IMG/VR virus record: IMGVR_UViG_3300021963_000097
Coordinates: 9,141 to 73,140 of that record
Source: a virus
DNA length: 64,000 bases
Reading direction: 5' to 3' (one strand)
Part shown: positions 1 through 64,000 of the stretch, one piece after another
Layout: each line of letters starts with the position of its first letter
Position numbering within the stretch: the stretch's first letter is position 1
Made by a program: the position numbers and the translations under genes
Notes under the pieces: generated by a model
What the model was told of the DNA's origin: nothing
The model's database searches: none
Seen by the model: only the letters and a program-made list of their open reading frames with translations

Positions 1-213
1 TGGGAAGAGCATTTGGTAGAACTCGTCGCTCACGAACTACGTCATATCTGGCAATACAAGAACAGCAAGCGCTTACCACGCGAAGTAAAGCGTATCCGCA
101 AACTGAACCTAGGTACCCGCGCTGACCTCTCTGAGGTAGATGCCTCGTTATATGCTAAGAGAGTGGTACGGATGTACCGTAAAGATAGTACCTTTAAGGT
201 TAATCGTACGTAG
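1..213 (+). CDS. Zincin-like metallopeptidase-motif protein, 5' truncated by window edge
   Basis: Frame open from base 1 (WEEHLVELVAHELRHIWQ); HExxH motif followed by a downstream E (SEVDA). Confidence 0.55.
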   Translation, partial: WEEHLVELVAHELRHIWQYKNSKRLPREVKRIRKLNLGTRADLSEVDASLYAKRVVRMYRKDSTFKVNRT

Positions 214-295
214 GCTTGGGATGAGAGCTACGCTCTCGTGTGTTATAAGAATGCTTAGGCACTAGCAAAGAATACAATCAAGAGTAATTAGTAAT

Positions 296-937
296 ATGAT
301 TATACCGGTATTTAATTCCCAGATTGCAGTATATCAATTTGATCAGATGGAGTTGTACGGCCCGGGAACTCCTTTTGCTTCTAAGGTTGATGATTACTTT
401 AATGATGAAATTTTTGCTCAAAACAAGCCGGACGAGGTCTCCGGTAAGACTATAACATCGCTCGGCTACGCCCAGTTGCGCCCGTTAAAAAAAGCTCTTG
501 ATTTTGACACCAACACATTAGGTAAATGGATTGATAGTACTATTATGCAAGGAGCGCATGATATTGGCCTAAAACCTCAAGAGCCGTTTACTTTAACTCG
601 TAACTGGGGTAACCGGATATATCAACATGCTAGTGTACGGTGTCATACTCATACGCGACCGGGGTGCCATATAGTGGGGGTATTTTATTATGAGGCTCCC
701 GCCCAGAGTGCAGATATAGTATTTGTTAATAACCGTACGGAGAACGTTGAGCTATCCCACTACCCAGAAAGCGAACGCTTTAGAGTTAGTCCTAAGCCCG
801 GAATGCTTATATGTCACAGCCCTTGGTTAGTACACGGTACCGATGCCCATTTATTAGACCAAGTACGTACTTGTTTTGTATACGAGGGTACGTTTCTTAA
901 TATGGCTATTAGAACGTTACGCGAGCCTCAGTTCTAG
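296..937 (+). CDS. Putative Fe(II)/2-oxoglutarate oxygenase (TIGR02466-like phage type)
   Basis: HTH...IVGVFYY, PKPGMLI..PWLVHG and RTCFVY match the HxH...H...R double-stranded beta-helix pattern. Confidence 0.75.
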   Translation: MIIPVFNSQIAVYQFDQMELYGPGTPFASKVDDYFNDEIFAQNKPDEVSGKTITSLGYAQLRPLKKALDFDTNTLGKWIDSTIMQGAHDIGLKPQEPFTLTRNWGNRIYQHASVRCHTHTRPGCHIVGVFYYEAPAQSADIVFVNNRTENVELSHYPESERFRVSPKPGMLICHSPWLVHGTDAHLLDQVRTCFVYEGTFLNMAIRTLREPQF

Positions 938-948
938 TAAGTAAATGG

Positions 949-1119
949 GTGGAAACTCAAACTACTTTCTGGGAATACGACTTTCAACTCTTATCGGATG
1001 GGAGTATCTTGTTCGATAAAAACTTGCAAGGCGAGCAATTGAACATAGTTACGGGCGATCTATTTGAAGCGATTATAGTGCCCGATGCCGGGATTATGCT
1101 AAAGCGTCTGCCTAAGTAA
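949..1119 (+). CDS. Small hypothetical protein (56 aa, GTG start; not in ORF track)
   Basis: Translates METQTTFWEYDFQLLSDGSILFDKNLQGEQLNIVTGDLFEAIIVPDAGIMLKRLPK; fills the intergenic gap and is preceded by TAAGTA. Confidence 0.55.
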   Translation: METQTTFWEYDFQLLSDGSILFDKNLQGEQLNIVTGDLFEAIIVPDAGIMLKRLPK

Positions 1120-1125
1120 TATTTT

Positions 1126-1785
1126 ATGAACGCCTCGAAGCACAGCCGTCAACTCCTTACAGAAAAGTATCTTGAAATTGCTCAGTTAAATGAATCGAGC
1201 GCAGAAGCTGTTAAAAATGCAGTTTCTCGTCGTATTGTTAATCAACATATTGAATTAATTGCTAAATACGGAATTGAAGAAGTAACGAATGCTATTGAAG
1301 ACATTGCGAGCGGGATGGAGGAAGAGGACTTAGAAGAAATCGGTAGTAGTGATGTAAGTTATTGGGTATCGTGTGTTATTAAAATGTTAGAGAAGAGAGG
1401 CCCTAACTCTAACCCTGTACGTACTGAAGCAAAGGGAATAAAGAACCCTAATGATGGTAAAGAATATGAATACTATAATGATTCGTACGAGTATGAAGGA
1501 GTTCCTTATAACGTTTATGCTAATTTCTTTAAAGAACAAAAGCCTACAGGCTTTAAGCCTGGCAAAGACAGCGAGCGTGGTTACGGCGGAAGGGATGTGT
1601 ATTCCTCAGTAGCTACAGACCTTGATGACTTAGTAGTATACAAATACGATACCAATACCGATAAAGAGACTCAAGTACTTGATCCTAAGTTACTTGAGAT
1701 GATCGGTAAAGATATACTCGAGTTATATAATAGCAATTCTGATAACGGCGGCGAACGTAGTATGGGTCCTGATGTTCGCGGTTAA
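1126..1785 (+). CDS. Hypothetical protein, probable internal head protein
   Basis: N-terminal LLTEKY...LNE motif shared with neighbours; acidic; TAAGTA 7 nt upstream. Confidence 0.55.
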   Translation: MNASKHSRQLLTEKYLEIAQLNESSAEAVKNAVSRRIVNQHIELIAKYGIEEVTNAIEDIASGMEEEDLEEIGSSDVSYWVSCVIKMLEKRGPNSNPVRTEAKGIKNPNDGKEYEYYNDSYEYEGVPYNVYANFFKEQKPTGFKPGKDSERGYGGRDVYSSVATDLDDLVVYKYDTNTDKETQVLDPKLLEMIGKDILELYNSNSDNGGERSMGPDVRG

Positions 1786-1799
1786 AACTTTTATATCTT

Positions 1800-2048
1800 A
1801 TGGCTTTAAATCACTTATTAACGGAAAAGTATCTTAACTTACGTAATGTAAAAGAAGCAGCAGGTAGTCATATAGCTCCTGAGCAAGCATTTAATATCAT
1901 ACAAAGTAAATTTGAAATAGGAAGTATTGCTGCTGTTGAAGTAACTACTCATTACGGTAATATGGTATTGCCTATGGTTGAGATATGGGAGCAAGATGGC
2001 GTGTTAAAGATTTCAGTTGATGTAAGTCAGCACCTCGACAAGCTATAA
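1800..2048 (+). CDS. Hypothetical protein, probable internal head protein
   Basis: N-terminus MALNHLLTEKYL..VKE nearly identical to that of the preceding gene. Confidence 0.55.
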   Translation: MALNHLLTEKYLNLRNVKEAAGSHIAPEQAFNIIQSKFEIGSIAAVEVTTHYGNMVLPMVEIWEQDGVLKISVDVSQHLDKL

Positions 2049-2052
2049 TAAC

Positions 2053-2703
2053 ATGACGTTTAGTGAATACTTTAATCTCTGGGAAGCCAAGCAGCGATTA
2101 GATCCTAAGTGCTGGGCTGGTTACCGTAAAGATGGTACCAAGATGAAAGGCGGTAAGCGGGTTAACAACTGTGTTAAAGAGAATCTCACTGAAGCGTATA
2201 AAATATCATCTAGCTTTAGTGATTTACCAGAAACTGCGCCGCATGGTTTCTGGATAACTAAAGACGGTAAAATTATAGTAGTATCACGCATGTACGGTCA
2301 TGATGAAGTACTCCAACAAATAATACCAGATGAGTTAAAAGGAGCAATCGGTATGAAGGCTCTTGATATTGCTCTAAAGCTTGGAATGATGCGAGTGGCT
2401 AAGACTGGCGGCTCTTATGAAATAACTTACCATCCTTTATATATGAAAGGAACTGCTGCAAAGAAGACAGCTAAAGATATTGCTGCATTTTATGGTATGG
2501 GTATAATTGATAACTTTAATTTTTATGAAGAAAACTTTGCTGATGGCAAGAACCCCCAACATAAGGGTGATAGCAAACGTTACGGGGTACCTACTAAGTC
2601 TTCTGTGAGTAATTTACGTAAGGTAGCTAAACAAGGCGGCCGCAAAGGACAGTTAGCACATTGGATGGCTAATATGAAAGCAGGTAAGGCTAAGAAGAAA
2701 TAA
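2053..2703 (+). CDS. Modular T4-like internal head protein
   Basis: MTFSEYFNLWE resembles the T4 capsid-targeting sequence; carries DPKCWAGY..GTKMKGGKRVNNCV and ENFADGK modules recalled from T4-like phage virion proteins. Confidence 0.6.
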   Translation: MTFSEYFNLWEAKQRLDPKCWAGYRKDGTKMKGGKRVNNCVKENLTEAYKISSSFSDLPETAPHGFWITKDGKIIVVSRMYGHDEVLQQIIPDELKGAIGMKALDIALKLGMMRVAKTGGSYEITYHPLYMKGTAAKKTAKDIAAFYGMGIIDNFNFYEENFADGKNPQHKGDSKRYGVPTKSSVSNLRKVAKQGGRKGQLAHWMANMKAGKAKKK

Positions 2704-2704
2704 C

Positions 2705-2732
2705 TTGATTTAATTGTTGGTTAATATAAGAT
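2705..2732 (+). promoter_or_regulatory. Sigma70-like promoter TTGATT-N16-TAAGAT
   Basis: Same 16-bp-spacer architecture recurs at about 10 sites in the window. Confidence 0.55.
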
Positions 2733-2755
2733 ATATGTGAAAGGAGAAAACACAT

Positions 2756-2971
2756 ATGCCAACACACAATAAATCAGGCTATGAAATCAGACTCGAACTG
2801 TTACAAATGGCGATGTCACTGGTCAACGACCGGTACCATACATCATTAAATAGCCAGCGGGAGTACGCAGAGAAGACCGGTCAGTCTTCTTATGAAGTAC
2901 CCGAAGACAATCGTGTAGCTAACGCTATTACGATTGCAGCAGAGTTATATGGTTTCGTAGGTACGAAGTAA
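2756..2971 (+). CDS. Conserved small phage hypothetical protein
   Basis: YEIRLELLQMA motif; clear SD (AAAGGAG), own promoter and terminator. Confidence 0.7.
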   Translation: MPTHNKSGYEIRLELLQMAMSLVNDRYHTSLNSQREYAEKTGQSSYEVPEDNRVANAITIAAELYGFVGTK

Positions 2972-3000
2972 AAACTCGTATTAATAGTTAATTAGATTCA

Positions 3001-3035
3001 TAGGGCTTAGGTTTATTCCTAGGCCCTATTTTTTT
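3001..3035 (+). terminator. Rho-independent terminator
   Basis: TAGGGCTTAGG-loop-CCTAGGCCCTA followed by a T7 tract. Confidence 0.8.
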
Positions 3036-3069
3036 GTATAAAAATACCCCTAAAGGGGTAAATAAGTTT

Positions 3070-3303
3070 ATGGCTAACGCAGCAGATAAATATAAAGATA
3101 ATATAACTGGTAAGTTCTATGTTGATACTCAATGCATTGATTGTGATCTATGCAGAGAGACTGCACCGGACTTCTTTACCCGTAATGAAGACGGAGGTTA
3201 TAGTTATGTTCACACTCAACCGGTTACGGAGAGTGATATTGCACAATGTATGGAAGCTCTTCAAGGGTGCCCAGTTGAAGCAATCGGTAATGATGGACCG
3301 TAA
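3070..3303 (+). CDS. Ferredoxin (single-cluster 4Fe-4S/3Fe-4S type)
   Basis: CIDCDLC...APDFF...CPVEAI motif; ATG at 3070 lies 5 nt after TAAATA and is preferred over the track's upstream start. Confidence 0.9.
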   Translation: MANAADKYKDNITGKFYVDTQCIDCDLCRETAPDFFTRNEDGGYSYVHTQPVTESDIAQCMEALQGCPVEAIGNDGP

Positions 3304-3311
3304 GTAACTAT

Positions 3312-3623
3312 ATGAACGAACAGCACGCAACAATGGAAGTACCAGAATGGTCTGCTAAGATCTGTGCTGCTATGGTTGCTGGTGGGTACAGTCAAAAGAC
3401 CTTTGAGGCTGATGATGTAGTACGTATCTTTAAAGAAGAAATGGATGACGCTCTCAGTACTCTTGAAGTCTGGACCGCATTACAAGATGCCGTAGGCGAG
3501 GGGTTTATGGTAGTTAACCGCTTGGGCCAGTACAGGTTAACAACTTCTGGGGTAGAAATGGGTACCTATATACTGAGAGACATGGATACCGGATTAGACG
3601 ATTTAGGTATACAAAAGATGTAA
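3312..3623 (+). CDS. Hypothetical protein (possible winged-helix)
   Basis: LQDAVGEGFMVVNRLGQYRLTTSG resembles a wHTH wing; TAAGTA upstream. Confidence 0.45.
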   Translation: MNEQHATMEVPEWSAKICAAMVAGGYSQKTFEADDVVRIFKEEMDDALSTLEVWTALQDAVGEGFMVVNRLGQYRLTTSGVEMGTYILRDMDTGLDDLGIQKM

Positions 3624-3631
3624 ATAACTTT

Positions 3632-3913
3632 ATGCAAGACCGTAGCTTTAATAAACTCGTACAATTACTCGAAACCATTGATCCTAATCTTAATGATAAC
3701 CCGGCACCGGTCGGCGAGGATCATGAAGTGAGTATGGCAACCACTCAGATAGATAACATTATAGCTAATGCTGTTAAGATTAAAGAGATGATGCAATCTC
3801 TCTCGACGGAAGAAGATGTTGAAGCCTGGATTCAGTCCAAGCTTACGCTTGCTGATAGTTATTTAAACTCAGTGAGCGGGGCAATGCGCACTGATATAAA
3901 GCTCGGACAGTAA
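3632..3913 (+). CDS. Hypothetical protein, probable internal head protein
   Basis: SFNKLVQLLE N-terminus; DHEVSMA...AWIQSKLTLADSYL module recalled from T4-like phages. Confidence 0.55.
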   Translation: MQDRSFNKLVQLLETIDPNLNDNPAPVGEDHEVSMATTQIDNIIANAVKIKEMMQSLSTEEDVEAWIQSKLTLADSYLNSVSGAMRTDIKLGQ

Positions 3914-3916
3914 GAC

Positions 3917-4054
3917 TTACTTTCTCTTCTTGCCACGATCAGAACGGGTAGCACGTATTGTACGAGCCACACCCCCACGCGCTCTTATTACAGATGCTTT
4001 CTCTTTAGTTAGAACTGGTATATACCCGATTACTCCATGTACGTTAGTTGCCAT
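3917..4054 (-). CDS. Small basic hypothetical protein (45 aa; not in ORF track)
   Basis: MATNVHGVIGYIPVLTKEKASVIRARGGVARTIRATRSDRGKKRK; fills the gap, with TATAAT upstream. Confidence 0.5.
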   Translation of the reverse strand: MATNVHGVIGYIPVLTKEKASVIRARGGVARTIRATRSDRGKKRK

Positions 4055-4092
4055 AATTTAATTATAATAGATTAAGTTAAAAACTAATCAAC

Positions 4093-4488
4093 TTATTCTT
4101 GGTCGGAAATCTTTACTGCCACCATTACGGGGGCTGGTTGAGTTCCATAAGCCATGAAAACGAGTTTACCTTTTTCATTTTCTTCTACGGTACCAATATC
4201 ATGACTCTCTATTTCCATACCGGTAGTTTGGAGTAAGAGCTGAAAAGCTGCTTTCTTGCCTTCCGTACTTACCTGGGCTTCAATTAATGCTTTAGTAAAC
4301 ACTAGACCAAATTCATTGAGCTCTTTTATTTTAGCGCGATAAAACGCAACGCCTTGTTTTTGTCCTTCAAAGGTAAACTTATGCTTGCCTTTACATTCGT
4401 GGTTAAATACTTCAAAAGCAGGCTTGGCAAACACATTCTCTTCGTGTCTTTCAATTAAGGTAAAAAATGATTTAGTGTATTTATCCAT
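4093..4488 (-). CDS. Hypothetical protein
   Basis: 131-aa ORF with TAAATA 5 nt upstream; SFFTLIE N-terminal motif. Confidence 0.6.
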   Translation of the reverse strand: MDKYTKSFFTLIERHEENVFAKPAFEVFNHECKGKHKFTFEGQKQGVAFYRAKIKELNEFGLVFTKALIEAQVSTEGKKAAFQLLLQTTGMEIESHDIGTVEENEKGKLVFMAYGTQPAPVMVAVKISDQE

Positions 4489-4496
4489 ATGTTTAT

Positions 4497-4757
4497 TTAT
4501 TGATTACTGGAAAGAGATCGTGCATTGCTTGAAAGTGATTTAATATTATCCACTAGTATCTGTTCACTGAGAGCAGTATTAAACATAAACTTACCATGGC
4601 TAAACCGGTACAGTTGCTTTATACTATCACAAGCAATCTCCTCTCCTTCTTTTAACCCAAGCTCATTTAATCGGTTTAATATATCCGGACTACTCGGCAT
4701 AGAGTATACTATGGCGCGCTGCCCGGGAGCAAGATTAGTGAGTACAGTAGGAGGCAC
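4497..4757 (-). CDS. feoA: FeoA-family (SH3-like) protein
   Basis: LTNLAPGQRAIV...LNRLNELGLKEGEEI matches the FeoA consensus; TAAGTA 6 nt before GTG. Confidence 0.7.
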   Translation of the reverse strand: MPPTVLTNLAPGQRAIVYSMPSSPDILNRLNELGLKEGEEIACDSIKQLYRFSHGKFMFNTALSEQILVDNIKSLSSNARSLSSNQ

Positions 4758-4813
4758 TTTAATTACTTACCTTTATTATTAGGTTTTTAAAGTAAGTATA
4801 TCACAATTACTCT

Positions 4814-6217
4814 ATGAATCCTAATTTTAAGAAGAAGAAGCCTTTGCCATATAAAAATTTAGGGGAGTTGTATACTGAAGCAGTACAAGGGGAGCCCAGT
4901 ATTAATCGTTTTTTTGAAACGAAAGACTACGAGGTTTATATTGGTAAAAGAAATGATCCCAAAGACACAAAAGGGTTTGAAGTAGATGAACCCACAGCAG
5001 TAAAAATTACTAGAATTATTAATAATATAGACAATAATACAGAAGGATTAATTAAAGACCTTTTAGAACAAAGTGGGTTTCCTTCAGACGGGGATATTCT
5101 TACTTTAACTGTTGAGGCATTTAATAAACAAAACATTGACAGTAAAGAGCTAGAAGAAGTTATAGAGCAGAAAAAAGGTAAAAAACTTACGCTTCTTGAG
5201 GGTAAATTAAACTCTGGGGAGGTATTTAACATTAAAGAAAATGTGTTAGTGCCGGTCGTTGAACAAATGTACCCGGACATTGACAAAGCGACCCCAAGAG
5301 ACCTAATTGATAATCTTTTTAAGATAACCCCTTCCCAAAAAACTGTTGGGGTGGGGCCAGGGGAGGTATGCATTGCTCTTTTTACTAATTCTGTAAAAGG
5401 AAGCCCAGGGGATTTAATTTGCGGGGATAAAAAAATTGAAGTTAAAGCCAATGGGGGCCGTGTAGGTAAATCCGGTTACTCTTTAGGGTTTCCTACATAT
5501 GCTAAGATAGTATTAAAAAATAGCGCCTCTATAGTTCAATCTAAATATATTATTACAATTAATAGGGCAGCGCAAAACATTGAAAAAAACGAATATTATA
5601 AAAATAATAATAATTTAGTCAGTTATATTGAGAATATTAAAGTCTCTATTAATAATAAAAATACAGACAGTAAAAAAATTGAAGAATTAATCCTACAAGG
5701 AAAAGAAATTGTTGAATTAAAGCCCCGATTCGCTATTCGGGTCGAGCTTGAAAAAATTATTAATGCATTAGAAAATACAATGAAATTTTTATTGTCTGGA
5801 AAAACCCCGGCTTGGAGTCAAACTGTTCAAGATTTTTTCTTTAATCACCTCTTAACCCAGGAACAAATTATTAACGGGCTAATTGAACTAAGATCGGAAC
5901 CTGATGGGGATTTAGAGTCTCTTAGAGCCGCATTAAGCGGAATTATTACAGATGAAAATTACTTTAAAGGGGAAGACGGCAGAAAGAAATTAGATAGGCT
6001 AACTTTAGCTATACAGACAGCTAGTTACCAATGCCACGAAAAATTTAATTACCTTTTAGTTATTAATGAAAGATATAAAGCTGTAAGTTTGAAATTTGAT
6101 AGTGCAGCCTTGGACGCTAGTTTTAACCAAATGCTAGAATATATTGACAAATACTCATTAACCACTGGCTTCGCTAACGACCCAACACGTAAAGCTATTA
6201 GTATCGAGTTGCCTTAA
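4814..6217 (+). CDS. Hypothetical protein with PD-(D/E)xK nuclease-like motif
   Basis: GVGPGE...GDLICGDKKIEVKANGGR. Confidence 0.5.
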   Translation: MNPNFKKKKPLPYKNLGELYTEAVQGEPSINRFFETKDYEVYIGKRNDPKDTKGFEVDEPTAVKITRIINNIDNNTEGLIKDLLEQSGFPSDGDILTLTVEAFNKQNIDSKELEEVIEQKKGKKLTLLEGKLNSGEVFNIKENVLVPVVEQMYPDIDKATPRDLIDNLFKITPSQKTVGVGPGEVCIALFTNSVKGSPGDLICGDKKIEVKANGGRVGKSGYSLGFPTYAKIVLKNSASIVQSKYIITINRAAQNIEKNEYYKNNNNLVSYIENIKVSINNKNTDSKKIEELILQGKEIVELKPRFAIRVELEKIINALENTMKFLLSGKTPAWSQTVQDFFFNHLLTQEQIINGLIELRSEPDGDLESLRAALSGIITDENYFKGEDGRKKLDRLTLAIQTASYQCHEKFNYLLVINERYKAVSLKFDSAALDASFNQMLEYIDKYSLTTGFANDPTRKAISIELP

Positions 6218-6220
6218 AAA

Positions 6221-7996
6221 ATGCCTAAGCCTAAAGAGCAAACGTTCTACCTCGGTAATAAAAACTTACCGGTACCAGAGACTAACTTTGACTGGACGCC
6301 AGAGATGGTGGAAGATCTTGAACGCGCACGCAAGTCTATATTACACTTCTCTCGTTTTTTTTATATTGTTAATCTTGACGAAGGTAAACAACCTATTAAG
6401 CTTTATACCTACCAGAAGCGTATATTAAAAGCACTCGTAGATAATAGATTTAACGTAGTACTTGCTTCGCGACAAATTGGTAAAACGACAATCCTAACTA
6501 TTTTTGCTCTCTGGATGGTGTGCTTCGCAGATGATTATAGAGTGCTTCTTATTGCTAATAAAGAAAGTACTGCTATTAATATCTTTAAACGTATTCGTTT
6601 AGCATATGAGATGTTACCTAACTTTTTAAAGCCAGGCGTTATCAACTATGCTAAGACTGGTATTGAATTAGCTAATGGTTCTTCTATTGGTATTAGTACT
6701 ACGACTTCAGATGCAGCCAGAGGTGAATCTATTAATTGCCTTTTAATTGATGAGGCTGCATTTATTCCGGCAGAGTTTATGAATGACTTTTGGGAATCAG
6801 TATTCCCGGTTATTTCGTCTTCTAAAAAGTCTAAGATCTTTATGTTGTCTACCCCTAATGGAGTGGGCAATCTCTTTTATAACATCTATACAGAATCATT
6901 AGATGGGGGTAATGGTTGGCATAATGAGAAAGTTGATTGGTGGGAGGTACCCGGTAGAGATGAAAAATGGAGAGACATGACTGCTAAGGCTCTCGGTTCT
7001 ACAGATGCATTCGATCAAGAGTACGGCAACTCCTTTAGATCTGCAGGGGAGAACGCTTTAGATAAAGATCAAATGGAAGAGTTTGAAAAGACTGCCCCAG
7101 ATCCCGTACTTGTAAGCGAAGACGGATGCTACACAATTTTTAGAGAAAGAAAGGATAGACATTTCTATACTATCGGGGTTGACGTGGGAGAGGGTATACA
7201 GAGAGCTAACTCCACTATACAAGTACTGGATATAACGGATTTAACTAACATAGAACAGGTCGCTTCCTACGCTAATAACAAGCTAGATCCTTTTAACTTT
7301 GCAGGGAAGCTCGTGGAAGTAGCCCATGAATGGGGACGTCCTCCTTTACTAGTAGAACGTAACAATTGCGGTGCCCAAGTAATCGATGCTTTAGTACATA
7401 CTCACAATTATGAGAGCATTGTGAAGTATACTCCGAGTATGGGTACTTTCACGGATAAGGTAGAAAGGGATAATCGGATGGGAGTGTATTCCCATACTAA
7501 TAGCAAGTTTAATGCAATGTCTAATCTTAGATATTGGATGGGCACCTTAAGATGCTTAAAGTTAAACGATAAAGAGACTATTCAAGAATTTAAAACCTAC
7601 GTAAGACAGGCTAATGGGGTGTGGAAGAAACAATCCGATCGCTATCTAGATGATAGAGTGGAAGCTTTAATTTGGGCATTATTTGCTCTAGATACCAAAG
7701 TTATAGAACAATTCTATGAGGTACTTGAGCGTGATGGTAATGGTAAGCCTTTAAAGATATTACCTCTTAATTGGAACCCTTACGAGGTAACTGATAACCA
7801 ATTTCCTAGTCAACAAGAATTATATAATAGATACGGTAAGGGCAAGATACCTTTAGATAGTAATCGTAATCCGGCTTTTATAGTAGGCAGCAATAAAGGT
7901 TCGGGCATTGCAGATATGGATGATATGATATCTCAAGGGTGGAAACCATTTAGCAGTAGCGGCAGTAGCGCCAGGCATGGTACTAGCTTATTTTAA
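6221..7996 (+). CDS. terL: Terminase large subunit (T4 gp17-like)
   Basis: Walker A ASRQIGKTT, Walker B LLIDEAAFI, STPNG coupling motif, nuclease GVDVGEG and DDRV. Confidence 0.97.
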   Translation: MPKPKEQTFYLGNKNLPVPETNFDWTPEMVEDLERARKSILHFSRFFYIVNLDEGKQPIKLYTYQKRILKALVDNRFNVVLASRQIGKTTILTIFALWMVCFADDYRVLLIANKESTAINIFKRIRLAYEMLPNFLKPGVINYAKTGIELANGSSIGISTTTSDAARGESINCLLIDEAAFIPAEFMNDFWESVFPVISSSKKSKIFMLSTPNGVGNLFYNIYTESLDGGNGWHNEKVDWWEVPGRDEKWRDMTAKALGSTDAFDQEYGNSFRSAGENALDKDQMEEFEKTAPDPVLVSEDGCYTIFRERKDRHFYTIGVDVGEGIQRANSTIQVLDITDLTNIEQVASYANNKLDPFNFAGKLVEVAHEWGRPPLLVERNNCGAQVIDALVHTHNYESIVKYTPSMGTFTDKVERDNRMGVYSHTNSKFNAMSNLRYWMGTLRCLKLNDKETIQEFKTYVRQANGVWKKQSDRYLDDRVEALIWALFALDTKVIEQFYEVLERDGNGKPLKILPLNWNPYEVTDNQFPSQQELYNRYGKGKIPLDSNRNPAFIVGSNKGSGIADMDDMISQGWKPFSSSGSSARHGTSLF

Positions 7997-8001
7997 TACA
8001 T

Positions 8002-8031
8002 AAAAAAACCCGCTAAGTTAATAGCGGGTTT
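8002..8031 (-). terminator. Rho-independent terminator between convergent genes
   Basis: AAACCCGCTA-loop-TAGCGGGTTT with an A7 tract on + (U-tract on -). Confidence 0.8.
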
Positions 8032-8052
8032 AGTATTTAAACTTACTATGTC

Positions 8053-9039
8053 TTACTCAAACATCTTCTTACCTGCAACAAGATTACCGGTCTTGTTATT
8101 CTTGCCTTGAAGAGCGGCATTGTTACCTTTCTCTTCTTTTGGCTCTGGCTGACTCTTTAATGAACCTTTTTCTGCTGTGCCGCCAGCTTTATGGAGGTCA
8201 CCGACTTTATTGTTCTTACCTTGGAGAGCGGCATTGTTGCCTTTCTCTTCCTTTGGCTCTGGTTGGGAGACTGCTTCAACCTTAACACTATCACCCATAG
8301 GTGCTTCGTCTGCACCATCTTCACTGCCGGCTTCGTCGCCGTCGTTTACTGAAACGCCTAAGCTTGACATTAAAATGTCATGAAGCTTTTGCGCTAATTC
8401 TTTTGGAAGAGTGATTGTTACATCTTGGGACTCTTCATCTGCACCCATGTCAGGGGCATCAGCGGCTGCATCATCGGCAGCTGCAACACCGTCCATGGCG
8501 TCTTCACTAGCATGCACAGGCACACTAGCATCTTCGGTGAAAGGAATGCCTTTAATTGCTTCCTCGTATAGTTGATCGAATTTTGGTTTTGACATAGTAA
8601 AATGTGGTTTGTAGTTATACTTATTACTCTCTTGTGCAGATTCCCGTACTTTTTCTTGCGGTGTTGTATTTTTTGCTGTTTCTGCCTCGTGAGCATTTTC
8701 TTTATCTTCCTTAGATTCTTTATCTTCTTCAACATCTTTCATTTCTTTTGGATCAGATGCTGGATCTTGAATCTTATCTACTTTCTTAAAATCGTTACCT
8801 TTAAGTCCCTCTGGGCCTGTCTTCTTTTGAAGAGGTGATATCTCTCCCTTAGTGCCTGGGCCGCCACCTAATGGACTGCCGGGCTTAACCTGCTTTTCTT
8901 CCTTAAGATACTGATTAACATCAGTCGCTAAAATGGTGTTAGATGCTTGTTCTGTTACCATAGATGCAATAGCATTCTGTGGAGTAGATGCAATACTTGC
9001 ATATATATCACCGAGTTCTGAAAGGGATTTAAGCTTCAT
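8053..9039 (-). CDS. Acidic low-complexity prohead core/scaffold-like protein
   Basis: Highly charged; LSELGDIY N-terminus; duplicated SQPEPKEEKGNNAALQGKNNK; possible nested start at 8595. Confidence 0.5.
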   Translation of the reverse strand: MKLKSLSELGDIYASIASTPQNAIASMVTEQASNTILATDVNQYLKEEKQVKPGSPLGGGPGTKGEISPLQKKTGPEGLKGNDFKKVDKIQDPASDPKEMKDVEEDKESKEDKENAHEAETAKNTTPQEKVRESAQESNKYNYKPHFTMSKPKFDQLYEEAIKGIPFTEDASVPVHASEDAMDGVAAADDAAADAPDMGADEESQDVTITLPKELAQKLHDILMSSLGVSVNDGDEAGSEDGADEAPMGDSVKVEAVSQPEPKEEKGNNAALQGKNNKVGDLHKAGGTAEKGSLKSQPEPKEEKGNNAALQGKNNKTGNLVAGKKMFE

Positions 9040-9097
9040 GTATAATATTATTTAGTATATTTGTCTTTAATTCTATACATTATAGTAAATATTTTTA

Positions 9098-10243
9098 ATG
9101 GCTAGTTATATATCTAAATACTGCATTGATACCGGAAGCTACGTTGCCCCGGGGACTGACGAGGTAGGCGACACGTTAAGTGGTGGTTATAACTGTACCT
9201 ATGGTACGAGCGGGGTGAGATACTTGAGTGTAAGTTCTACCGCAGCAGAAAGAAGCTTGTTTAACAATTGGTGGAAAGAACAAATTGGTCAATACGGTCA
9301 ACAAGTTGATTACTTTATAAATGGATATAATTTATCTGCTCATGATTATTTTTACGGAGAACAGCCACTAGTAAGATACTCTATAGCATTCCCTATAGTA
9401 ATGGCATTAACATTAAGTAATGATAATGTTGTATTAAGCAAATTCGGTCTACAAGGAGATGCTGACTTAACTGCAATTATTCCAATTGATACTTTTTACT
9501 CGACTGTAACTGCTATGAGTGGGGTATTGTCGGCTTCTAACTACGAGCCTAAGGCAGGGGATTTAATTAAATTAACCGAATACGGCTCGCTTCGCCCGGG
9601 TGGTAGAAATGGTAGAGTATTCGAAATAACCGAGCGTGTAGATGAAATGGGGGGAGAGAATAATCAGCTATTCGGTCATTATGTGTGGATGATAAAAGCG
9701 AAACGCTTTGACTTTAATTATGAACTTGATGCACCTCGCGAGGCTCTTATGGATCAGGTGTATGATAATAAGTCTGATGGAGTATTAAATAATCTACCTA
9801 AGATTATAGAGACAAAAGAATACACACAATTCGTTGATAAAGATTCTACTGAGGTATTTAACTATAAAGAAAATACCCAAGCTAACACTAGTGTATACGG
9901 GGATTATGATGATAATAATACTCTTGTAAATCTTATTGGAGTAAGTAATAGTAGTGGTATTAATACGGGAGCATTAGGAGCTTCAGCTAGTACTTTTGTT
10001 GTTCTTGAAAGTCCAAGCAATTATAACTCCGCAGCTGCAACCTCCGCGGTTACTACAGCAAATAATAACGCTCTATATACTCTTTACACTTTACTTTCTA
10101 CATACAACCCAAGCTTAAGCGCTATGGCTCCAGTAATACCCGCAAATGATTCTGTTGCAGAAAACGCGCGGGTTCCTGCACCATTTAATCTTGCAACTCT
10201 TGCATCTTTACTGTCTGCATTAGGGTATATACCCCCACCTTAA
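9098..10243 (+). CDS. Neck/head-completion protein (T4 gp14-like)
   Basis: YGQQVDY...YFYGE...LSKFGL...PKAGDLI...VFEIT pattern of gp14. Confidence 0.75.
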   Translation: MASYISKYCIDTGSYVAPGTDEVGDTLSGGYNCTYGTSGVRYLSVSSTAAERSLFNNWWKEQIGQYGQQVDYFINGYNLSAHDYFYGEQPLVRYSIAFPIVMALTLSNDNVVLSKFGLQGDADLTAIIPIDTFYSTVTAMSGVLSASNYEPKAGDLIKLTEYGSLRPGGRNGRVFEITERVDEMGGENNQLFGHYVWMIKAKRFDFNYELDAPREALMDQVYDNKSDGVLNNLPKIIETKEYTQFVDKDSTEVFNYKENTQANTSVYGDYDDNNTLVNLIGVSNSSGINTGALGASASTFVVLESPSNYNSAAATSAVTTANNNALYTLYTLLSTYNPSLSAMAPVIPANDSVAENARVPAPFNLATLASLLSALGYIPPP

Positions 10244-10266
10244 CTTTAAATATCTAATACTATTAT

Positions 10267-12336
10267 ATGTCTGTCGATTTTCCTAATTTAATTTTTCCAC
10301 ATGAGCTTACTCAGGTTGTACCTATATCAGCGGATTTAATTTTTCTAGAAAGAAATAATGGTGGCGGGTCATATAGTTCTTATAGTACCACACTTTCAGC
10401 ATTATCAGCTGCAGGCTTTATAGGTCTTGACGGCACATCAGGATATTCAGGTTATAGCGGCATTCCTGGTTCAGCTGTAGCTTCTGGTTATTCTGGTTAT
10501 AGCGGCTCATCTGGTTACAGCGGCACGTCTGGTTATAGTGGGGTCGTCGGCAGCTCAGGCTATAGTGGGGTTTCCGGTTATAGTGGCGTTGACGGCAGTT
10601 CTGGTTTTTCTGGTTATAGTGGGGTCGTCGGCAGCTCAGGCTACTCTGGAGCATCAGGTTATAGTGGCATAGGTACCTCAGGCTACTCTGGAGCATCTGG
10701 TTATAGTGGCGTTATCGGCAGTTCTGGTTATTCTGGTTATAGCGGTACCGGCACTTCAGGCTATAGCGGCGTATCTGGTTATAGTGGAGATGGTACGTCT
10801 GGCTATAGTGGTACGTCTGGTTACAGTGGCGCGGGTGCGTCTGGTTATAGCGGTGTATCAGGCTATAGCGGTGCATCAGGCTATAGCGGTATTTCTGGTT
10901 ATACTGGAGAGTCTGGCTACAGCGGTATATCAGGCTATTCTGGTATTTCTGGTTACTCAGGTTCTGGTGTGTCAGGGTATAGTGGGGCCGGAACTTCTGG
11001 TTACTCTGGTTATAGTGGTGCGTCTGGCTATTACGGTCAAGACGGTGCTTCTGGTTATTCCGGTATATCAGGCTATAGTGGTATAGGTACTTCAGGCTAC
11101 TCTGGTACCTCTGGTTATAGCGGAGCAGGCGATTCAGGGTATTCAGGTTATTCCGGCGGCGGGGCCGTTTATGCTAACGATTTATTAGTATCATTAACGG
11201 GAGGTAGAACTTTTGGAAGGTATATAACTGGATCGATTATACCTGCGACGGGTAAAACAGCAGCTGAAGTTATTCAACTAGCTATAGCAGAGCCTATTGC
11301 ACCTTCAGTATCTTTAAGCACGCCTGCTGCTATTACATTTAATAATACAACAATTAGTAATGCTCTTACTTTCAGTTATATACTTAGTTCTGTTGGCGCG
11401 ACTGTTACTACAGCAATATTAGAGTGGGCGCGAGCAAGTACTCCTCCGTATGGTACTGGTGGGGCGTCTACTTGGGTAACTCTTTTCTCGGCAACGTCTG
11501 CAACAAGCTTTAGTATCACTCATACTTTAACGGACCAAAACTGGGCTACAAATACTTTTTATTATCGCTATACTGTTACAGACTCTGTAGGGGCTTCTGC
11601 GCAGGCTACAAGTCAACGCGCTCCAACCGCATATAGTAACCCTGGTGTGTCGCTTACGGTAGCTGCTATATCTGCCACAGCATCTCCTGAAACCTCTAGT
11701 AGTAGAGAAAAAGGTAATACAGCGACTACAGTTACTGGTACTATTACTCAAAATAATAATAGTACATATGTAGCATTAAGTGCATACAAATTACAATACA
11801 ATGCAGGTCCCTCTTGGGTAGATTTGGGTAACACGGTACTCATAGGCCCAGGAACGACTAGCGTGACATCTACAAGACTTGTTAATGATTCTCTTTCTGC
11901 TGCAACGTCAATTGCGTTCCGCGCCATAGTGTATGACGCGTATTACAATTCTCTTAATAGTAGTTACACTAGTGGTACGGCCGCTACTGTTTCTCTTTAT
12001 AATATGATATGGTACGGCCCCGTCGCAGCTGAACCCACTACATCCGCAGATGTTAGAGCAATGAATACTCGTCAGTTTATACAGGCCCTATCCAACCCAT
12101 TTAACTTAATAACCGGTACAACCTACCAGACGTTTACGGTAGCAATGCCTGCTACCGTTAGTATCACAAATGTGATCGACTTAGATGCATTAAATGCTGA
12201 TATAACTGCAAGCTATATTAATTCAACATTTAATGTAAATGATTATGCGGGTACAGCAGTATCATATAACGTCTATACAATGTCTAACGCATCAGTTTAT
12301 TCATCGTCTCATAGACACCAAGTAACTCGCGCTTAA
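10267..12336 (+). CDS. Fiber protein 1: SGY repeat plus beta-rich C-terminal domains
   Basis: About 250 aa of (SG-Y/V/I/T)n followed by Thr-rich Ig/FN3-like segments. Confidence 0.7.
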   Translation: MSVDFPNLIFPHELTQVVPISADLIFLERNNGGGSYSSYSTTLSALSAAGFIGLDGTSGYSGYSGIPGSAVASGYSGYSGSSGYSGTSGYSGVVGSSGYSGVSGYSGVDGSSGFSGYSGVVGSSGYSGASGYSGIGTSGYSGASGYSGVIGSSGYSGYSGTGTSGYSGVSGYSGDGTSGYSGTSGYSGAGASGYSGVSGYSGASGYSGISGYTGESGYSGISGYSGISGYSGSGVSGYSGAGTSGYSGYSGASGYYGQDGASGYSGISGYSGIGTSGYSGTSGYSGAGDSGYSGYSGGGAVYANDLLVSLTGGRTFGRYITGSIIPATGKTAAEVIQLAIAEPIAPSVSLSTPAAITFNNTTISNALTFSYILSSVGATVTTAILEWARASTPPYGTGGASTWVTLFSATSATSFSITHTLTDQNWATNTFYYRYTVTDSVGASAQATSQRAPTAYSNPGVSLTVAAISATASPETSSSREKGNTATTVTGTITQNNNSTYVALSAYKLQYNAGPSWVDLGNTVLIGPGTTSVTSTRLVNDSLSAATSIAFRAIVYDAYYNSLNSSYTSGTAATVSLYNMIWYGPVAAEPTTSADVRAMNTRQFIQALSNPFNLITGTTYQTFTVAMPATVSITNVIDLDALNADITASYINSTFNVNDYAGTAVSYNVYTMSNASVYSSSHRHQVTRA

Positions 12337-12348
12337 TAAATATTTAAA

Positions 12349-15300
12349 ATGTCTTTAACCCCAGGTCTACAACTTCCATATGGTATACAGCCGGTTAACC
12401 CGGTACCAGTTGATGCATGGTCCGGGCCATATACTGGTGCTACAGAAGTAGCGGCTCTTTCAGCTGCAAATGCAGCGATCACTGCTGGTATACGATTCCA
12501 GTCCATGCAGGTACGGCTTATTATAGCTAGTGTCCCGTACATATATTGGTATTATACCGGGGTAGCAGATGCTGATCTAGTGATATTTGCAGGCGGAGCA
12601 GGTTCTTCTGGTTACTCTGGATACTCAGGTATTAGTGGTGCTACAGGTGGAGCAGCGTCATCTGGCTACTCAGGCTACTCCGGTATATCTGGTTTCAGTG
12701 GCGATTCAGGCTACTCTGGTATTTCTGGCTTTAGCGGTATTTCTGGTACATCTGGTTATTCTGGTCAAGACGGATCATCTGGATATTCAGGCATAAGCGG
12801 TTACTCTGGTATTTCTGGAGCGTCTGGTTATTATGGACAAGACGGAGCATCTGGCTACTCTGGTATATCAGGTTACTCTGGTATATCTGGTTTCAGTGGT
12901 ATATCTGGCTATTCTGGTATAAGCGGTTGGTCTGGCTATTCTGGTATTTCTGGCTATAGTGGTATATCTGGCGAATCTGGATGGTCTGGCTATTCCGGAA
13001 TCTCAGGCTACTCTGGTATTAGTGGCTATTCGGGTATTTCCGGCTACTCTGGTATTAGTGGCGAAGCGGGCGCGGTCGCTGCATCAGGCTATTCTGGTAT
13101 ATCTGGTTACTCTGGTATATCTGGTTTCAGTGGTATATCTGGCTATAGTGGCTTTTCAGGTATATCTGGTTACTCAGGCGTCTCAGGTTTTTCAGGTTCA
13201 GGCTTTAGTGGGTATAGTGGCTTTAGTGGTCTTAACACCCCTTTACTTCAGACGGTAACTTATAATAATAATTTTACTGCCGGTCAAGTAATTTATAAAA
13301 CATCAGGGGGGTATGCGTTAGCGCGTGCTGACGCAGTTGAAACATCTGAAGCAATTGGTATAGTTCAAGCTGCTGACCCAACCCAATTTACATATGTAAT
13401 AAACGGAGCGATTTTTTACTTAACGGGGATTACAGACGCTGCATATTATTATTTATCTGATATTTCTGCGGGGGCACTCACCACCACCGCCCCTGAAAAT
13501 GTGGGTTGTGTAATTAAGCCCATGCTTATCGGCACTAGTAGTAGTACTGGTATTGTAGTTGAGTATCCTGGAGTAGTAATTGGGAGTACTAATAATGGTG
13601 CAAGCGGTTATTTAGCGTTATGGACTGGTAACCATTCTTTAGGTAATAGTATTATACAAGAGTTGAATGGTACTATAACTATTAATGGTATTGTAAATGT
13701 AACTGGCTCATATCAATTAAGTGGTGGTCCAATCGCTGCATCAGGTTACTCAGGCTATTCAGGTCATTATGGACAAGATGGTTCTTCTGGTTATAGCGGT
13801 AAGTCTGGCTATAGTGGTGTAATAGGCAATTCCGGACTTAGTGGTTATAGCGGTATATCAGGCTTTAGTGGGTCGGCATTTGTAGGCTCGTCTGGGTATT
13901 CTGGAGTATCAGGTTATTCTGGCTTTAGTGGCTACTCTGGTGTCTCGGGATGGTCCGGAATATCTGGTTTAGGAGTAACAGCAAGTTTTGCTCGAGGCTC
14001 TCGTAGTACCGCTCAAACAACTGGCTTAAGTGCAAACGGAGTAATATATTTTAATCAAACCGATATTAGCTACGGGTCTGATATTAGTTTAAATAATGCC
14101 AATGGGGTTATAACTTTAGCGGCAGATAAAACTTATAGACTGATAGCGTCTGTGCCGACCTGGGCAGGAAGTTCAGCGCGCCCGGCTTTTGGCTGGTATA
14201 ATAATACTACAAGCGCTTATATCGGTAGTATACAACCTAGCTACAACGTAGCAGATACAGCGGGTAATTCTGCTAACCCAAGTATAGCTGAATATATTTT
14301 TACCCCCGGGGTCAGTACTGATGTTACTTTTCGGGTTGCAGGTCTTATTGTCGGTACTCTATCTCAACTAGGGGCCAATACAGACTTTACAACCACTGGC
14401 TCTTATCCCTGGTTTGAAATTGAAGTAATTGCTGGTCAAGCACCCTCAATGTCAGGATATTCCGGTATTAGTGGTTACAGCGGAACAGGGGTGTCAGGCT
14501 GGTCAGGCTGGTCTGGCTATTCAGGTACCGGCCCTTCCGGTTACTCTGGTATTAGCGGTTATAGCGGAGTATCGGGTTATTCTGGTATCAGTGGTATTTC
14601 TGGTATATCAGGGTATTCTGGTGCGATAGGCACTGGCGGTGCGTTAGGATATTGGGGGTCATTCTGGGATACAACCACTCAAACTGCTTCGGCAATTAGT
14701 ACCCCGCAACCTATAACATTAAATAGTTATGATGTAGCTAATAACGGGATCACAGTTGCTTCGAGTAGTCAAATAACCTTTGCATATTCCGGGGTTTATA
14801 GTATTACATTTTCTATTCAATTAACCAATCGTGGCACTGCAAATGGGTCTACTCAATTTTTCCTTAAAAAGAATGGTACTATCTTAGCAGATACTAACTC
14901 TCACTACGACGTTCCAGATAAACAAGGAAGTGCGTTTTCATCAGAAATATTGACGGTAAATTTTGTCTTGTCGTTATCAGCTGGGGATTATTTGCAGCTT
15001 TTTTGGCAAACAGTTAATACTGATGTTTTAATTGAAACAATTCCTTCTAACTCGACTTACCCAAGATCTCCTTCAGTTATCTTAACAGCTACTCAAGTAA
15101 TGTACACCCAGTCCGGTTATTCTGGTACAAGTGGTTATTCTGGCTATTCTGGTTATAGTGGTATTTCTGGCTACTCTGGTATTAGCGGTTATTCCGGTAT
15201 ATCAGGCTATTCTGGCTATAGTGGGACAGGCACGTCTGGCTATTCTGGCTATAGCGGCGCAGGCACGTCTGGCTATTCTGGCTATAGCGGTTGGTCTGGT

Positions 15301-15714
15301 TATAGTGGTAGTGGGGTAAGCGGTTATTCTGGATATTCTGGGACAGGTTATACTGGTACTACAGGGTCTTGGACATTATCAGCTGGCGATAATACGGTAA
15401 GCTTTACTGTACCAATAGGTAACACTTACACAATGTGGGTTAATGGTAACATTCCGAACGGTATTTGCGTATGGAACGCAACTGCGACTGTCACAAATAC
15501 TAACGTTCCGGTAATCGGGGTACAGTATGCCTGGTATTACTTAGCTGGGAATGCCTTAACACTTACATCTATACCTGCTCAAATCCTAGGAACAGCCGGT
15601 GCTATTAGTACTGCTTCCCCCGCAGTTGGTACAACTACTAATGTGTTTATATTCGGTATCACTAATAATAGTGGTTCCTCTCAAGTAGTTAACTGGGGTT
15701 ATATTGAAATTTAA
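12349..15714 (+). CDS. Fiber protein 2: SG-aromatic repeats interleaved with globular (C1q/BclA-C-like) domains
   Basis: Several repeat blocks; GSFWDTTTQ...SGVYSITFSIQL...FLKKNG...LSLSAGDYLQL is C1q/BclA-C-like. Confidence 0.7.
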   Translation: MSLTPGLQLPYGIQPVNPVPVDAWSGPYTGATEVAALSAANAAITAGIRFQSMQVRLIIASVPYIYWYYTGVADADLVIFAGGAGSSGYSGYSGISGATGGAASSGYSGYSGISGFSGDSGYSGISGFSGISGTSGYSGQDGSSGYSGISGYSGISGASGYYGQDGASGYSGISGYSGISGFSGISGYSGISGWSGYSGISGYSGISGESGWSGYSGISGYSGISGYSGISGYSGISGEAGAVAASGYSGISGYSGISGFSGISGYSGFSGISGYSGVSGFSGSGFSGYSGFSGLNTPLLQTVTYNNNFTAGQVIYKTSGGYALARADAVETSEAIGIVQAADPTQFTYVINGAIFYLTGITDAAYYYLSDISAGALTTTAPENVGCVIKPMLIGTSSSTGIVVEYPGVVIGSTNNGASGYLALWTGNHSLGNSIIQELNGTITINGIVNVTGSYQLSGGPIAASGYSGYSGHYGQDGSSGYSGKSGYSGVIGNSGLSGYSGISGFSGSAFVGSSGYSGVSGYSGFSGYSGVSGWSGISGLGVTASFARGSRSTAQTTGLSANGVIYFNQTDISYGSDISLNNANGVITLAADKTYRLIASVPTWAGSSARPAFGWYNNTTSAYIGSIQPSYNVADTAGNSANPSIAEYIFTPGVSTDVTFRVAGLIVGTLSQLGANTDFTTTGSYPWFEIEVIAGQAPSMSGYSGISGYSGTGVSGWSGWSGYSGTGPSGYSGISGYSGVSGYSGISGISGISGYSGAIGTGGALGYWGSFWDTTTQTASAISTPQPITLNSYDVANNGITVASSSQITFAYSGVYSITFSIQLTNRGTANGSTQFFLKKNGTILADTNSHYDVPDKQGSAFSSEILTVNFVLSLSAGDYLQLFWQTVNTDVLIETIPSNSTYPRSPSVILTATQVMYTQSGYSGTSGYSGYSGYSGISGYSGISGYSGISGYSGYSGTGTSGYSGYSGAGTSGYSGYSGWSGYSGSGVSGYSGYSGTGYTGTTGSWTLSAGDNTVSFTVPIGNTYTMWVNGNIPNGICVWNATATVTNTNVPVIGVQYAWYYLAGNALTLTSIPAQILGTAGAISTASPAVGTTTNVFIFGITNNSGSSQVVNWGYIEI

Positions 15715-15810
15715 TAAAGAGAATTAAAAAATACAAATATATAATTTTATTTATTGGTATTTTTACCAATACCCTCGCGAGACTGTATAAGTATGTTATA
15801 ATACAAATTT

Positions 15811-18800
15811 ATGGCATTCTTTAACGTATACAATCCTGTCGGCGTCTCAGGCTATTCTGGTTACTCAGGCACCTCCGGGTTTTCCGGTATAGGTACTAGT
15901 GGCTATTCTGGTATTTCCGGCTACTCCGGCATATCAGGTGAATCTGGTTATTCAGGTATCAGCGGGTTCTCCGGCATATCTGGCTTCTCCGGCATATCGG
16001 GCACCTCAGGTTGGTCTGGTTATTCTGGCTACTCAGGCATCTCGGGATTTAGCGGCATAAGTGGCTGGTCTGGTTATTCAGGTATTTCTGGAGAGTCAGG
16101 CTTTAGTGGTATCTCCGGCTTCAGTGGTATTTCAGGTTATTCTGGTTATAGTGGTATATCAGGCTTCAGCGGCATTTCCGGCTGGTCTGGTTATTCTGGC
16201 TATTCAGGCATTTCAGGTTATAGTGGCATAAGTGGCTGGTCTGGTTATTCTGGTATATCTGGGGAATCAGGCTTCAGTGGTATATCCGGCTGGTCCGGTT
16301 ATTCTGGCATCTCAGGTTGGTCTGGTTATTCAGGCTACTCGGGTATATCCGGCTTTAGTGGTATTTCTGGCTATTCAGGCATCTCAGGCTTTAGCGGCAT
16401 ATCCGGCTGGTCTGGTTATTCTGGTATATCTGGCGAATCTGGCTTTAGCGGTATAAGCGGTTTTAGCGGCATAAGCGGTTGGTCAGGCTATAGTGGTATA
16501 TCTGGCTTTAGCGGTATATCAGGCTATTCTGGTATCTCTGGTGAATCTGGCTTTAGCGGTATATCTGGCTATTCAGGCATTTCTGGTTGGTCAGCATATT
16601 CAGGTTACTCTGGTATATCAGGCTATTCAGGCTATTCAGGCATTTCAGGCTTTAGCGGCATATCTGGCTTCAGCGGCATATCTGGCTTTAGTGGTATAAG
16701 CGGTTGGTCCGGGTATTCAGGCATATCTGGCGAATCTGGATTTAGCGGCATATCAGGCTTTAGCGGAATTAGCGGATGGTCTGGTTATTCAGGCTATTCT
16801 GGTATATCGGGTTACTCTGGTATATCTGGTTTTAGTGGTATATCTGGCGAATCTGGCTTCAGTGGTATCTCTGGCTTTAGTGGTATAAGCGGTTGGTCCG
16901 GGTATTCAGGCATTTCTGGCTTTAGCGGCATAAGCGGCTGGTCCGGTTATTCTGGTATAAGTGGCTATAGTGGTATATCTGGTTACTCAGGCATTTCTGG
17001 CTTTAGCGGTATATCTGGTTACTCAGGCATTTCTGGCTTTAGCGGTTCTGGCGTCTCAGGGTGGTCTGGTTATTCCGGCGCACCTGCAGTAGGGGTAACC
17101 TACTATTATTCTAATAGCGCTTCTGATATCGGTGGGTATGAATTAATGGATGTTGCTCCTGATAATGATCCAGAAGCATATTATACAGTAACTGTAAATC
17201 AAGCCGGTGGTAGAGTAATGTTTGTTGAACAAATTACTGAAATAGGCGAACCAGGAGCTACTGTAATACCAGTCGGTACTTGGCAGTGGAATACCTATTT
17301 CACTAACACCGACACTACTAATGGCACATCATTAGTGTTTGGTATTTTCACTCGCGCATCTAACGGTACTGAAACTTTACTCTTTTCAGCAACAAGCGCG
17401 CCATTAACTCAAACAGCAAGCCCAATACTCCAGACTACCCAGTTTACAATCGCTACCCCGATCAATACTGAAGTAACTGATCGTTTAGTTGCAAGAGTTT
17501 ATGCTCAAACCACTAACGCATCAAATGTAACTGCTGAATTATATTATGAGGGCTCGGCGCATTATTCTAACATCTCAACCGGTATATATCGTGGCGCTGT
17601 TGGTACGTCTGGTACTTCAGGTTATTCAGGTAAATCTGGTTATTCAGGCATATCTGGTTATTCAGGCATATCTGGTTATTCAGGCTTTAGCGGTATTTCA
17701 GGCTTTAGCGGTATATCAGGCTTCAGTGGTATCTCAGGTTGGTCTGGCTATTCAGGTATAAGCGGCTTCTCCGGCATCTCAGGGTGGTCTGGTTATAGCG
17801 GTTACTCTGGTATAAGCGGCTTTAGTGGTATATCTGGCTACTCAGGCATTTCAGGCTTTAGTGGTATATCTGGCGAGTCTGGCTTTAGCGGTATTAGCGG
17901 CTGGTCGGGCTATTCAGGCTACTCTGGTATTTCAGGTTACTCAGGCATTTCAGGCTTCAGCGGTATCTCTGGTTGGTCTGGTTATTCAGGCTACTCTGGT
18001 ATATCGGGTTACTCAGGCATATCTGGCGAGTCTGGCTTTTCTGGTATAAGCGGCTTTAGCGGTATATCTGGCTTTAGCGGTATCTCAGGCTGGTCTGGTT
18101 ATTCCGGTATATCTGGCTGGTCTGGTTATTCTGGTATAAGCGGCTTTAGCGGCATCAGCGGTTGGTCTGGTTATTCAGGTTACTCAGGCATTTCTGGTTA
18201 CTCAGGCATTTCTGGTTACTCTGGTATTTCTGGCGAATCTGGCTTTAGCGGCATATCCGGCTTCAGCGGCATCTCAGGATGGTCTGGCTATTCCGGCATA
18301 TCGGGCTTCAGTGGTATATCAGGCTATAGTGGCATTTCAGGCTACTCTGGTATCTCTGGCGAATCTGGCTTTAGCGGTATATCTGGTTACTCGGGTATTA
18401 GCGGATGGTCTGGTTATTCAGGCATCTCAGGCTTTAGCGGTATTAGCGGTTGGTCTGGTTATAGCGGGTATTCCGGTATATCAGGCTTCAGTGGTATCTC
18501 AGGTTGGTCTGGCTACTCTGGTATCTCAGGCTGGTCTGGCGAGTCAGGCTATAGTGGTATTTCAGGCTACTCAGGCATTTCTGGTTACTCTGGTATAAGC
18601 GGCTTCAGCGGTATCTCAGGCTGGTCTGGTTATTCAGGCTACTCAGGTATATCTGGCTTTAGCGGCGACTCAGGTTTATCAGGCTGGAGCGGTACTTCAG
18701 GCTACTCAGGTATATCTGGTACCTCAGGCTGGTCTGGTTTTTCAGGCTCTGGCGTATCCGGCTACTCTGGCTTTAGTGGCGACCCTGCCACAACCCAAGG

Positions 18801-19923
18801 CACAATAACTTATGCTAATAGCTTTACAGCAGGTCAAGTAGTTTATAAAACAGCAGGAGGCTATGCCCTTGCTAAAGCTGACTCAGCGGCAACAGTAAAC
18901 GCTATCGGCGTTATACAATCTTCGACAGGAAGTACATTTACAATTGTTTATAACGGTTATATTTCAGGTCTATCCAGTTTAACTGATGCTTACGGTTACT
19001 ATCTATCTGACTCAGTTGCGGGCGCTTTAACAGTTACAGCGCCGACCGCTAGCGGGTCATTTATTAAGCCGATATTAATAGCAACCAGTTCAACTACTGG
19101 TGTTGTTGTCGAATATCCTCCAGTACAAATTGGTTCTACTAATAATGGTACAAGCGGTTATCTTGCATTATGGACCAGTAATAATACTTTAGGTAACAGT
19201 GTAATATCAGAAAGTGGTGGTGACGTTACAGTCACAGGTAATATTAATATTACCGGCACACTTTCATTAAGTGGTTCGCCATTAGTCGGCGCTTCAGGAT
19301 ACTCAGGGTATTCTGGATTAACCGGTGGTGCTTCTGCTTCAGGTTACTCTGGTATATCTGGTTATAGTGGCTCCGGAGTGTCAGGCTATTCTGGTACAGG
19401 TATTTCTGGTTACTCTGGTATGTCTGGCCAAGGTGTCGTAGCAAGTATTACATATAACAATAGCTTTGCTGCTGGAGATATAGTTTATAGAACAGTCGGT
19501 GGTTATGCTAAATCCCAAGCCAATTCTGCAGCAAATGCTGAAGTTCACGGCGTGGTACAATCTGCCACTGGATCAGACTTCGTAGTAGTATATAGCGGAC
19601 CTATTACCGGACTAACTGGATTAAATGATAGTGCCGTATACTTCCTCTCTGATACAGTTGCGGGTTCAGCAGTACAAACTGCTCCAACCGCTCTTGGTAC
19701 TATTAATAAACCAGTATACGTTGCTACAAGCGCGACGACCGCGATTGTAATAAACATGCGCGGTATCGAAACCGGTAATCAAATTAGCACCTTCTTAACT
19801 GCAGTGCCCGCACTTACTTCTTCAGCGGGTGGTTCAGGTTTTTGGGCAGTAAATGATACTCACTTCTATGTATATAGTACTGTTAGTAATGTATGGCGTA
19901 GAGTTGCTATATCAACGTTTTAA
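15811..19923 (+). CDS. Fiber protein 3: very long (SG-Y/F/W/I)n repeats with globular inserts
   Basis: Two repeat tracts of about 400 aa; two copies of a TY.NSF.AG..VY.T.GGYA domain; C-terminal HFYVY...WRRVAISTF. Confidence 0.7.
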   Translation: MAFFNVYNPVGVSGYSGYSGTSGFSGIGTSGYSGISGYSGISGESGYSGISGFSGISGFSGISGTSGWSGYSGYSGISGFSGISGWSGYSGISGESGFSGISGFSGISGYSGYSGISGFSGISGWSGYSGYSGISGYSGISGWSGYSGISGESGFSGISGWSGYSGISGWSGYSGYSGISGFSGISGYSGISGFSGISGWSGYSGISGESGFSGISGFSGISGWSGYSGISGFSGISGYSGISGESGFSGISGYSGISGWSAYSGYSGISGYSGYSGISGFSGISGFSGISGFSGISGWSGYSGISGESGFSGISGFSGISGWSGYSGYSGISGYSGISGFSGISGESGFSGISGFSGISGWSGYSGISGFSGISGWSGYSGISGYSGISGYSGISGFSGISGYSGISGFSGSGVSGWSGYSGAPAVGVTYYYSNSASDIGGYELMDVAPDNDPEAYYTVTVNQAGGRVMFVEQITEIGEPGATVIPVGTWQWNTYFTNTDTTNGTSLVFGIFTRASNGTETLLFSATSAPLTQTASPILQTTQFTIATPINTEVTDRLVARVYAQTTNASNVTAELYYEGSAHYSNISTGIYRGAVGTSGTSGYSGKSGYSGISGYSGISGYSGFSGISGFSGISGFSGISGWSGYSGISGFSGISGWSGYSGYSGISGFSGISGYSGISGFSGISGESGFSGISGWSGYSGYSGISGYSGISGFSGISGWSGYSGYSGISGYSGISGESGFSGISGFSGISGFSGISGWSGYSGISGWSGYSGISGFSGISGWSGYSGYSGISGYSGISGYSGISGESGFSGISGFSGISGWSGYSGISGFSGISGYSGISGYSGISGESGFSGISGYSGISGWSGYSGISGFSGISGWSGYSGYSGISGFSGISGWSGYSGISGWSGESGYSGISGYSGISGYSGISGFSGISGWSGYSGYSGISGFSGDSGLSGWSGTSGYSGISGTSGWSGFSGSGVSGYSGFSGDPATTQGTITYANSFTAGQVVYKTAGGYALAKADSAATVNAIGVIQSSTGSTFTIVYNGYISGLSSLTDAYGYYLSDSVAGALTVTAPTASGSFIKPILIATSSTTGVVVEYPPVQIGSTNNGTSGYLALWTSNNTLGNSVISESGGDVTVTGNINITGTLSLSGSPLVGASGYSGYSGLTGGASASGYSGISGYSGSGVSGYSGTGISGYSGMSGQGVVASITYNNSFAAGDIVYRTVGGYAKSQANSAANAEVHGVVQSATGSDFVVVYSGPITGLTGLNDSAVYFLSDTVAGSAVQTAPTALGTINKPVYVATSATTAIVINMRGIETGNQISTFLTAVPALTSSAGGSGFWAVNDTHFYVYSTVSNVWRRVAISTF

Positions 19924-19978
19924 TTAATACTATTGGTGGTAACTTCTATATAAGATAGTAAATATATTTTACTATCTT

Positions 19979-22900
19979 ATGTCTTTCATTTATGCAAACC
20001 CGGTAGGGACTTCAGGATTTAGCGGCGTATCTGGCTATTCAGGTATATCAGGCTATAGCGGCATATCTGGATACTCTGGGCTAGGTGGCTCTAGTGGGTA
20101 CTCTGGCATAAGTGGTTATAGCGGTGTCAGTGGATTCTCCGGTATATCTGGTTATTCTGGTATTGGTATATCTGGCTATAGTGGTATTTCTGGCTGGTCG
20201 GGTTATAGTGGCTACTCGGGCATATCTGGTTATAGCGGCATATCGGGCTATTCAGGAGTTAGTAGCTATTCTGGCTACTCCGGTATTTCAGGTTATAGCG
20301 GCGTTAGCGGGTGGTCAGGCTATTCTGCCTATTCCGGTATTTCAGGGTATAGCGGTACTTCAGGTTGGTCCGGTTATTCCGGCATCTCTGGTGAATCTGG
20401 CTTTAGCGGCATATCAGGTTGGTCTGGCTATTCAGGCATCTCAGGCTTTAGCGGCATAAGCGGCTGGTCCGGTTATTCTGGCATATCTGGTTACTCAGGC
20501 ATATCTGGTTTCAGCGGCATCAGCGGCTGGTCTGGTTACTCAGGCATATCTGGTTATTCAGGCATCTCTGGGGAGTCTGGCTTTAGCGGCATATCAGGTT
20601 GGTCGGGCTATTCAGGCATTTCTGGTTACTCGGGCATTTCAGGCTTTAGCGGTATATCAGGTTACTCCGGTATTAGCGGGGAAGCGGGCCAAGCAGCAGC
20701 TTCAGGATACTCAGGGTATTCTGGACCGACCGGTGGGGCTTCAGCTTCAGGGTATTCAGGCATTTCAGGTTACTCAGGCATTTCTGCTTATTCAGGCATT
20801 TCAGGCTATTCAGGAAGCGGGGTATCAGGTTATAGTGGTATAGGTACAAGCGGTTACTCCGGCATATCAGGCTACTCAGGTATATCTGGTTACTCAGGCA
20901 TGAGCGGAGACTCTGGTTACTCAGGCATTTCTGGCTGGTCAGGCTATTCAGGCATATCTGGCTTCAGCGGTATTTCCGGTTGGTCTGGGTATAGCGGTAT
21001 CAGCGGGTATTCCGGTCACAGTGGTATAAGCGGGTACTCCGGTATTAGCGGTACAAGTGGTTACTCAGGTATCTCTGGTTGGTCGGGGTATAGCGGAGAC
21101 TCTGGTATTTCAGGTTGGTCCGGCACTTCAGGTTGGTCAGGTTACTCAGGCATTTCCGGCTGGTCCGGCTATTCTGGTTACTCAGGTACCTCAGGTATAA
21201 GCGGGTACTCAGGGTATTCAGGTACATCTGGTTATAGTGGTACGAGCGGTTGGTCTGGGTATAGTGGTATTAGCGGTTATAGTGGCATCAGTGGGTACTC
21301 AGGCATTTCTGGTTTTAGTGGCTCTGGTATTTCTGGTTACAGTGGTATTTCTGGTTACTCAGGTATCAGCGGCGCAACCGGAGCAGCTGCGCGGGAAACA
21401 ATTACCTATAATAATTCATTCGCTACCGGAAATATAATTAAAAAGACTTCTGGGGCTTATGCTCTAGCTCAAGCCGACTCAGCAGCAAATGCTGAAGTGC
21501 TCGGTATTATTCAAACCGCCAATGCTACTACCTTTACCATAATATATTCTGGACCTATTACTGGGCTTACCGGCTTAGTCGATAGTAGCGTATATTTCTT
21601 ATCAGACACGGTAGCAGGTTCTGCCGTATCAGTAGAGCCCACGACTGTCGGTAGTGTGTCTAAACCCGTAATGATCGCAACCGGCTCAACTACTGCTAAT
21701 GTAGAGATAATGAGAGGCTTTTTACTCGCTAATTCTATAGTAACAGGCACCGGAACTTCTGGGTATATAACTAAATTTACTTCTACTACAGCAATAGGTA
21801 ATAGTATAATTCAGGACAATGGTACTACGGTTTCGATAGGTGGAGCCATGACTGTCAGCAGCACGCTCGGCGTCACAGGCGTAGCCACATTAGGCAACGG
21901 AGCTATTCTAGGAACGCCAGCCAGCGGCACGGTGACGAATCTCACGGGGACGGCATCTATAAACATCAACGGGACCGTGGGAGCCACCACCCCTAGCACG
22001 ATTGCGGCGACGACGATTACATCAAAGATATCTACTGCAACAACCCCAATTACGCTTGGGGTTATTTCAGATTTTAACACTTACGGAGTTATTTCTTTTA
22101 ATAATATTTTAACAAATAGTGGCCGCCAAGGGATTGCAGGAGGTGCTGGTGACTTAAATCTTTATTACTCAGTTGCAACAGGCGGCGAGCATAGATTTGC
22201 TGTGGCAGGAGCTGCAGCTGTAGCCACAGTCTCCTCCACTGGCCTCGCGGTCACTGGGACTTTGTCGGCCACGGGGCAAATTACCAGCACAACGACTGGG
22301 CAATTTTTTCTTAACAACACACCGACCACTCAGGCTAATTATATGCGGCTCACGAATACGAGCGGCAATATGTATTTTGGTTTGGAAGGTGCAACGCCTA
22401 TTCTCGGAGGGACGGCATACGACACTATTTTGGTGGGTAAAACAGGACTGTCACTTTCTGGCAACGATGGTGGTGGCACACAACTCAGAGTTACTTCTGG
22501 AGGCGCGGCAATCACAGGGGCTTTGTCGGCCACATCATCAATATCAAATACAACGGCAAGCGGAACCGCTTCGGTTATCAACATTGCACAGACTGGAATT
22601 ATTGGTTGGAACATTACAAACGAAGCAACTACTGGACTGCTAAAAATTGGCGTTACATCGGGCGGGACAATACTCACGATGACCAATGGCACTGGCCTCG
22701 CGGTCACTGGGGCTTTGTCGGTCAGCGCACAAACTACTCTTGCAGGAGCCGTTCAAATTACCACCACTAGCTTTCCGTCAACTGGGGCGGGAATGGAACT
22801 TTCTTACAATGGTAATATTAGTTATGTGCAATCGTTTAACAGAACTGGAAGTGCATATACACCGCTTTATTTAATTGGTAGCAGTGTTCAAATTGCACCA

Positions 22901-23389
22901 AATGGGTCTTCGGTTGGTCTTTTCTCCTCCACTGGCCTCGCCGTCACAGGGGCTTTGTCTTGCACAGGCGCACTCTCCAAAGGTTCTGGCTCGTTTCGCA
23001 TCGAGCATCCGCTGCCATCTAAATCTGCTACACATCAACTCGTTCACTCCTTCATCGAGGGGCCAAAGTGCGACCTCATTTATCGCGGCAAAATCAACTT
23101 AGTAGACGGCAAAGCTACCGTAAACATCGACACCGATAGCACAATGACGGAAGGCACATTTGAAGTGCTATGCGCCAACGTGCAATGCTTCACGAGCAAC
23201 GAGTCTGGCTGGGGTGCAATTCGCGGTAAAGTGGTTGGCAACATCCTTACCATTGAAGCGCAAGATGCGGCATCCACAGACAACGTAAGCTGGATGGTAA
23301 TAGGCGAGCGCAAAGACCCGCACATCATGGACACGGATTGGACCGATAGCAATGGTCGTCCAATCGTTGAGCCACTCAAGCCAGTTTAA
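19979..23389 (+). CDS. Fiber protein 4: SG repeats, tail-fiber beta-modules, C-terminal chaperone-like domain
   Basis: GSFRIEHPL...LVHSFIEGP..DLIYRG C-terminal domain typical of phage fiber proteins; STGLAVTG repeats. Confidence 0.75.
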   Translation: MSFIYANPVGTSGFSGVSGYSGISGYSGISGYSGLGGSSGYSGISGYSGVSGFSGISGYSGIGISGYSGISGWSGYSGYSGISGYSGISGYSGVSSYSGYSGISGYSGVSGWSGYSAYSGISGYSGTSGWSGYSGISGESGFSGISGWSGYSGISGFSGISGWSGYSGISGYSGISGFSGISGWSGYSGISGYSGISGESGFSGISGWSGYSGISGYSGISGFSGISGYSGISGEAGQAAASGYSGYSGPTGGASASGYSGISGYSGISAYSGISGYSGSGVSGYSGIGTSGYSGISGYSGISGYSGMSGDSGYSGISGWSGYSGISGFSGISGWSGYSGISGYSGHSGISGYSGISGTSGYSGISGWSGYSGDSGISGWSGTSGWSGYSGISGWSGYSGYSGTSGISGYSGYSGTSGYSGTSGWSGYSGISGYSGISGYSGISGFSGSGISGYSGISGYSGISGATGAAARETITYNNSFATGNIIKKTSGAYALAQADSAANAEVLGIIQTANATTFTIIYSGPITGLTGLVDSSVYFLSDTVAGSAVSVEPTTVGSVSKPVMIATGSTTANVEIMRGFLLANSIVTGTGTSGYITKFTSTTAIGNSIIQDNGTTVSIGGAMTVSSTLGVTGVATLGNGAILGTPASGTVTNLTGTASININGTVGATTPSTIAATTITSKISTATTPITLGVISDFNTYGVISFNNILTNSGRQGIAGGAGDLNLYYSVATGGEHRFAVAGAAAVATVSSTGLAVTGTLSATGQITSTTTGQFFLNNTPTTQANYMRLTNTSGNMYFGLEGATPILGGTAYDTILVGKTGLSLSGNDGGGTQLRVTSGGAAITGALSATSSISNTTASGTASVINIAQTGIIGWNITNEATTGLLKIGVTSGGTILTMTNGTGLAVTGALSVSAQTTLAGAVQITTTSFPSTGAGMELSYNGNISYVQSFNRTGSAYTPLYLIGSSVQIAPNGSSVGLFSSTGLAVTGALSCTGALSKGSGSFRIEHPLPSKSATHQLVHSFIEGPKCDLIYRGKINLVDGKATVNIDTDSTMTEGTFEVLCANVQCFTSNESGWGAIRGKVVGNILTIEAQDAASTDNVSWMVIGERKDPHIMDTDWTDSNGRPIVEPLKPV

Positions 23390-23425
23390 CCCGCCCTAGA
23401 AGCCAAATAAAACAAACCCTTTACC

Positions 23426-23453
23426 TTGAATTAAAGGAAATGTGTTATAAAAT
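23426..23453 (+). promoter_or_regulatory. Sigma70-like promoter TTGAAT-N16-TAAAAT, 6 nt before ATG
   Basis: Recurrent architecture; TTGA starts 34 nt before the start codon. Confidence 0.6.
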
Positions 23454-23459
23454 ATAGAT

Positions 23460-23870
23460 ATGGAACTTACTCTCGATCAGGTCATCACTCTTTTTAATCG
23501 GTTCAAAGGTTTAAACGGCTACGAACAGGTTATTGAGAATAACGGTACGAAGTCTGCTATCTTTACTCCTTATCAATTCGATGGATCAACGTGCTGGAAT
23601 ATTGCTAAGAATCTTAACGTTTTACGTAAGCATGTAACTGATTATGAAGATGCTAAGAAGATGTTAGCAACGTCTCTTTCAATCGTAGAACAGGTAGATA
23701 AAAACGATCCTGTTAAGCTTGCTGAATTCACTACAGAAGTGTATAAGTTATTGGCTACTAAGGTAGAAGTAAAGGGAGTCTTAAAGCTTAAGATATCTGG
23801 ATTGTTCTTAGATAAGAACCCTATTCAGCCCGGCACTCTTGCTGATTTAGCTGAGCATATAGAAGAGTAA
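23460..23870 (+). CDS. Hypothetical protein (possible fiber assembly factor)
   Basis: 136-aa helical ORF located between fiber genes; function inferred from position only. Confidence 0.5.
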   Translation: MELTLDQVITLFNRFKGLNGYEQVIENNGTKSAIFTPYQFDGSTCWNIAKNLNVLRKHVTDYEDAKKMLATSLSIVEQVDKNDPVKLAEFTTEVYKLLATKVEVKGVLKLKISGLFLDKNPIQPGTLADLAEHIEE

Positions 23871-23931
23871 AGCCTCTTATATATATTTTAATCTCATGGA
23901 TTATTTATGCCGCACGGCATAAATAATTACA

Positions 23932-25311
23932 ATGGGACTCTCCACATTTACAGCAAATTCTGGTTACTCAGGCTTCTCAGGTTATGGCGGTGCTAGCTCA
24001 TCCGGCTATTCCGGTATATCAGGTTATATAGGAACGTCGGGCTACTCAAGCACTTCAGGCTATTCCGGCTACTCAGGTATAAGCGGGTTTTCCGGTATCT
24101 CAGGCTATTCTGGTATTAGTGGTTTTTCTGGCATCTCAGGCTTTTCTGGCATCTCTGGTTTTTCAGGTGTCTCTGGTTATTCTGGCATTTCAGGCTATTC
24201 CGGTTTTAGTGGCGAGTCTGGTTACTCTGGCGCATCAGGCTACTCGGGTATATCAGGCTATTCCGGCATATCAGGTTTTTCAGGGGATGTGGGTATTTCT
24301 GGTTACTCGGGTATCTCAGGCTATTCTGGTACCTTAGGTACTTCCGGTATATCAGGCTTTTCGGGTTATGTAGGTATTTCGGGTTACTCGGGTATTTCGG
24401 GTTACTCTGGTATCTCAGGCTACTCAGGTATTTCAAACACTTCAGGTTATTCTGGCGCCACCGCCGCAGCCGGTCCTCAAGGCGCTACTGGACCTACAGG
24501 TAATCAAGGCCCTCAAGGCGGTACAGGCCCACAAGGTCTAACTGGATTTATCGGGCCCTCGCCTACAGGCCCTCGAGGTCCTCAAGGCAATACCGGGCCT
24601 AATAGTCCCCCGGGACCTCTTGGTGCTCAGGGCAATACTGGTCCTACCGGCCCACAGGGTGGTACGGGCCCTCAAGGCTTTACTGGTCCTGTAGGTCCGT
24701 CTATAGCAGGTAATCAAGGACCTCAAGGACCTCAAGGCGCTAAAGGTAATACCGGACCAGCACAACCCGCTCCCGGTCCTGCTGGCCCTCAAGGCCCAGC
24801 CGGTCCTCAAGGCGCTACAGGGCCTCAAGGCGGGCCAGGACCTGGTGGCGCTGCAGGCGGGCCTGGGGGTCCTGGCCCAGCCGGCCCCGCCGGTAATCAA
24901 GGTCCAGCTGGTAATCAAGGCCCTACTGGTAATACCGGCCCTCAAGGCCCTCAAGGCCCTCAAGGGCCGGCGTCGCTCAGCTGCACGGCGAGTGATGAAA
25001 GACTTAAAGATAATGTTACAGCCATTACAGGCAGCCTACAAAAATTAAGAGATATTAATTATTATACTTTTAAATTTAAAGATATGGAAGTTTTACCCCC
25101 TAATATCCGCGGGTCTGTCAAGTCAGGGGTTACAGCTCAAGAAATTATACCTATATATAATAGCGCTGTTGTAAACTCATCACTACCAGTGGACGGTTCT
25201 AGCGAAAACTATTTACAGGTTAATTATATTAAGTTTGTTCCGTTAATGTTAAATGCATTAAGAGAGTTAAATAATAAAGTTAAAATATTAAGCTCAACAT
25301 TAAACGAATAA
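23932..25311 (+). CDS. SG-repeat + collagen fiber with peptidase S74 intramolecular chaperone
   Basis: (SG-X)n, then (G-P-X)n, then SDERLKDNV...GVTAQEI...VNY..FVPL. Confidence 0.85.
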
Positions 25312-25322
25312 ATATTTAAAAC

Positions 25323-26732
25323 ATGCCTAGTATCTTTAATGCTCCAACTAATACATCAGGCTACTCCGGATATTCTGGTACTGTAGGGGGATCAGGCTAC
25401 TCTGGTTTCTCCGGGGCTTCTGGTTACTCAGGCGTATCAGGTTTTTCAGGATATTCCGGCTATTCCGGTGTTTCAGGTTATTCCGCCTACTCAGGTATAA
25501 GCGGGTTCTCCGGTATATCAGGCTATTCGGGTATATCAGGCTATTCCGGCATTTCTGGTTACTCAGGTATAAGCGGGTTCTCCGGTATATCAGGCTATTC
25601 TGGTATATCAGGTTATTCCGGCATTTCTGGTTACTCCGGTATTTCAGGCTACTCAGGTATATCTGGTTACTCAGGCACATCAGGCGCATCAGGCTATTCA
25701 GGTATATCAGGCTATTCGGGTAATGTTTCTGGTTACTCAGGTATATCAGGATATTCAAGCGCATTAGGCGCATCAGGCTATTCAGGTATATCAGGGTATT
25801 CTAGTGTATCAGGTTACTCAGGTAAATCAGGTTACTCCGGGTATCAAGGGCCTTCACCTGCAGGTCCAACTGGCCCACAAGGCCCACAAGGTCCTAATAG
25901 CGCGCCTGGCCCTCTTGGTGCTCAGGGCAATACTGGTCCTACCGGCCCTCAAGGTGGCACAGGCCCTCAAGGCTTTACTGGGCCAGTTGGTCCATCTATA
26001 GCAGGTAATCAAGGGCCTCAAGGCCCCCAAGGCAACGCAGGGCCACTCGGTCCTCAAGGCGCTACTGGACCTACAGGCAACCAAGGACCACAAGGCGGTA
26101 CAGGACCACAAGGAGCAATCGGCTTTACTGGCAATCAAGGAGATACTGGCGGATCTGGACCTGCGGGGCCCCCAGGACCAACCGGTAATGCTGGACCTCC
26201 AGGCCCTAGCGGCCCTCGTGGTCCTCAAGGCGGCGCTGGTGGTGCAGGTCCTCGAGGCCCTCAAGGCCCAGTGGGCGGTCAAGGCCCCGCCGGTAATCAA
26301 GGTCCAGTTGGTAATCGAGGCCCTCAAGGCCCACGTGGTCATACAGGCCCTTTCGGCCAAGTTTACTCGGATGCAAATTTAAAAACCGATATTGAATTAA
26401 CTTCCTTACATGAAAGTTTTAGTATTGTTAATAGTTTAACAGGGTATAATTTTACCTGGAACCCAGAAATGTCTGCAATTTATATGAGTCAAATTGAATC
26501 AAAAGGATATGAGGACGTAGGGGTTATTGCTCAAGAATTAAATACTACTTGGAATACTATTTCTACTAATATTCCAAACCCTGTCAGTATTAATCCGCAA
26601 CAAATAGAGAGTTTAAATTTTACTGATCAATTAATGGTTAACTATAGAAGCTTAATACCACTAATTACTGCAGCGACTAAACAGCTTAGCAACCAAGTAA
26701 CCCAATTGAGCGCAAAAATACTTAATCGTTAA
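25323..26732 (+). CDS. SG-repeat + collagen fiber with S74 chaperone
   Basis: SDANLKTDI...GVIAQEL...VNYRSLIPL. Confidence 0.85.
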
Positions 26733-26738
26733 AATATA

Positions 26739-28112
26739 ATGAGCAACACTTCTATAACAATAGCTATAGGCCAGTCTGGTATATCAGGTTATTCTGGTCA
26801 ATCTGGTTTTTCAGGAGTATCAGGCTACTCGGGTAATACTTCTGGATACTCGGGTAATACTTCTGGGTATTCAGGTATATCAGGCTACTCAGGTATATCA
26901 GGTTATTCGGGTATATCAGGCTACTCGGGTATATCAGGTTTTTCTGGCATCTCAGGTTTTTCAGGTATAAGTGGCGCATCTGGTTTCTCGGGTGTATCAG
27001 GCTATTCAAGTTATTCAGGCATTTCAGGGTATTCAGGTATATCAGGTATATCAGGGTATTCAAGCATATCAGGGTATTCTAGCGTTTCTGGTTACTCCGG
27101 GGTGTCAGGCTATTCCGGTATATCAGGCTTTTTAGGTTATGGTGGTTTATCAGGCTACTCGGGTATATCAGGTTACTCTGGTGTTTCTGGTTTTTCCGGC
27201 ATATCAGGTTTTTCTGGTATATCAGGGTTTTCAGGTTATTTAGGTATTTCAGGATATTCAGGACCAGACGGGGTTCAAGCTGGGCCAGGACCACAAGGCC
27301 CAACCGGTCCTATTGGTCCGTCTATAGCAGGTAATACAGGCCCTCAAGGCCCCCAAGGCAACGCAGGGCCACTCGGTCCTCAAGGCGCTACTGGACCTAC
27401 AGGCAACCAAGGACCACAAGGCGGTACAGGACCGCAAGGAGCAACTGGATTTATCGGGCCTTCACCTACAGGCCCTCGAGGCCCTCAAGGCAATACCGGC
27501 CCTAACAGCCCTCCAGGACCTCTTGGCGCGCCTGGTAATCAGGGTCCTCAAGGTCCTGTTGGCGCTCAAAGCTCTTTTAGTCCTCCTGGACCTCCGGGAC
27601 CTACAGGACCATCTCCAACTGGGCCGACTGGACCAGCCGGCTTTACTGGCGCTCAAGGACCTGCAGGACCGACCGGCTTTACTGGCAATCAAGGCCCAGT
27701 TGGCAATCAAGGCCCTGTTGGCAATCAAGGGCCCGCGGGCTTTACCGGCCCGACGGGCTTTCAAGGACCTCCCTGTACGAATACATTTTCTGACAGCCGC
27801 TTAAAAGAAAGTCTTACTATTATTAATGATAGTTTAAATTTATTAAGATCTGTAGATGTATATAACTTTACTTGGAAAGAAACATTAACAGCAGCAACAG
27901 TACCTCGCATGAGAAACTTAGCCGGTAAAGCCGATATCGGATTTTTAGTTCAAAGTCTTTCTGCAGTATGGCCATACTCTATAGGTGAAAAAGTAGAAAT
28001 GATACCAGGGGAAGAGGGTTATTATCAATTTTATCCTGCCCAGATGATACCGTTAGTTATGGCTTCTATAAAAGAGCTAGATACAGTAGTTAATCAATTA
28101 AGTTCTTTATAA
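26739..28112 (+). CDS. SG-repeat + collagen fiber with S74 chaperone
   Basis: SDSRLKESL...FTWK...GFLVQ...[12 protein letters not shown]. Confidence 0.85.
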
Positions 28113-28162
28113 GATAAACTAAGAACAGTTGATAATTTTTAACAGATATATAATTATTTGTT

Positions 28163-28771
28163 GTGTATCATACTAGTTTAATTATCCAAGAAAACTTCTA
28201 TACAAACCCGTTAGAAGTAAGAGCGTTTGCTCTTGCTCAAGATTTTAGTGTAGCTGGTAATTATCCTGGTAGTAGAACAAAGTCGTTTGCCGATGAAAGT
28301 ATTTTTAATACAATACAAGATATTGTAAGCCCTCATGCTGGTAAAATTACCTGGTTTGGGGGTAATAAAGATGCAGATCATAACTACACTGGATCGTATC
28401 AGTTAACGTATGCTAAAGATCGTACTTGGATACATAACGATAGTAATACCTCTTGGGCGGGGGTACTTTATCTTACTCCAGATGCACCGGTCACCGGGGG
28501 TACCGGGCTATTTAGACATAAAAAAACTGGGTGGATTAAAGCTCCCAGAACCGCTGATAATCTTATAGATCAAGCACTTCTGGATAAAAGTATTGCGGGT
28601 TACGAGTATCAAGATTATACTAAATGGGAATTACATGATCAAATTGGTAATAAATTTAACCGTTTAGTAATGTACCGTGGGGATTATTTTCATGCCTCTT
28701 TAGATTATTTCGGCGACTCAAAAGAAAATGGAAGGCTTTTTCAAACATTCTTTTTTAGTACCGAGTATTGA
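28163..28771 (+). CDS. Fe(II)/2OG oxygenase-like protein (DUF6445-like)
   Basis: WIHND...WAGVLYL...GGT...FNRLVMY...FH...RLFQTFF. Confidence 0.7.
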   Translation: MYHTSLIIQENFYTNPLEVRAFALAQDFSVAGNYPGSRTKSFADESIFNTIQDIVSPHAGKITWFGGNKDADHNYTGSYQLTYAKDRTWIHNDSNTSWAGVLYLTPDAPVTGGTGLFRHKKTGWIKAPRTADNLIDQALLDKSIAGYEYQDYTKWELHDQIGNKFNRLVMYRGDYFHASLDYFGDSKENGRLFQTFFFSTEY

Positions 28772-28801
28772 TTTTTTTATAATATATAATAAATTATTAT
28801 T

Positions 28802-29395
28802 ATGCACAATCAATATCAGATCTTTACAAGCGCTTTTAACGATCAATTCTGCGACCATATTATTAGTGTAGCAAAGCTGTATCGCGAGCAAGGCGGGGTA
28901 GTAGGTTCAATTGATGCTACTACCGGGGAGTCGAGCTCCGCCCTTAATCAAGAAATACGTAATAGTACTATTCGCTGGATTGATATTTATGCACATAGAG
29001 AAATTAATACAATTCTTAATGACTATGTAAATGCAGTTAATAGCTCGCTGTTTGGTTTTGATATAAGTTTTGGGTTTAATTCTTTACAGTATACGGAATA
29101 CAATGGAGATGGCCCGGCGCCTCAGTTTTATGATTGGCATATGGACTGTTTGTTCGATAACGCAGTATTAGACCGTAAGTTGTCTGCCGTAGTACAATTA
29201 AGTAGTCCAGATGATTATGAAGGCGGGCTTTTCGAAATGGAAGGTTGCGCGCGTCCTCCATTTAATGTAGAGCCGTTTTTACCGCGTGGGTCGTTATTAA
29301 TATTTCCTTCTTACCTTAAGCACCGGGTCTTACCCGTAACTAAAGGGCTACGCAAGAGCTTGGTAACTTGGTATAACGGACCAAGATTTAGGTAA
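28802..29395 (+). CDS. Fe(II)/2OG oxygenase, prolyl-4-hydroxylase/PKHD-like
   Basis: YDWHMD...RKLSAVVQLS..DDYEGG...FPSYLKHRVLPVTKGLRKSLVTW. Confidence 0.9.
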   Translation: MHNQYQIFTSAFNDQFCDHIISVAKLYREQGGVVGSIDATTGESSSALNQEIRNSTIRWIDIYAHREINTILNDYVNAVNSSLFGFDISFGFNSLQYTEYNGDGPAPQFYDWHMDCLFDNAVLDRKLSAVVQLSSPDDYEGGLFEMEGCARPPFNVEPFLPRGSLLIFPSYLKHRVLPVTKGLRKSLVTWYNGPRFR

Positions 29396-31091
29396 GAATC
29401 TCGCGTAGACGAAAGAATAGCTTTGTTTTTTCGTCTGTCTTAGAATCATCTGCAGGAGCGATAATCTGAATAAACCCCGGAAGGTTATTATTCCTTACAT
29501 ACTCTCTTGCTTTTGATGCGCTGATACCAGCAAGTCCATCTTTATCGGCATCGCGTTGTCCGGAACTCTTAAAGGTAAAGTCTGGTATATTAAAAAGCAC
29601 CTCGTGCTGAGTCTTACTAGGCTTATTATTATACATGTTAATAAGTTTTTCGTATTCTGGTATTCTATCAGAGCCAGCGACTTGTATTACTTTAGTGTAT
29701 CCATTATCAGATAAATATTTTAACACTGCAAATAGGGTCTTACCTTGAGGTAATACTTCAACCCCCTGAGGGGCTATCAATCGCAAATAAGCCATTTTTT
29801 CATTAATACTCAACGGATCAGTTTTTTTATTTTGAGTATGGGTTGGAAACACAGCAATCAGATTAGCTTTAACTGCATTACCAGTATCGACGAGTGTCTC
29901 AAGAAGGCCTTCATGGGCTAGGGTCGGGGGATTAAACCTACCAAAAGTAAACACCGCAGTCTTGCCTGAGGCTCTTATCTTACTAGTATTAAAACGGCTT
30001 TGAAGTCCACCTATAATAAATTCTCCAGTAATTTTAAACACTTCCGGCGACACCTTAGCGTTATTAATAACAATGCCTTCCTGCTTTGATGCTGGACCAA
30101 ACATAGTATTTACATTTAAAAGTAACTCATTCCCTAGCATACGAGTGGCTTGGTAAAATATCGCCCCTGCTTTTGCAGCATTAAAACTATTTGGCTTTAT
30201 AAAATCAATTAAAGGAACCCCCTTAGTGACTGGAACGTATATAGCTTCTTTGCTTATTGCTTTACGAGTAGCTCCATCTAAAAACGCAACTTGAGTTTCA
30301 ACAGGATTATTTAAATTTTTTAACCATTGACCTAGTGGTTTGGTTTCAGTAAGATTATTTGTAGTTTTTATAGTGAACGGAGCACCAAGCACTTTATCAA
30401 AATTCGGGGAGGATATTAAAGTCGCAGCTATCTCGTTATACACATTAAAGTCGTATTCAGCCGCAAACGGCTTTAAAGCTTGTGAGAGATCAAATAATGC
30501 TTTTTTATTATACTCTGGATCTATTTTAATACGACTACGCTTTTTTGTTTTCTTAGTAAGCCCGTATACGAATTCTTTTATATTATGTAGAACTAAAAAC
30601 TCAGTATCATAAGTTATAACGTTTCCTTGCTTCTCTACATATTCTAAATTTATATACCGTTCCGTGCCCACCATTTCAAGCTGCTTTAATAACGGCATAA
30701 TTGTAGGTATAGCGCTATTAAATATAGTTAAAGTCTTTTTACATTTTGCAATAAGATCTACATTTGGAGCTATTACATCTGTTTCAGGATCTTTTCTTAA
30801 GAATCGTTCCGGTAATTTATCAATCGTGACTCCTGCTAGATCGAGTGGCATATTAGTGCCTCTATCAATAGCGAACTCAAATTTATTACCAGCTGTTATT
30901 AACCGGATACTTAAATTAATACCATCAATTTTAAGTATAGCGGGAGCAGTTTTTAAATATTTTGCTGTATTGTTAAATAACTCTATTAAATCGTCTCCAG
31001 TTCTTACATTAGGTAAATCAAACGGGTGATTCATATGGCCGCCTGCGCCCCCTTCTTGTAATAAACCAGAGTATTGTTTAAAAGATAACAT
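29388..31091 (-). CDS. Fusion: ligase-like covalent nucleotidyltransferase domain + HIGH-superfamily cytidylyltransferase domain
   Basis: N-terminal KIDG.N / EY / EGIVI / FK motifs; C-terminal FTFGRFNPPTLAH, AGSDR, ISASKAR. Confidence 0.75.
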   Translation of the reverse strand: MLSFKQYSGLLQEGGAGGHMNHPFDLPNVRTGDDLIELFNNTAKYLKTAPAILKIDGINLSIRLITAGNKFEFAIDRGTNMPLDLAGVTIDKLPERFLRKDPETDVIAPNVDLIAKCKKTLTIFNSAIPTIMPLLKQLEMVGTERYINLEYVEKQGNVITYDTEFLVLHNIKEFVYGLTKKTKKRSRIKIDPEYNKKALFDLSQALKPFAAEYDFNVYNEIAATLISSPNFDKVLGAPFTIKTTNNLTETKPLGQWLKNLNNPVETQVAFLDGATRKAISKEAIYVPVTKGVPLIDFIKPNSFNAAKAGAIFYQATRMLGNELLLNVNTMFGPASKQEGIVINNAKVSPEVFKITGEFIIGGLQSRFNTSKIRASGKTAVFTFGRFNPPTLAHEGLLETLVDTGNAVKANLIAVFPTHTQNKKTDPLSINEKMAYLRLIAPQGVEVLPQGKTLFAVLKYLSDNGYTKVIQVAGSDRIPEYEKLINMYNNKPSKTQHEVLFNIPDFTFKSSGQRDADKDGLAGISASKAREYVRNNNLPGFIQIIAPADDSKTDEKTKLFFRLREILT

Positions 31092-31354
31092 TACGGGTAT
31101 TGAGAAGAACCTTCTGACTGTTGTTTTAGCTCTTGCTCTGCAGCGATTGCTAATTCAAGATAATGATTAAGATCAGCTTTCATCTGGGTAAAAACTTCTT
31201 TATCTCTTAAAGGGGCATCAAGTATTACTTCCAGACTATTTAAAGCTTTTCCAATATTACGATACAAGCTAGCAGCAGATGCCATATAATCCTCCGGTAA
31301 TTGACCGCGAGTATGCAATTGTTCGTACACTTCTGTAAGTTTAGTAATATTCAT
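31091..31354 (-). CDS. Hypothetical protein
   Basis: 87 aa; KLTEVY N-terminal motif; coupled to the next gene. Confidence 0.55.
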   Translation of the reverse strand: MNITKLTEVYEQLHTRGQLPEDYMASAASLYRNIGKALNSLEVILDAPLRDKEVFTQMKADLNHYLELAIAAEQELKQQSEGSSQYP

Positions 31355-31357
31355 ATT

Positions 31358-31729
31358 TTAATCGAGTTTAGTGATACCTAATATAGACTTAGCTATATAC
31401 TGTGCAAGCTGTTCTTTTGATACAGTGTCATTAGCACCAAGCTTTGTGTGCTTTGTTTGCCACATTTGTATATCTTTAGTAAGTTTGCTCAAAGTGTTAG
31501 TAAGCTCTTTTAAAGCAGCTTCCGTTTGTTTTGTTTGTTCTGGAGATTCAGGCTCGTACAGTCCAGATAATCTCCAGTCTAGAGCAGCAATAGGTCTTGT
31601 ATCTGAGCTACTTACACTTGCATCAGCTGATGACATTTCCCCGCCTGAACCAAAATCAAACTCATTAACTTGAGTCTCTGTTATTAAGCTATATTTTTTA
31701 GCTAAAGTCTTTAATCCCGCGTCTTTCAT
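31358..31729 (-). CDS. Hypothetical protein, probable internal head protein
   Basis: LKTLAKKYSLITE N-terminus; TAAGTA upstream. Confidence 0.55.
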   Translation of the reverse strand: MKDAGLKTLAKKYSLITETQVNEFDFGSGGEMSSADASVSSSDTRPIAALDWRLSGLYEPESPEQTKQTEAALKELTNTLSKLTKDIQMWQTKHTKLGANDTVSKEQLAQYIAKSILGITKLD

Positions 31730-31820
31730 ATATGTAAAGATACTTATGAATTAACAGTAAAAATACACTAAACTGTTTTTTGATAGTTAAATTCAAGCTA
31801 TTGAGTAAATATTATATTCT

Positions 31821-32867
31821 ATGGATTCATCTCCAAACACTTTGCCCGTTGAGTTTCACGATAACCTTAACCCGGCTATATGGGAAGACAACAAACTTAA
31901 GCCTGAAATTAAAGACCGGTTATTAATAATTGCAAAGACATTTTTAGATTCTCTCGAAATTGAAGTTGATGTAGAGGATATAATATTAACTGGGTCTTTA
32001 GCTAATTATAGTTATACTAAATACAGCGATTTTGATTTACATATTGTTACCGATTATAATGAATATAGTGTTGATGCAGAATTATTAAAAGACTATTTTA
32101 CTGCTAAAAAAACTGTATGGAATTTGACTCGCGATATAACTATAAAGGGGTATGAAGTAGAGGTATACGTACAAGATGTTTCCGAAACTCATAATGCTAC
32201 AGGGGTATATTCTATAAAGAATGATGATTGGATTGCAGTTCCATCCCCAGTAAAAGATAAAGAAAGTATCGATAAAGTAGCAGTAGAAAGAAAAAAACAA
32301 GCGATGCTCGATATTATTAATTTTACCTTAACTGCTGAATGCGATATTGAATGCGCGGATAAATCCAAAGAAAAAATTACTAAATTACGCAAAGTAGGTC
32401 TCGAGAGGGGTGGAGAGTACTCGCCGGAGAATCTTGCTTTTAAAGCGCTTAGACGCTCAGGAGATCTTGAACGGTTTTACGATGGTATACTCGCTAAGAA
32501 AGATAAGCGTTTATCCTTAGATAGTATACAAGAAAATACTTTTAAAAAGTTTATGGGTATTGGTACCAAGAGAGGCCCGCGCCACCGGTCTTTAACGGCT
32601 GGCGCAAATAAGCTTACTAATCCCAACGCAAAATCGATCGGCATAGTTGCTGATTGGCATAAAATACACGGCCATCCATTAGTACATCAATTAAAGAAAC
32701 AAAACAGCGGAACTATAGTAGTACCAACCACTACCGCTAACGAGCTAGCTGGTATGTACGAATTAGATATGAATAAAATTCGTAACGGTCTGCCTCGTCA
32801 ACTCAGCACCAGCGGTATAGAGTTAGGGTATAATCCCCAGTCAAACACCTTTTATTTACGTAAGTAA
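31821..32867 (+). CDS. Pol-beta-superfamily nucleotidyltransferase
   Basis: GSLANY...SDFDLHI and later EVEVYVQD catalytic pattern. Confidence 0.8.
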   Translation: MDSSPNTLPVEFHDNLNPAIWEDNKLKPEIKDRLLIIAKTFLDSLEIEVDVEDIILTGSLANYSYTKYSDFDLHIVTDYNEYSVDAELLKDYFTAKKTVWNLTRDITIKGYEVEVYVQDVSETHNATGVYSIKNDDWIAVPSPVKDKESIDKVAVERKKQAMLDIINFTLTAECDIECADKSKEKITKLRKVGLERGGEYSPENLAFKALRRSGDLERFYDGILAKKDKRLSLDSIQENTFKKFMGIGTKRGPRHRSLTAGANKLTNPNAKSIGIVADWHKIHGHPLVHQLKKQNSGTIVVPTTTANELAGMYELDMNKIRNGLPRQLSTSGIELGYNPQSNTFYLRK

Positions 32868-32877
32868 TATAACAATT

Positions 32878-33849
32878 ATGAAGAGCCTATCTTTGCTAGC
32901 TGAAAAATATCAAGAAGTACAATTTAATGACCCTGCTGTAATGGTAGAAGCGCATTCCCCACATCAGCTCTTAGAGTCCCTTAAGGGGTATAATGAAACT
33001 CATGATTTGAAAGCAGTATTTAATTATATTGCTGAATCGAAAGAAAGCGGAAGTACTTTAGTCACAAAAAGTCTAATTGAAGAAAACGCTGAAGCCGCCG
33101 CTACTATACTTGCTATAGAAAAGATTTTAACGTATTACGTAGAAGGCAAAGACTCAGAATTTAATAAAAAGGTACTATTAACCCTAGAAGATGTCGGCGC
33201 GTACGTCGACGCACCTAAAACTTTACCCCCTAAAGTAAAGAAAAAGACGGCTCCGGTTAACCCGGCGCAGACACCAGGGAGTAAAGGTGGCGGTTTTATG
33301 GCCGGGGTAAAAAATGTGGTAGGTAAAGGATTAGAATATCTCGGTAAAGCGGCGGGCAAATTTGCTAGTGGGGCTCAGAGCGGGAAAGGGACTGGAAGCC
33401 CAGAAGAAGCGCCATATGAAACTCATGAAACGCAAGCTGATTTATCTACCCTAGCAAGAACTATAGTACCTACAAGTGCAGCTATCTTAACTAGCACGTA
33501 TGGCGTACCTTCTGACATGTTAGCAAAACTTAAAACAAAACAAATAAGCGGTATAACTCTTAGTCGAGGCGATAAGTTTGCTGAAATTAAATTTGATAAA
33601 AATGGTCTTTACACAATAAGAAGTCTTATGCCAGCTGAAAAGAGCACTATAGACAAGAAAAAAGTAGCTACTAAAAAAGTGGTCACTAAACCCCCTGTTG
33701 TTGCTCCTCCTGTTGTTGTTCCTCCAGTTGTTGCTCCTCCCGCTGTGAACTCAAGCTATGTGCCATTCTCTTCTCTAGCTAGTAAAGTCTTAAAAGAATT
33801 TTATAGTACTAACAAGCCATTACCTTTAGAAACTAATAGTAAGAAATAA
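32878..33849 (+). CDS. Hypothetical protein, probable internal head protein
   Basis: MKSLSLLAEKY N-terminus, multiple L/I-x-E sites, PPVVA repeats. Confidence 0.5.
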   Translation: MKSLSLLAEKYQEVQFNDPAVMVEAHSPHQLLESLKGYNETHDLKAVFNYIAESKESGSTLVTKSLIEENAEAAATILAIEKILTYYVEGKDSEFNKKVLLTLEDVGAYVDAPKTLPPKVKKKTAPVNPAQTPGSKGGGFMAGVKNVVGKGLEYLGKAAGKFASGAQSGKGTGSPEEAPYETHETQADLSTLARTIVPTSAAILTSTYGVPSDMLAKLKTKQISGITLSRGDKFAEIKFDKNGLYTIRSLMPAEKSTIDKKKVATKKVVTKPPVVAPPVVVPPVVAPPAVNSSYVPFSSLASKVLKEFYSTNKPLPLETNSKK

Positions 33850-33852
33850 TGA

Positions 33853-34431
33853 ATGAGTACAGTACAACAATCTATACTTAATAAAAATAGAAAAGACAAG
33901 TTCTTACTTGTCTTAAATCTTCCTGATGTACTTAAAAAAATTAATAAAATTTCTTCTGGAGATAGAGATACAAGTTTTTTAAATCAAGATAGTTTACAGT
34001 ACTCTATATATGGTAGTATAGTGCCTAGTGTAACAGTACCATCTATCGCACTACCATTTGCCGGGCAGGTCGCGCAGTATACTAGCTATAGTAGACCTGA
34101 ATATCCGCCAGTTAGTGTAAATTTTACTGTTGATAACGGATATAACAACTGGTGGGTTTTATGGAAATGGCTAGATCTTATCAATAATTCATATGCGGGT
34201 TATTATAATGCCGATGATATACTAGACCCTAACGGCAAACTAACTAATAGCTATCAAACAAATATTACTGTTTATGGGCTAGATGAATATAACAACAAGA
34301 AGATACAGTTTACATACACTAACGCTTTTATTACGGGGCTCGGAGAAATATCGTACAATTACCGGGAAAGCGATCAGATTGAATCTTCATTTACGTTTTC
34401 GTTTGGGCAATTAAAAGCAGAACTTTTATAA
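33853..34431 (+). CDS. Tail completion / tube terminator protein (T4 gp3-like)
   Basis: YPPVSVNFTVDNGYNNWWVLWKWL resembles gp3; directly upstream of the sheath gene. Confidence 0.65.
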   Translation: MSTVQQSILNKNRKDKFLLVLNLPDVLKKINKISSGDRDTSFLNQDSLQYSIYGSIVPSVTVPSIALPFAGQVAQYTSYSRPEYPPVSVNFTVDNGYNNWWVLWKWLDLINNSYAGYYNADDILDPNGKLTNSYQTNITVYGLDEYNNKKIQFTYTNAFITGLGEISYNYRESDQIESSFTFSFGQLKAELL

Positions 34432-34484
34432 AATTCTCGGTTTCTATGTCGGGGACTCGTAAATAATAGTATAATCCCTTTACT

Positions 34485-36839
34485 ATGGCATCACTACGCA
34501 CAATAAATTCCCCCGGTGTAGAAATTCGCGAGATTGATCTTTCAACAAGAGCAGTCACTCCAGTAGGCACTAACGTGCTTGCAGCAGGATTCGCACCTCA
34601 AGGACCAACATATGAAATCGTCGAGCTTTCTTCTCTAAATGAGTTTGAAACTGTATACGGAACCCCAACAAATGCAGCTGAAAGATATTTTTACTATTCA
34701 GTAAGGCAGCTTTTTGCAGCCGGCGGTAATCCTACAATTAAGGTAGCTCGTCTACCATACGGCAGTGATGCTGGTGAAGGTACAACTAGTGAGTACAGCG
34801 CTTTAGCATATCCTGTAATAGCAATACCAACTGACACAGCAACATATCCTGCATCGGCAGCCATGGCAGCCGGTACAATCCCATTAAGCTCGGCGCAAGG
34901 GTTTTATTTCGGAGAGCCAGCTCTTGTGTCTTTAACAGAGTCCCAATATGAAACAATTGCTCAAGGCGGTCTTAATTGGACCACAACAACCGGTAATATC
35001 GGTTTAAGTAGTTTCTCAGTATCAGGCGCTAACGTTGTAACTAACTTAGGAAAAGCTGGTTTAGTTGTTCTCAACGAAGCTAAAACTACAATTAACGAAA
35101 AGTTCGAAGGTTATTATCTTAACTTAGCTGACTCATTCAGTAACAATCCTGCATCTGATATGGATGATACTGTTAACATTAAGACTATTGGTAATAACTA
35201 CTTTGTGGATGGTGCATTAGCTAGTACTACTTCATATACAGTTGTACCACAAAATCGTATCGGTTTTGCATTAAGCGCAACTCAAACACAAAGCTTTGAC
35301 AGTATGTCGCGCGATATCGAAAATGTACCAACATTTAACATTGCTGCCTCTGGTTATAGTGACACGGTAATTCTTTCATTATTTAGAGTTCGTCCTTCCC
35401 CATTCTCGCCAACCACAACCACATTACAATATGTAATTCAAGAAGGTTATACTGGTTCTCTTTACACTCAGCGTCAAATTCAAGACCCGCTTGGTGGTAA
35501 GCCAATGTCGTTTTATTTAGAGACAGTAGCAAATGATAATTCGAATAACCTTAATGTTCTTATAAACCCAAATATGAATCTAACCAATTGGTTAGACAAT
35601 AACGGTAATTCGACTAAGAACGTGAGAGTCTTAAAGACTACAACAGGGTCTGATAGTGATACATTTTACAATTCAGCTTCAGCTTACTTAAATGTTAAAG
35701 TTCCCTCATTCAATGCTGCAAACAACTTATATGCCCTTGGTGTATATGCTGACAGTCTTCCATCTACTACTGCAAAGCCGATTGGCGACGTTGCTACAAA
35801 GCTTGACGCCGTATTAAACCTTGCTGAAAATATTGATACAATTGATATTGATATAACAATTGATGCAGGTCTTTCAACGATCTACGCAGTAACTCAAGTA
35901 CTTGGAGTATCTGCTTACGATGATACAGTTATTACAAACGGGCTTATATCCCAAGTTAATGCGCTCAGTGCTTCATCTGGTAACCCAGTAAGCAACGATC
36001 TTATAACAAAGTGGTCTTCTATCACATCTAAGTTTGAAGAATTTGCAAGAAGTCGCCGTAAAGATCACCTTTTCGTATCTGACCCAATCCGTCATGTATT
36101 CATAACTGGGGAAAATTACAAGACTCTTGATAACAAGAGTAAAAACTTCTCACAAAATATTTACTGGCCATTGCGTAACCTTTACGGCGCATACAATTCA
36201 AGTTATGCCACAACTTATGGTAACTGGGTAAAAGCAAATGACCAGTTCTCTTCAAAGGGAGTGTGGTTACCAACATCTGGATACGCTGCAGCAGTGATGA
36301 CTGCAAATGATGCAGTATCTTTCCCATGGATTGCGCCAGCTGGTTTAAATCGTGGTATAATTAACGGTCTTACTGATATTGCAGTTAACCCGCAACAAAA
36401 ACAACGCGACTTGCTCTATAAGGTATCAATTAACCCATTAGTATTCTTCCCGAATGACGGTTATGTAGTAATGGGCCAAAAGACCTTATTAAAAGCACCA
36501 AGCGCATTCGATCGTATTAATGTGCGTCGTCTATTCCTCTTCCTTGAGAAAGCGACACTACGTACAATGAGGTACTTCGTATTCGAGCCAAATACAACAT
36601 TTACACGCACCCGCGCTGTAAACACCTTAAGTCCGTTGTTTGAGCTCGCTAAGAGTACTCAAGGGCTTTACGATTATTTGTTAGTGTGTAATGACACGAA
36701 CAATACGTCTGATGTAATAGATGACAACACAATGGTTGTCGATATCTATATCAAGCCAGTTCGCGCCGCTGAGTTTATCTTGGTAAACTTCTACGCAACT
36801 AAGACGTCGCAAAACTTCAACGAGCTCTTACAAGGTTAA
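34485..36839 (+). CDS. Tail sheath protein (T4 gp18-like)
   Basis: SPGVEIREID N-terminus; PWIAPAGLNRG; GQKTL...FDRINVRRLFLFLEK...FEPN; YIKPVRAAEFI. Confidence 0.96.
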   Translation: MASLRTINSPGVEIREIDLSTRAVTPVGTNVLAAGFAPQGPTYEIVELSSLNEFETVYGTPTNAAERYFYYSVRQLFAAGGNPTIKVARLPYGSDAGEGTTSEYSALAYPVIAIPTDTATYPASAAMAAGTIPLSSAQGFYFGEPALVSLTESQYETIAQGGLNWTTTTGNIGLSSFSVSGANVVTNLGKAGLVVLNEAKTTINEKFEGYYLNLADSFSNNPASDMDDTVNIKTIGNNYFVDGALASTTSYTVVPQNRIGFALSATQTQSFDSMSRDIENVPTFNIAASGYSDTVILSLFRVRPSPFSPTTTTLQYVIQEGYTGSLYTQRQIQDPLGGKPMSFYLETVANDNSNNLNVLINPNMNLTNWLDNNGNSTKNVRVLKTTTGSDSDTFYNSASAYLNVKVPSFNAANNLYALGVYADSLPSTTAKPIGDVATKLDAVLNLAENIDTIDIDITIDAGLSTIYAVTQVLGVSAYDDTVITNGLISQVNALSASSGNPVSNDLITKWSSITSKFEEFARSRRKDHLFVSDPIRHVFITGENYKTLDNKSKNFSQNIYWPLRNLYGAYNSSYATTYGNWVKANDQFSSKGVWLPTSGYAAAVMTANDAVSFPWIAPAGLNRGIINGLTDIAVNPQQKQRDLLYKVSINPLVFFPNDGYVVMGQKTLLKAPSAFDRINVRRLFLFLEKATLRTMRYFVFEPNTTFTRTRAVNTLSPLFELAKSTQGLYDYLLVCNDTNNTSDVIDDNTMVVDIYIKPVRAAEFILVNFYATKTSQNFNELLQG

Positions 36840-36858
36840 CCCTAAGTAATTAAACACC

Positions 36859-37383
36859 ATGTCACAAACAATTCAAGATTTCTATAGAGTAGCTCAATCA
36901 AGAGGTTTTTCACGAGACTTCATGCTACGAGTTACCTCTATCGGGGAGGACTCATTTAACGAAGATGATTTTGTATATATTACTACAAAAATACTTCCAG
37001 ATAGACAAATCACCAACCAACAAGCAACCTTTATGGGGCTTCCATTTAATATGCCTGGAACTGTTACCTACCCTGGTTCTGATGGCTGGAGTGTTACATT
37101 TCGTAACGATTTAAAAGGCATTATCCGTAAAAAGCTCGAGGATTGGCAAATTAATAATGTATTCGATGATAGTACTAGCGTTGGAGACTTATCCGTTCGT
37201 GGAATTGATAAGTTAATTCAATTAGAGCAATTAGACGATAAACAAAATGTAGTTAATACATATAGACTTTACGGGGTTTATATAAAGGGATTAGGACCAA
37301 TTGATGGGTATAATACAGAAGGTGCTGGAGCGGCTACTACCTATACTGCTTCCTTAGCTTATCATTACTGGAGACACGTTTAA
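36859..37383 (+). CDS. Tail tube protein (T4 gp19-like)
   Basis: Follows the sheath gene; LPDR...PG...WSVTFRND...IRKKLEDW...QLD...Y..W; followed by a terminator. Confidence 0.85.
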   Translation: MSQTIQDFYRVAQSRGFSRDFMLRVTSIGEDSFNEDDFVYITTKILPDRQITNQQATFMGLPFNMPGTVTYPGSDGWSVTFRNDLKGIIRKKLEDWQINNVFDDSTSVGDLSVRGIDKLIQLEQLDDKQNVVNTYRLYGVYIKGLGPIDGYNTEGAGAATTYTASLAYHYWRHV

Positions 37384-37404
37384 AGATAGATTCAGTTTAC
37401 TTTC

Positions 37405-37433
37405 AAAAGCCCCATAAAAGTGGGGCTTTTTTT
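37405..37433 (+). terminator. Rho-independent terminator
   Basis: AAAAGCCCCA-TAAAAG-TGGGGCTTTTTTT. Confidence 0.85.
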
Positions 37434-37457
37434 ATGTTCCAGTATTAAATATTATAT

Positions 37458-38072
37458 ATGGCGCAACAGACTGGATACGGCATTGCCAATTTTTATAATA
37501 CCGTTTTGACCCGAGGGCTTGCGCGTAACAATATATTTCGTATTAAAAGTATAGGGGGTATATTCGGGGTGGAAGATAGTGATTTATTAATATACGCCCA
37601 AGGTGGTAGTATACCATCTCGACAAATATCTAGTTCTATAGTAAGCTTTAAGACTTTTGATTATATAGTGCCTATGACAGCTAACTATCCAGAAAACGCT
37701 AGTTGGCCAGTAACATTCTACTGTGATTCTGCTTACAGATTAAGAGATATACTAGAAACCTGGAGTAGATCAACGTTTGATGAGCATAAGAATATTTCTA
37801 TTGTGCAAGGTCTCGTAGATATAGAACTAGTTTTAATAGAAAATTCAATTATAAACTCAAACCCGCTTCCAAATCAGCAACCAGTACCGCCAGTTGACCC
37901 TAATACTAATGGTACCCCAAAAGAAATTAGAAAGTATACATTAAAAGGTTGTTTTCTGCAAAGTGTAGGTTCAACATCCTACAGTGTTGGTAACGGCGGA
38001 GAGTTTGCAACAGTGCCCATTAATATTGCCTTTCAGTATGTCATATCAGAAAATAGCCCGCAAGGCAATTAA
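37458..38072 (+). CDS. Tail tube paralog
   Basis: GLARNNIFRI...IPSR...WPVTFYCD...LRDILETW...YTLKGCF, tube-fold pattern. Confidence 0.7.
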   Translation: MAQQTGYGIANFYNTVLTRGLARNNIFRIKSIGGIFGVEDSDLLIYAQGGSIPSRQISSSIVSFKTFDYIVPMTANYPENASWPVTFYCDSAYRLRDILETWSRSTFDEHKNISIVQGLVDIELVLIENSIINSNPLPNQQPVPPVDPNTNGTPKEIRKYTLKGCFLQSVGSTSYSVGNGGEFATVPINIAFQYVISENSPQGN

Positions 38073-38094
38073 TATAGCATAAGTATATAAGACC

Positions 38095-38772
38095 ATGAAT
38101 CAAACTATCCAGGATTTTTACGCGCGCGCTACAAAAAGTGGTTTTTCTCGAGATTTCCAATTAAGAGTAACCGATTTCAATATAGGCGGATCCCCTTTAT
38201 TTTTTGATGAAGATTTAGTATTTATTAAGACAGCAACATTGCCTGGTAAAACTATTTCAGTGCAAACCGCACCCTTTATGGGATTAACGTTTAATGTGCC
38301 TGGCGCTGTTAGTTATGCCGGTTCAGGAGCCTGGTCGATAACATTTTATGCGGATCAAAATTTAGATATTAGACAAAAACTAGAAAACGCAATGACGAGA
38401 ACGTTCGGAGTTGATACTTCTTCTGGTAATATTTTTCCTCGCGATTTAACAGGCAACTCTATTACTTTATCTCTTTTTGATGACCAGCTAAACGAAATAC
38501 GCTCTTATCAGCTACTAGGGGTATTTATTACTGACCTCGGCGCAATAAGTTACAACGCTACCGGTAGTGGCGCTATAGTGGAAATACAAGCAAGTATTGC
38601 ATACCAGTACTGGGTTGATAGTAAAATGGGGGTCGCAGGCGCTAGAGGTGGTCTTGCTGGCCTTGGCGCAACATTAGGCACTATAGGAACCGCGGCGGCA
38701 ACTGTAGGTGGTGTAATTAATAGAGCCTCGTCTGCTATAAAATCTATCGGAAATATTTTTGGTGGTCGTTAA
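38095..38772 (+). CDS. Tail tube paralog
   Basis: MNQTIQDFY...GFSRDF nearly identical to the gp19-like N-terminus; Gly/Ala-rich tail. Confidence 0.75.
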   Translation: MNQTIQDFYARATKSGFSRDFQLRVTDFNIGGSPLFFDEDLVFIKTATLPGKTISVQTAPFMGLTFNVPGAVSYAGSGAWSITFYADQNLDIRQKLENAMTRTFGVDTSSGNIFPRDLTGNSITLSLFDDQLNEIRSYQLLGVFITDLGAISYNATGSGAIVEIQASIAYQYWVDSKMGVAGARGGLAGLGATLGTIGTAAATVGGVINRASSAIKSIGNIFGGR

Positions 38773-38784
38773 TAACTAATTAGT

Positions 38785-39642
38785 ATGCAACTCTATGGCC
38801 CTAAAGCTAAAGCTGAAAATGAACCAGAGTCTGATTTAGTTATATTTGAGCAATTCTTAAGAGATCCTGCGACTTCAATTCCGTTAAATTCAAACTTTTT
38901 AATATGTTTTGGGTCGACAGGTATGCCTCTTGGTATAAAAACTTTTGACGAGGAGGCGACTGGATTCTATGAACCAAAGCCTTGGGGGCTTGATGTTGAG
39001 AAAAAAAACTTAATAGGCAGTATCGAGGGCACGTATAGTTATAAGTGTTTGTTTGCAAATGGAGCTAATTTGCCTGGAGAGAGTTTTGGTCAAAGAAGAG
39101 TGGGTATGCAGGATCTTTTTTCAGACAACTCAGGTGGTCTTTTATCTGGGGTGGTGTCAACTAGCCGCGAGCAAAAAACTGCATTAAATATTTCATTTTT
39201 AGAAACCAATGCTTCTTTTATCGATGCGGTTATCAGACCATGGATCGTTGCTGCGTCTCATTACGGGCTGTATGCGCGGGCGGCCAACTCTCCTTATAAT
39301 GTAAAAACTGATATTATGGTATTAATGTTTGACCATAAAACTGATAGTAAAAGCGTAATACGTAAAAAGTTTACCTTTTTTGGATGTGTGCCTACCAGCG
39401 TTGGGGAACAGCAAATAACGTTCGGTAAGGCTGATACAACTATAACAAGCGTTAGCTGGTTGTATTCTAATTATTCTATAGAAACGGCAAGTAAAGCTAG
39501 TGGACGTACGAGCGCTCTGCCAGCTAAAGGTATCATAGCTGATAGTATAGCTGGTACAAAAATAAAGCAGGCTATTGCACCCAAAACGTATTTACCAAAC
39601 TACATGAAGCTTAGCGGTCTCCCGATTTTTCCACGCGGGTAA
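38785..39642 (+). CDS. Baseplate tail-tube initiator-like protein (gp54-like)
   Basis: ANLPGESF...LNISFLETN...W...FTFFGCVP, tube-fold pattern; synteny. Confidence 0.55.
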   Translation: MQLYGPKAKAENEPESDLVIFEQFLRDPATSIPLNSNFLICFGSTGMPLGIKTFDEEATGFYEPKPWGLDVEKKNLIGSIEGTYSYKCLFANGANLPGESFGQRRVGMQDLFSDNSGGLLSGVVSTSREQKTALNISFLETNASFIDAVIRPWIVAASHYGLYARAANSPYNVKTDIMVLMFDHKTDSKSVIRKKFTFFGCVPTSVGEQQITFGKADTTITSVSWLYSNYSIETASKASGRTSALPAKGIIADSIAGTKIKQAIAPKTYLPNYMKLSGLPIFPRG

Positions 39643-39677
39643 GTTGAATTAAGATTTAAAATATGTAAGTTATTAAA

Positions 39678-40598
39678 ATGGGATTTGTTTATAGTGTATA
39701 CTTGCCAGGCTTAAACAAGAGTGTTTGGGCAAAAGAAATTCCTTGCTCGGCCTATAAAGACACAATTAAATCCCTTTATAACAAAGACAGTTCTTCGTTT
39801 ATAGTTCATAGTAATAGCCTGGTTGAACAAATAGTACCCGGGATACTTCATGAAGGACTTAATGTTATTGACAAAGTTGTATTATTAGTTAATGCTCGGG
39901 CTGTAAGTGTAAACCCAGATTTAAAATTAACTGCTAATTGTATACAGACTAAGCAATCGTTTGAGTATACTGTTAAACTGGATGAAATCTTTGATAAACT
40001 CACCAACGTAAAGTACTTCTCGCAAACGTCCTTTAAAGGGATAATAGTCTCTCACTCTATAGCGAAAGCTAAAGATGAGTTACATTTTTTAAACAAGACC
40101 CCTGAGCAGCTATATACCTGCCAATTAGCTTCGTGTATAGATGCAATTAAAACAGAGACTAGCGCGCTTAATTTTAATGACTTAAGCTTTGAAAATCGTT
40201 GTAGTATAGTAGAGAGCTTACCAGTACAAATAACTACGAGTGTTTTAAAGCATTTAATATCCGTCGAGACAGATAATATAGAACATAAACTGTTATATAT
40301 AAAATCGCCGTTTACAAACGAGCTTGCAGTAGAAACCCCTCTATCTGTAGATGTTAACATTTTAAGAGAGTTTAGCAAATTAGTGTTTACTGATGATCTT
40401 AATAATATATACCAGTTAAGCTTTAATCTTATTTCTAATTTAGGTTTTTCTGGAGAGTATATAGAAAAAATGACTCCTGCTGAAATGTACCTTTACTGGG
40501 CAATACATCTTCAACGAGTAAACCAACAAAAAGACTCTGAACAAAGCGGACGAACATCTAATACTTCTATGTTTAATGGGGTACCCGCGCAAATTTAA
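39678..40598 (+). CDS. Baseplate hub assembly protein (gp26/gp51-like)
   Basis: DKVVLLVNARAVSV; C-terminal IEKMTPAEMYLY resembles gp51. Confidence 0.55.
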   Translation: MGFVYSVYLPGLNKSVWAKEIPCSAYKDTIKSLYNKDSSSFIVHSNSLVEQIVPGILHEGLNVIDKVVLLVNARAVSVNPDLKLTANCIQTKQSFEYTVKLDEIFDKLTNVKYFSQTSFKGIIVSHSIAKAKDELHFLNKTPEQLYTCQLASCIDAIKTETSALNFNDLSFENRCSIVESLPVQITTSVLKHLISVETDNIEHKLLYIKSPFTNELAVETPLSVDVNILREFSKLVFTDDLNNIYQLSFNLISNLGFSGEYIEKMTPAEMYLYWAIHLQRVNQQKDSEQSGRTSNTSMFNGVPAQI

Positions 40599-40637
40599 AG
40601 CAGTTGAAAACAACAGCATAGTATATAAGTCATTTAA

Positions 40638-41432
40638 ATGAGCGATTTTAATAACATTCTTTCCGTATTAGATACTATTAGTAAAGAGAATACGCTATCT
40701 TTTTATGTACCAAGCTTAAAGAGAGATGTACTTTTTAAAGGTATTACTACCGGACAACAAAAAGCCCTACTTAAAGCAGCAATAGATAATCCGGTATTTC
40801 AGACGAGATTTATTATGGCAGCATATGCAATTATTATTGAGAATTGTATTGAGAAAGAAATTATCACTAATTTAACAGCGTTAGATAGTATGTCTATATT
40901 ACTACAATATAGAGTCAACATATACGGCCCGGATTATGCAGTTACACAGAATGATAAAAAATATATACTAAACTTGAGCGAGAGTATCGTCAGACTTAAG
41001 GAGATTGAAGTGCCTGCTGCTGAGACGTTTACAGAGGGTCAAATCACTATTACCGTCGGTATGCCCTTGTTTACAGATCAGTATTTACTTGAAAAGCAAG
41101 TAAGAGAAAAAACTTTAAACGATCAAGCAACTGTTACGATTAATGAAACTATAGGGGAAGCATTTATCGGGGAAACCTCTAAATTTATTAAGCGTATTGA
41201 GGTCAACGTAAACGGCCAAACGCAGGATTTAAACTATCAAGATCTACCGTTTCCAAAAAAATATGCAGTGTTAGAAAAACTACCAACTAAATCTGTAAAG
41301 CAAATTTTAAAATATCTCGAAGTAGTATCTGAAATTCAACGCAAAGTAACCCGTATACCAGGGGTAGACGAGGCTGGTATTACACAAGATATAGATTTTA
41401 CGGTAGATTCCTCATTGTTTGCATTAAACTAA
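40638..41432 (+). CDS. Baseplate hub assembly protein (gp26-like)
   Basis: VPSLKRDVLFKGITTGQQKALL...LTALD...LLQYR. Confidence 0.6.
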   Translation: MSDFNNILSVLDTISKENTLSFYVPSLKRDVLFKGITTGQQKALLKAAIDNPVFQTRFIMAAYAIIIENCIEKEIITNLTALDSMSILLQYRVNIYGPDYAVTQNDKKYILNLSESIVRLKEIEVPAAETFTEGQITITVGMPLFTDQYLLEKQVREKTLNDQATVTINETIGEAFIGETSKFIKRIEVNVNGQTQDLNYQDLPFPKKYAVLEKLPTKSVKQILKYLEVVSEIQRKVTRIPGVDEAGITQDIDFTVDSSLFALN

Positions 41433-41470
41433 TACGTTAGGTTACATTGTTGGGTACCTAAGTATTTAAT

Positions 41471-43867
41471 ATGCCTGAAGGTACAGCAAATCCAGCTCCT
41501 CCAATTGTAGATTCTGCGAAAGCACTTCTACAAGTTGTGACAGGCAAGTCTACCGAAGCAAAGTCATCTCCATTTCCTCCGGAGCTTTTAACGGCGTTTA
41601 AAACAAATAACAAGCATTTAAAAAACTTAATTGAGAGTTTTAACAAGCTTATTACTGTACAGGAAGAACAGCAAGCCCGAGACGATTCGAGTGGAGACGA
41701 AGCTAAGCAAGCCTTAACTCAAGAAAAACCTAAGGAGGTAATAATAACAGAGATTAAAGAGCCTGTATTAGAAAAAATAGTTGAAATGTTGAAGGGGCTT
41801 GGTATATCTGCAAAATCTGCAGCAGCTGTAGCTACTCCAGCTATCGGGGAATCATCAGGCGGTTCAGGTCCAAGTGATATTCTTAGTAAAATGCGAGGAC
41901 CGCTCGGTTTTCTTTTTAGTAAAGTGTTTGGTAGCAAATTAATTCCGCTTGTAGCTGGTCTCGCAGGTTCTTTAGCATTAGCTGTTGGGAGTTGGTTTAA
42001 TGAAGGACCCTGGAAAGGGCTAATGAAAGAAGTAGGTAAGCTCGGAGTAGATATATTTTTACCTAAAGTAGTTAATCTTGCAAGCAAATTATTTCCAGCA
42101 TTAGCAAAGTTTTTAGGACCGATAGCTGGAAAACTACCAGTTATCGGTTTTATAATTAATTTAGGTTCTGCTATTAGTAGAGTTATTGCTGGAGACGTGG
42201 TTGGTGGCTTGATAGATTTAGGTGCAGGTATGGCCACATTTTTGGGACCATTAGGTTTACCACTATCTATAGGCTTAGGATTCTTAAATGCAGCTCGAGA
42301 TTTATCAGGTACTACTGAGTCAACCAAAAAAGGTGATACCACTAAGGATACCGGGCTTACAGTTTTAGTTAAAACTGTGGCTCCTTTTTTAGCTAAAATA
42401 GCTAGCAAGCTTAAATTTTTTCCTATAATAGGTAATATACTCAGTATAGGCTTAGCGTTTCAAAGCTTTAAGCAAGGAGGCATTAAAGGCTGGTCGCAAG
42501 GTATTTTAAATTTAATAAGTGGTATTGCAGGCTTTGTACCTGGAGTCGGCACTGTAGTAAGTTATGTTGCAGCTGGTCTTAGCTTTTTAATAGATTTAAT
42601 GAGTGGCGGAGAAGAAAAGAAAGATGAAAACAAAGAAGAAGTTAAGCCAGGCTCTTCTAAAGGTATATTCAGCATGATTGGTAGTTTTATAGGGGATAAA
42701 GTTAAAAAAAGCTTACGCTATTTGCCAGGGGTCGGGACACTTATACAGTTAGGGGAAGCATTCGATAATTTTAAAAGCGGTAAAATTAAAGACGGGTTTA
42801 AATCATTATTAAAAGCCGGTCTTACTTTAATACCAGGAGTGGGTAGTGTGGTAGCGTGGTTAATGGATGATAAAGTGGAAGAGCCTAAAGCAGAAGGAGC
42901 AGGTACCACTGAAAAGTTTGATGCAAGTACTATATATAAAGCTATTACTGACGGGGTAAAAGACAAATTTAAAACAATATTAAAGAATATTAAAAAACTA
43001 CCATTTGTTCCGAACATGGTTGTAGATAAAATAGCTGGTTATCTTGATATTGATATAGGAGACAAAGCTAAACCAGAAGTAAGCACTGGAGCTGTAGGTA
43101 CATTAACTGGACCGGCTTTACCTGCGCAACCAGAGCCGATAGATACTACTCCATATCTTACTGCGACACAAAATAATACTAGCGATTCTGATTTAATACC
43201 GACAGGTAAGTTGCCTCTAGCAATTAATGAGGTAAACAGTAACATCGCTTCGATACCAAAAGGAGTTGTAGAGCCTATAGAAAAATCTCAAGTTCTAGCT
43301 AATGGAGAGAAAGTCAGAAATAATCAACAAACAGCCCCTAAAAAAGATCGTTTTGATGAAATATTACCTGGAGATGTTGGACTAATGGCCCCTAAAAAAG
43401 ATCGTTTTGATGAAATATTAGCTGGAGATGTTGGACTAATGGCCCCTAAAAAAGATCGTTTTGATGAAATATTAGCTAGAGATGTTGAACTAATGGAGAC
43501 TAAAAAGGATCGTTTTGGGGGAGTGTTTAAAGAATCAAAAGATGGATACCCAATAACCCAGCAAGCAGCTGATATTACTATACCGCTACAGCCTAATACT
43601 AATCCAAGAGTTCCTTTAGAATCTCCAATAGCCAGCTTAACTGGTATGCCAGGGTTTGATATATCTAAAAAGCTAGATGAATTAATTGCAGCAGTACAAA
43701 CAATAAGAGGCGGGGAGAGTAGTAATAATAGCGCCGCCTCTATAAATTCATCAACTGGCGGCTCAAGTGTGACTAATGTATTTAATAATGGCAGTGAAAG
43801 AGATATACCTTATACTGAACGTACTAAATATAGAAATCAATTAATGTACTCTCGCGCACTACTCTAA
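41471..43867 (+). CDS. Tape-measure / baseplate hub (gp29-like) protein
   Basis: Repeated LP.IG.I..LG hydrophobic helical units; SSVTNV C-terminal motif; position in baseplate cluster. Confidence 0.65.
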   Translation: MPEGTANPAPPIVDSAKALLQVVTGKSTEAKSSPFPPELLTAFKTNNKHLKNLIESFNKLITVQEEQQARDDSSGDEAKQALTQEKPKEVIITEIKEPVLEKIVEMLKGLGISAKSAAAVATPAIGESSGGSGPSDILSKMRGPLGFLFSKVFGSKLIPLVAGLAGSLALAVGSWFNEGPWKGLMKEVGKLGVDIFLPKVVNLASKLFPALAKFLGPIAGKLPVIGFIINLGSAISRVIAGDVVGGLIDLGAGMATFLGPLGLPLSIGLGFLNAARDLSGTTESTKKGDTTKDTGLTVLVKTVAPFLAKIASKLKFFPIIGNILSIGLAFQSFKQGGIKGWSQGILNLISGIAGFVPGVGTVVSYVAAGLSFLIDLMSGGEEKKDENKEEVKPGSSKGIFSMIGSFIGDKVKKSLRYLPGVGTLIQLGEAFDNFKSGKIKDGFKSLLKAGLTLIPGVGSVVAWLMDDKVEEPKAEGAGTTEKFDASTIYKAITDGVKDKFKTILKNIKKLPFVPNMVVDKIAGYLDIDIGDKAKPEVSTGAVGTLTGPALPAQPEPIDTTPYLTATQNNTSDSDLIPTGKLPLAINEVNSNIASIPKGVVEPIEKSQVLANGEKVRNNQQTAPKKDRFDEILPGDVGLMAPKKDRFDEILAGDVGLMAPKKDRFDEILARDVELMETKKDRFGGVFKESKDGYPITQQAADITIPLQPNTNPRVPLESPIASLTGMPGFDISKKLDELIAAVQTIRGGESSNNSAASINSSTGGSSVTNVFNNGSERDIPYTERTKYRNQLMYSRALL
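43334..43517 (+). repeat. 54-bp in-frame tandem repeat (about 3.4 copies; APKKDRFDEIL.GDVGLM)
   Basis: Units start at 43334, 43388, 43442, with a partial unit at 43496; near-identical DNA. Confidence 0.9.
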
Positions 43868-43868
43868 T

Positions 43869-45146
43869 ATGGCATACGAATCAAATCTTTATAAAGCTGA
43901 GTCCAATTCCGATTTTGCAACAGGCAAAGGAGCGCAAGCTCTAGGGGCGCCTATTTTAATACCAGGGCCTGGTACAAAAGGGGATGGTGTTAATATACAT
44001 CAAGACTACCCTTGGACGCTATCTACAAGAGCTGCCCGTAATTATGTACCGAAGTTAATGCTTACAGAATATAAATTAGTATTATCAAGCGAAGTAGCCG
44101 GCATGTTATACGCCCTTAGAGGCGCAGAAGATAATGTAAATGTTATTGCAAGACAAGCGGGTGAAAATATTGTAAATATTACTGGCGCTGGACTTAATAC
44201 GGCTAGATTATCTCTTACTGGTCAATTGCCAGGTTTAAAACAAATACTAAGTTCTGTCTCCAAGGCGCTTGAAAAAGAAAGTAAACAGAGTGGGGTATCA
44301 ACTACCCCTGCTACTGCTCAAGAAGCCGCTTTAGCGGCTGCCAGGCGACAGGAACTTACGTCAAGTGTTAGCGGTCAAGGATTAGATGTATATAGAGGGC
44401 TATATGCAATCGAGCCTACTGGGTGGAGCTATGTAATGCCGTACCTGGGAGCAGCAAATATGATGTCCCCTAATAATCAATGGGGGAAAAGTACTCAAAT
44501 ACGAGATGCATTAATACAAGGGGTGCAGGGTATAACAAAATTAGTAGATGGAACAGCGGGTGCTAAACCGGCGGCAACAACTACCCCAACAGTCCCTAAT
44601 AAAACTGGGCCGGACATATTTTCCATGCTTATGGGAGCGTATAATGTTGCAGATGCTGCTAAGACTATAGGCCTAGCTGTCGGGGGTGGTCTGGTTGCTA
44701 GTGAAGAGCCTCAGTCGTTTACCGGGACTGGGTCCGATTCAATAGAATGTAGTTTTTATCTTTACAATACTCAAGAGTTGGCAGACATACGTAGAAATTG
44801 GGAGTTCTGCTTTCTATTTACCTATCAAAATTTAGCAAATAGAAAGGGTATTAATTTATTAGACCCTCCATGTCTTTATAGGGCTTTAATTCCGGGATAT
44901 AAACAATTACCTATATGCTGGGTGTCTGGCTTAAGTATTGTTAATGTTGGAGCAACCAAGCTAGTAGATATTACCACTGGTAACCCTGTTAATTCTAGTG
45001 AGAAAGCAGGGGCTAATATAAAAATGATACCCGAAGCTTATAAGATAACTTTTACTCTAGAGAGCGCGCTAAAGAACGCGCGTAATATATTTCAATTTGC
45101 CGCAGATCCTACCGGGTTTGTGACAGTTTCATATAGTGGAGCATAA
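43869..45146 (+). CDS. Baseplate tail-tube cap-like protein (gp48-like)
   Basis: PQSF...SFYLYNT...PPCLY..IPG...CWVSGLSI...P.AYKITFTL; synteny. Confidence 0.55.
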   Translation: MAYESNLYKAESNSDFATGKGAQALGAPILIPGPGTKGDGVNIHQDYPWTLSTRAARNYVPKLMLTEYKLVLSSEVAGMLYALRGAEDNVNVIARQAGENIVNITGAGLNTARLSLTGQLPGLKQILSSVSKALEKESKQSGVSTTPATAQEAALAAARRQELTSSVSGQGLDVYRGLYAIEPTGWSYVMPYLGAANMMSPNNQWGKSTQIRDALIQGVQGITKLVDGTAGAKPAATTTPTVPNKTGPDIFSMLMGAYNVADAAKTIGLAVGGGLVASEEPQSFTGTGSDSIECSFYLYNTQELADIRRNWEFCFLFTYQNLANRKGINLLDPPCLYRALIPGYKQLPICWVSGLSIVNVGATKLVDITTGNPVNSSEKAGANIKMIPEAYKITFTLESALKNARNIFQFAADPTGFVTVSYSGA

Positions 45147-45151
45147 TAATA

Positions 45152-45535
45152 ATGACTACCAATATACCATCTTTATCCTCAGGCCCTTATAAACAAAACA
45201 ATTTAACTGAGTTAGTAGAGTTAGATACGTTTAGATATGAAAACTTATTTAATATATATCAAAACGAAAACGAACAGTACTTTTATAATTTACTTGCAAA
45301 GGTAAACTTTCCGGAAGAGATTTCAGATGAGTACTATACTACTTTTACTGTTAATAACGATTCAATACCATATACTCTAATAAGCTATAAAGTATATAAT
45401 ACTATATCTTTATGGTGGTTAATTTGCGCTGTAAATAATATTACAAACCCGATTGATTTTCCTGCTCCAAATACTCAATTAAAAATACTTAAGACTCAGT
45501 ATGTGCGTAACGTGCTGCAGTTAATAAAGCAGTAA
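45152..45535 (+). CDS. Baseplate wedge protein (gp53/LysM-like)
   Basis: ISYKVYNTISLWWLICAVNNITNP motif. Confidence 0.8.
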   Translation: MTTNIPSLSSGPYKQNNLTELVELDTFRYENLFNIYQNENEQYFYNLLAKVNFPEEISDEYYTTFTVNNDSIPYTLISYKVYNTISLWWLICAVNNITNPIDFPAPNTQLKILKTQYVRNVLQLIKQ

Positions 45536-45539
45536 TAAT

Positions 45540-47072
45540 ATGGCATCAATTAAAAATAGACTCCGGCTTAACAACCAGGACTATGAAATTGTAATTACGC
45601 TATACAACACTCAAGGCCTAGCGTTTCCTATTAATCCTGCTGGAATGGCTTCTTTAGTAATTGAAGAGTCTGCTTTGTGCTGGTTTAAACGTGGGTATAT
45701 TATACTGGAGAATAATGAAAATGTTATTGAGAGACGCCCTAACGAGTTTTTTGATAAAAACGCAAACTATAAATTTCGTAATGATGGTAGAGATTTGCTA
45801 ATGGTTAACATAAAGCCTGTTGTAGAAAACGAAAACTCGGTGCTAGCAAATGAAAATCCGTTTCCTGCAGATCTCTGGGAATTAAGCTATATGTTCTCTA
45901 TATATGATGTTGAGGATATAGCTGTCGGGCCTACCACTCAAAAGAAATATTTTAAATTATATTTCTGGGAAACAGACTGTCAGATTTTTGAAGAAACTGC
46001 AGTTAACTGGAATACAAATAGTGTATTATACCAGTCAAAGCCTGAGCTAAGAGGGAAAAGCGCTTATATAGACGATAAGACCCGTAGAGTTCCGACTGGG
46101 CTAGCGATAAAAGACCTTATAAAAGAAACTCTTGAGTCTAAAGTTGGTCCTCAAGTGTTTGCAAAAGACTGGGACCCCGGCGCAAGTAATATATTTTATA
46201 GTCCGGCTTCAAACAATTTTGCGGCAACAGATTTAAATTACTTGCTTCACCGACATGTGAGTAGTAATATTAGTGGAAATATAGAAGGCGATGCTGCTAT
46301 ACTTTTTAGAGATAGATACACAAAGACATGGTCGTTACTATCTTTATCTAAGCTCATGAGTTATGCAGTTAATAACCAACAAACTGCAGGTCTATTACAG
46401 TACGAGCAATTTTTAATTACATCTGAAAATGCTAGTTCAGTAATAATACCATCGTTAAGACATACCCCGCAAGATCCAACTGGCGCGCGTAATATATATA
46501 TGGGGAATACAAGTAACGTAGCTAATTTTCAATTTGTTGATATGGCTTCTGTAGATAACACTTTTGTGTTTATTAGTAAACCATGCGCAAGCAATTCTAC
46601 AAAACGCAAGCAATTTAGTTTAGACTTTCAAGAGAATGATATAGAAAACGTAAAAGCATTTTTTCAGAAAAACTATGTAGATAGATTTAAAGTTAATACT
46701 AAGCCTAAAGCACTCCTTACCCTCAATAAGACGAAAACAGAAAGCCCCTCGATAGAGACCACCTTTTCTTATGGTACTGAAAAGCTTGATCGCTACCCCG
46801 ACGCTAGAAATACAGTCTTAAAATCGGCATTATTTTTAAATGGTTGTTTAAATTTTGCAGTACCAGGTAGTACTTTTAGACGCAGCAATGTATTTATAGG
46901 CTTAGATAGAGTAACAGGCGCTATAGATGCAGATTTTGATGAGAAACTCTTGGGGCAATGGTTTGCAATTAAGGTAACTCATGAGTTTACTAAAACTAGC
47001 TATAGTAATAATATTACTGCTGTTAAGCCGCACTCTGATAAAGATATACGTATTCAAGATACTGTCGATTAA
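45540..47072 (+). CDS. Baseplate hub protein (gp27/gpD-like)
   Basis: C-terminal VPG...GQWFAIKVTHEF pattern; located upstream of the spike gene. Confidence 0.6.
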   Translation: MASIKNRLRLNNQDYEIVITLYNTQGLAFPINPAGMASLVIEESALCWFKRGYIILENNENVIERRPNEFFDKNANYKFRNDGRDLLMVNIKPVVENENSVLANENPFPADLWELSYMFSIYDVEDIAVGPTTQKKYFKLYFWETDCQIFEETAVNWNTNSVLYQSKPELRGKSAYIDDKTRRVPTGLAIKDLIKETLESKVGPQVFAKDWDPGASNIFYSPASNNFAATDLNYLLHRHVSSNISGNIEGDAAILFRDRYTKTWSLLSLSKLMSYAVNNQQTAGLLQYEQFLITSENASSVIIPSLRHTPQDPTGARNIYMGNTSNVANFQFVDMASVDNTFVFISKPCASNSTKRKQFSLDFQENDIENVKAFFQKNYVDRFKVNTKPKALLTLNKTKTESPSIETTFSYGTEKLDRYPDARNTVLKSALFLNGCLNFAVPGSTFRRSNVFIGLDRVTGAIDADFDEKLLGQWFAIKVTHEFTKTSYSNNITAVKPHSDKDIRIQDTVD

Positions 47073-47080
47073 GTAATACA

Positions 47081-47830
47081 ATGGCTACCGAAGTAAGAAC
47101 ATTCGATCTTTATAATACTACTAAGTACTGGGTAGGGTATACTATTGACGGATATGAATTAGAACAAATAGTAGCACAGCAGTACTATACTGTACAATTT
47201 AATTCTAATCCTATTGGCGCTGCTATTGAGTTTTTCCTAGCAATTCCGCAAATATCCTTAAATTATTTTTGGAAAAAATATTGGTGGGATGAAGCTACAT
47301 ATTATTCTAATCCATTAATACTGAGCGGAGTGAGTCTTAGTGCTTCTAATTATTATCAATCTTTTTCAGAAAGCGTAGGTACTCTTTACTATATATCCCG
47401 TTTTAACAACTTAAATAATACACAGACAAAACCATACAGCCCAGTAATATCTCGTTTGATACGCGCGGATATATCCAGTGCAATTGATAGCTTTTATAGT
47501 GTAGCTAACAGTTTGTTTGTGGCTAATATAGTTAATATCGGGCCGACTGGTACAGATACAAATCCAAATAATGGAAATCTTATAATGGCTGACACTGATT
47601 TAACTCGTAGAATTACATCTAATAATTCTCTTACAGCTACTGTTAATAGCTCTTATAGCAGCCTTTCTAGCTTCTTACCTTATAATACAAACGTAATTGG
47701 TAACTTACTCACTCCTTACTATTGGCAGTTAAGTGCTAATAATGAAGATACGATTATTACTGTAGACTTTAACAATAATAATGTTAATACTATTAAACAG
47801 CTCACCACTTACACGCTAATAGCTAACTAA
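47081..47830 (+). CDS. Hypothetical structural protein
   Basis: 249-aa ORF, TAAGTA upstream, coupled to the spike gene. Confidence 0.55.
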   Translation: MATEVRTFDLYNTTKYWVGYTIDGYELEQIVAQQYYTVQFNSNPIGAAIEFFLAIPQISLNYFWKKYWWDEATYYSNPLILSGVSLSASNYYQSFSESVGTLYYISRFNNLNNTQTKPYSPVISRLIRADISSAIDSFYSVANSLFVANIVNIGPTGTDTNPNNGNLIMADTDLTRRITSNNSLTATVNSSYSSLSSFLPYNTNVIGNLLTPYYWQLSANNEDTIITVDFNNNNVNTIKQLTTYTLIAN

Positions 47831-49830
47831 TGAACAAATACGATTCAACATACCTAGGCATTGTAGTGCAAAATAACGATCCGGAGTATCGTGGTCGAGT
47901 AAAGGTATGGGTTCCGCATATTAATGGCGCTATATACGATAAATGGTATGCAGCTAAAAAAGACCGCTCATATAAGTTTCCTGGTCTTAATTTAGAGTCT
48001 GATTTAAACTTAATTATAGACGAATTAAAAGAAAACTTACAATGGGCTGAATACAGCGCTCCTTTGTTAGGAGCTAGTTCCTCTGGGTTGTATAATGCCT
48101 TTTATAGTACTGGTTCAGTTTCTGATGCAACCTATCAACTCAGTCTTTCGGGGTCTACATTTGCAAGTACTGTATCTGCTCTAAGGCTTAATGAAGAAAA
48201 AATGGGGGAAAAGCCCGGCGCAGTATATGAAAAATACGGGACTAAACTAACAGACGCGTTTACTGACACTACAGTTAATAATACTAACACAGTTAATCCT
48301 AATGGAGCTAATTACCGCCCGTCTACCTACTCTAATGCTGCTAAAGGGGTATTTTCAGTACCTAATGTAGGCGCTCACGTTTGGGTATTCTTTAGAGACG
48401 GAATACCTTACTACCCGGTTTATATGGGGTACAGTTTAGGAGAAGATGATTTTAATAGTATATTTCAATCTGAAGACGGTTCATATCAAGACTACCCTCA
48501 AACATTTGAAAGTGTTAGTAAGATTGGACGTCCTGCAGAAGATGTTAACACTATAACGTACCGCAACAAAATGGTTATTAACCAACGCGGTGCTGCTATA
48601 GAAATAATTAACACCAGTGATAGAGAGCGTTTTAAGGTAACTAGCTTTGCCGGTGGTTATCTAGAGTTAGGTAATGATTATAATGCCCTATTTAACCCTA
48701 AGAACTTTCAGTTATTAACCCAGAAAGATAAATACGAAACCGTAAGAGGCCATAGTAATCTTTTTATTGGTAGAGATAATGATAATGTAATAAAAGGAGA
48801 TTACTTTTTAAAGGTAGGCTCTTTAAATAAAAGCGCTTTAGATAATTGGGTTACTGCATATACCGCTATTGCTACTATACTAGCTAAACCAGAAACTGAG
48901 GACAAGAGCAATTTAGTAAGCACAGTAGCTGCACAAGCTGATTCTCTAGCAGCTGCAGAAGCTCAACTCGGGTTTGGTGGTAACTATATAGAGACAATTA
49001 CTAAGCATAAATTTAGTAATGTAGGATTAGTATTTAATACTTTTGCAAGTACCAGATACAATGGTACAAATAAAACAATAACCAATTATAGAAACGTCAT
49101 TTCTGGTGGTACTGGTATAGTTACAACCACTATAAACGCTATTGAGTATACCCATATCGATGATATGCCTGGTGGAAATCTTACTGAGACGGTAGGTAAT
49201 AGATGGAGTATGTTGGTAGGTTCGGGTGGTATAGATATAAAAACAACAGGACCAGTTAATCTCGGTGGTACTATAATGGCATTAGCAGGTAAGCAAGTCA
49301 ACGTTGCTTCTTCTGATGACATGAACATCGATGGCGGTACTAACCTATCAATTATAGCTGATATAATGTCTATTAGAAGTAGATCCCGTAATCAAGTGGT
49401 AATAGATGATAACTTGGGTATTAGTAAGAATGTAGTTATTGGCGGTGGTACATACACAAACGGTGAAGTGTTTTTACAGCATGTTACTGCGCCAGTAGAA
49501 TTTCAAGTGACTGAATCTACTAAAATAACAGATACTGGCTATACTATAATCGACGCAACGATCTCTAAAACGGCTGGTGGTAATATTGTGAGCGGGGATG
49601 TTGTAAAAATTGAAGGGGGTACATTAACTATAAACCAACCACACACCCATTACTTTAAGAACTTGCCGTTAACACTAGTTACAGACGCCGCAGCAGTTAG
49701 AACAGCAGCATTGATACTTAACGGTGGATCAGCTGCAGCGTCAGCATCTGCAGCTGCGGACCATTACAATACTGCAGGTGGTAATAAGAATAGTAATCCA
49801 AACGGACCTATTAACGGGGTTCCAGGTTAA
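47830..49830 (+). CDS. Baseplate central spike (gp5/VgrG-like, no obvious lysozyme domain)
   Basis: YLGIVVQNNDPEYRGRVKVWVP and VPNVGAHVWVFF..G OB-fold motifs; beta-helix repeats; PHTH (HxH) near the C-terminus. Confidence 0.9.
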   Translation: MNKYDSTYLGIVVQNNDPEYRGRVKVWVPHINGAIYDKWYAAKKDRSYKFPGLNLESDLNLIIDELKENLQWAEYSAPLLGASSSGLYNAFYSTGSVSDATYQLSLSGSTFASTVSALRLNEEKMGEKPGAVYEKYGTKLTDAFTDTTVNNTNTVNPNGANYRPSTYSNAAKGVFSVPNVGAHVWVFFRDGIPYYPVYMGYSLGEDDFNSIFQSEDGSYQDYPQTFESVSKIGRPAEDVNTITYRNKMVINQRGAAIEIINTSDRERFKVTSFAGGYLELGNDYNALFNPKNFQLLTQKDKYETVRGHSNLFIGRDNDNVIKGDYFLKVGSLNKSALDNWVTAYTAIATILAKPETEDKSNLVSTVAAQADSLAAAEAQLGFGGNYIETITKHKFSNVGLVFNTFASTRYNGTNKTITNYRNVISGGTGIVTTTINAIEYTHIDDMPGGNLTETVGNRWSMLVGSGGIDIKTTGPVNLGGTIMALAGKQVNVASSDDMNIDGGTNLSIIADIMSIRSRSRNQVVIDDNLGISKNVVIGGGTYTNGEVFLQHVTAPVEFQVTESTKITDTGYTIIDATISKTAGGNIVSGDVVKIEGGTLTINQPHTHYFKNLPLTLVTDAAAVRTAALILNGGSAAASASAAADHYNTAGGNKNSNPNGPINGVPG

Positions 49831-49841
49831 GTTGAACATAG

Positions 49842-49869
49842 TTGAATAGTTAGTAAATTCTTCTATAAT
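49842..49869 (+). promoter_or_regulatory. Sigma70-like promoter TTGAAT-N16-TATAAT, 5 nt before ATG
   Basis: Near-consensus hexamers at the head of the glycosyltransferase operon. Confidence 0.7.
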
Positions 49870-49874
49870 ATCTT

Positions 49875-51131
49875 ATGGAGGAAACCATTTTTATACAAAT
49901 TGCTGCGTACCGGGATCCAGAATTAATTCCTACTATAAAAGATTGTATTGCTCGTGCAGCAAAGCCGGAGAGATTGCATTTCTGTATAGGGTGGCAACAT
50001 TCTCCCGAGGAAAATATAAACGAGCTTGCTGGTATACCTAATATTGTAATAATAGATATTCCTCACACCGAGACAAAAGGCGCTTGCTGGATACGCCGGA
50101 AAATACAGGAACAGTATAAAGGAGAAAAATACACCTTACAATTAGACTCTCATCATCGTTTTGTGCAAGATTGGGATAAAGCAGTGGTAAAAATGTATAA
50201 AGGGCTGGTAAAAGATGGGTATAAAAAACCCCTACTCACAGCTTATCTGTGTAGTTATGATCCTAAAAACGACCCTCAATCTAGATTAAACGAGGCTTGG
50301 CAAATTAATTATGATCGTTTCTTACCAGAGGGGCCTATATTTTTAAGACCCTCTACATTAAAGGGCTGGAAAGAGCTTACTAAACCAGTACCAAGCCGGG
50401 CGCTTTCAGCTCACTTTATTTTTACACGGGGGGAATTTTGTAACGAGGTACCTTATGATGAAGAGCTTTACTTTCATGGAGAAGAGATTTCTTTAGCAGT
50501 AAGAGCATATACCCATGGATATGATTTGTTTCATCCTCATATACCGCTTGTATGGCATCAGTACATCCGCGCTGGATCTAAAAAGCATTGGGACGACCAT
50601 CAAAATTGGGGTGCACTCAATAGTATTAGTTATAACAGAGTAAAAATACTATTAGGGGTTGATGGAGAAGATGGCAGTCAAATTAACTATGGCAAATTCG
50701 GTCTTGGTACAGAAAGAACTTTACAGCAGTTTGAAAGATATGCCGGGGTAAGCTTTAAAGATAGAAAGTTCCATAAAGACGTGGTTTCCGAAACTTTACC
50801 ACCAGTGAAGTATACAGACGAAGAGACCTTTCAAAAGGAGCTAACATGCATGTATAAATACTGTATAGATGTGTATCGGCCAAATTTACTAGAAAACGAT
50901 TACGACTTTTGGGTGGTGGTGTTTAAAGATAAAGATAATAATAATATGTTTCGTAAAGATGCAGATGCCCAAGAAATTGCTACTATTATGAGCTCTGACC
51001 CTAACGATAAGTTCGTACATATATGGAGAGAGTTTAATACAGAGTCTAAGCCATATAAATGGACTGTTTGGCCGCATAGTAAGTCTAAGGGGTGGGAAAC
51101 TAAAATTATAGAGAACGAAATTAAATACTGA
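49875..51131 (+). CDS. GT60-like (Skp1-hydroxyproline/polypeptide) GlcNAc transferase
   Basis: IFIQIAAYRDPEL..TI, GACW.R, LQLDSHHRF..DWD, YFHGEEI....R.YTHGYD.FHP. Confidence 0.85.
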   Translation: MEETIFIQIAAYRDPELIPTIKDCIARAAKPERLHFCIGWQHSPEENINELAGIPNIVIIDIPHTETKGACWIRRKIQEQYKGEKYTLQLDSHHRFVQDWDKAVVKMYKGLVKDGYKKPLLTAYLCSYDPKNDPQSRLNEAWQINYDRFLPEGPIFLRPSTLKGWKELTKPVPSRALSAHFIFTRGEFCNEVPYDEELYFHGEEISLAVRAYTHGYDLFHPHIPLVWHQYIRAGSKKHWDDHQNWGALNSISYNRVKILLGVDGEDGSQINYGKFGLGTERTLQQFERYAGVSFKDRKFHKDVVSETLPPVKYTDEETFQKELTCMYKYCIDVYRPNLLENDYDFWVVVFKDKDNNNMFRKDADAQEIATIMSSDPNDKFVHIWREFNTESKPYKWTVWPHSKSKGWETKIIENEIKY

Positions 51132-52399
51132 TGAAAACTGTAAAGAAAAATAATATTAAAGATAAGATCTTTGTACACCTACCAGCTTATAGAGATCCTG
51201 AATTGGTACCAACAATTAAAGATTGTCTTGCGCAAGCAAAATACCCAGAACGAATAGTGTTTGGTATATGCCGGCAGTACAATGAGAACGATAAGTTTGA
51301 CAATCTGGATGAGTTTCGGGATAATAAACAATTTAAACTCATCGAGATGGTTTATACCCAAGCTAAAGGTCTCCCATATGCCCGCAAGCTAATTAACGAG
51401 CTCATTACAGACGAAACCTATATATTACAGTTAGATTCTCATCACCGGTTTGTAAAAGACTGGGATGATACTCTACAACAGATGCATTTAGGTTTAGAAG
51501 AGAAGGGGTTTAAGCCGATTTTAACAGGGTATTTGCCGTACTATACTCCAAAGACCGATCCTGTGGGGCGGGCCATGGAACCATGGCAACAGCAATTTGT
51601 ATGCTTTTATCCGCACGGTACCATTTTTATTCGGCCCGCGTTACTTGCAGGGTGGCAACAAAGAACAGAACCAGTTCCTTCTCGGTTTATATCAGGTCAT
51701 TTTGCGTTTGCGCGTGCTAAGTGGGCCAAGGACGTAGTGCACGATCCAAATATATATTTTAGCGGTGAAGAAATTAACTTGACTGTCAGGTCATATACTC
51801 ATGGGTACGATTTATTTCATCCTCATAAGCTAGTGATATGGCACTCAACTATGCGAGAAGAACGTGGTGGTATTTTAAAGTGGGATGATGATTCTAAAAA
51901 CGGGGTAAGATGGGGCGAAATGCAAGATAGTTCTCGCAAGAGAATACGTACGTTATTTAAAGTTGAAAGTAACTCTGATATTAATTTAACGGGGTATGAA
52001 TTAGGAACTACGAGAACATTAGCTGATTATGAAGCATATGCAGGTATTAACTTTAAAGATAAAACGGTACAAAAATATACCCTAGAGAATGGGTTTCCAC
52101 CGACCCCGGTTGATAGTCCATGGTCTAAGTCATTTTATCATTTAGTTAATGTATATAATACGGAACTACCTGCCAAGGATTACAAATCGATATTAATTGC
52201 TTTTGATGATGAAAATGGTATCGGTATTCATTCTAAAAGTATTGAGGGTCAGGAATTACAGAACTTCTTAAAGGAAGGTAGACCTATTCATTATGAAGAG
52301 TATTTTCAATATTTTGATAAAAAGCCAGTTAAAATGGTTGCCTGGGGGTATAGCGAGACAAGAGGCTGGGCTGAAAGAGTAGAGAAGAAAATTTTATGA
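51131..52399 (+). CDS. GT60-like GlcNAc transferase, paralog 2
   Basis: IFVHLPAYRDPEL, LQLDSHHRFVKDWD, YFSGEEI...RSYTHGYDLFHP. Confidence 0.85.
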   Translation: MKTVKKNNIKDKIFVHLPAYRDPELVPTIKDCLAQAKYPERIVFGICRQYNENDKFDNLDEFRDNKQFKLIEMVYTQAKGLPYARKLINELITDETYILQLDSHHRFVKDWDDTLQQMHLGLEEKGFKPILTGYLPYYTPKTDPVGRAMEPWQQQFVCFYPHGTIFIRPALLAGWQQRTEPVPSRFISGHFAFARAKWAKDVVHDPNIYFSGEEINLTVRSYTHGYDLFHPHKLVIWHSTMREERGGILKWDDDSKNGVRWGEMQDSSRKRIRTLFKVESNSDINLTGYELGTTRTLADYEAYAGINFKDKTVQKYTLENGFPPTPVDSPWSKSFYHLVNVYNTELPAKDYKSILIAFDDENGIGIHSKSIEGQELQNFLKEGRPIHYEEYFQYFDKKPVKMVAWGYSETRGWAERVEKKIL

Positions 52400-53082
52400 A
52401 AAAAGAGCTACAGCTTAATGCTAATAACTTTAAAGTAACTACACATTATTGGAATCATGATAGATTAACCCCTGAAGAAAATAGTATACGCAATTACCCT
52501 GCACCATGGATACGTAAAACTATTGAATTCCTTAAATTAATTGAAGGTAAAACAGTAGTTGAGATCGGTTCTACTCGAATGGAGCTTACTCAAAACTGTA
52601 TTGCTTACCATGATAGTAGTTATAATTTGCTATCTAAAGATGCACCGCCTTGCTGTCAAGATGGACATTCTACATATTTTTGGGTCCGTGAGGGGTTTGA
52701 AGTACATACAGTAGATATTGATCCGAGATGTAAAGAAATTTTATTATCTCAATACGAGTATCATATTAAACAGCCGGTACCTTCTAACTTACATATTCAC
52801 ATACCTCAGGATGGTATTTCATTTTTACAAAATTTTCCAGGCAAAATTGATCTATTATATCTAGATGGCTGGGACAAAGGTACGCATGAATATGCTGAAA
52901 ATCACTTAAAAGCATACATGGCTGCAAAGGATAAGCTCGCGCCAAGACATTTAGTTTCTATTGATGATACCGACTTTAATACAGATAGTGCCGGTAAGGA
53001 TAAACTTTTAACCCCTCACCTAATTAACGAGGGTTATACTCGTTTGCTTTGTGGCCGCCAAAGTGTGTTTTATAAAGAATAA
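52396..53082 (+). CDS. Class I SAM-dependent methyltransferase (Methyltransf_24-like)
   Basis: VVEIGS, TVDID, IDLLYLDG, IDD motifs. Confidence 0.8.
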   Translation: MKKELQLNANNFKVTTHYWNHDRLTPEENSIRNYPAPWIRKTIEFLKLIEGKTVVEIGSTRMELTQNCIAYHDSSYNLLSKDAPPCCQDGHSTYFWVREGFEVHTVDIDPRCKEILLSQYEYHIKQPVPSNLHIHIPQDGISFLQNFPGKIDLLYLDGWDKGTHEYAENHLKAYMAAKDKLAPRHLVSIDDTDFNTDSAGKDKLLTPHLINEGYTRLLCGRQSVFYKE

Positions 53083-53131
53083 CACGGCACACTACAAGTG
53101 GCCATATAGATAGTATAGTTTAAATAAAATT

Positions 53132-53935
53132 ATGCCTCAAGTGATTTTAACTCTTACTACCATACCAACTCGTTTGCAAGGTACTAATGAGCATGGTTTT
53201 AAGGCTTGTATAGATTCTTTATTAAATCAAACATATGAAAATTATGAAATACACTTTAATATACCGGATATAAACAAAATAACAGAAATACCTTATGTTA
53301 TTCCGGATTGGCTTAATGATTTATCTTTAAAAAATCCCCGTTTAAAAATATTTCGAGTAGAAGATCTAGGGCCTATTACAAAAATAGTTTCGACTCTACT
53401 ACGGGTAGAAGATCCAGATGCTATTATTATTACAGTTGATGATGATCTTGTGTATAATACTGAAATGGTAAAAGAACAAGTTGCAAACCAATATAAGTTT
53501 CCTGGCTGCGCAATTGGGTATGATGGGCTAGGAATTGTAACTCCTGTTTTTAATGATGTAAGGGATCATTACGTGGTTTCAGTTAACGGCAACCACTTAG
53601 TTAAAGTATTGCAGGCCTATAAGACTATTTCTTATCGAAGACATTATTTTCAACAAGATTATTTTACAGATTTTGTAGGAAAATCGTGGAATGATGATCT
53701 GATTAACGCTGCTTACTTAGCATCAAGAAACATTAAGAGAATGGTTACTTTCCATCCTTCTGATCCGGTTTTAAAAACAATAGAGGAATGGCGCGCTCAA
53801 GGCGGGGTAATAACTTTTCCTGTGCTTAAACATACCTACCATGACTCTTTTGAAGGTTGTAATATTCTGAGACAAAACAAAGTAGATGATAATGGGTCTT
53901 GGGTTTATAAACATATTGAAGGTCAAAAATATTAA
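53132..53935 (+). CDS. GT-A fold glycosyltransferase
   Basis: LTLTTIPTR...DLGPITK...IITVDDDLVY...DD.I. Confidence 0.75.
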   Translation: MPQVILTLTTIPTRLQGTNEHGFKACIDSLLNQTYENYEIHFNIPDINKITEIPYVIPDWLNDLSLKNPRLKIFRVEDLGPITKIVSTLLRVEDPDAIIITVDDDLVYNTEMVKEQVANQYKFPGCAIGYDGLGIVTPVFNDVRDHYVVSVNGNHLVKVLQAYKTISYRRHYFQQDYFTDFVGKSWNDDLINAAYLASRNIKRMVTFHPSDPVLKTIEEWRAQGGVITFPVLKHTYHDSFEGCNILRQNKVDDNGSWVYKHIEGQKY

Positions 53936-53937
53936 TA

Positions 53938-55626
53938 ATGAGTAAAGATTTAACAGTAGTAACAGGTCTTTGGAATATAAACCGACCCGGACGAGACTTT
54001 AATCACTATATTGAGAATTTTAATAAGTTGCTTGATATAGATGTTAATCTTTTCGTTTATGTACCAGCCTCGCTAGAACACTTAGTATGGGCTAAACGAA
54101 AAAAAGAAAATACGTTTGTAAAAGTTTACGAGCTAGACAACGTAAAAAACCTTTACAGTCCGTTTTGGGATAAAACTCAAAAAATAAGAACAGACCCAAA
54201 TTGGTTCAATCAAACTGGCGAGGGTGGTTGGTTGTCTAACAGCCCACAGGCTGTTTGTGAGTGGTATAATCCAATTGTCATGAGTAAAATGTTCATGCTT
54301 CATGATGTTACTATATGGGACCCCTTCTCATCAAAACACTTTATTTGGCTAGATGCAGGTATAACAAATACAGTATATGAAAAATATTTTACTGAAAATA
54401 GAGTGCTTGATAGTATTAGTTCTTTACTGGATCCGTTTTTATTCCTTTGCTATCCTTACCATACTAATAATGAAATACATGGGTTTAAGAAAGACGCTAT
54501 AGATAAATTTGCTCAAGCGAATGTACAACTAGTCGGTCGCGGCGGGTTGTTTGGGGGTACTAAACAAGCTATACATGAAGCAAATGGATTATATTATGCC
54601 CTTGTAGATCGTAGTTTATCAGAGGGGTATATGGGTACAGAAGAAAGTATTTTTTCTATTATGACCTATTTGTATCCGGAGACGTATAGACGATATATGT
54701 TGGATGAAAATGGGCTTATTATTAAGTTTATACAAGAGCTTGCTGATAAAAAACCAGCGTTAGAGCCAATACCAGAAGAAAGAACCGCTAATAAACACGT
54801 AAATGTTGATTTAACTAAAGTTAAAACTGCAATTTATATTCTTACGTTTAATTTCCCGCAACAATTGCGTACATTGTTAAAAAGCTTAGAAAAATACCCA
54901 GAGTGGCTTCAAGAAACAGAAAAAATCCTTATTGATAACTCAACTGATCCAATAGCTAAAGCAGAGAATCAAAAAATCGCGCAAGAGTATCAATTTATCC
55001 ATTATAAACATTTTGATAATATTGGTATTTGCGGAGGGAGACAATATGCTGCAGAACATTTTGATACTACCGATAATAATTTTTACGTGTTTTTTGAAGA
55101 TGATATGTGTTTGCATGAACCTAGTAGCGGTACCTGTCGTAACGGATTTCGGTTCCATGTACCTAATCTTTTCGAGAAAATACAAAAGATTATGCTTAAA
55201 GAAAAATTTGATTTTCTTAAGCTATCTTTTACTGAAGTATACATGGATAATCATATACAGTGTTCCTGGTATAATGTTCCTCAGTCAGTTCGTACTCAAA
55301 TATGGCCAAGTTATGATAAGTTACCAGTGAATGGTTTAGATCCTAATACTCCACGTACAGAATTTAACAAAATTAATGTATATGAAGAGTTAGCATATAT
55401 TGAAGGAGACGTTTATTATGCTAACTGGCCTTTAATTACTAGTAAAGAGGGTAACCGTAAAATGTTCCTCAACACTAAGTGGGCTCATCCGTATGAGCAG
55501 ACTTGGATGTCCCATATGTTTCAAGAGACCCGCAAAGGTAATATGAAAACTGCAGTGCTTTTAGCTTCTCCTATTAATCATAATAGAATAGTATGGTATA
55601 AACCACACGAGAGAAAAGAAAATTAA
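53938..55626 (+). CDS. HtrL/WlaTC-like glycosyltransferase fused to a GT-A domain
   Basis: TVVTGLW.I.R, SKMF.L, WLDAG, GGLFGG, GTEE; C-terminal LIDNS...FFEDD. Confidence 0.75.
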   Translation: MSKDLTVVTGLWNINRPGRDFNHYIENFNKLLDIDVNLFVYVPASLEHLVWAKRKKENTFVKVYELDNVKNLYSPFWDKTQKIRTDPNWFNQTGEGGWLSNSPQAVCEWYNPIVMSKMFMLHDVTIWDPFSSKHFIWLDAGITNTVYEKYFTENRVLDSISSLLDPFLFLCYPYHTNNEIHGFKKDAIDKFAQANVQLVGRGGLFGGTKQAIHEANGLYYALVDRSLSEGYMGTEESIFSIMTYLYPETYRRYMLDENGLIIKFIQELADKKPALEPIPEERTANKHVNVDLTKVKTAIYILTFNFPQQLRTLLKSLEKYPEWLQETEKILIDNSTDPIAKAENQKIAQEYQFIHYKHFDNIGICGGRQYAAEHFDTTDNNFYVFFEDDMCLHEPSSGTCRNGFRFHVPNLFEKIQKIMLKEKFDFLKLSFTEVYMDNHIQCSWYNVPQSVRTQIWPSYDKLPVNGLDPNTPRTEFNKINVYEELAYIEGDVYYANWPLITSKEGNRKMFLNTKWAHPYEQTWMSHMFQETRKGNMKTAVLLASPINHNRIVWYKPHERKEN

Positions 55627-55629
55627 TAA

Positions 55630-55770
55630 TTACTTCTTTACCTCTTTTGCTGCTATTAGTTTTACTTCTTCCGGTTTAGGCTTATCCTTCCGGAAGATAT
55701 TATCATAATTATCAGCGTACTCTTCGTACTTTACTGATAGTGGACGTGTTTTGCTTCCTTTGCCTGCCAT
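55630..55770 (-). CDS. Small conserved phage protein (46 aa; not in ORF track)
   Basis: MAGKGSKTRPLSV..EEY.DNYDNIFRK motif recalled from many phages; abuts the upstream gene. Confidence 0.65.
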   Translation of the reverse strand: MAGKGSKTRPLSVKYEEYADNYDNIFRKDKPKPEEVKLIAAKEVKK

Positions 55771-55771
55771 A

Positions 55772-56257
55772 TTATTCCCTCGGTAAGACGTTATCGGTGG
55801 TGACTATGAACAATGGCTCTTTAGTCTTAATTTTTACATTATAAGGCTTAAAGAACTTACTACCAACAGCGTCAATAGCTTGACCGATGTTACGTACTGG
55901 ATAGCGCTGACCTTTCTTAGATGCATTGTAGTTATAAGCTGCTTTCTTAATACCTTCTACTACATCGCGAACTTCTTCGTCTTCTGGAATCTGGAGAACC
56001 CAGCCCGTAAGATCTTTCTTAATTAAGCCCTCTGAGTCTGAAACCAAGATAACAAACTGTTGTTTAGCTTTAGGTACATCACTCTCTTCTTTTTCGTTTA
56101 CAGAATCTTCAGTAGCTTCTGGAGTCTCAGTTTCATCTACTGATAGTGTAGATGCTCCTAAGAGCTTGAGAACCTCTTCAATAGCGTTCTCATCTTTAAC
56201 GAACTGTTCGAGAGCTGTACGAACAGCTTCGAGTTGGACATATTCTTGATGGCTCAT
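55772..56257 (-). CDS. Hypothetical protein
   Basis: 161-aa ORF overlapping the guaC stop (ATGA coupling). Confidence 0.65.
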   Translation of the reverse strand: MSHQEYVQLEAVRTALEQFVKDENAIEEVLKLLGASTLSVDETETPEATEDSVNEKEESDVPKAKQQFVILVSDSEGLIKKDLTGWVLQIPEDEEVRDVVEGIKKAAYNYNASKKGQRYPVRNIGQAIDAVGSKFFKPYNVKIKTKEPLFIVTTDNVLPRE

Positions 56258-57201
56258 GATGTTATAATGTTATATTTTATTCTTGATAAATCAAGCGCAA
56301 AAAGGTCTTTACCCCCACTATATGAAATAGCGGATTGGATATCTTCTTTAATCTCGCGGACCTTACATGCTATAGTGTTAGATGGTGTGAGATGGGTAGT
56401 GAATCCCTCGATATTCCTGACGTACCCCTTGTTTCTTTCAGAAGCACTACCGTAATACTCTTTTTTACCGTTCACGATTACCGCAGGACTATCCGAGCAG
56501 GCAGCAAACATTCCACCTAACATTACAAAGGTAGCTCCTGCTACTAAGGCCTTTACGATATCCCCGTTCTCTCTAAAACCGCCATCTGCAATAATAGGCA
56601 CGGGAGATGCAGCAGCGCAATCTTTAACCGCTGTAAACATAGGTACATGAAAACCAGTCTTATTCTTAGTGGAACAGACCTGACCCGGACCAATTCCTAC
56701 TTTAACTATATCAGCACCCCATTCAGCAAGGTCTTTAGTACCTTCAGGAGTAGTTACATTACCTGCTATAATAATAGTGTCTGGAAACACGTTACGAGTG
56801 TATCCAATCATATCTTTCATTAATTTGCTATGTCCATGTGCAATATCAATACAAATGCAGGTAGGGGCATAGATATACTCGTGCAATTCAGCTTTATCTT
56901 TATCTTTAACACCAATACTAATAGCTTTCCAATCGCCCACGATTCTATTAAGAAACTCGGTATTGGACATATCAAACCGGTTCATAATAGGTATGACCCC
57001 AGAGTTATTATATACTGGATAAGTTTCATAGCTGATTACCGAGCTCATATTAGAGGGCATTACCGGCAAGCTAAACTTAAAGTCTTTAATCTTAACTGTA
57101 GTATCTGCTAAGGCTCGCGACTCAAGATCGCTGTAATTAGGAACTAAGTATATATCTTTATACCCTAAAGCATGAGTATACTCATTGTATTCGGTCGTCA
57201 T
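56254..57201 (-). CDS. guaC: GMP reductase
   Basis: [40 protein letters not shown]; no CBS domains. Confidence 0.9.
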
Positions 57202-57227
57202 AGAGATAAGTATTATAAAATACGTTT

Positions 57228-57464
57228 ATGAAATTTCAAGCACTTTTAGAGAATTATGGGATGATAAGACAGGAAAAAAGAATGTTTTATCCACGCAATT
57301 TTAACCTATCTGAAAGGTTTTTAAAAGCTCTTAGAGAAGAACTAATACTTCAAGAAAAAGCGGGAGTAATGCCCGAAAAGTTTTCTCATAAATTAAATAG
57401 AGCTCTTGAGTTTCATATTAAAGAGCATAAAGCGGCGGTTGCAAAGAGAACGGCGAATAGTTAA
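57228..57464 (+). CDS. Hypothetical protein
   Basis: MKFQALLENY N-terminus; TAAGTA upstream. Confidence 0.55.
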   Translation: MKFQALLENYGMIRQEKRMFYPRNFNLSERFLKALREELILQEKAGVMPEKFSHKLNRALEFHIKEHKAAVAKRTANS

Positions 57465-57506
57465 TACGCGTTATAGAAATAACTAGGGGTTAAGGTAAGT
57501 CTAGGC

Positions 57507-58298
57507 GTGGTTACAATTCAATACGGGGGGCGTTTAGGTAATAATATGTTTAGTTACGTTCCTGGCTACATATTTGCTAAAAAGCACTCATATAAAATTG
57601 GTACTGAAGCTGCCCACGGAATGGATGCTAATGCTTATGACGGACTAAACAAACTAGTGTTTTATAATAATTTTGGAAAGTATTTTAATATCGATACGAG
57701 TTTTGGTATAAACGAATATAGTACGTACGAACACCCACGAGTAAAAATATACAATGCAGACGTAATGGCATTACTCGACGCATCCTCGGTTCCTCCTGCT
57801 CATTATATATTTGAAGACTGGTTTCAAATTCCTGAGTTTGTACTTAAATACCGAGAAGAAATTCGTGGCGCATATAACCCTCAATACAGAGAAAGAGATC
57901 CTCAAGAGCTATTTGTATCAGTTAGACTTGGAGATATACTTGGACGACGAGCAGTATTACCATTAGAGTACTATTTTGAAGCTATCGAAAGAGTAACGTT
58001 CACCAAAGGCTATATCTCATCTGATACTATGGGGCATCCCTGGGTAGATCTATTAATTAAGCGTTATGGGTTGATACCTTATGTTAATAACGACCCTCTT
58101 GTAAAGCTGGATTTTGCTAAAGACTTTAATCAGCTAGTACTAAGTGAAGGTACGTATTGTTGGTGGATGGGAGCTTTGAGTAAAGCTAAAGTTATTATTT
58201 GTAACAACCGACATGAGAAGTATTCCTGGCATGGTAATATATTTGTATACCCAGACTGGGTAACTCTTAATTACGATAGTGCAGAAACAGTACAATAA
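57507..58298 (+). CDS. GT11-like alpha-1,2-fucosyltransferase
   Basis: GRLGNNMF, SVRLGD, YY..AI, SSD, S.GTYCWW motifs. Confidence 0.8.
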   Translation: MVTIQYGGRLGNNMFSYVPGYIFAKKHSYKIGTEAAHGMDANAYDGLNKLVFYNNFGKYFNIDTSFGINEYSTYEHPRVKIYNADVMALLDASSVPPAHYIFEDWFQIPEFVLKYREEIRGAYNPQYRERDPQELFVSVRLGDILGRRAVLPLEYYFEAIERVTFTKGYISSDTMGHPWVDLLIKRYGLIPYVNNDPLVKLDFAKDFNQLVLSEGTYCWWMGALSKAKVIICNNRHEKYSWHGNIFVYPDWVTLNYDSAETVQ

Positions 58299-58324
58299 AA
58301 AACCCCCGAGTTGCCTCAGGGGTT
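58297..58324 (-). terminator. Rho-independent terminator between convergent genes
   Basis: AACCCC.GAG-TTGC-CTC.GGGGTT with an A6 tract on +. Confidence 0.7.
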
Positions 58325-58348
58325 AATTGTTTAATTTTTAAACTACTA

Positions 58349-59065
58349 TTAGAGCTTGACGCTATAGCCAACGCTATAACCAGTAACTCTCTTAGAGTCA
58401 CTTGAAAGCCCGCTACTTTGTACAAAGAGATCAGCACCAAAGGTACCGCCTAATGCATTGTAAGCTAGACCGACCCCAGCTGTATAATACTTGTCCACAG
58501 ACTTAAGAGCATCTACTGTAGCAGCTTCTGGATTGTTAAAACCAACGCCAAATGCTGGAACAATCTTAACGGTCTTAGAGCCGATTGGTAATCTGATATT
58601 AGCTTCATAATTTGAGTTATGATTCTTTGTATCAAATAAAGCAGTTACATCCCAAGGGAAGGCTTTAAACACTTTACCACCAACTGTTACGTATGGTAAA
58701 ACATTATTTTGAATACCACCGAGAGCAGCTGACTTACTTGCGTTCTTAAAAACCCCACCAACTGTTACATCAGCAACAGTAGAATTAAGTTTATAAGATG
58801 CGACGACATCGACGCGTTTAAACAACCCTGAGTTTGAAAGCTCCTTGCCGCCAAGACCCTCGCTTGTTTCATAGGTACTGAAGCTATTGACCCCGAGGCC
58901 AAAACTCCCTACCTCTACGTTTGCACCAGCAACAATTTGATTGTTGCCAGTTACTACACCCTGTTCAATAAGTTTTGATTTAAAACCAACGTCAACTGAG
59001 CTCGTGAAAGCAGAAGCAACGCTGGCAATAGAAGCCAAAACCATAATTTTAATTAATTTATTCAT
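58349..59065 (-). CDS. Outer-membrane beta-barrel protein with signal peptide
   Basis: MNKLIK-hydrophobic-ASA signal; alternating amphipathic strands; C-terminal GYSVGYSVKL beta-signal. Confidence 0.7.
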   Translation of the reverse strand: MNKLIKIMVLASIASVASAFTSSVDVGFKSKLIEQGVVTGNNQIVAGANVEVGSFGLGVNSFSTYETSEGLGGKELSNSGLFKRVDVVASYKLNSTVADVTVGGVFKNASKSAALGGIQNNVLPYVTVGGKVFKAFPWDVTALFDTKNHNSNYEANIRLPIGSKTVKIVPAFGVGFNNPEAATVDALKSVDKYYTAGVGLAYNALGGTFGADLFVQSSGLSSDSKRVTGYSVGYSVKL

Positions 59066-59139
59066 GCTTTAATATTTAATACTTTTCACCTAAGAAATCA
59101 ACGTTAATTAATAATTTCTTTGTAGGGATATACTTAAAT

Positions 59140-59214
59140 TGGTACCGCTACGGAGAATCGAACTCCGATTAACGAGATGAAAACCCGTTGTACTAACCGT
59201 TATACGATAGCGGC
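59140..59214 (-). tRNA. tRNA-Glu(UUC)
   Basis: Cloverleaf; anticodon arm ACGGG-TTTTCAT-CTCGT; encoded CCA. Confidence 0.92.
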
Positions 59215-59224
59215 AAAAATTAAA

Positions 59225-60121
59225 TTAACAAATTAAACCAACTTTACCGTCAGGTCCATGACCTGGAGGGTTTTCTCCTACCCAGCGCTCATCAATGGGC
59301 TCGGAAGCTTTTTGATAACGACTGTCACTAGAGAGTCTCAAACTATCGGGCACTTGATTATCTAGAGCTGCATGAACCGTTAACATATTAAATGTTAATA
59401 AGTCTCCAGCTTTATAATCTGCTACTAACCACTTATGACCAAATTTGTTACGTATTGCAGGTGGGTTATGCGACAATGTACCAGAAAATACCCACTCCCC
59501 ATTCTCTACCTTAGCAAGATCTTCTTTTTTATTCTTACAATACACATCAACATCTCGATATGCATATTTTTTTAAGATATCTAATCGTTTATGGGACTTT
59601 TCTAAAATCATTAAACCCCCTAACTCATATGGAACATCTCCGTAAGGTACCCAGCATGTCATTTGATTATGAGTGCCTCTACCCATATACGGTAAGTCAC
59701 AATGTGGGTTTGTACCTTTACCAGGCCCAATTGCTCTTAACCAAGTGTAGTCATAAGGACGTACTTCTTCTCCAAAAATTAATTTATAAAAATCCATTAT
59801 CTTGCCTGTATAGAGAAGCTTTTGTAAGGGTTCGCATTCTTTAGCAATTTCTGGCTTAAACCCAACACCATCAATCTTCTCTAATAAAGCGGAACGTACA
59901 TTTAATACTTCTTCTCTTTCAAAGAAACCTTTAATATAAAGATACCCTGAATCATTATACCTTCTACGTAACTCAATACTATTATTAATAATATCAGATG
60001 AATCTCTCATCTCACCAATCTTATCATAACTCATATCAAGTTCATGACCATATGAAACCATTTGAGGTAGTTCGGGACCTGGTTGAGGATAAGCTGAATT
60101 TGTGTGGGGGTTTATAGGCAT
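59225..60121 (-). CDS. Phytanoyl-CoA dioxygenase (PhyH)-family Fe(II)/2OG oxygenase
   Basis: GYLYIKGFF, PHCD, TCWVP.GD, GGLMILE.SH, AGDLLTF...VHA..N...RLSSD.RY. Confidence 0.88.
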   Translation of the reverse strand: MPINPHTNSAYPQPGPELPQMVSYGHELDMSYDKIGEMRDSSDIINNSIELRRRYNDSGYLYIKGFFEREEVLNVRSALLEKIDGVGFKPEIAKECEPLQKLLYTGKIMDFYKLIFGEEVRPYDYTWLRAIGPGKGTNPHCDLPYMGRGTHNQMTCWVPYGDVPYELGGLMILEKSHKRLDILKKYAYRDVDVYCKNKKEDLAKVENGEWVFSGTLSHNPPAIRNKFGHKWLVADYKAGDLLTFNMLTVHAALDNQVPDSLRLSSDSRYQKASEPIDERWVGENPPGHGPDGKVGLIC

Positions 60122-60144
60122 ATAATATATAGAGACGGAAAATA

Positions 60145-60759
60145 CTATCTGTTATTATTAACAAATACTAACCAAGAGATTAAAATAGTCTTGTCGCTAG
60201 ACAAAGGTACATTACCTTTATGTATATATGGAAACCCGGCAGGGTGTACTAAAAGTTTACCCTTTTCGGGTTTAATTTTTTGTCCAGTATATAGCATTTC
60301 AGTCTCGCCTCCTTCCTCTACATCATTAAGATACACTAGTAAAGCAAAAAACCGACGAGACATTTTAAACGTACCCCCTTCGTGGTGCCAAGCATTATAG
60401 TGGCCAGTACTTTTTTTATATCTCTGTACCTGTAAAGAAATAAATGTTGTTGGCTCAATAAAATTTGTCATTCCTGGAAATTGATCTTGATGAGGAAAGC
60501 CAGTAATATATTTTTTTACACAATCATTAAATATATTGTATATTTCATTACTGGCACTCAATGCTACTGAGTCTATTTTTGATTGCTTTATTAAATCAAA
60601 GTCCACTGTGTCTTTAACTGTTTTATCCACCCCTCTACCAGTCGTGCCTTCGTATGTAGTGCCTGTTGTAAGAGCAGTGTCATACATTTTCAATAATGTG
60701 TCACAAAGCTCATTAGAAAATGCCTTTGGATATATACCTATAGTATCTTGTAGTAGCAT
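60145..60759 (-). CDS. Prolyl-4-hydroxylase-like Fe(II)/2OG oxygenase
   Basis: QRY...WHHE...R....LVYLNDVEEGGET...KPEKG.L...P....YIH.G..P....K. Confidence 0.88.
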   Translation of the reverse strand: MLLQDTIGIYPKAFSNELCDTLLKMYDTALTTGTTYEGTTGRGVDKTVKDTVDFDLIKQSKIDSVALSASNEIYNIFNDCVKKYITGFPHQDQFPGMTNFIEPTTFISLQVQRYKKSTGHYNAWHHEGGTFKMSRRFFALLVYLNDVEEGGETEMLYTGQKIKPEKGKLLVHPAGFPYIHKGNVPLSSDKTILISWLVFVNNNR

Positions 60760-60815
60760 AATACATTATTTACTCGGTTAATAAAAATATCAAATAACTA
60801 GCTAGTCAGGTAAAA

Positions 60816-60891
60816 TGGTACCAGGTGAGGGACTCGAACCCCCGGTGGGCACGATGTAAACGTGCTGCATTAGCCACTATGCTAACCTGGC
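60816..60891 (-). tRNA. tRNA-Val(UAC)
   Basis: Anticodon arm GCACG-TTTACAT-CGTGC; GGTTCGAGTCC; CCA. Confidence 0.92.
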
Positions 60892-60924
60892 AAAAAAAAA
60901 CCCGACTTAGTTTCCTAAATCGGG
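60892..60924 (-). terminator. Rho-independent terminator
   Basis: CCCGATTTAG-GAAA-CTAAGTCGGG followed by T9 on the minus strand. Confidence 0.85.
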
Positions 60925-60933
60925 CGTAGGTTG

Positions 60934-61044
60934 CTACTTTGTATATGTCAGCTGTGGTCTATTATATTCGCTACACGCGAGACTAATAAGACCGGCAACC
61001 GCGCTATACGATACTACCGTTACGATAATAATCATATGTTGCAT
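60934..61044 (-). CDS. Putative 36-aa single-TM peptide (or structured RNA)
   Basis: MQHMIIIVTVVSYSAVAGLISLACSEYNRPQLTYTK; SD AGAAGGA; own promoter and terminator. Confidence 0.45.
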   Translation of the reverse strand: MQHMIIIVTVVSYSAVAGLISLACSEYNRPQLTYTK

Positions 61045-61121
61045 TGTCCTTCTTGTTAGAACCGCCACCACTAAGGTTTTGGTTATTGCCCAGATAATGT
61101 CACTGGGCCTAATACTTATAT

Positions 61122-61149
61122 ATGATAAAACCTATTACTACATTATCAA
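61122..61149 (-). promoter_or_regulatory. Sigma70-like promoter TTGATA-N16-TATCAT
   Basis: Matches the recurrent architecture; followed by TAAGTA. Confidence 0.55.
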
Positions 61150-61193
61150 CCATATTACTTTCCTATAGCATATATAGGGATATCCTTAAATAG

Positions 61194-61359
61194 TTTCGTA
61201 TTAGAGGTACCGGGCTTGAGCAGTTCCGGCTTGAGAGGTCGCCTTGGCCATACACGACTTTCTCTGACTAATCATAGTGATTATCCTGATGGCCAAGATC
61301 CTCCACCTTTCGGTGCCTACCATGATATGTGTCCTTCCACATCGCCTACTAATACGAAA
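61194..61359 (-). ncRNA. Unidentified structured RNA A (about 166 nt)
   Basis: Terminal stem TTTCGTATTAG/CTAATACGAAA; CACC-GAAA-GGTG and other hairpins. Confidence 0.6.
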
Positions 61360-61360
61360 T

Positions 61361-61520
61361 TGAATTGAACGGGTAGGGTTTGATACCTACTGATGACATT
61401 GATTCTGACCCGCTCTATTAGGTAGTCATCGCTTCGTTTCAGAGGCTCGAGCTAAGGTCGACGTTCACCGAGCTTAATAGAACTTCTCAAGGCTGCATGT
61501 CCATCCACGCTGCCGTTCAA
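61361..61520 (-). ncRNA. tRNA-like structured RNA B (about 160 nt)
   Basis: Acceptor-like stem TTGAACGG/CCGTTCAA, D-like arm GCGT-GGATGGAC-ATGC, T-like arm GTAGG-TATCAAAC-CCTAC. Confidence 0.65.
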
Positions 61521-61522
61521 AT

Positions 61523-61597
61523 TGGGTGCAGAGGTTGGAATTGAACCAACTACCTCCTGGTTATGAGCCAGACGAGCTACCGATGCTCTACTCTGCA
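61523..61597 (-). tRNA. tRNA-Met(CAU), initiator-like
   Basis: TCTGG-CTCATAA-CCAGG; A11:U24 pair and fMet-like body; U1-A72. Confidence 0.85.
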
Positions 61598-61607
61598 ATA
61601 AGTTAGA

Positions 61608-61707
61608 TTCCTCTGCCATACAAGTCCTCCGAGAATTCCCAGAAGATAAGTGCACTTGTATACGTCAACTCTTACATGAGTTAACGGTCTGCATAAACAC
61701 AGAAGAA
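61608..61707 (-). ncRNA. Unidentified structured RNA D (about 100 nt)
   Basis: Closing stem TTCTTCTGT/GCAGAGGAA enclosing two long hairpins. Confidence 0.6.
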
Positions 61708-61709
61708 AT

Positions 61710-62110
61710 TGGTGGACCTGAGGGGAGTTGAACCCCTGTGTTCGGTAACTTTCCGATCAGTTTCTACAAGCTTAGTAGTAATGGTAAGTACTAATATCCT
61801 TACTACGAGATATTAGAATTTTCAGAATAACTATAATATCGTTTTATCTATTCTGATTCTCTTAAACGATATTCTCGCTGGATAACGGTTATAATATATA
61901 GCGAGAATCTACACTATAACCGATCACAGTTATTAGGCTGCGAGTGCGAATGCTTCAGTACCAGGAAAGGAAAAAGATTCCTTAACAGATGCTACAACAC
62001 TCTTGAGGCTTTGAATAATGCCATTTGTTGTTTTTTGCTAGTTTTGAAAGGTCTAACAACCCTGCTTGCTTCTAATAAGTCTATTACTGAATCGAATCCA
62101 GAACAGGCCC
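61710..62110 (-). ncRNA. ssrA: tmRNA
   Basis: 5' GGGCCTGTTCTGGATTCGA, 3' GGTTCAACTCCCCTCAGGTCCACCA, G3:U70 pair, tag frame ending FALAA-TAA-TAA (62022-61933). Confidence 0.93.
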
Positions 62111-62146
62111 AAAATAAAATATGTTAAAGAACGTAAGTATTAACTA

Positions 62147-62557
62147 ATGAATAGTGTAGACTCACTTAATAGTATTTACCAGCTTATTCTTGAAAAAAGA
62201 GTAGATACTGATCCTTCCTCTGCTGAATCATTTGAAAGATTTCTTAATAAGAGATTAGCAGGTGCTGAAAAACTTGCGGAAAGCACTAAGGCTAAAGGCG
62301 GTTACAGCACTTTAACAGCTATACATTATGCAGCTAAAGCTAAGCCTTATGCTGAGTGCATAAAGTTAAATTCTCAACATAAAGAGGATCAGGAAAAGGT
62401 TAATGAACTCTATAAACAAAAAGCTGAAGACGTTTATAATAAGTTAAGTGATCTAGATAGTTTGTCGCAAAAAGAGTTTCAAGCTCTAATGGGCGAGCTC
62501 GAGGTTTATGGCGAGGTTTATATCCGCGCGACTAAACCTGAGAGCCTTAAGATTTAA
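62147..62557 (+). CDS. Hypothetical protein inserted antisense within the RNA cluster
   Basis: LNSIYQLILE N-terminus; TAAGTA 7 nt upstream. Confidence 0.65.
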   Translation: MNSVDSLNSIYQLILEKRVDTDPSSAESFERFLNKRLAGAEKLAESTKAKGGYSTLTAIHYAAKAKPYAECIKLNSQHKEDQEKVNELYKQKAEDVYNKLSDLDSLSQKEFQALMGELEVYGEVYIRATKPESLKI

Positions 62558-62560
62558 TAG

Positions 62561-62636
62561 TGGTGGACCCGACAGGGATCGAACCTGCGACCTTCTGCTT
62601 GCAAAGCAGCTTCTCTACCAACTGAGATACGAGCCC
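62561..62636 (-). tRNA. tRNA-Ala(UGC)
   Basis: Loop TTTGCAA; G3:U70; CCA. Confidence 0.92.
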
Positions 62637-62641
62637 GAAAA

Positions 62642-62718
62642 TGGTGTCCTCGGCGGGATTCAAACCCACGACCCACAGCTTAGAAGGCTGTTGCTCTATT
62701 CAACTGAGCTACAAGGAC
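62642..62718 (-). tRNA. tRNA-Arg(UCU)
   Basis: ACAGC-CTTCTAA-GCTGT; CCA; T-loop TTTGAAT with D-loop GA (variant elbow). Confidence 0.9.
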
Positions 62719-62721
62719 AAG

Positions 62722-62797
62722 TGGAGCGGTAGACAGGGATCGAACCTGCGACATCAAGTTTGGAAAACTCGTTCTCTACCAACTGAGATACTACCGC
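62722..62797 (-). tRNA. tRNA-Gly(UCC)
   Basis: CGAGT-TTTCCAA-ACTTG; U73 discriminator; CCA. Confidence 0.92.
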
Positions 62798-62820
62798 ATT
62801 ATCTAATTTATAATTTCTTT

Positions 62821-62947
62821 AAAATAAAACCCCCTGGCGCCCTCTTTAGGAGGACCCCAGGGCACGTTGTTTTTATTGTGGTAATCCGTTAGTCTTCCCA
62901 CAAGTTGTCAACTCCTACTGTAACTCATTTAAACAGGATCAGCATGA
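62821..62947 (-). ncRNA. Candidate small RNA or attenuator leader E
   Basis: Promoter TTGCCT-N16-TATAAT (62981-62954), internal hairpins, GC-rich terminator-like stem followed by TTTTATTTT. Confidence 0.45.
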
Positions 62948-62999
62948 TAACTTATTATATTATTGTTACTAATTAAGGCAAGAGAATTTTGCCTTAAAA

Positions 63000-63091
63000 T
63001 GGTAGTCGTGCTCGGACTTGAACCGAGACTCGGCGCCAATCTAGCGCGCACAGTTTATAAGGCTGTCGGTGCTACATTACACTACACGACC
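63000..63091 (-). tRNA. tRNA with UAU anticodon (Ile) and long variable arm
   Basis: GGTCGTG/CACGACT-ACCA; ACAGC-CTTATAA-ACTGT; about 22-nt variable arm; CTCGG-TTCAAGT-CCGAG. Confidence 0.8.
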
Positions 63092-63096
63092 AAAAT

Positions 63097-63357
63097 TGGT
63101 GGGCGGTAAGGGATTCGAACCCCTAACCAAAGGATTATGCTTACCACTATAGTTTTCACTACCTTTACAGTTTGTGGTCTGGACTATGCCTTTACCATTT
63201 TACAGGTAGCTGATTATAGTCTCTACACGTTTCATTACGATTTCGCTCGGCGTTGGGATGTTAAACCGTTCACCGAATTTACAGCTTACTACTGTAACGT
63301 TTCCATTACAGCGACCCTTAATTAAGTCCTCTGCTCTAACCGTTGAGCTAACCGCCC
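63097..63357 (-). tRNA. tRNA-Ile2/Met(CAU) interrupted by a group I intron (exons 63357-63325 and 63139-63097)
   Basis: Spliced: GGGCGGTTAGCTCAACGGTTAGAGCAGAGGACT^CATAATCCTTTGGTTAGGGGTTCGAATCCCTTACCGCCCACCA; G1-C72, ileX-like body. Confidence 0.9.
63140..63324 (-). mobile_element. Group I intron, 185 nt, ORF-less
   Basis: P1 with U.G at the splice site (GACU/GGUC); P AAATTCGGTGAA, Q AACGCCGAGC, R GTAGAGACTA, S AAGGCATAGTCC; terminal G. Confidence 0.9.
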
Positions 63358-63378
63358 GTATTTAAAAGAACAAGACAT

Positions 63379-63406
63379 ATAGTAACTCTTTAACTGTAAA
63401 CATCAA
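63379..63406 (-). promoter_or_regulatory. Sigma70-like promoter TTGATG-N16-TACTAT upstream of the tRNA cluster
   Basis: Recurrent 16-bp-spacer architecture. Confidence 0.6.
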
Positions 63407-63423
63407 GAGTAAATTATTATTTT

Positions 63424-64000
63424 TTACTCTTTCCACGTCTGCCTATTATAATAAGATGCTACGATCGGCAAGATTGTAATATCTCTGCCAGATTCATAGG
63501 TTAAAATCCGTATTTCTGAAGCAAAATAACCGTCTCCACGATAGATCGGCCAGTATCTTAAGGGCCCTACTGCCTTTCTACGTACTAAAAACTGTCCATT
63601 ATCGATTTTTTGTATAGCTATATTAAAAATGCCGTCTACATAGCGAATTTCTCGGTTTTCTTGCTGTTGTCCTACTACAATCATATCGCATTTTGGAGAG
63701 TAGGTATGAGGCTCGACCAAATTAAAGTTTATATGCATTAAATTATCATCATCTAGTACATAAACCCATTGACCTTGATCGGGTATTACATCGTAGTAGT
63801 AATTAACCCCGGTATGCATTGACATATGTCCCGGTTTTACAATAATTGTCGTGTTTTTATATTTGGTAAAATTGAGAGAAAGCGCTTTATCTGCTGTAGT
63901 TACAATATACCACTGGTAATTTATGTTAAGCGCTTTAATAGACTCATATGCCCGATCAATAAAGTCGGGAGTACGAGACAAACAGGTAACAATATGTATC
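63424..64000 (-). CDS. GT-A (GT2-like) glycosyltransferase, 5' truncated by window edge
   Basis: Frame open to the edge (IHIVTCLSRTP); WVYVLDDDN, ID.GQF, GDG.F motifs. Confidence 0.7.
   Translation of the reverse strand, partial: IHIVTCLSRTPDFIDRAYESIKALNINYQWYIVTTADKALSLNFTKYKNTTIIVKPGHMSMHTGVNYYYDVIPDQGQWVYVLDDDNLMHINFNLVEPHTYSPKCDMIVVGQQQENREIRYVDGIFNIAIQKIDNGQFLVRRKAVGPLRYWPIYRGDGYFASEIRILTYESGRDITILPIVASYYNRQTWKE

What the first reader, a model, noticed from the sequence alone, without database searches (positions are those of the whole stretch)
61361..61520. tRNA-mimic RNA B: tRNA elbow with the anticodon arm replaced by a domain of about 105 nt
Seen: an 8-bp acceptor-like stem with 3' TTCA, a D-like arm with GG, and a T-like arm with an 8-nt loop TATCAAAC. 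The insert has TTCTATTA/TAATAGAG, GCTCG/CGAGC and a possible pseudoknot GATGAC/GTCATC. It has no anticodon arm, no group I core and no tag frame. Inference: a tRNA-shaped decoy or scaffold, e.g. for anticodon nucleases, synthetases or Ro-like proteins.
Basis: partly seen in the sequence, partly recalled or inferred. Interest (0 to 1): 0.7.

Follow-up and report, generated by a model that had tools for sequence, protein, structure and literature searches.

The report
tRNA-shaped non-decoding RNA in phage tRNA array
This is a real gene for a 160-base folded RNA that sits among the tRNA genes of a large freshwater phage, keeps a tRNA-like stem-and-hairpin frame but cannot read codons, and belongs to an uncatalogued family whose job is still unknown.

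Summary
The RNA starts 2 nt after tRNA-Met and has an 8-bp closing stem, a D-like hairpin, a T-like hairpin with an 8-nt loop and about 104 nt in between.

The motif alone is not beyond chance: 3 such patterns in the window against 1.35 in shuffles. Relatives make it real. I found 22 full-length copies and 8 shorter relatives (76-117 nt), all inside phage tRNA arrays and co-oriented with the tRNAs.

Compensatory base changes support four helices: the closing stem (4 of 8 pairs), the T-like stem (3 of 5), the inner GCUCG/CGAGC hairpin (2 of 6) and GAUGAC/GUCAUC. The last is an ordinary arm, not necessarily a pseudoknot. UUCUAUUA/UAAUAGAG never varies and stays unproven.

It is not a tRNA. No Rfam family matches, ARAGORN with introns finds nothing, and there is no 7-nt anticodon loop. 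Its 3' end is UUCA, whereas all 7 tRNAs and the tmRNA here encode CCA.

Best reading: a stable RNA released from the array transcript by the tRNA-processing enzymes, like the T4 species 1/2 and T5 "tRNA-like stable" RNAs. The decoy function is untested, and no Ro gene is present in a complete 297-kb carrier phage.

The parts
61361..61520 (-). RNA B gene, 160 nt (pos 1 = 61520)
   Evidence: Read. Covariance model R1 scores it 187.9 bits. It is 159/160 identical in the colinear relative L051, where the neighbouring protein gene is 87.4% identical.
61513..61520 (-). 5' strand of the acceptor-like closing stem (UUGAACGG)
   Evidence: Pairs with 61365-61372. 4 of 8 pairs show changes on both sides across 17 family members, and 98.5% of cells are paired.
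61365..61372 (-). 3' strand of the closing stem (CCGUUCAA)
   Evidence: Variant-clade and 117-nt members carry a 1-nt bulge at the same place in this strand.
61495..61510 (-). D-like hairpin GCGUG-GAUGGA-CAUGC
   Evidence: Present in 16 of 17 members. G13.U24 becomes G-C in 4 short forms. There are no double changes. One lineage (L063/L071/L078) has a C x A mismatch.
61431..61494 (-). Insert domain found only in the long form. It contains hairpin P3 (61445-61473 = pos 48-53/71-76).
   Evidence: The apical 47-75 segment is wholly replaced between the two clades, yet the 6-bp stem is kept: U-A<->A-U, G-C<->A-U, G.U<->G-C. The short forms lack this domain.
61392..61430 (-). Arm H5: GAUGAC/GUCAUC (pos 91-96/124-129), with a predicted inner ACCU/GGGU helix
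   Evidence: In 16 of 17 members exactly one upstream 6-mer pairs with the 6 nt that precede A + T-like arm: GAUGAC/GUCAUC, GAUGGC/GUCAUC, GACAAC/GUUGUC or GGCAGC/GCUGUC. RNAalifold predicts it.
61373..61390 (-). T-like hairpin GUAGG-UAUCAAAC-CCUAC (5 bp, 8-nt loop)
   Evidence: 3 of 5 pairs have changes on both sides, and 98.8% of cells are paired. Loop letters UAUCRA are invariant and the last two vary.
61361..61364 (-). 3' tail UUCA, in the place of NCCA
   Evidence: All 7 tRNAs and the tmRNA of the window end in CCA followed by an A/T-rich spacer. RNA B has UUCA followed by AUUU. The 112-nt relatives have UCCA.
61523..61597 (-). tRNA-Met(CAT), ending 2 nt before RNA B
   Evidence: ARAGORN and Rfam.
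61190..61357 (-). 'RNA A', a second structured RNA directly downstream. It travels with tRNA-Met and RNA B as one module.
   Evidence: Fold -64.3 kcal/mol, z = -5.01. The module 61188-61604 is 97-99% identical in L049/L050, where it lies beside other genes.
61605..61705 (-). Structured cassette between the tmRNA and tRNA-Met (closing stem UUCUUCUG/CAGAGGAA)
   Evidence: z = -4.61. It is conserved at 79-100% in L062, L066 and L077.
61710..62110 (-). Phage tmRNA at the head of the RNA run
   Evidence: Rfam RF00023, 99.5 bits.

Best explanation
RNA B is a gene for a stable, non-decoding, tRNA-framed RNA of an uncatalogued phage family.

Shown:
- It is a conserved structured RNA, read in the same sense as the tRNAs.
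- Its fold is a closing (acceptor-like) helix stacked next to a T-like hairpin, a D-like hairpin, one conserved arm (GAUGAC/GUCAUC), and, in the long form, an extra domain whose tip is swappable.
- It occurs only inside tRNA arrays of large aquatic phages, in several different neighbourhoods.

Inferred:
- It is co-transcribed with the tmRNA and the tRNAs.
- It is cut out by the host tRNA-processing machinery. RNase P would cut at the 5' side of the closing stem, because closing stem plus T-like hairpin form the minihelix that RNase P accepts. Endo- and exonucleases would act in the A/U-rich spacer at the 3' side.
- This is the way reported for the T4 species 1 and 2 RNAs (that report is recalled, not read here).
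- The frame most likely descends from a tRNA gene whose CCA has decayed to UUCA.

Most speculative step: in the cell it acts in trans through its shape and its nearly invariant central segments. It would bind or titrate a protein that recognises the upper half of tRNAs, either a host defence or processing factor or a phage factor. It would not pair with a target RNA.
For: Context:
- It is on the strand of all 7 tRNAs and starts 2 nt after tRNA-Met.
- In relatives it starts 3-4 nt after tRNA-Arg(TCG) or tRNA-Glu, or directly after another cassette RNA.
- No promoter-like or terminator-like site lies between the tmRNA and RNA A on that strand. A terminator-like site follows at 60925-60900.

Conservation in the colinear relative L051:
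- tRNAs 100%; RNA B 159/160; RNA A 167/168.
- Spacers 79-97%; small ORF 91.9%; 2OG-oxygenase gene 87.4%.

Covariation:
- 12 distinct long sequences: 98.0% of cells paired, 4 pairs with changes on both sides, 0 of 500 shuffles reach the covariation score.
- 17 family members: 97.2% paired, against 24-42% when partners are slid. 9 of 32 pairs have double changes: closing stem 4/8, T-like stem 3/5, P3 2/6.
- The H5 arm is kept in three different spellings, in 16 of 17 members.
- All wobble pairs are G.U in the tRNA sense. They would be C x A on the other strand, which argues for RNA and against a DNA hairpin.

Family:
- Model R1 finds 22 full-length copies (181-206 bits), three 112-nt relatives (45 bits) and two 76-nt relatives (20 bits, E 0.026) in 59 sources totalling 618,665 bases.
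- It also finds two 117-nt relatives (55 bits) and one copy cut by a contig end.
- A complete 297-kb phage carries one long and one short copy about 110 kb apart.

tRNA ancestry:
- R1 gives marginal full-length matches to 3 annotated T5 tRNAs (Ser, Phe, Ser): 11-13 bits, E 0.045-0.1.
- The 112-nt relatives end in UCCA.
- The spacing UUCA|AUUU mirrors CCA|AUUU of the neighbouring tRNAs.

Precedent:
- T4 has tRNA-Arg -> rnaD (119 nt) -> rnaC (139 nt) in tandem. rnaC has a canonical T arm next to its closing stem.
- The T5 record annotates RNA1, RNA2 and RNA3 as 'tRNA-like stable RNA with unknown functions' within its tRNA region.

RNA libraries: contigs from two metatranscriptome runs of different studies cover the gene. 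This is weak, because DNA can be present in such libraries.
Against: - No direct evidence of transcript ends, processing or stability. All laid runs were contigs, which cannot show ends or strand.
- The tRNA likeness is partial: an 8-nt T-like loop, no double change in the D-like stem, a C x A mismatch there in one lineage, and a closing stem of 6-8 bp.
- No tRNA, tmRNA or YrlA model match at E<=10.
- The fold energy of the window copy is not better than shuffles (z -1.07).
- Thermodynamics disfavour P3 in the window copy (pair probability 0.01).
- The long sequences fall into only two clades, so each double change among them is about one event.
- Alignment A3 was fitted to the model, which leans towards the structure.
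- High identity between distant phages could reflect recent cassette transfer rather than selection.
- The lack of CCA weakens the RNase P and aminoacylation analogies.
- Nothing here bears on what it binds.
Confidence: 0.6

Rival explanations
1. It acts in cis only. It would be a processing or stability 'punctuation' element that helps the polycistronic tmRNA/tRNA precursor fold, be cut and resist exonucleases. The excised piece would have no job of its own.
For: - Several unrelated cassettes in these arrays share only a closing stem with a hairpin next to its 3' strand and A/U-rich spacers: RNA A, the post-tmRNA cassette, the RNA starting UUUGAAUAG, and others.
- The apical part of P3 is freely replaced, and whole arms are present or absent among relatives.
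Against: - About 100 nt outside the helices are nearly invariant between clades that are otherwise 84-87% identical over this gene and share nothing else but tRNAs and one cassette.
- That is more sequence constraint than a cutting handle needs.
- A complete phage keeps two different family members in two arrays.
Confidence: 0.15
2. It is a DNA-level mobile element (MITE-like). The 'acceptor stem' would be a pair of terminal inverted repeats, spreading among phage tRNA arrays.
For: - Cassettes with 8-11-bp inverted ends appear in different orders and beside different neighbours.
- The slot between the tmRNA and the small ORF holds different content in related phages.
Against: - Compensatory changes also occur in internal helices.
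- Wobble pairs are all G.U on the tRNA-sense strand.
- The element is always co-oriented with the flanking tRNAs.
- No transposase gene and no target-site duplication were seen by reading the junctions.
Confidence: 0.07
3. It is a Y-RNA-like partner of a Ro (TROVE) protein, or another RNA-repair scaffold.
For: - Bacterial Y RNAs (YrlA) carry a tRNA-like module.
- A review notes Ro genes in some jumbo phages (passage read in PMC7824862).
Against: - TROVE (PF05731) is found in 0 of 5 records, including a 100%-complete 297-kb carrier. The control rings in 2 of 14 reference genomes.
- The only YrlA model hits in 58500-64000 lie on true tRNAs.
- The topology differs: in RNA B the 5' and 3' ends close the acceptor-like stem, not a Ro-binding stem (the YrlA topology is recalled, not checked here).
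Confidence: 0.05
4. It is a working but unusual tRNA (with an intron, or with a giant variable region), or a small tmRNA-like molecule.
For: - An 8/5 acceptor/T branch as in bacterial tRNA-Sec (passages of PMC5389517).
- An invariant AUGACUACCUAAUAG, which contains two stop codons, lies in the H5 arm.
Against: - ARAGORN with introns of 10-200 nt finds nothing at default stringency. At relaxed stringency it gives only implausible calls elsewhere or overlapping tRNA-Met.
- There is no hairpin with a 7-nt loop. The arm loops are 6, 8 or 17 nt.
- There is no G3.U70, no tag frame ending in ALAA and no tmRNA model match.
- There is no CCA, whereas 7 of 7 tRNAs and the tmRNA encode it.
- The short relatives lack the AUG...UAA segment.
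Confidence: 0.03

Closest known systems
Bacteriophage T4 species 1 and species 2 RNAs (rnaC, 139 nt; rnaD, 119 nt)
   Same: - Two small stable RNAs lie in tandem directly after a tRNA, at the end of a phage tRNA sub-cluster and on the tRNA strand. T4 has tRNA-Arg, then rnaD after 1 nt, then rnaC after 6 nt. The window has tRNA-Met, then RNA B after 2 nt, then RNA A after about 3-7 nt.
- rnaC has a T arm placed directly before the 3' strand of its closing stem.
- Function is unknown in both. That RNase P releases the T4 RNAs is recalled, not read here.
   Different: - No detectable homology. The best R1 score in the T4 tRNA region is 5.3 bits, E 0.86.
- T4 rnaC has a canonical 7-nt UUCGAAU loop and no D-like hairpin. 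RNA B has an 8-nt loop, a D-like hairpin and a modular centre.
Bacteriophage T5 RNA1, RNA2 and RNA3, annotated 'tRNA-like stable RNA with unknown functions'
   Same: They are annotated inside the T5 tRNA region, partly in tandem (RNA1-RNAI-RNAIII-tRNA-His), on the tRNA strand, at 73-144 nt.
   Different: R1 does not match them. Its only matches at E<=1 in that 15-kb region are 3 true tRNAs and one place in a coding region.
tRNA (Rfam RF00005), especially class II and tRNA-Sec-like 8/5 forms
   Same: - A closing stem abutting a 5-bp hairpin whose last pair is G-C.
- GG in a 5' hairpin loop.
- A 2-nt linker after the closing stem.
- Position and spacing as in a tRNA array.
- Marginal R1 matches to real tRNAs.
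   Different: - No anticodon arm.
- An 8-nt T-like loop.
- No CCA.
- No model match.
tmRNA tRNA-like domain
   Same: The acceptor and T arms are kept, and the anticodon arm is replaced by a large structured domain. A real tmRNA lies 190 nt upstream.
   Different: - No G.U at the third pair.
- No tag reading frame.
- No pseudoknot series.
- No model match.
- A stemmed D-like arm is present.
GOLLD and ROOL large RNAs of phages
   Same: They are structured non-coding RNAs of unknown function. The tRNA-array link rests only on a search term hit in PMC12286853 (listing and start of abstract seen) and on recall.
   Different: They are several hundred nucleotides long and have their own Rfam families. 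Neither matches here.

Membership tests
tRNA (RF00005) | Match to the covariance model at or near the gathering score | tested here: not met
   No match overlaps 61361-61520 at gathering score or at E<=10. There is none for the 117-nt and 76-nt relatives in 151- and 451-base searches.
tRNA (RF00005) | Anticodon arm with a 7-nt loop, directly or after removal of an intron | tested here: not met
   ARAGORN with and without introns makes no call on the gene. The arm loops are 6, 8 or 17 nt.
tRNA (RF00005) | Acceptor stem stacked on a 5-bp T stem (12-13 bp branch) | tested here: inconclusive
   The branch is 8+5 in the long form. It is 7+5 with a bulge, or 6+5, in the short forms. Both helices covary.
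tRNA (RF00005) | 7-nt T loop UUCRANN and D loop with GG | tested here: inconclusive
   The loop is UAUCRANN (8 nt) in 17 of 17 members. GAWGGA is present in 16 of 17. A tertiary elbow contact cannot be tested with these tools.
tRNA (RF00005) | 3' NCCA, encoded as in the neighbouring genes | tested here: not met
   RNA B has UUCA. 7 of 7 tRNAs and the tmRNA have CCA. Only the 112-nt subgroup has UCCA.
tmRNA (RF00023) | Model match, G3.U70, and a tag frame with a resume codon | tested here: not met
   No model match. ARAGORN -m at relaxed stringency finds none. The third pair is G-C.
YrlA / Y RNA with Ro | Model match and a Ro (TROVE) partner gene | tested here: not met
   YrlA hits lie only on true tRNAs. 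TROVE is found in 0 of 5 records. Host genomes are unknown.
Phage tRNA-cluster stable RNAs (T4 rnaC/rnaD, T5 RNA1-3) | Non-tRNA gene inside a phage tRNA cluster, on the tRNA strand, a few nt from the neighbouring gene | tested here: met
Phage tRNA-cluster stable RNAs (T4 rnaC/rnaD, T5 RNA1-3) | Released from the precursor by RNase P and accumulating as a stable species | not testable with these tools
   Only contigs of RNA libraries were available. They cover the gene but show no ends.
Phage tRNA-cluster stable RNAs (T4 rnaC/rnaD, T5 RNA1-3) | Sequence or structure homology to the T4 or T5 RNAs | tested here: not met
   R1 against T4: best 5.3 bits, E 0.86. R1 against T5: only true tRNAs and one place in a coding region.

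The most novel reading that the evidence does not exclude
Large aquatic phages use one tRNA-derived frame (closing stem, D-like hairpin, T-like hairpin) as a display and processing chassis. Interchangeable RNA modules are plugged into it. RNA B is one such display RNA, and its invariant centre is an aptamer-like module that captures a host factor, for example a tRNA-directed defence nuclease or sensor. That would make the family an RNA-based counter-defence toolkit carried in tRNA arrays.
Probability: 0.15. Interest if true: 0.85.

Novelty: new variant of a known kind. Interest (0 to 1): 0.55.

Why it matters
Small stable non-tRNA RNAs in phage tRNA clusters have been known since T4 and T5, and none has an assigned function. 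This locus shows that such RNAs are not oddities of two laboratory phages.

- A conserved, covarying family with a modular build is spread through tRNA arrays of uncultured freshwater and estuarine phages.
- It sits alongside at least three other structured cassettes and a phage tmRNA.
- The family has long and short forms and naturally swapped arms. This gives a ready-made set of variants for asking what the frame does and what the inserts do.
- It would also improve annotation. These genes are at present invisible to tRNA finders and to Rfam.

Tried and rejected
- Relatives through flanking proteins and through a conserved tmRNA 23-mer. These phages keep the tmRNA (68-80% identity) and the small ORF region, but have no RNA B. 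The slot is variable.
- Exact T-arm 18-mer in IMG/VR: 3 hits, all chance. One is a terminator hairpin, one is coding, and none has a tRNA nearby.
- blastn against 50,697 phage records. Only tRNA-Met matched the window stretch. A 383-base stretch holding three cassette RNAs of L055 had no match.
- 22-mer of the D-like arm in 185,579 species genomes: one hit, in a GC-rich stretch of a rumen MAG with no T-like arm. I take it as chance.
- Antisense targets. The longest exact complement of RNA B anywhere in the window is 11 nt, as expected by chance.
- Phage-encoded CCA-adding enzyme (PF01743): 0 of 5 records.
- Ro/TROVE: 0 of 5 records.
- Read laying. The contigs gave no ends, no strand and no usable depth. 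Parts without cover in RNA runs are not evidence.
- Earlier notes of this scan. Look-ups by place and by sequence gave nothing. The look-up by words gave leads.
- Literature. Four full-text searches listed no paper describing this family. I read only passages of PMC7824862 and PMC5389517. The T4 genome review was not held. Supplements were not opened.
- UUCUAUUA/UAAUAGAG as an established helix. It is invariant in 12 of 12 long sequences, apart from its terminal pair, which is broken in 6. It is absent from the short forms. By my estimate it is not longer than chance gives in 160 nt. It competes with the predicted inner ACCU/GGGU helix. I keep it only as a possible tertiary contact.

Full report
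**What the window is.** The window is the last 64 kb of a 73-kb IMG/VR virus fragment with an estimated completeness of 32%. Its large terminase is 31-37% identical to those of T4-like rhizobial and pseudomonad myophages. It encodes a tail sheath and tail-fibre proteins. Next to the RNA genes it carries glycosyltransferases, a GMP-reductase-like protein and two 2OG/PhyH oxygenases. Public runs that hold the 1219-base stretch around the finding are lake, freshwater, estuary and marine metagenomes. 20 of 24 listed rows hold part of it, and 17 hold half or more of the sampled words; their studies number 18.

**The observation.** All seven tRNA genes lie on the minus strand, and so does a tmRNA (Rfam, 99.5 bits). 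Read on that strand, the finding is a 160-nt unit. I number it so that pos 1 = 61520.
- It begins 2 nt after the CCA of tRNA-Met.
- No Rfam family matches, at gathering score or at E<=10.
- ARAGORN finds no tRNA or tmRNA here, also with introns.

**Is it more than chance?** By itself, no.
- The minimum free energy (-43.6 kcal/mol) is matched by 27 of 200 shuffles.
- The tRNA-like arrangement costs only 0.7 kcal/mol more than the unconstrained optimum.
- A script that looks for an 8-bp perfect closing stem with an adjacent 5-bp hairpin and a 5-bp hairpin near the 5' strand finds 3 places in the window. Forty dinucleotide shuffles give a mean of 1.35 and a maximum of 3.
- The case therefore rests on relatives.

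**Relatives: what failed.**
- Phages found through the flanking proteins or through a conserved tmRNA 23-mer keep the tmRNA (68-80% identity) and a small ORF region. They have other content, or nothing, where the window has tRNA-Met, RNA B and RNA A.
- An exact T-arm 18-mer scan of IMG/VR gave three chance hits.

**Relatives: what worked.**
- Laying contigs of four runs on the stretch showed divergent copies whose downstream sequence differs from the window's.
- A 21-mer scan of JGI metagenome contigs gave five loci. Two are 99.7% identical to the window. One is a colinear relative (L051, 92.4% overall). In two (L049, L050) the block 61188-61604 (tRNA-Met + RNA B + RNA A) is 97-99% identical but sits beside different genes.
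- In L051 the tRNAs are 100% identical, RNA B 159/160 and RNA A 167/168. The spacers are 79-97%, the small ORF 91.9% and the oxygenase gene 87.4%.
- A short motif from the downstream sequence of the divergent copies then fetched 31 IMG/VR loci. RNA B homologues of 84-87% identity lie in 16 of them.
- Between the window and ten of these loci, the only DNA-level matches are tRNAs, RNA B and one further cassette.

**Structure from covariation: the long sequences.** These are 12 distinct long sequences, 4 of the window clade and 8 of the variant clade (alignment A2).
- 98.0% of cells pair in the proposed structure.
- Four pairs change on both sides: 5:152 in the closing stem, 50:74 and 52:72 in hairpin P3, and 131:148 in the T-like stem.
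- None of 500 column shuffles reaches the covariation score. Sliding the partners by 1-3 columns drops pairing to 29-42%.
- The segment 47-75 is wholly replaced between the clades, yet a 6-bp stem stands in the same columns.

**Structure from covariation: the wider family.** A covariance model (R1) was run over 59 held sources totalling 618,665 bases.
- It found 22 full-length copies (181-206 bits), three 112-nt relatives (45 bits) and two 76-nt relatives (20 bits, E 0.026).
- A scan with the D-like arm added two 117-nt relatives (55 bits) and one copy cut by a contig end.
- On the 17-member, model-fitted alignment A3, 97.2% of cells pair, against 24-42% when slid.
- 9 of 32 pairs have double changes: closing stem 4 of 8, T-like stem 3 of 5, P3 2 of 6, D-like stem 0 of 5 (one G.U to G-C change and three unpaired cells), and UUCUAUUA/UAAUAGAG 0 of 8.
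- A script shows that in 16 of 17 members exactly one upstream 6-mer pairs with the six bases before 'A + T-like arm'. The spellings are GAUGAC or GAUGGC with GUCAUC, GACAAC with GUUGUC, and GGCAGC with GCUGUC.

- GAUGAC/GUCAUC is a conserved, ordinary arm.
- It is the positional counterpart of the single long arm of the short forms.
- The short forms fold as a four-way junction: closing stem, D-like hairpin, arm and T-like hairpin (z = -3.0 for the 117-nt form).
- The long form adds a fifth element, the 31-90 domain with P3.
- UUCUAUUA/UAAUAGAG stays unproven. It could be a loop-to-strand contact or nothing.
- All wobble pairs are G.U in the tRNA sense. This points to an RNA structure and not to a DNA hairpin.

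**Why it is not a tRNA, tmRNA or Y RNA.**
- No hairpin has a 7-nt loop.
- The T-like loop has 8 nt. UAUCRA is invariant and the last two letters vary.
- The third pair of the closing stem is G-C.
- The short forms get no tRNA, tmRNA or YrlA match at E<=10, even in searches of 151 and 451 bases.
- All 7 tRNAs and the tmRNA of the window encode CCA followed by an A/T-rich spacer. RNA B has UUCA followed by AUUU. The 112-nt relatives have UCCA, and the other forms have AUUA or UAUU.

**Signs of tRNA ancestry.** A decayed CCA and marginal full-length R1 matches to three real T5 tRNAs (11-13 bits, E 0.045-0.1) fit descent from a tRNA gene.

**Context and mechanism.**
- RNA B copies always lie in tRNA arrays of 13-26 genes on the tRNA strand.
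- They lie 3-4 nt after tRNA-Arg(TCG) or tRNA-Glu, after another cassette RNA, or before the post-tmRNA cassette.
- A complete 297-kb phage has a long copy and a 117-nt copy about 110 kb apart.
- In the window the run is: tmRNA, a structured 100-nt cassette (z = -4.61), tRNA-Met, RNA B, RNA A (z = -5.01), a conserved 36-codon hydrophobic ORF, then a terminator-like hairpin.
- No promoter-like or terminator-like site lies between the tmRNA and RNA A on that strand.
- The shared feature of all these cassettes is a closing stem with a hairpin directly before its 3' strand. From general knowledge of RNase P, that is the minihelix the enzyme accepts.
- I therefore infer co-transcription and release by the tRNA-processing enzymes.

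**Where this precedent comes from.** T4 has tRNA-Arg, rnaD and rnaC in tandem. T5 annotates several 'tRNA-like stable RNA with unknown functions' in its tRNA region. RNA B has no detectable homology to either. That the T4 RNAs are RNase P products is recalled, not read here.

**Function.** Nothing here shows it.
- No antisense target above chance exists in the window.
- No Ro/TROVE gene is found in 0 of 5 records. No CCA-adding enzyme gene is found in 0 of 5 records.
- The near-invariance of about 100 nt outside the helices, between clades that share little else, argues for a trans-acting role with sequence-specific contacts. Recent cassette transfer could mimic this.
- My ranking: a stable tRNA-framed RNA acting in trans on a tRNA-recognising protein (most likely, but unproven); a purely cis processing handle; a DNA-level mobile element; a Y-RNA-like partner; a working tRNA or tmRNA.

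**Novelty.**
- Four full-text searches listed no description of this family, and Rfam 15 has no model for it.
- Earlier notes of this scan report the same kind of anticodon-less, tRNA-framed RNAs in other phages, also with T4 and T5 as nearest precedents. These are unchecked leads, not support. I verified only the T5 annotation.
- I rate it a new variant of a known kind: real, tidy and useful, but neither unique nor yet explained.

Noticed in passing
window 61190-61357 (-): 'RNA A' is a 168-nt RNA directly after RNA B. It has an 11+3-bp closing stem, a hairpin AUGUG-GAAGGA-CACAU two nt after the 5' strand (the same loop type as in RNA B relatives), a GAAA-capped hairpin, a long central hairpin, and a hairpin before the 3' strand. 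Fold -64.3 kcal/mol, z = -5.01. No Rfam match and no R1 match.
   Followed up: partly
window 61605-61705 (-): The 'spacer' between the tmRNA and tRNA-Met is itself a structured cassette (closing stem UUCUUCUG/CAGAGGAA, z = -4.61). It is conserved at 79-100% in L062, L066 and L077, where a longer version stands in other positions.
   Followed up: partly
L055 2258-2480 (-), and 31 IMG/VR loci L054-L084: An RNA of about 230 nt starts UUUGAAUAGCAGCUCGGA and ends CUAUUCAAA (a 9-bp closing stem). It follows RNA B in the variant clade and follows other cassettes elsewhere. No Rfam match at gathering score in the five loci searched, at E<=10 in L055, or by blastn against phage records.
   Followed up: partly
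L055 2481-2548 (-); L065 and L072 upstream of the motif: Two further cassette RNAs lie in the same arrays: UUGAUAGUU...AACUAUCAA (about 75 nt) and UUACUGCA...UGCAGUAA (about 135 nt).
   Followed up: no
window 60934-61044 (-): A 36-codon ORF (MQHMIIIVTVVSYSAVAGLISLACSEYNRPQLTYTK) with a Shine-Dalgarno-like AAGAAGGA upstream. Its region is conserved at 68-69% DNA identity in relatives that lack RNA B. A strong terminator-like hairpin follows at 60900-60925.
   Followed up: partly
window 63000-63091 (-); L017 9719-9812: tRNA-Ile(TAT) is 92-94 nt long, far longer than a class I tRNA. Its Rfam score is the lowest of the seven (42.1 bits).
   Followed up: no
window 61710-62110 (-): A phage-encoded tmRNA is found by Rfam (99.5 bits) but not called by ARAGORN in the window. 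ARAGORN does call the homologues in L017 and L059, with long tags ending in AA.
   Followed up: no
window 61457-61462 (-) and variant loci, apical loop of P3: The swapped P3 loops both contain a 6-nt palindrome: GUCGAC in the window clade and UGUACA in the variant clade. Each is flanked by further self-complementary bases, which could allow loop-loop dimerisation. My estimate of the chance probability is a few per cent. Not tested.
   Followed up: no
L002 5508-5565 (+): A piece of about 55 nt has a tRNA-like D arm (GTAGCTCAGTTAGTAGA) and a T-like hairpin (CTTGG-TTTGAGT-CCAGG) but no anticodon arm. It lies in the same slot of a related phage.
   Followed up: no
window 62147-62557 (+): A 136-codon ORF lies on the opposite strand between tRNA-Ala and the tmRNA. 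It is conserved at 67-68% DNA identity together with the tmRNA in L034-L038. It has no Pfam match.
   Followed up: no

What the first reader, a model, noticed from the sequence alone, without database searches (positions are those of the whole stretch)
63140..63324. 185-nt group I intron in a phage tRNA anticodon loop, a candidate minimal natural group I ribozyme
Seen: inserted after U33 (CU^CAU). P1 GACU/GGUC with a U.G splice pair, P2 GCTGTAATG-GAAA-CGTTACAGT, P3 AGCTG/CAGCT, P4 TTCGGT/GCCGAG, P7 GACTA/TAGTC, P8 TACC/GGTA, P9 ACCAC/GTGGT, terminal G; no homing ORF. Removal restores a canonical 76-nt tRNA. Known: the Azoarcus tRNA-Ile intron (about 200 nt) is among the smallest self-splicing group I introns, and the U33 site is used by cyanobacterial tRNA-fMet introns. 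Inference: a very compact intron in an Ile2-type phage tRNA; splicing could gate AUA decoding or hide the anticodon from nucleases.
Basis: partly seen in the sequence, partly recalled or inferred. Interest (0 to 1): 0.75.

Follow-up and report, generated by a model that had tools for sequence, protein, structure and literature searches.

The report
Compact self-splicing intron in phage tRNA
A freshwater phage's isoleucine-type tRNA gene is split by a real, very small (185-base) self-splicing-type intron, but it belongs to a large family of similarly small introns in phage and bacterial tRNA genes and is not a unique minimum.

Summary
On the minus strand, 63324-63140 is a 185-nt group I intron between U33 and C34 of a tRNA(CAU) gene (63357-63097). 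All core helices are present. A U.G pair marks the 5' splice site and a G ends the intron. Removing it gives a 76-nt cloverleaf. Helices are backed by covariation in 35 relatives, and the copy matches 81 of 82 highly conserved columns. A DNA contig carries the same tRNA uninterrupted, joined exactly at the predicted sites. One metatranscriptome contig shows the same join, but it could be spliced RNA or an intron-less strain.

Published acceptor-stem discriminators class the tRNA as Ile2 (lysidine) type. AUA makes up 43% of this phage's Ile codons.

The "minimal ribozyme" claim does not hold. Relatives of 178 and 184 nt exist, and 35 of 55 well-mapped family introns are shorter than the 205-nt Azoarcus intron. 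The same site is used in bacterial tRNA-fMet and Ile2-type genes. I found no evidence for gating or nuclease hiding.

The most likely reading is a mobile, phenotypically neutral self-splicing intron. The scan has noted phage tRNA introns before on other DNA. My five paper searches found no description of one, and a 2014 review says none had been observed.

The parts
63097..63357 (-). Whole interrupted tRNA(CAU) gene, Ile2-type, with encoded CCA
   Evidence: ARAGORN with introns allowed; acceptor and D-stem discriminators
63325..63357 (-). 5' exon, 33 nt, ending in C32 U33
   Evidence: contiguous with the 3' exon in the empty-site allele L274
63140..63324 (-). Group I intron, 185 nt, no ORF
   Evidence: RF00028 37.3 bits over the full model; family model R1 167.3 bits, though this row was in the training set
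63097..63139 (-). 3' exon, 43 nt, starting with anticodon CAU
63313..63328 (-). P1: exon GACU plus intron U1, paired with guide GGGUC (intron 8-12). U(-1).G9 marks the splice site and U1.G8 is a second wobble pair
   Evidence: column pairs 78% paired in A1
63291..63312 (-). P2, 9 bp with a GAAA tetraloop (intron 13-34)
63281..63286 (-). P3 5' strand (intron 39-44)
   Evidence: RNAalifold: every P3 pair has compensatory changes
63208..63213 (-). P3 3' strand (intron 112-117)
63247..63276 (-). P4-P5 domain (intron 49-78): P4 6 bp, P5 2 bp with an 8-nt loop
   Evidence: P4 99.5% and P5 98.6% of cells paired
63227..63246 (-). P6 (3 bp) and a shortened P6a hairpin (intron 79-98)
   Evidence: 100% and 90.5% of cells paired; 20 nt against a family median of 25
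63217..63223 (-). P7 5' strand with bulged A103 (intron 102-108); holds the presumed guanosine-binding G-C pair
   Evidence: matches the Rfam consensus AGACUA; 6 pairs, 100% paired, one covarying A-U/U-A
63181..63186 (-). P7 3' strand (intron 139-144)
63194..63207 (-). P8 reduced to 3 bp with an 8-nt loop (intron 118-131)
   Evidence: 14 nt against a family median of 23; the same short module occurs in 7 other viral contigs
63143..63178 (-). P9 domain (intron 147-182): closing helix ACCAC/GUGGU, a 2-bp hairpin with a GUAA loop, and a 5-bp hairpin with a GAAA loop
   Evidence: 97-99% of cells paired, with compensatory changes in all three helices
63140..63140 (-). Terminal (omega) G
   Evidence: the joint at 63139|63325 is seen in L274 DNA and in one RNA-library contig

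Best explanation
This is a genuine, intact group I intron of the compact bacterial-tRNA type (probably subgroup IC3). It interrupts a phage tRNA-Ile2-type (CAU, lysidine-dependent) gene between U33 and C34.

Inferred mechanism:
- The pre-tRNA folds so that exon GACU pairs with the intron guide GGUC (P1).
- A free guanosine bound in P7 attacks after U33, at the U.G wobble pair.
- The terminal G185 then takes the same pocket, and the freed U33 3'-OH attacks after G185.
- The exons, held together by the anticodon stem, are joined into a 76-nt tRNA.
- The tRNA can then be lysidinylated and used for AUA, a very common codon in this phage.

The intron is an optional, mobile, essentially neutral passenger. 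Its lineage has moved between tRNA-Leu and tRNA(CAU) genes of phages. It has been trimmed in P8, P6a and the P1 loop to 185 nt.
For: Shown:
- Full-length RF00028 match.
- 35-sequence family alignment with 85% of cells paired against 35-41% for slid controls, 37 of 55 pairs with double changes, 0 of 500 shuffles as high.
- 81 of 82 columns that are at least 90% conserved agree. The one exception is a compensated P5 pair.
- U.G at the 5' site and G at the 3' end.
- The spliced product is a canonical cloverleaf.
- Empty-site DNA allele L274 has both exons contiguous (44 nt 100%, 37 nt 97.3%) and is called as an uninterrupted tRNA.
- Of 40 loci with the same 27-nt tRNA core, 31 have no intron, 3 have an intron at 33/34 and 6 at 36/37.
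- One metatranscriptome contig (run X18, 1 of 4 RNA runs laid) joins 63139 to 63325, skipping exactly 185 nt, with about 94% identity to the window's upstream flank.
- The tree places the intron in a clade with SH-aLRT 96, made of 7 CAU and 2 Leu introns. The CAU label needs at least 2 changes.
- AUA is 558 of 1305 Ile codons.

Inferred: the chemistry of splicing, autonomy from proteins, and lysidine modification by the host.
Against: - Catalysis has not been tested.
- The RF00028 score is below Rfam's gathering cut-off (37.3 against 50).
- The single RNA-library contig has depth 2.1 and differs from the window by 7 letters in 128. It could come from DNA or RNA of an intron-less strain. I laid no DNA run, because the tool allowed one call.
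- P8 lacks the long internal-loop form seen in 30 of 35 relatives, so a tetraloop-receptor contact may be weakened.
- The minimum-free-energy z-score is only -1.73.
- P1 has two adjacent U.G pairs, so the splice site is fixed here by the exon products, not by P1 alone.
Confidence: 0.85

Rival explanations
1. It is a group I intron that no longer splices efficiently on its own. Trimming of P8 and P6a would make it depend on a host or phage protein, or on high Mg2+, to fold.
For: P8 is 14 nt against a family median of 23, and P6a region 20 against 25. 30 of 35 relatives keep a longer P8 with an internal loop. In Azoarcus the P8 and P5 helices are the receptors for the P2 and P9 GAAA loops (PMC2813881 passage).
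Against: The same short P8 module is kept unchanged in 7 other viral contigs, in tRNA-Leu introns of 193-195 nt. This points to a working variant, not damage. All three GNRA loops and the core are intact.
Confidence: 0.15
2. The intron is kept for a function: it times or gates AUA decoding, or it keeps the anticodon loop out of reach of anticodon nucleases until splicing.
For: AUA is unusually frequent, at 42.8% of Ile codons and 29.9 per 1000 codons, so this tRNA matters to the phage. Phage tRNAs have been proposed to evade tRNA-targeting defences (PMC10264068, search listing and abstract only).
Against: 31 of 40 loci with the same tRNA core lack any intron. The same lineage sits in Leu, Lys, Arg and CAU tRNAs. 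The mature tRNA is as exposed as any other once spliced. No regulatory element was seen.
Confidence: 0.08
3. The gene is a dead tRNA carrying an inactive intron remnant.
For: The match falls below the Rfam cut-off, and standard tRNA finders miss the gene.
Against: 81 of 82 conserved columns agree. Both splice-site nucleotides and every helix are intact. Identical copies occur in two further contigs, one in a different upstream context. The exons form a perfect cloverleaf.
Confidence: 0.04

Closest known systems
Bacterial tRNA-fMet group I intron (class fMet.2Ug of Williams 2020, first described in cyanobacteria)
   Same: Same insertion site, between U33 and C34 (CU^CAUAA), with U(-1) and a terminal G. 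The same 23-nt 3' end plus exon pattern is found in 42 bacterial species' genomes. 14 of 21 distinct host tRNAs there are initiator-type.
   Different: The host tRNA here is Ile2-type, not initiator. The credibly mapped bacterial copies I parsed are 224-668 nt, against 185 nt here. No endonuclease ORF lies inside the intron.
[quoted passage not shown]
   Same: Compact intron without an ORF in the anticodon loop of a tRNA-Ile(CAU). GAAA tetraloops cap P2 and P9.
   Different: The Azoarcus intron is inserted after the anticodon (36/37), not at 33/34. This one is 20 nt shorter, its P8 is a bare 3-bp hairpin, and its P9 domain has two GNRA hairpins. I made no direct sequence comparison because the Azoarcus sequence was not fetched.
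tRNA-Leu(UAA) group I introns (class Leu.3Ug), in particular copies in uncultured phages
   Same: Closest by sequence. 71.6% identity over 173 nt to the copy in the 735-kb phage record LR756501. 50 of 55 mapped family introns sit in tRNA-Leu(UAA). All belong to one well-aligned family.
   Different: The splice site lies one base pair earlier in the homologous P1 helix. The first intron base U1 occupies the column of Leu U34.
Group I introns in phage protein genes (for example crAss-like DnaB helicase introns with GIY-YIG genes)
   Same: The 3' core (J8/7-P7-P9) is 81-91% identical over 46-69 nt.
   Different: Those introns interrupt protein-coding genes and carry or adjoin homing endonuclease genes.

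Membership tests
Group I intron (Rfam RF00028) | Core helices P3-P9 with the P3/P7 pseudoknot and the conserved J8/7 and P7 sequences | tested here: met
   Full-length model alignment; covariation in every helix
Group I intron (Rfam RF00028) | Score at or above Rfam's gathering cut-off | tested here: not met
   37.3 bits against 50. Williams 2020 notes that none of the 12 Rfam seeds he used was bacterial.
Group I intron (Rfam RF00028) | U.G wobble pair at the 5' splice site in P1, and a terminal G before the 3' splice site | tested here: met
   U(-1).G9 and G185
Group I intron (Rfam RF00028) | Guanosine- and Mg2+-dependent self-splicing | not testable with these tools
   Needs an in vitro assay
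Group I intron (Rfam RF00028) | Exons joined in RNA at the predicted sites | tested here: inconclusive
   One contig in 1 of 4 RNA runs joins 63139|63325, but the same join exists in DNA allele L274
Subgroup IC3 (bacterial tRNA introns) | Assignment by subgroup-specific models or the GISSD classification | not tested
   Inferred only from homology to tRNA-Leu and tRNA-fMet type introns, which Williams 2020 says are all marked IC3
fMet.2Ug class | Insertion between nucleotides 33 and 34 of a CAU anticodon loop | tested here: met
fMet.2Ug class | Host is an initiator tRNA (C1xA72, A11-U24, G-C pairs at the base of the anticodon stem) | tested here: not met
   G1-C72, C11-G24, anticodon stem GAGGA/UCCUU
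tRNA-Ile2 (lysidine) genes | G3 or A3 with C70 or T70; C4-G69 frequent; no A11-T24/G12-C23 (Silva et al. 2006) | tested here: met
   G3-C70, C4-G69, D-stem GCUC. 5-68 is G-C, not C-G. Identity to E. coli Ile2 (55/76) and metT (53/77) does not discriminate.
Azoarcus-type Ile2.5Ug class | Insertion after the anticodon (36/37) | tested here: not met
   The intron lies at 33/34. Six loci with the same tRNA core do carry an intron at 36/37.

The most novel reading that the evidence does not exclude
The compact clade that holds this intron and the 178-nt L054 copy may contain the smallest autonomous group I ribozymes in nature. In it, the usual long P8 receptor helix is replaced by a bare 12-nt hairpin (CCUGUAAAAUGG). 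That hairpin resembles the conserved P5 loop and may serve as a new, minimal docking site for the P2 GAAA loop. If it self-splices, it would give a smaller scaffold than Azoarcus for structural and origin-of-life work.
Probability: 0.3. Interest if true: 0.6.

Novelty: new member of a known kind. Interest (0 to 1): 0.4.

Why it matters
- Standard annotation misses this tRNA, so phage AUA-decoding capacity is undercounted.
- The case adds to evidence that group I introns are common in phage tRNA genes. A 2014 review (PMC3984707) states that all phage introns then observed lay in protein genes.
- The family offers many natural ribozymes under 205 nt for folding and minimal-ribozyme studies.
- The three allele states of one tRNA (empty, intron at 33/34, intron at 36/37), plus a neighbouring nuclease gene in one variant, make a tractable system for studying how introns without ORFs spread between tRNA genes.

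Tried and rejected
- Rfam at gathering score and default ARAGORN gave nothing at the site.
- An Rfam E-value scan of three related loci together gave 0 hits, although L001 holds an intron. This is a filter effect.
- Spans of family-model hits as short as 131-175 nt were rejected as intron lengths. The alignments end early and the introns run on.
- The 16-letter pattern gave 95 loci, but only 27 were credible tRNA(CAU) introns. The rest are at chance level.
- Three of 42 bacterial loci gave no tRNA model, and about 7 exon models were spurious. I dropped them before counting.
- Identity to E. coli tRNAs did not settle the isotype. Phage GenBank labels all said tRNA-Met.
- Pfam and PHROGs found no nuclease in the ORFs flanking the intron in the window.
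- RNA runs X15, X16 and X17 showed no joint at the splice sites. Their cover of the intron comes from relatives 90-95% alike. Parts without cover are not evidence.
- The 92-nt neighbouring tRNA had no match in the phage collection.
- My regex counts of receptor motifs and L2 loops were unreliable because of alignment register. I use only the list of short P8 rows from that call.
- Literature: five searches found no paper on group I introns in phage tRNA genes. One search found no paper naming a smallest group I intron.
- Table 1 and the seed alignment of Williams 2020 are an image and supplements that I could not see. They may already list an Ile2.2Ug class.
- The earlier-findings look-up for this genome returned nothing.

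Full report
WHAT IS THERE

The window comes from a 73-kb fragment of an uncultured virus record that CheckV rates about 32% complete. It carries a large terminase, a tail sheath and an array of collagen-like tail fibre genes. At its right end it has a cluster of seven plain tRNA genes and a tmRNA.

On the minus strand, 63357-63325 reads as the first 33 nt of a tRNA, up to C32 U33. 63139-63097 reads as the remaining 43 nt, starting with CAU and ending in CCA. ARAGORN with introns allowed reports tRNA(cat) with an intron of 185 nt at tRNA position 34. The computed spliced product folds as a regular 76-nt cloverleaf. Default ARAGORN and Rfam at its curated threshold both miss the gene.

IS IT A GROUP I INTRON

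Rfam's RF00028 aligns to 63158-63333(-) over the whole model at 37.3 bits, with E 5.8e-8 in a 601-nt search. That is below the gathering score of 50. The conserved P7 and J8/7 sequences are matched.

Against phage records, 173 nt are 71.6% identical to an intron in a tRNA-Leu(UAA) gene of the 735-kb phage record LR756501. The 3' core is 81-91% identical to introns in the DnaB helicase genes of crAss-like phages that carry GIY-YIG genes.

ARAGORN with introns allowed made 70 split-tRNA calls on them. For 55 of these a U precedes the intron, a G ends it, and the motif lies inside. Fifty of the 55 are tRNA-Leu(UAA).

I aligned 35 non-redundant members of 178-218 nt (chosen from 56 distinct introns of at most 265 nt, thinned by shared words, with four longer than 218 left out).
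- RNAalifold predicts P2, P3, P4, P5, P6, P6a, P8 and the three P9 helices. 34 of its 43 pairs have compensatory changes.
- With P1 and the P7 pseudoknot added, 85.0% of cells pair, against 35-41% with slid partners.
- 37 of 55 pairs change on both sides, and 0 of 500 shuffles reach the observed values.
- P2 and P3 score lower there (60% and 52%), because I used the window's register, which MAFFT offsets by one column. RNAalifold's register pairs them well.

The window's copy agrees with 81 of the 82 columns that are at least 90% conserved in the other 34 rows. The one exception is a compensated P5 pair. A covariance model built from the alignment finds this intron and no other in the window.

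ANATOMY (intron numbering; window coordinate = 63325 minus position)
- P1: exon GACU plus U1, paired with G8-C12. U(-1).G9 is at the splice site.
- P2: 13-34, with a GAAA loop.
- P3: 39-44 with 112-117.
- P4: 49-54 with 73-78.
- P5: 58-59 with 68-69, around an 8-nt loop.
- P6: 79-81 with 96-98.
- P6a: 85-93.
- P7: 102-108 with 139-144, with A103 bulged.
- P8: 118-131.
- P9: 147-151 with 178-182, enclosing a GUAA hairpin (155-162) and a GAAA hairpin (163-176).
- The intron ends in G185.

The minimum-free-energy fold alone recovers P2, P3, P4, P5, P8 and P9, with a z-score of -1.73.

P1 has two adjacent U.G pairs. Only cleavage after U(-1) gives a 7-nt anticodon loop, and the empty-site allele described below confirms it.

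EXACT BOUNDARIES AND OPTIONAL PRESENCE

A 27-nt stretch of the 5' exon finds one IMG/VR contig and 39 metagenome contigs. Of these 40 loci:
- 31 have the tRNA uninterrupted.
- 2 carry the identical 185-nt intron. L277 is the same phage (99.7% over 2653 nt). L301 has a different upstream context.
- 1 (L292) has another intron at 33/34.
- 6 have an intron after the anticodon, at 36/37.

L274 has both exons contiguous, with 44 nt at 100% and 37 nt at 97.3% identity, and is called as a plain tRNA. The family model does not hit it. So the insertion is delimited to the base, and the site is polymorphic.

RNA EVIDENCE

I laid four RNA-library runs on the region. One (X18) has a 190-nt contig of depth 2.1 that joins 63139 to 63325, skipping exactly 185 nt. 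It runs on into the upstream flank with 6 differences in 96 nt.

This may be spliced, not yet 5'-processed RNA of a sister strain. It may also be an intron-less strain. The one DNA contig with a homologous upstream flank throughout (L277) carries the intron; L301 carries it behind a 745-nt upstream insertion, while the empty-site contig L274 has unrelated flanks. That leans towards RNA, but the sample is tiny.

WHICH tRNA

The tRNA is not an initiator: it has G1-C72, C11-G24 and no G-C run at the base of the anticodon stem. Silva et al. 2006 report two discriminators. G3 or A3 with C70 or T70 marks tRNA-Ile(CAU) against both Met types. A11-T24 with G12-C23 marks fMet (PMC1635315 passages). This tRNA has G3-C70 and C4-G69, so it classes as Ile2-type. 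Identity to E. coli Ile2 (55/76) and elongator Met (53/77) does not discriminate.

By the same rules, 13 of 15 distinct viral host tRNAs of this intron class are Ile-type. Among bacterial hosts, 14 of 21 are initiator-type and 6 are Ile-type. Some acceptor registers there are approximate.

AUA is 558 of 1305 Ile codons in 46 ORFs of the window. A working AUA decoder is therefore plausible for this phage.

SIZE

The Azoarcus intron is 205 nt (PMC13168695 passage). Of the 55 mapped family introns, 35 are shorter than that. Two are shorter than this one:
- L054, 178 nt, checked by eye.
- L075, 184 nt, in tRNA-Lys.

Within the class at 33/34 of tRNA(CAU), this is the shortest I saw. The 16 distinct viral copies run 185-553 nt, and the credibly mapped bacterial copies run 224-668 nt. 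Both samples were drawn with fixed patterns, so they are not complete.

The saving lies in three places:
- P8: 14 nt against a median of 23.
- P6a: 20 against 25.
- The P1 loop: 18 against 21.

The short P8 hairpin recurs unchanged in seven other contigs. Five of the 35 aligned rows have a short P8.

In Azoarcus, P8 and P5 receive the GAAA loops of P2 and P9 (PMC2813881 passage). Whether the short hairpin still does this is an open inference.

MOBILITY

With the P1 columns left out, the intron falls in a clade with SH-aLRT 96, made of 7 CAU and 2 Leu introns. Its nearest relative is L213, at 87% identity over 173 columns. The CAU label needs at least two changes on starred branches. The lineage has therefore changed host tRNA.

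In the alignment, the window's U1 occupies the column of U34 of tRNA-Leu. This fits a move to a similar ACU site.

No nuclease gene lies in or beside the intron in the window. In L301, however, a 745-nt insertion just upstream of the tRNA encodes a 243-aa protein. It matches Pfam Phage_endo_I at 29.4 bits (cut-off 29.1) and PHROG 15137 at 1.8e-18. Homologues lie within about 1 kb of intron-bearing tRNA genes in L154, L012 and L179/L212. That sample has no proper background.

LITERATURE AND EARLIER NOTES

Hausner et al. 2014 state that all phage introns observed to that date are in protein genes, despite many phage tRNA genes (PMC3984707 passage). Williams 2020 catalogues 5292 introns in 21 tRNA settings in bacteria. 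The four classical settings are Leu.3Ug, Arg.5Ug, fMet.2Ug and Ile2.5Ug (whole text read; the table and supplements were not visible). Jug phages have many introns of about 206 nt in protein genes (PMC12880540 passages). Five searches found no paper on introns in phage tRNA genes.

The scan's own earlier notes record the same kind on other DNA, including a phage tRNA-Ile2 intron and a 184-nt intron in a bacterial tRNA-Tyr. These are leads, not evidence.

VERDICT

This is a real, intact, very compact group I intron in a phage Ile2-type tRNA gene. It is a new member of a known and widespread kind. It is neither uniquely minimal nor shown to have a function beyond its own persistence.

Noticed in passing
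window 63000-63091 (-): A 92-nt tRNA lies 5 nt downstream of the split gene. It has anticodon UAU, a C.A mismatch at the base of the anticodon stem, a short D-loop and a long (about 20-nt) variable arm. That is a class II shape, which is unusual for an AUA reader. Rfam tRNA scores it 42.1 bits. It has no match in the phage collection, but it is conserved 100% in L301.
   Followed up: partly
window 61710-62110 (-): A full-length tmRNA gene (RF00023, 99.5 bits) is encoded by the phage, inside the tRNA cluster.
   Followed up: no
window 61523-61597 (-): A second tRNA(CAU) has initiator marks (C3-G70, A11, G12) but U1-A72 in place of the C1xA72 mismatch, and discriminator C.
   Followed up: partly
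L301 136-867 (+): A variant of the same locus has a 745-nt insertion directly upstream of the intron-bearing tRNA, overlapping it by 36 nt. It encodes a 243-aa T7-endonuclease-I-like (PD-(D/E)XK type) protein. Homologues lie near intron-bearing tRNA genes in L154, L012 and L179/L212. It is a candidate free-standing homing nuclease.
   Followed up: partly
L275, L281, L287, L296, L298, L304: Metagenome contigs with the same 27-nt tRNA core carry a group I intron after the anticodon (36/37, the Azoarcus-type site) instead of at 33/34. Family model scores are 47-124 bits.
   Followed up: partly
L030, L038, L080, L036: Family introns sit in viral tRNA genes that ARAGORN reads with anticodon UCA, a possible UGA reader. 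ARAGORN's boundaries are off, with no U/G at the ends, and I did not remap them.
   Followed up: no
L054 1990-2245 (+): The 178-nt intron sits in a tRNA with anticodon UAA that is only 75 nt when spliced, so it lacks the long variable arm expected of tRNA-Leu.
   Followed up: no
L268 about 6700-7000 (-): A tRNA-Leu-type intron with the short P8 module seems to carry an ORF ending in an HNH-like motif near its 5' end. I saw this by eye in the printed sequence only.
   Followed up: no
window 1-60759 (46 ORFs): AUA is 42.8% of Ile codons and twice as frequent as AUG, at 40% G+C.
   Followed up: yes
window 10267-23389 (+): Four consecutive large ORFs (689-1370 aa) have repeated collagen-like tail fibre matches.
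   Followed up: no
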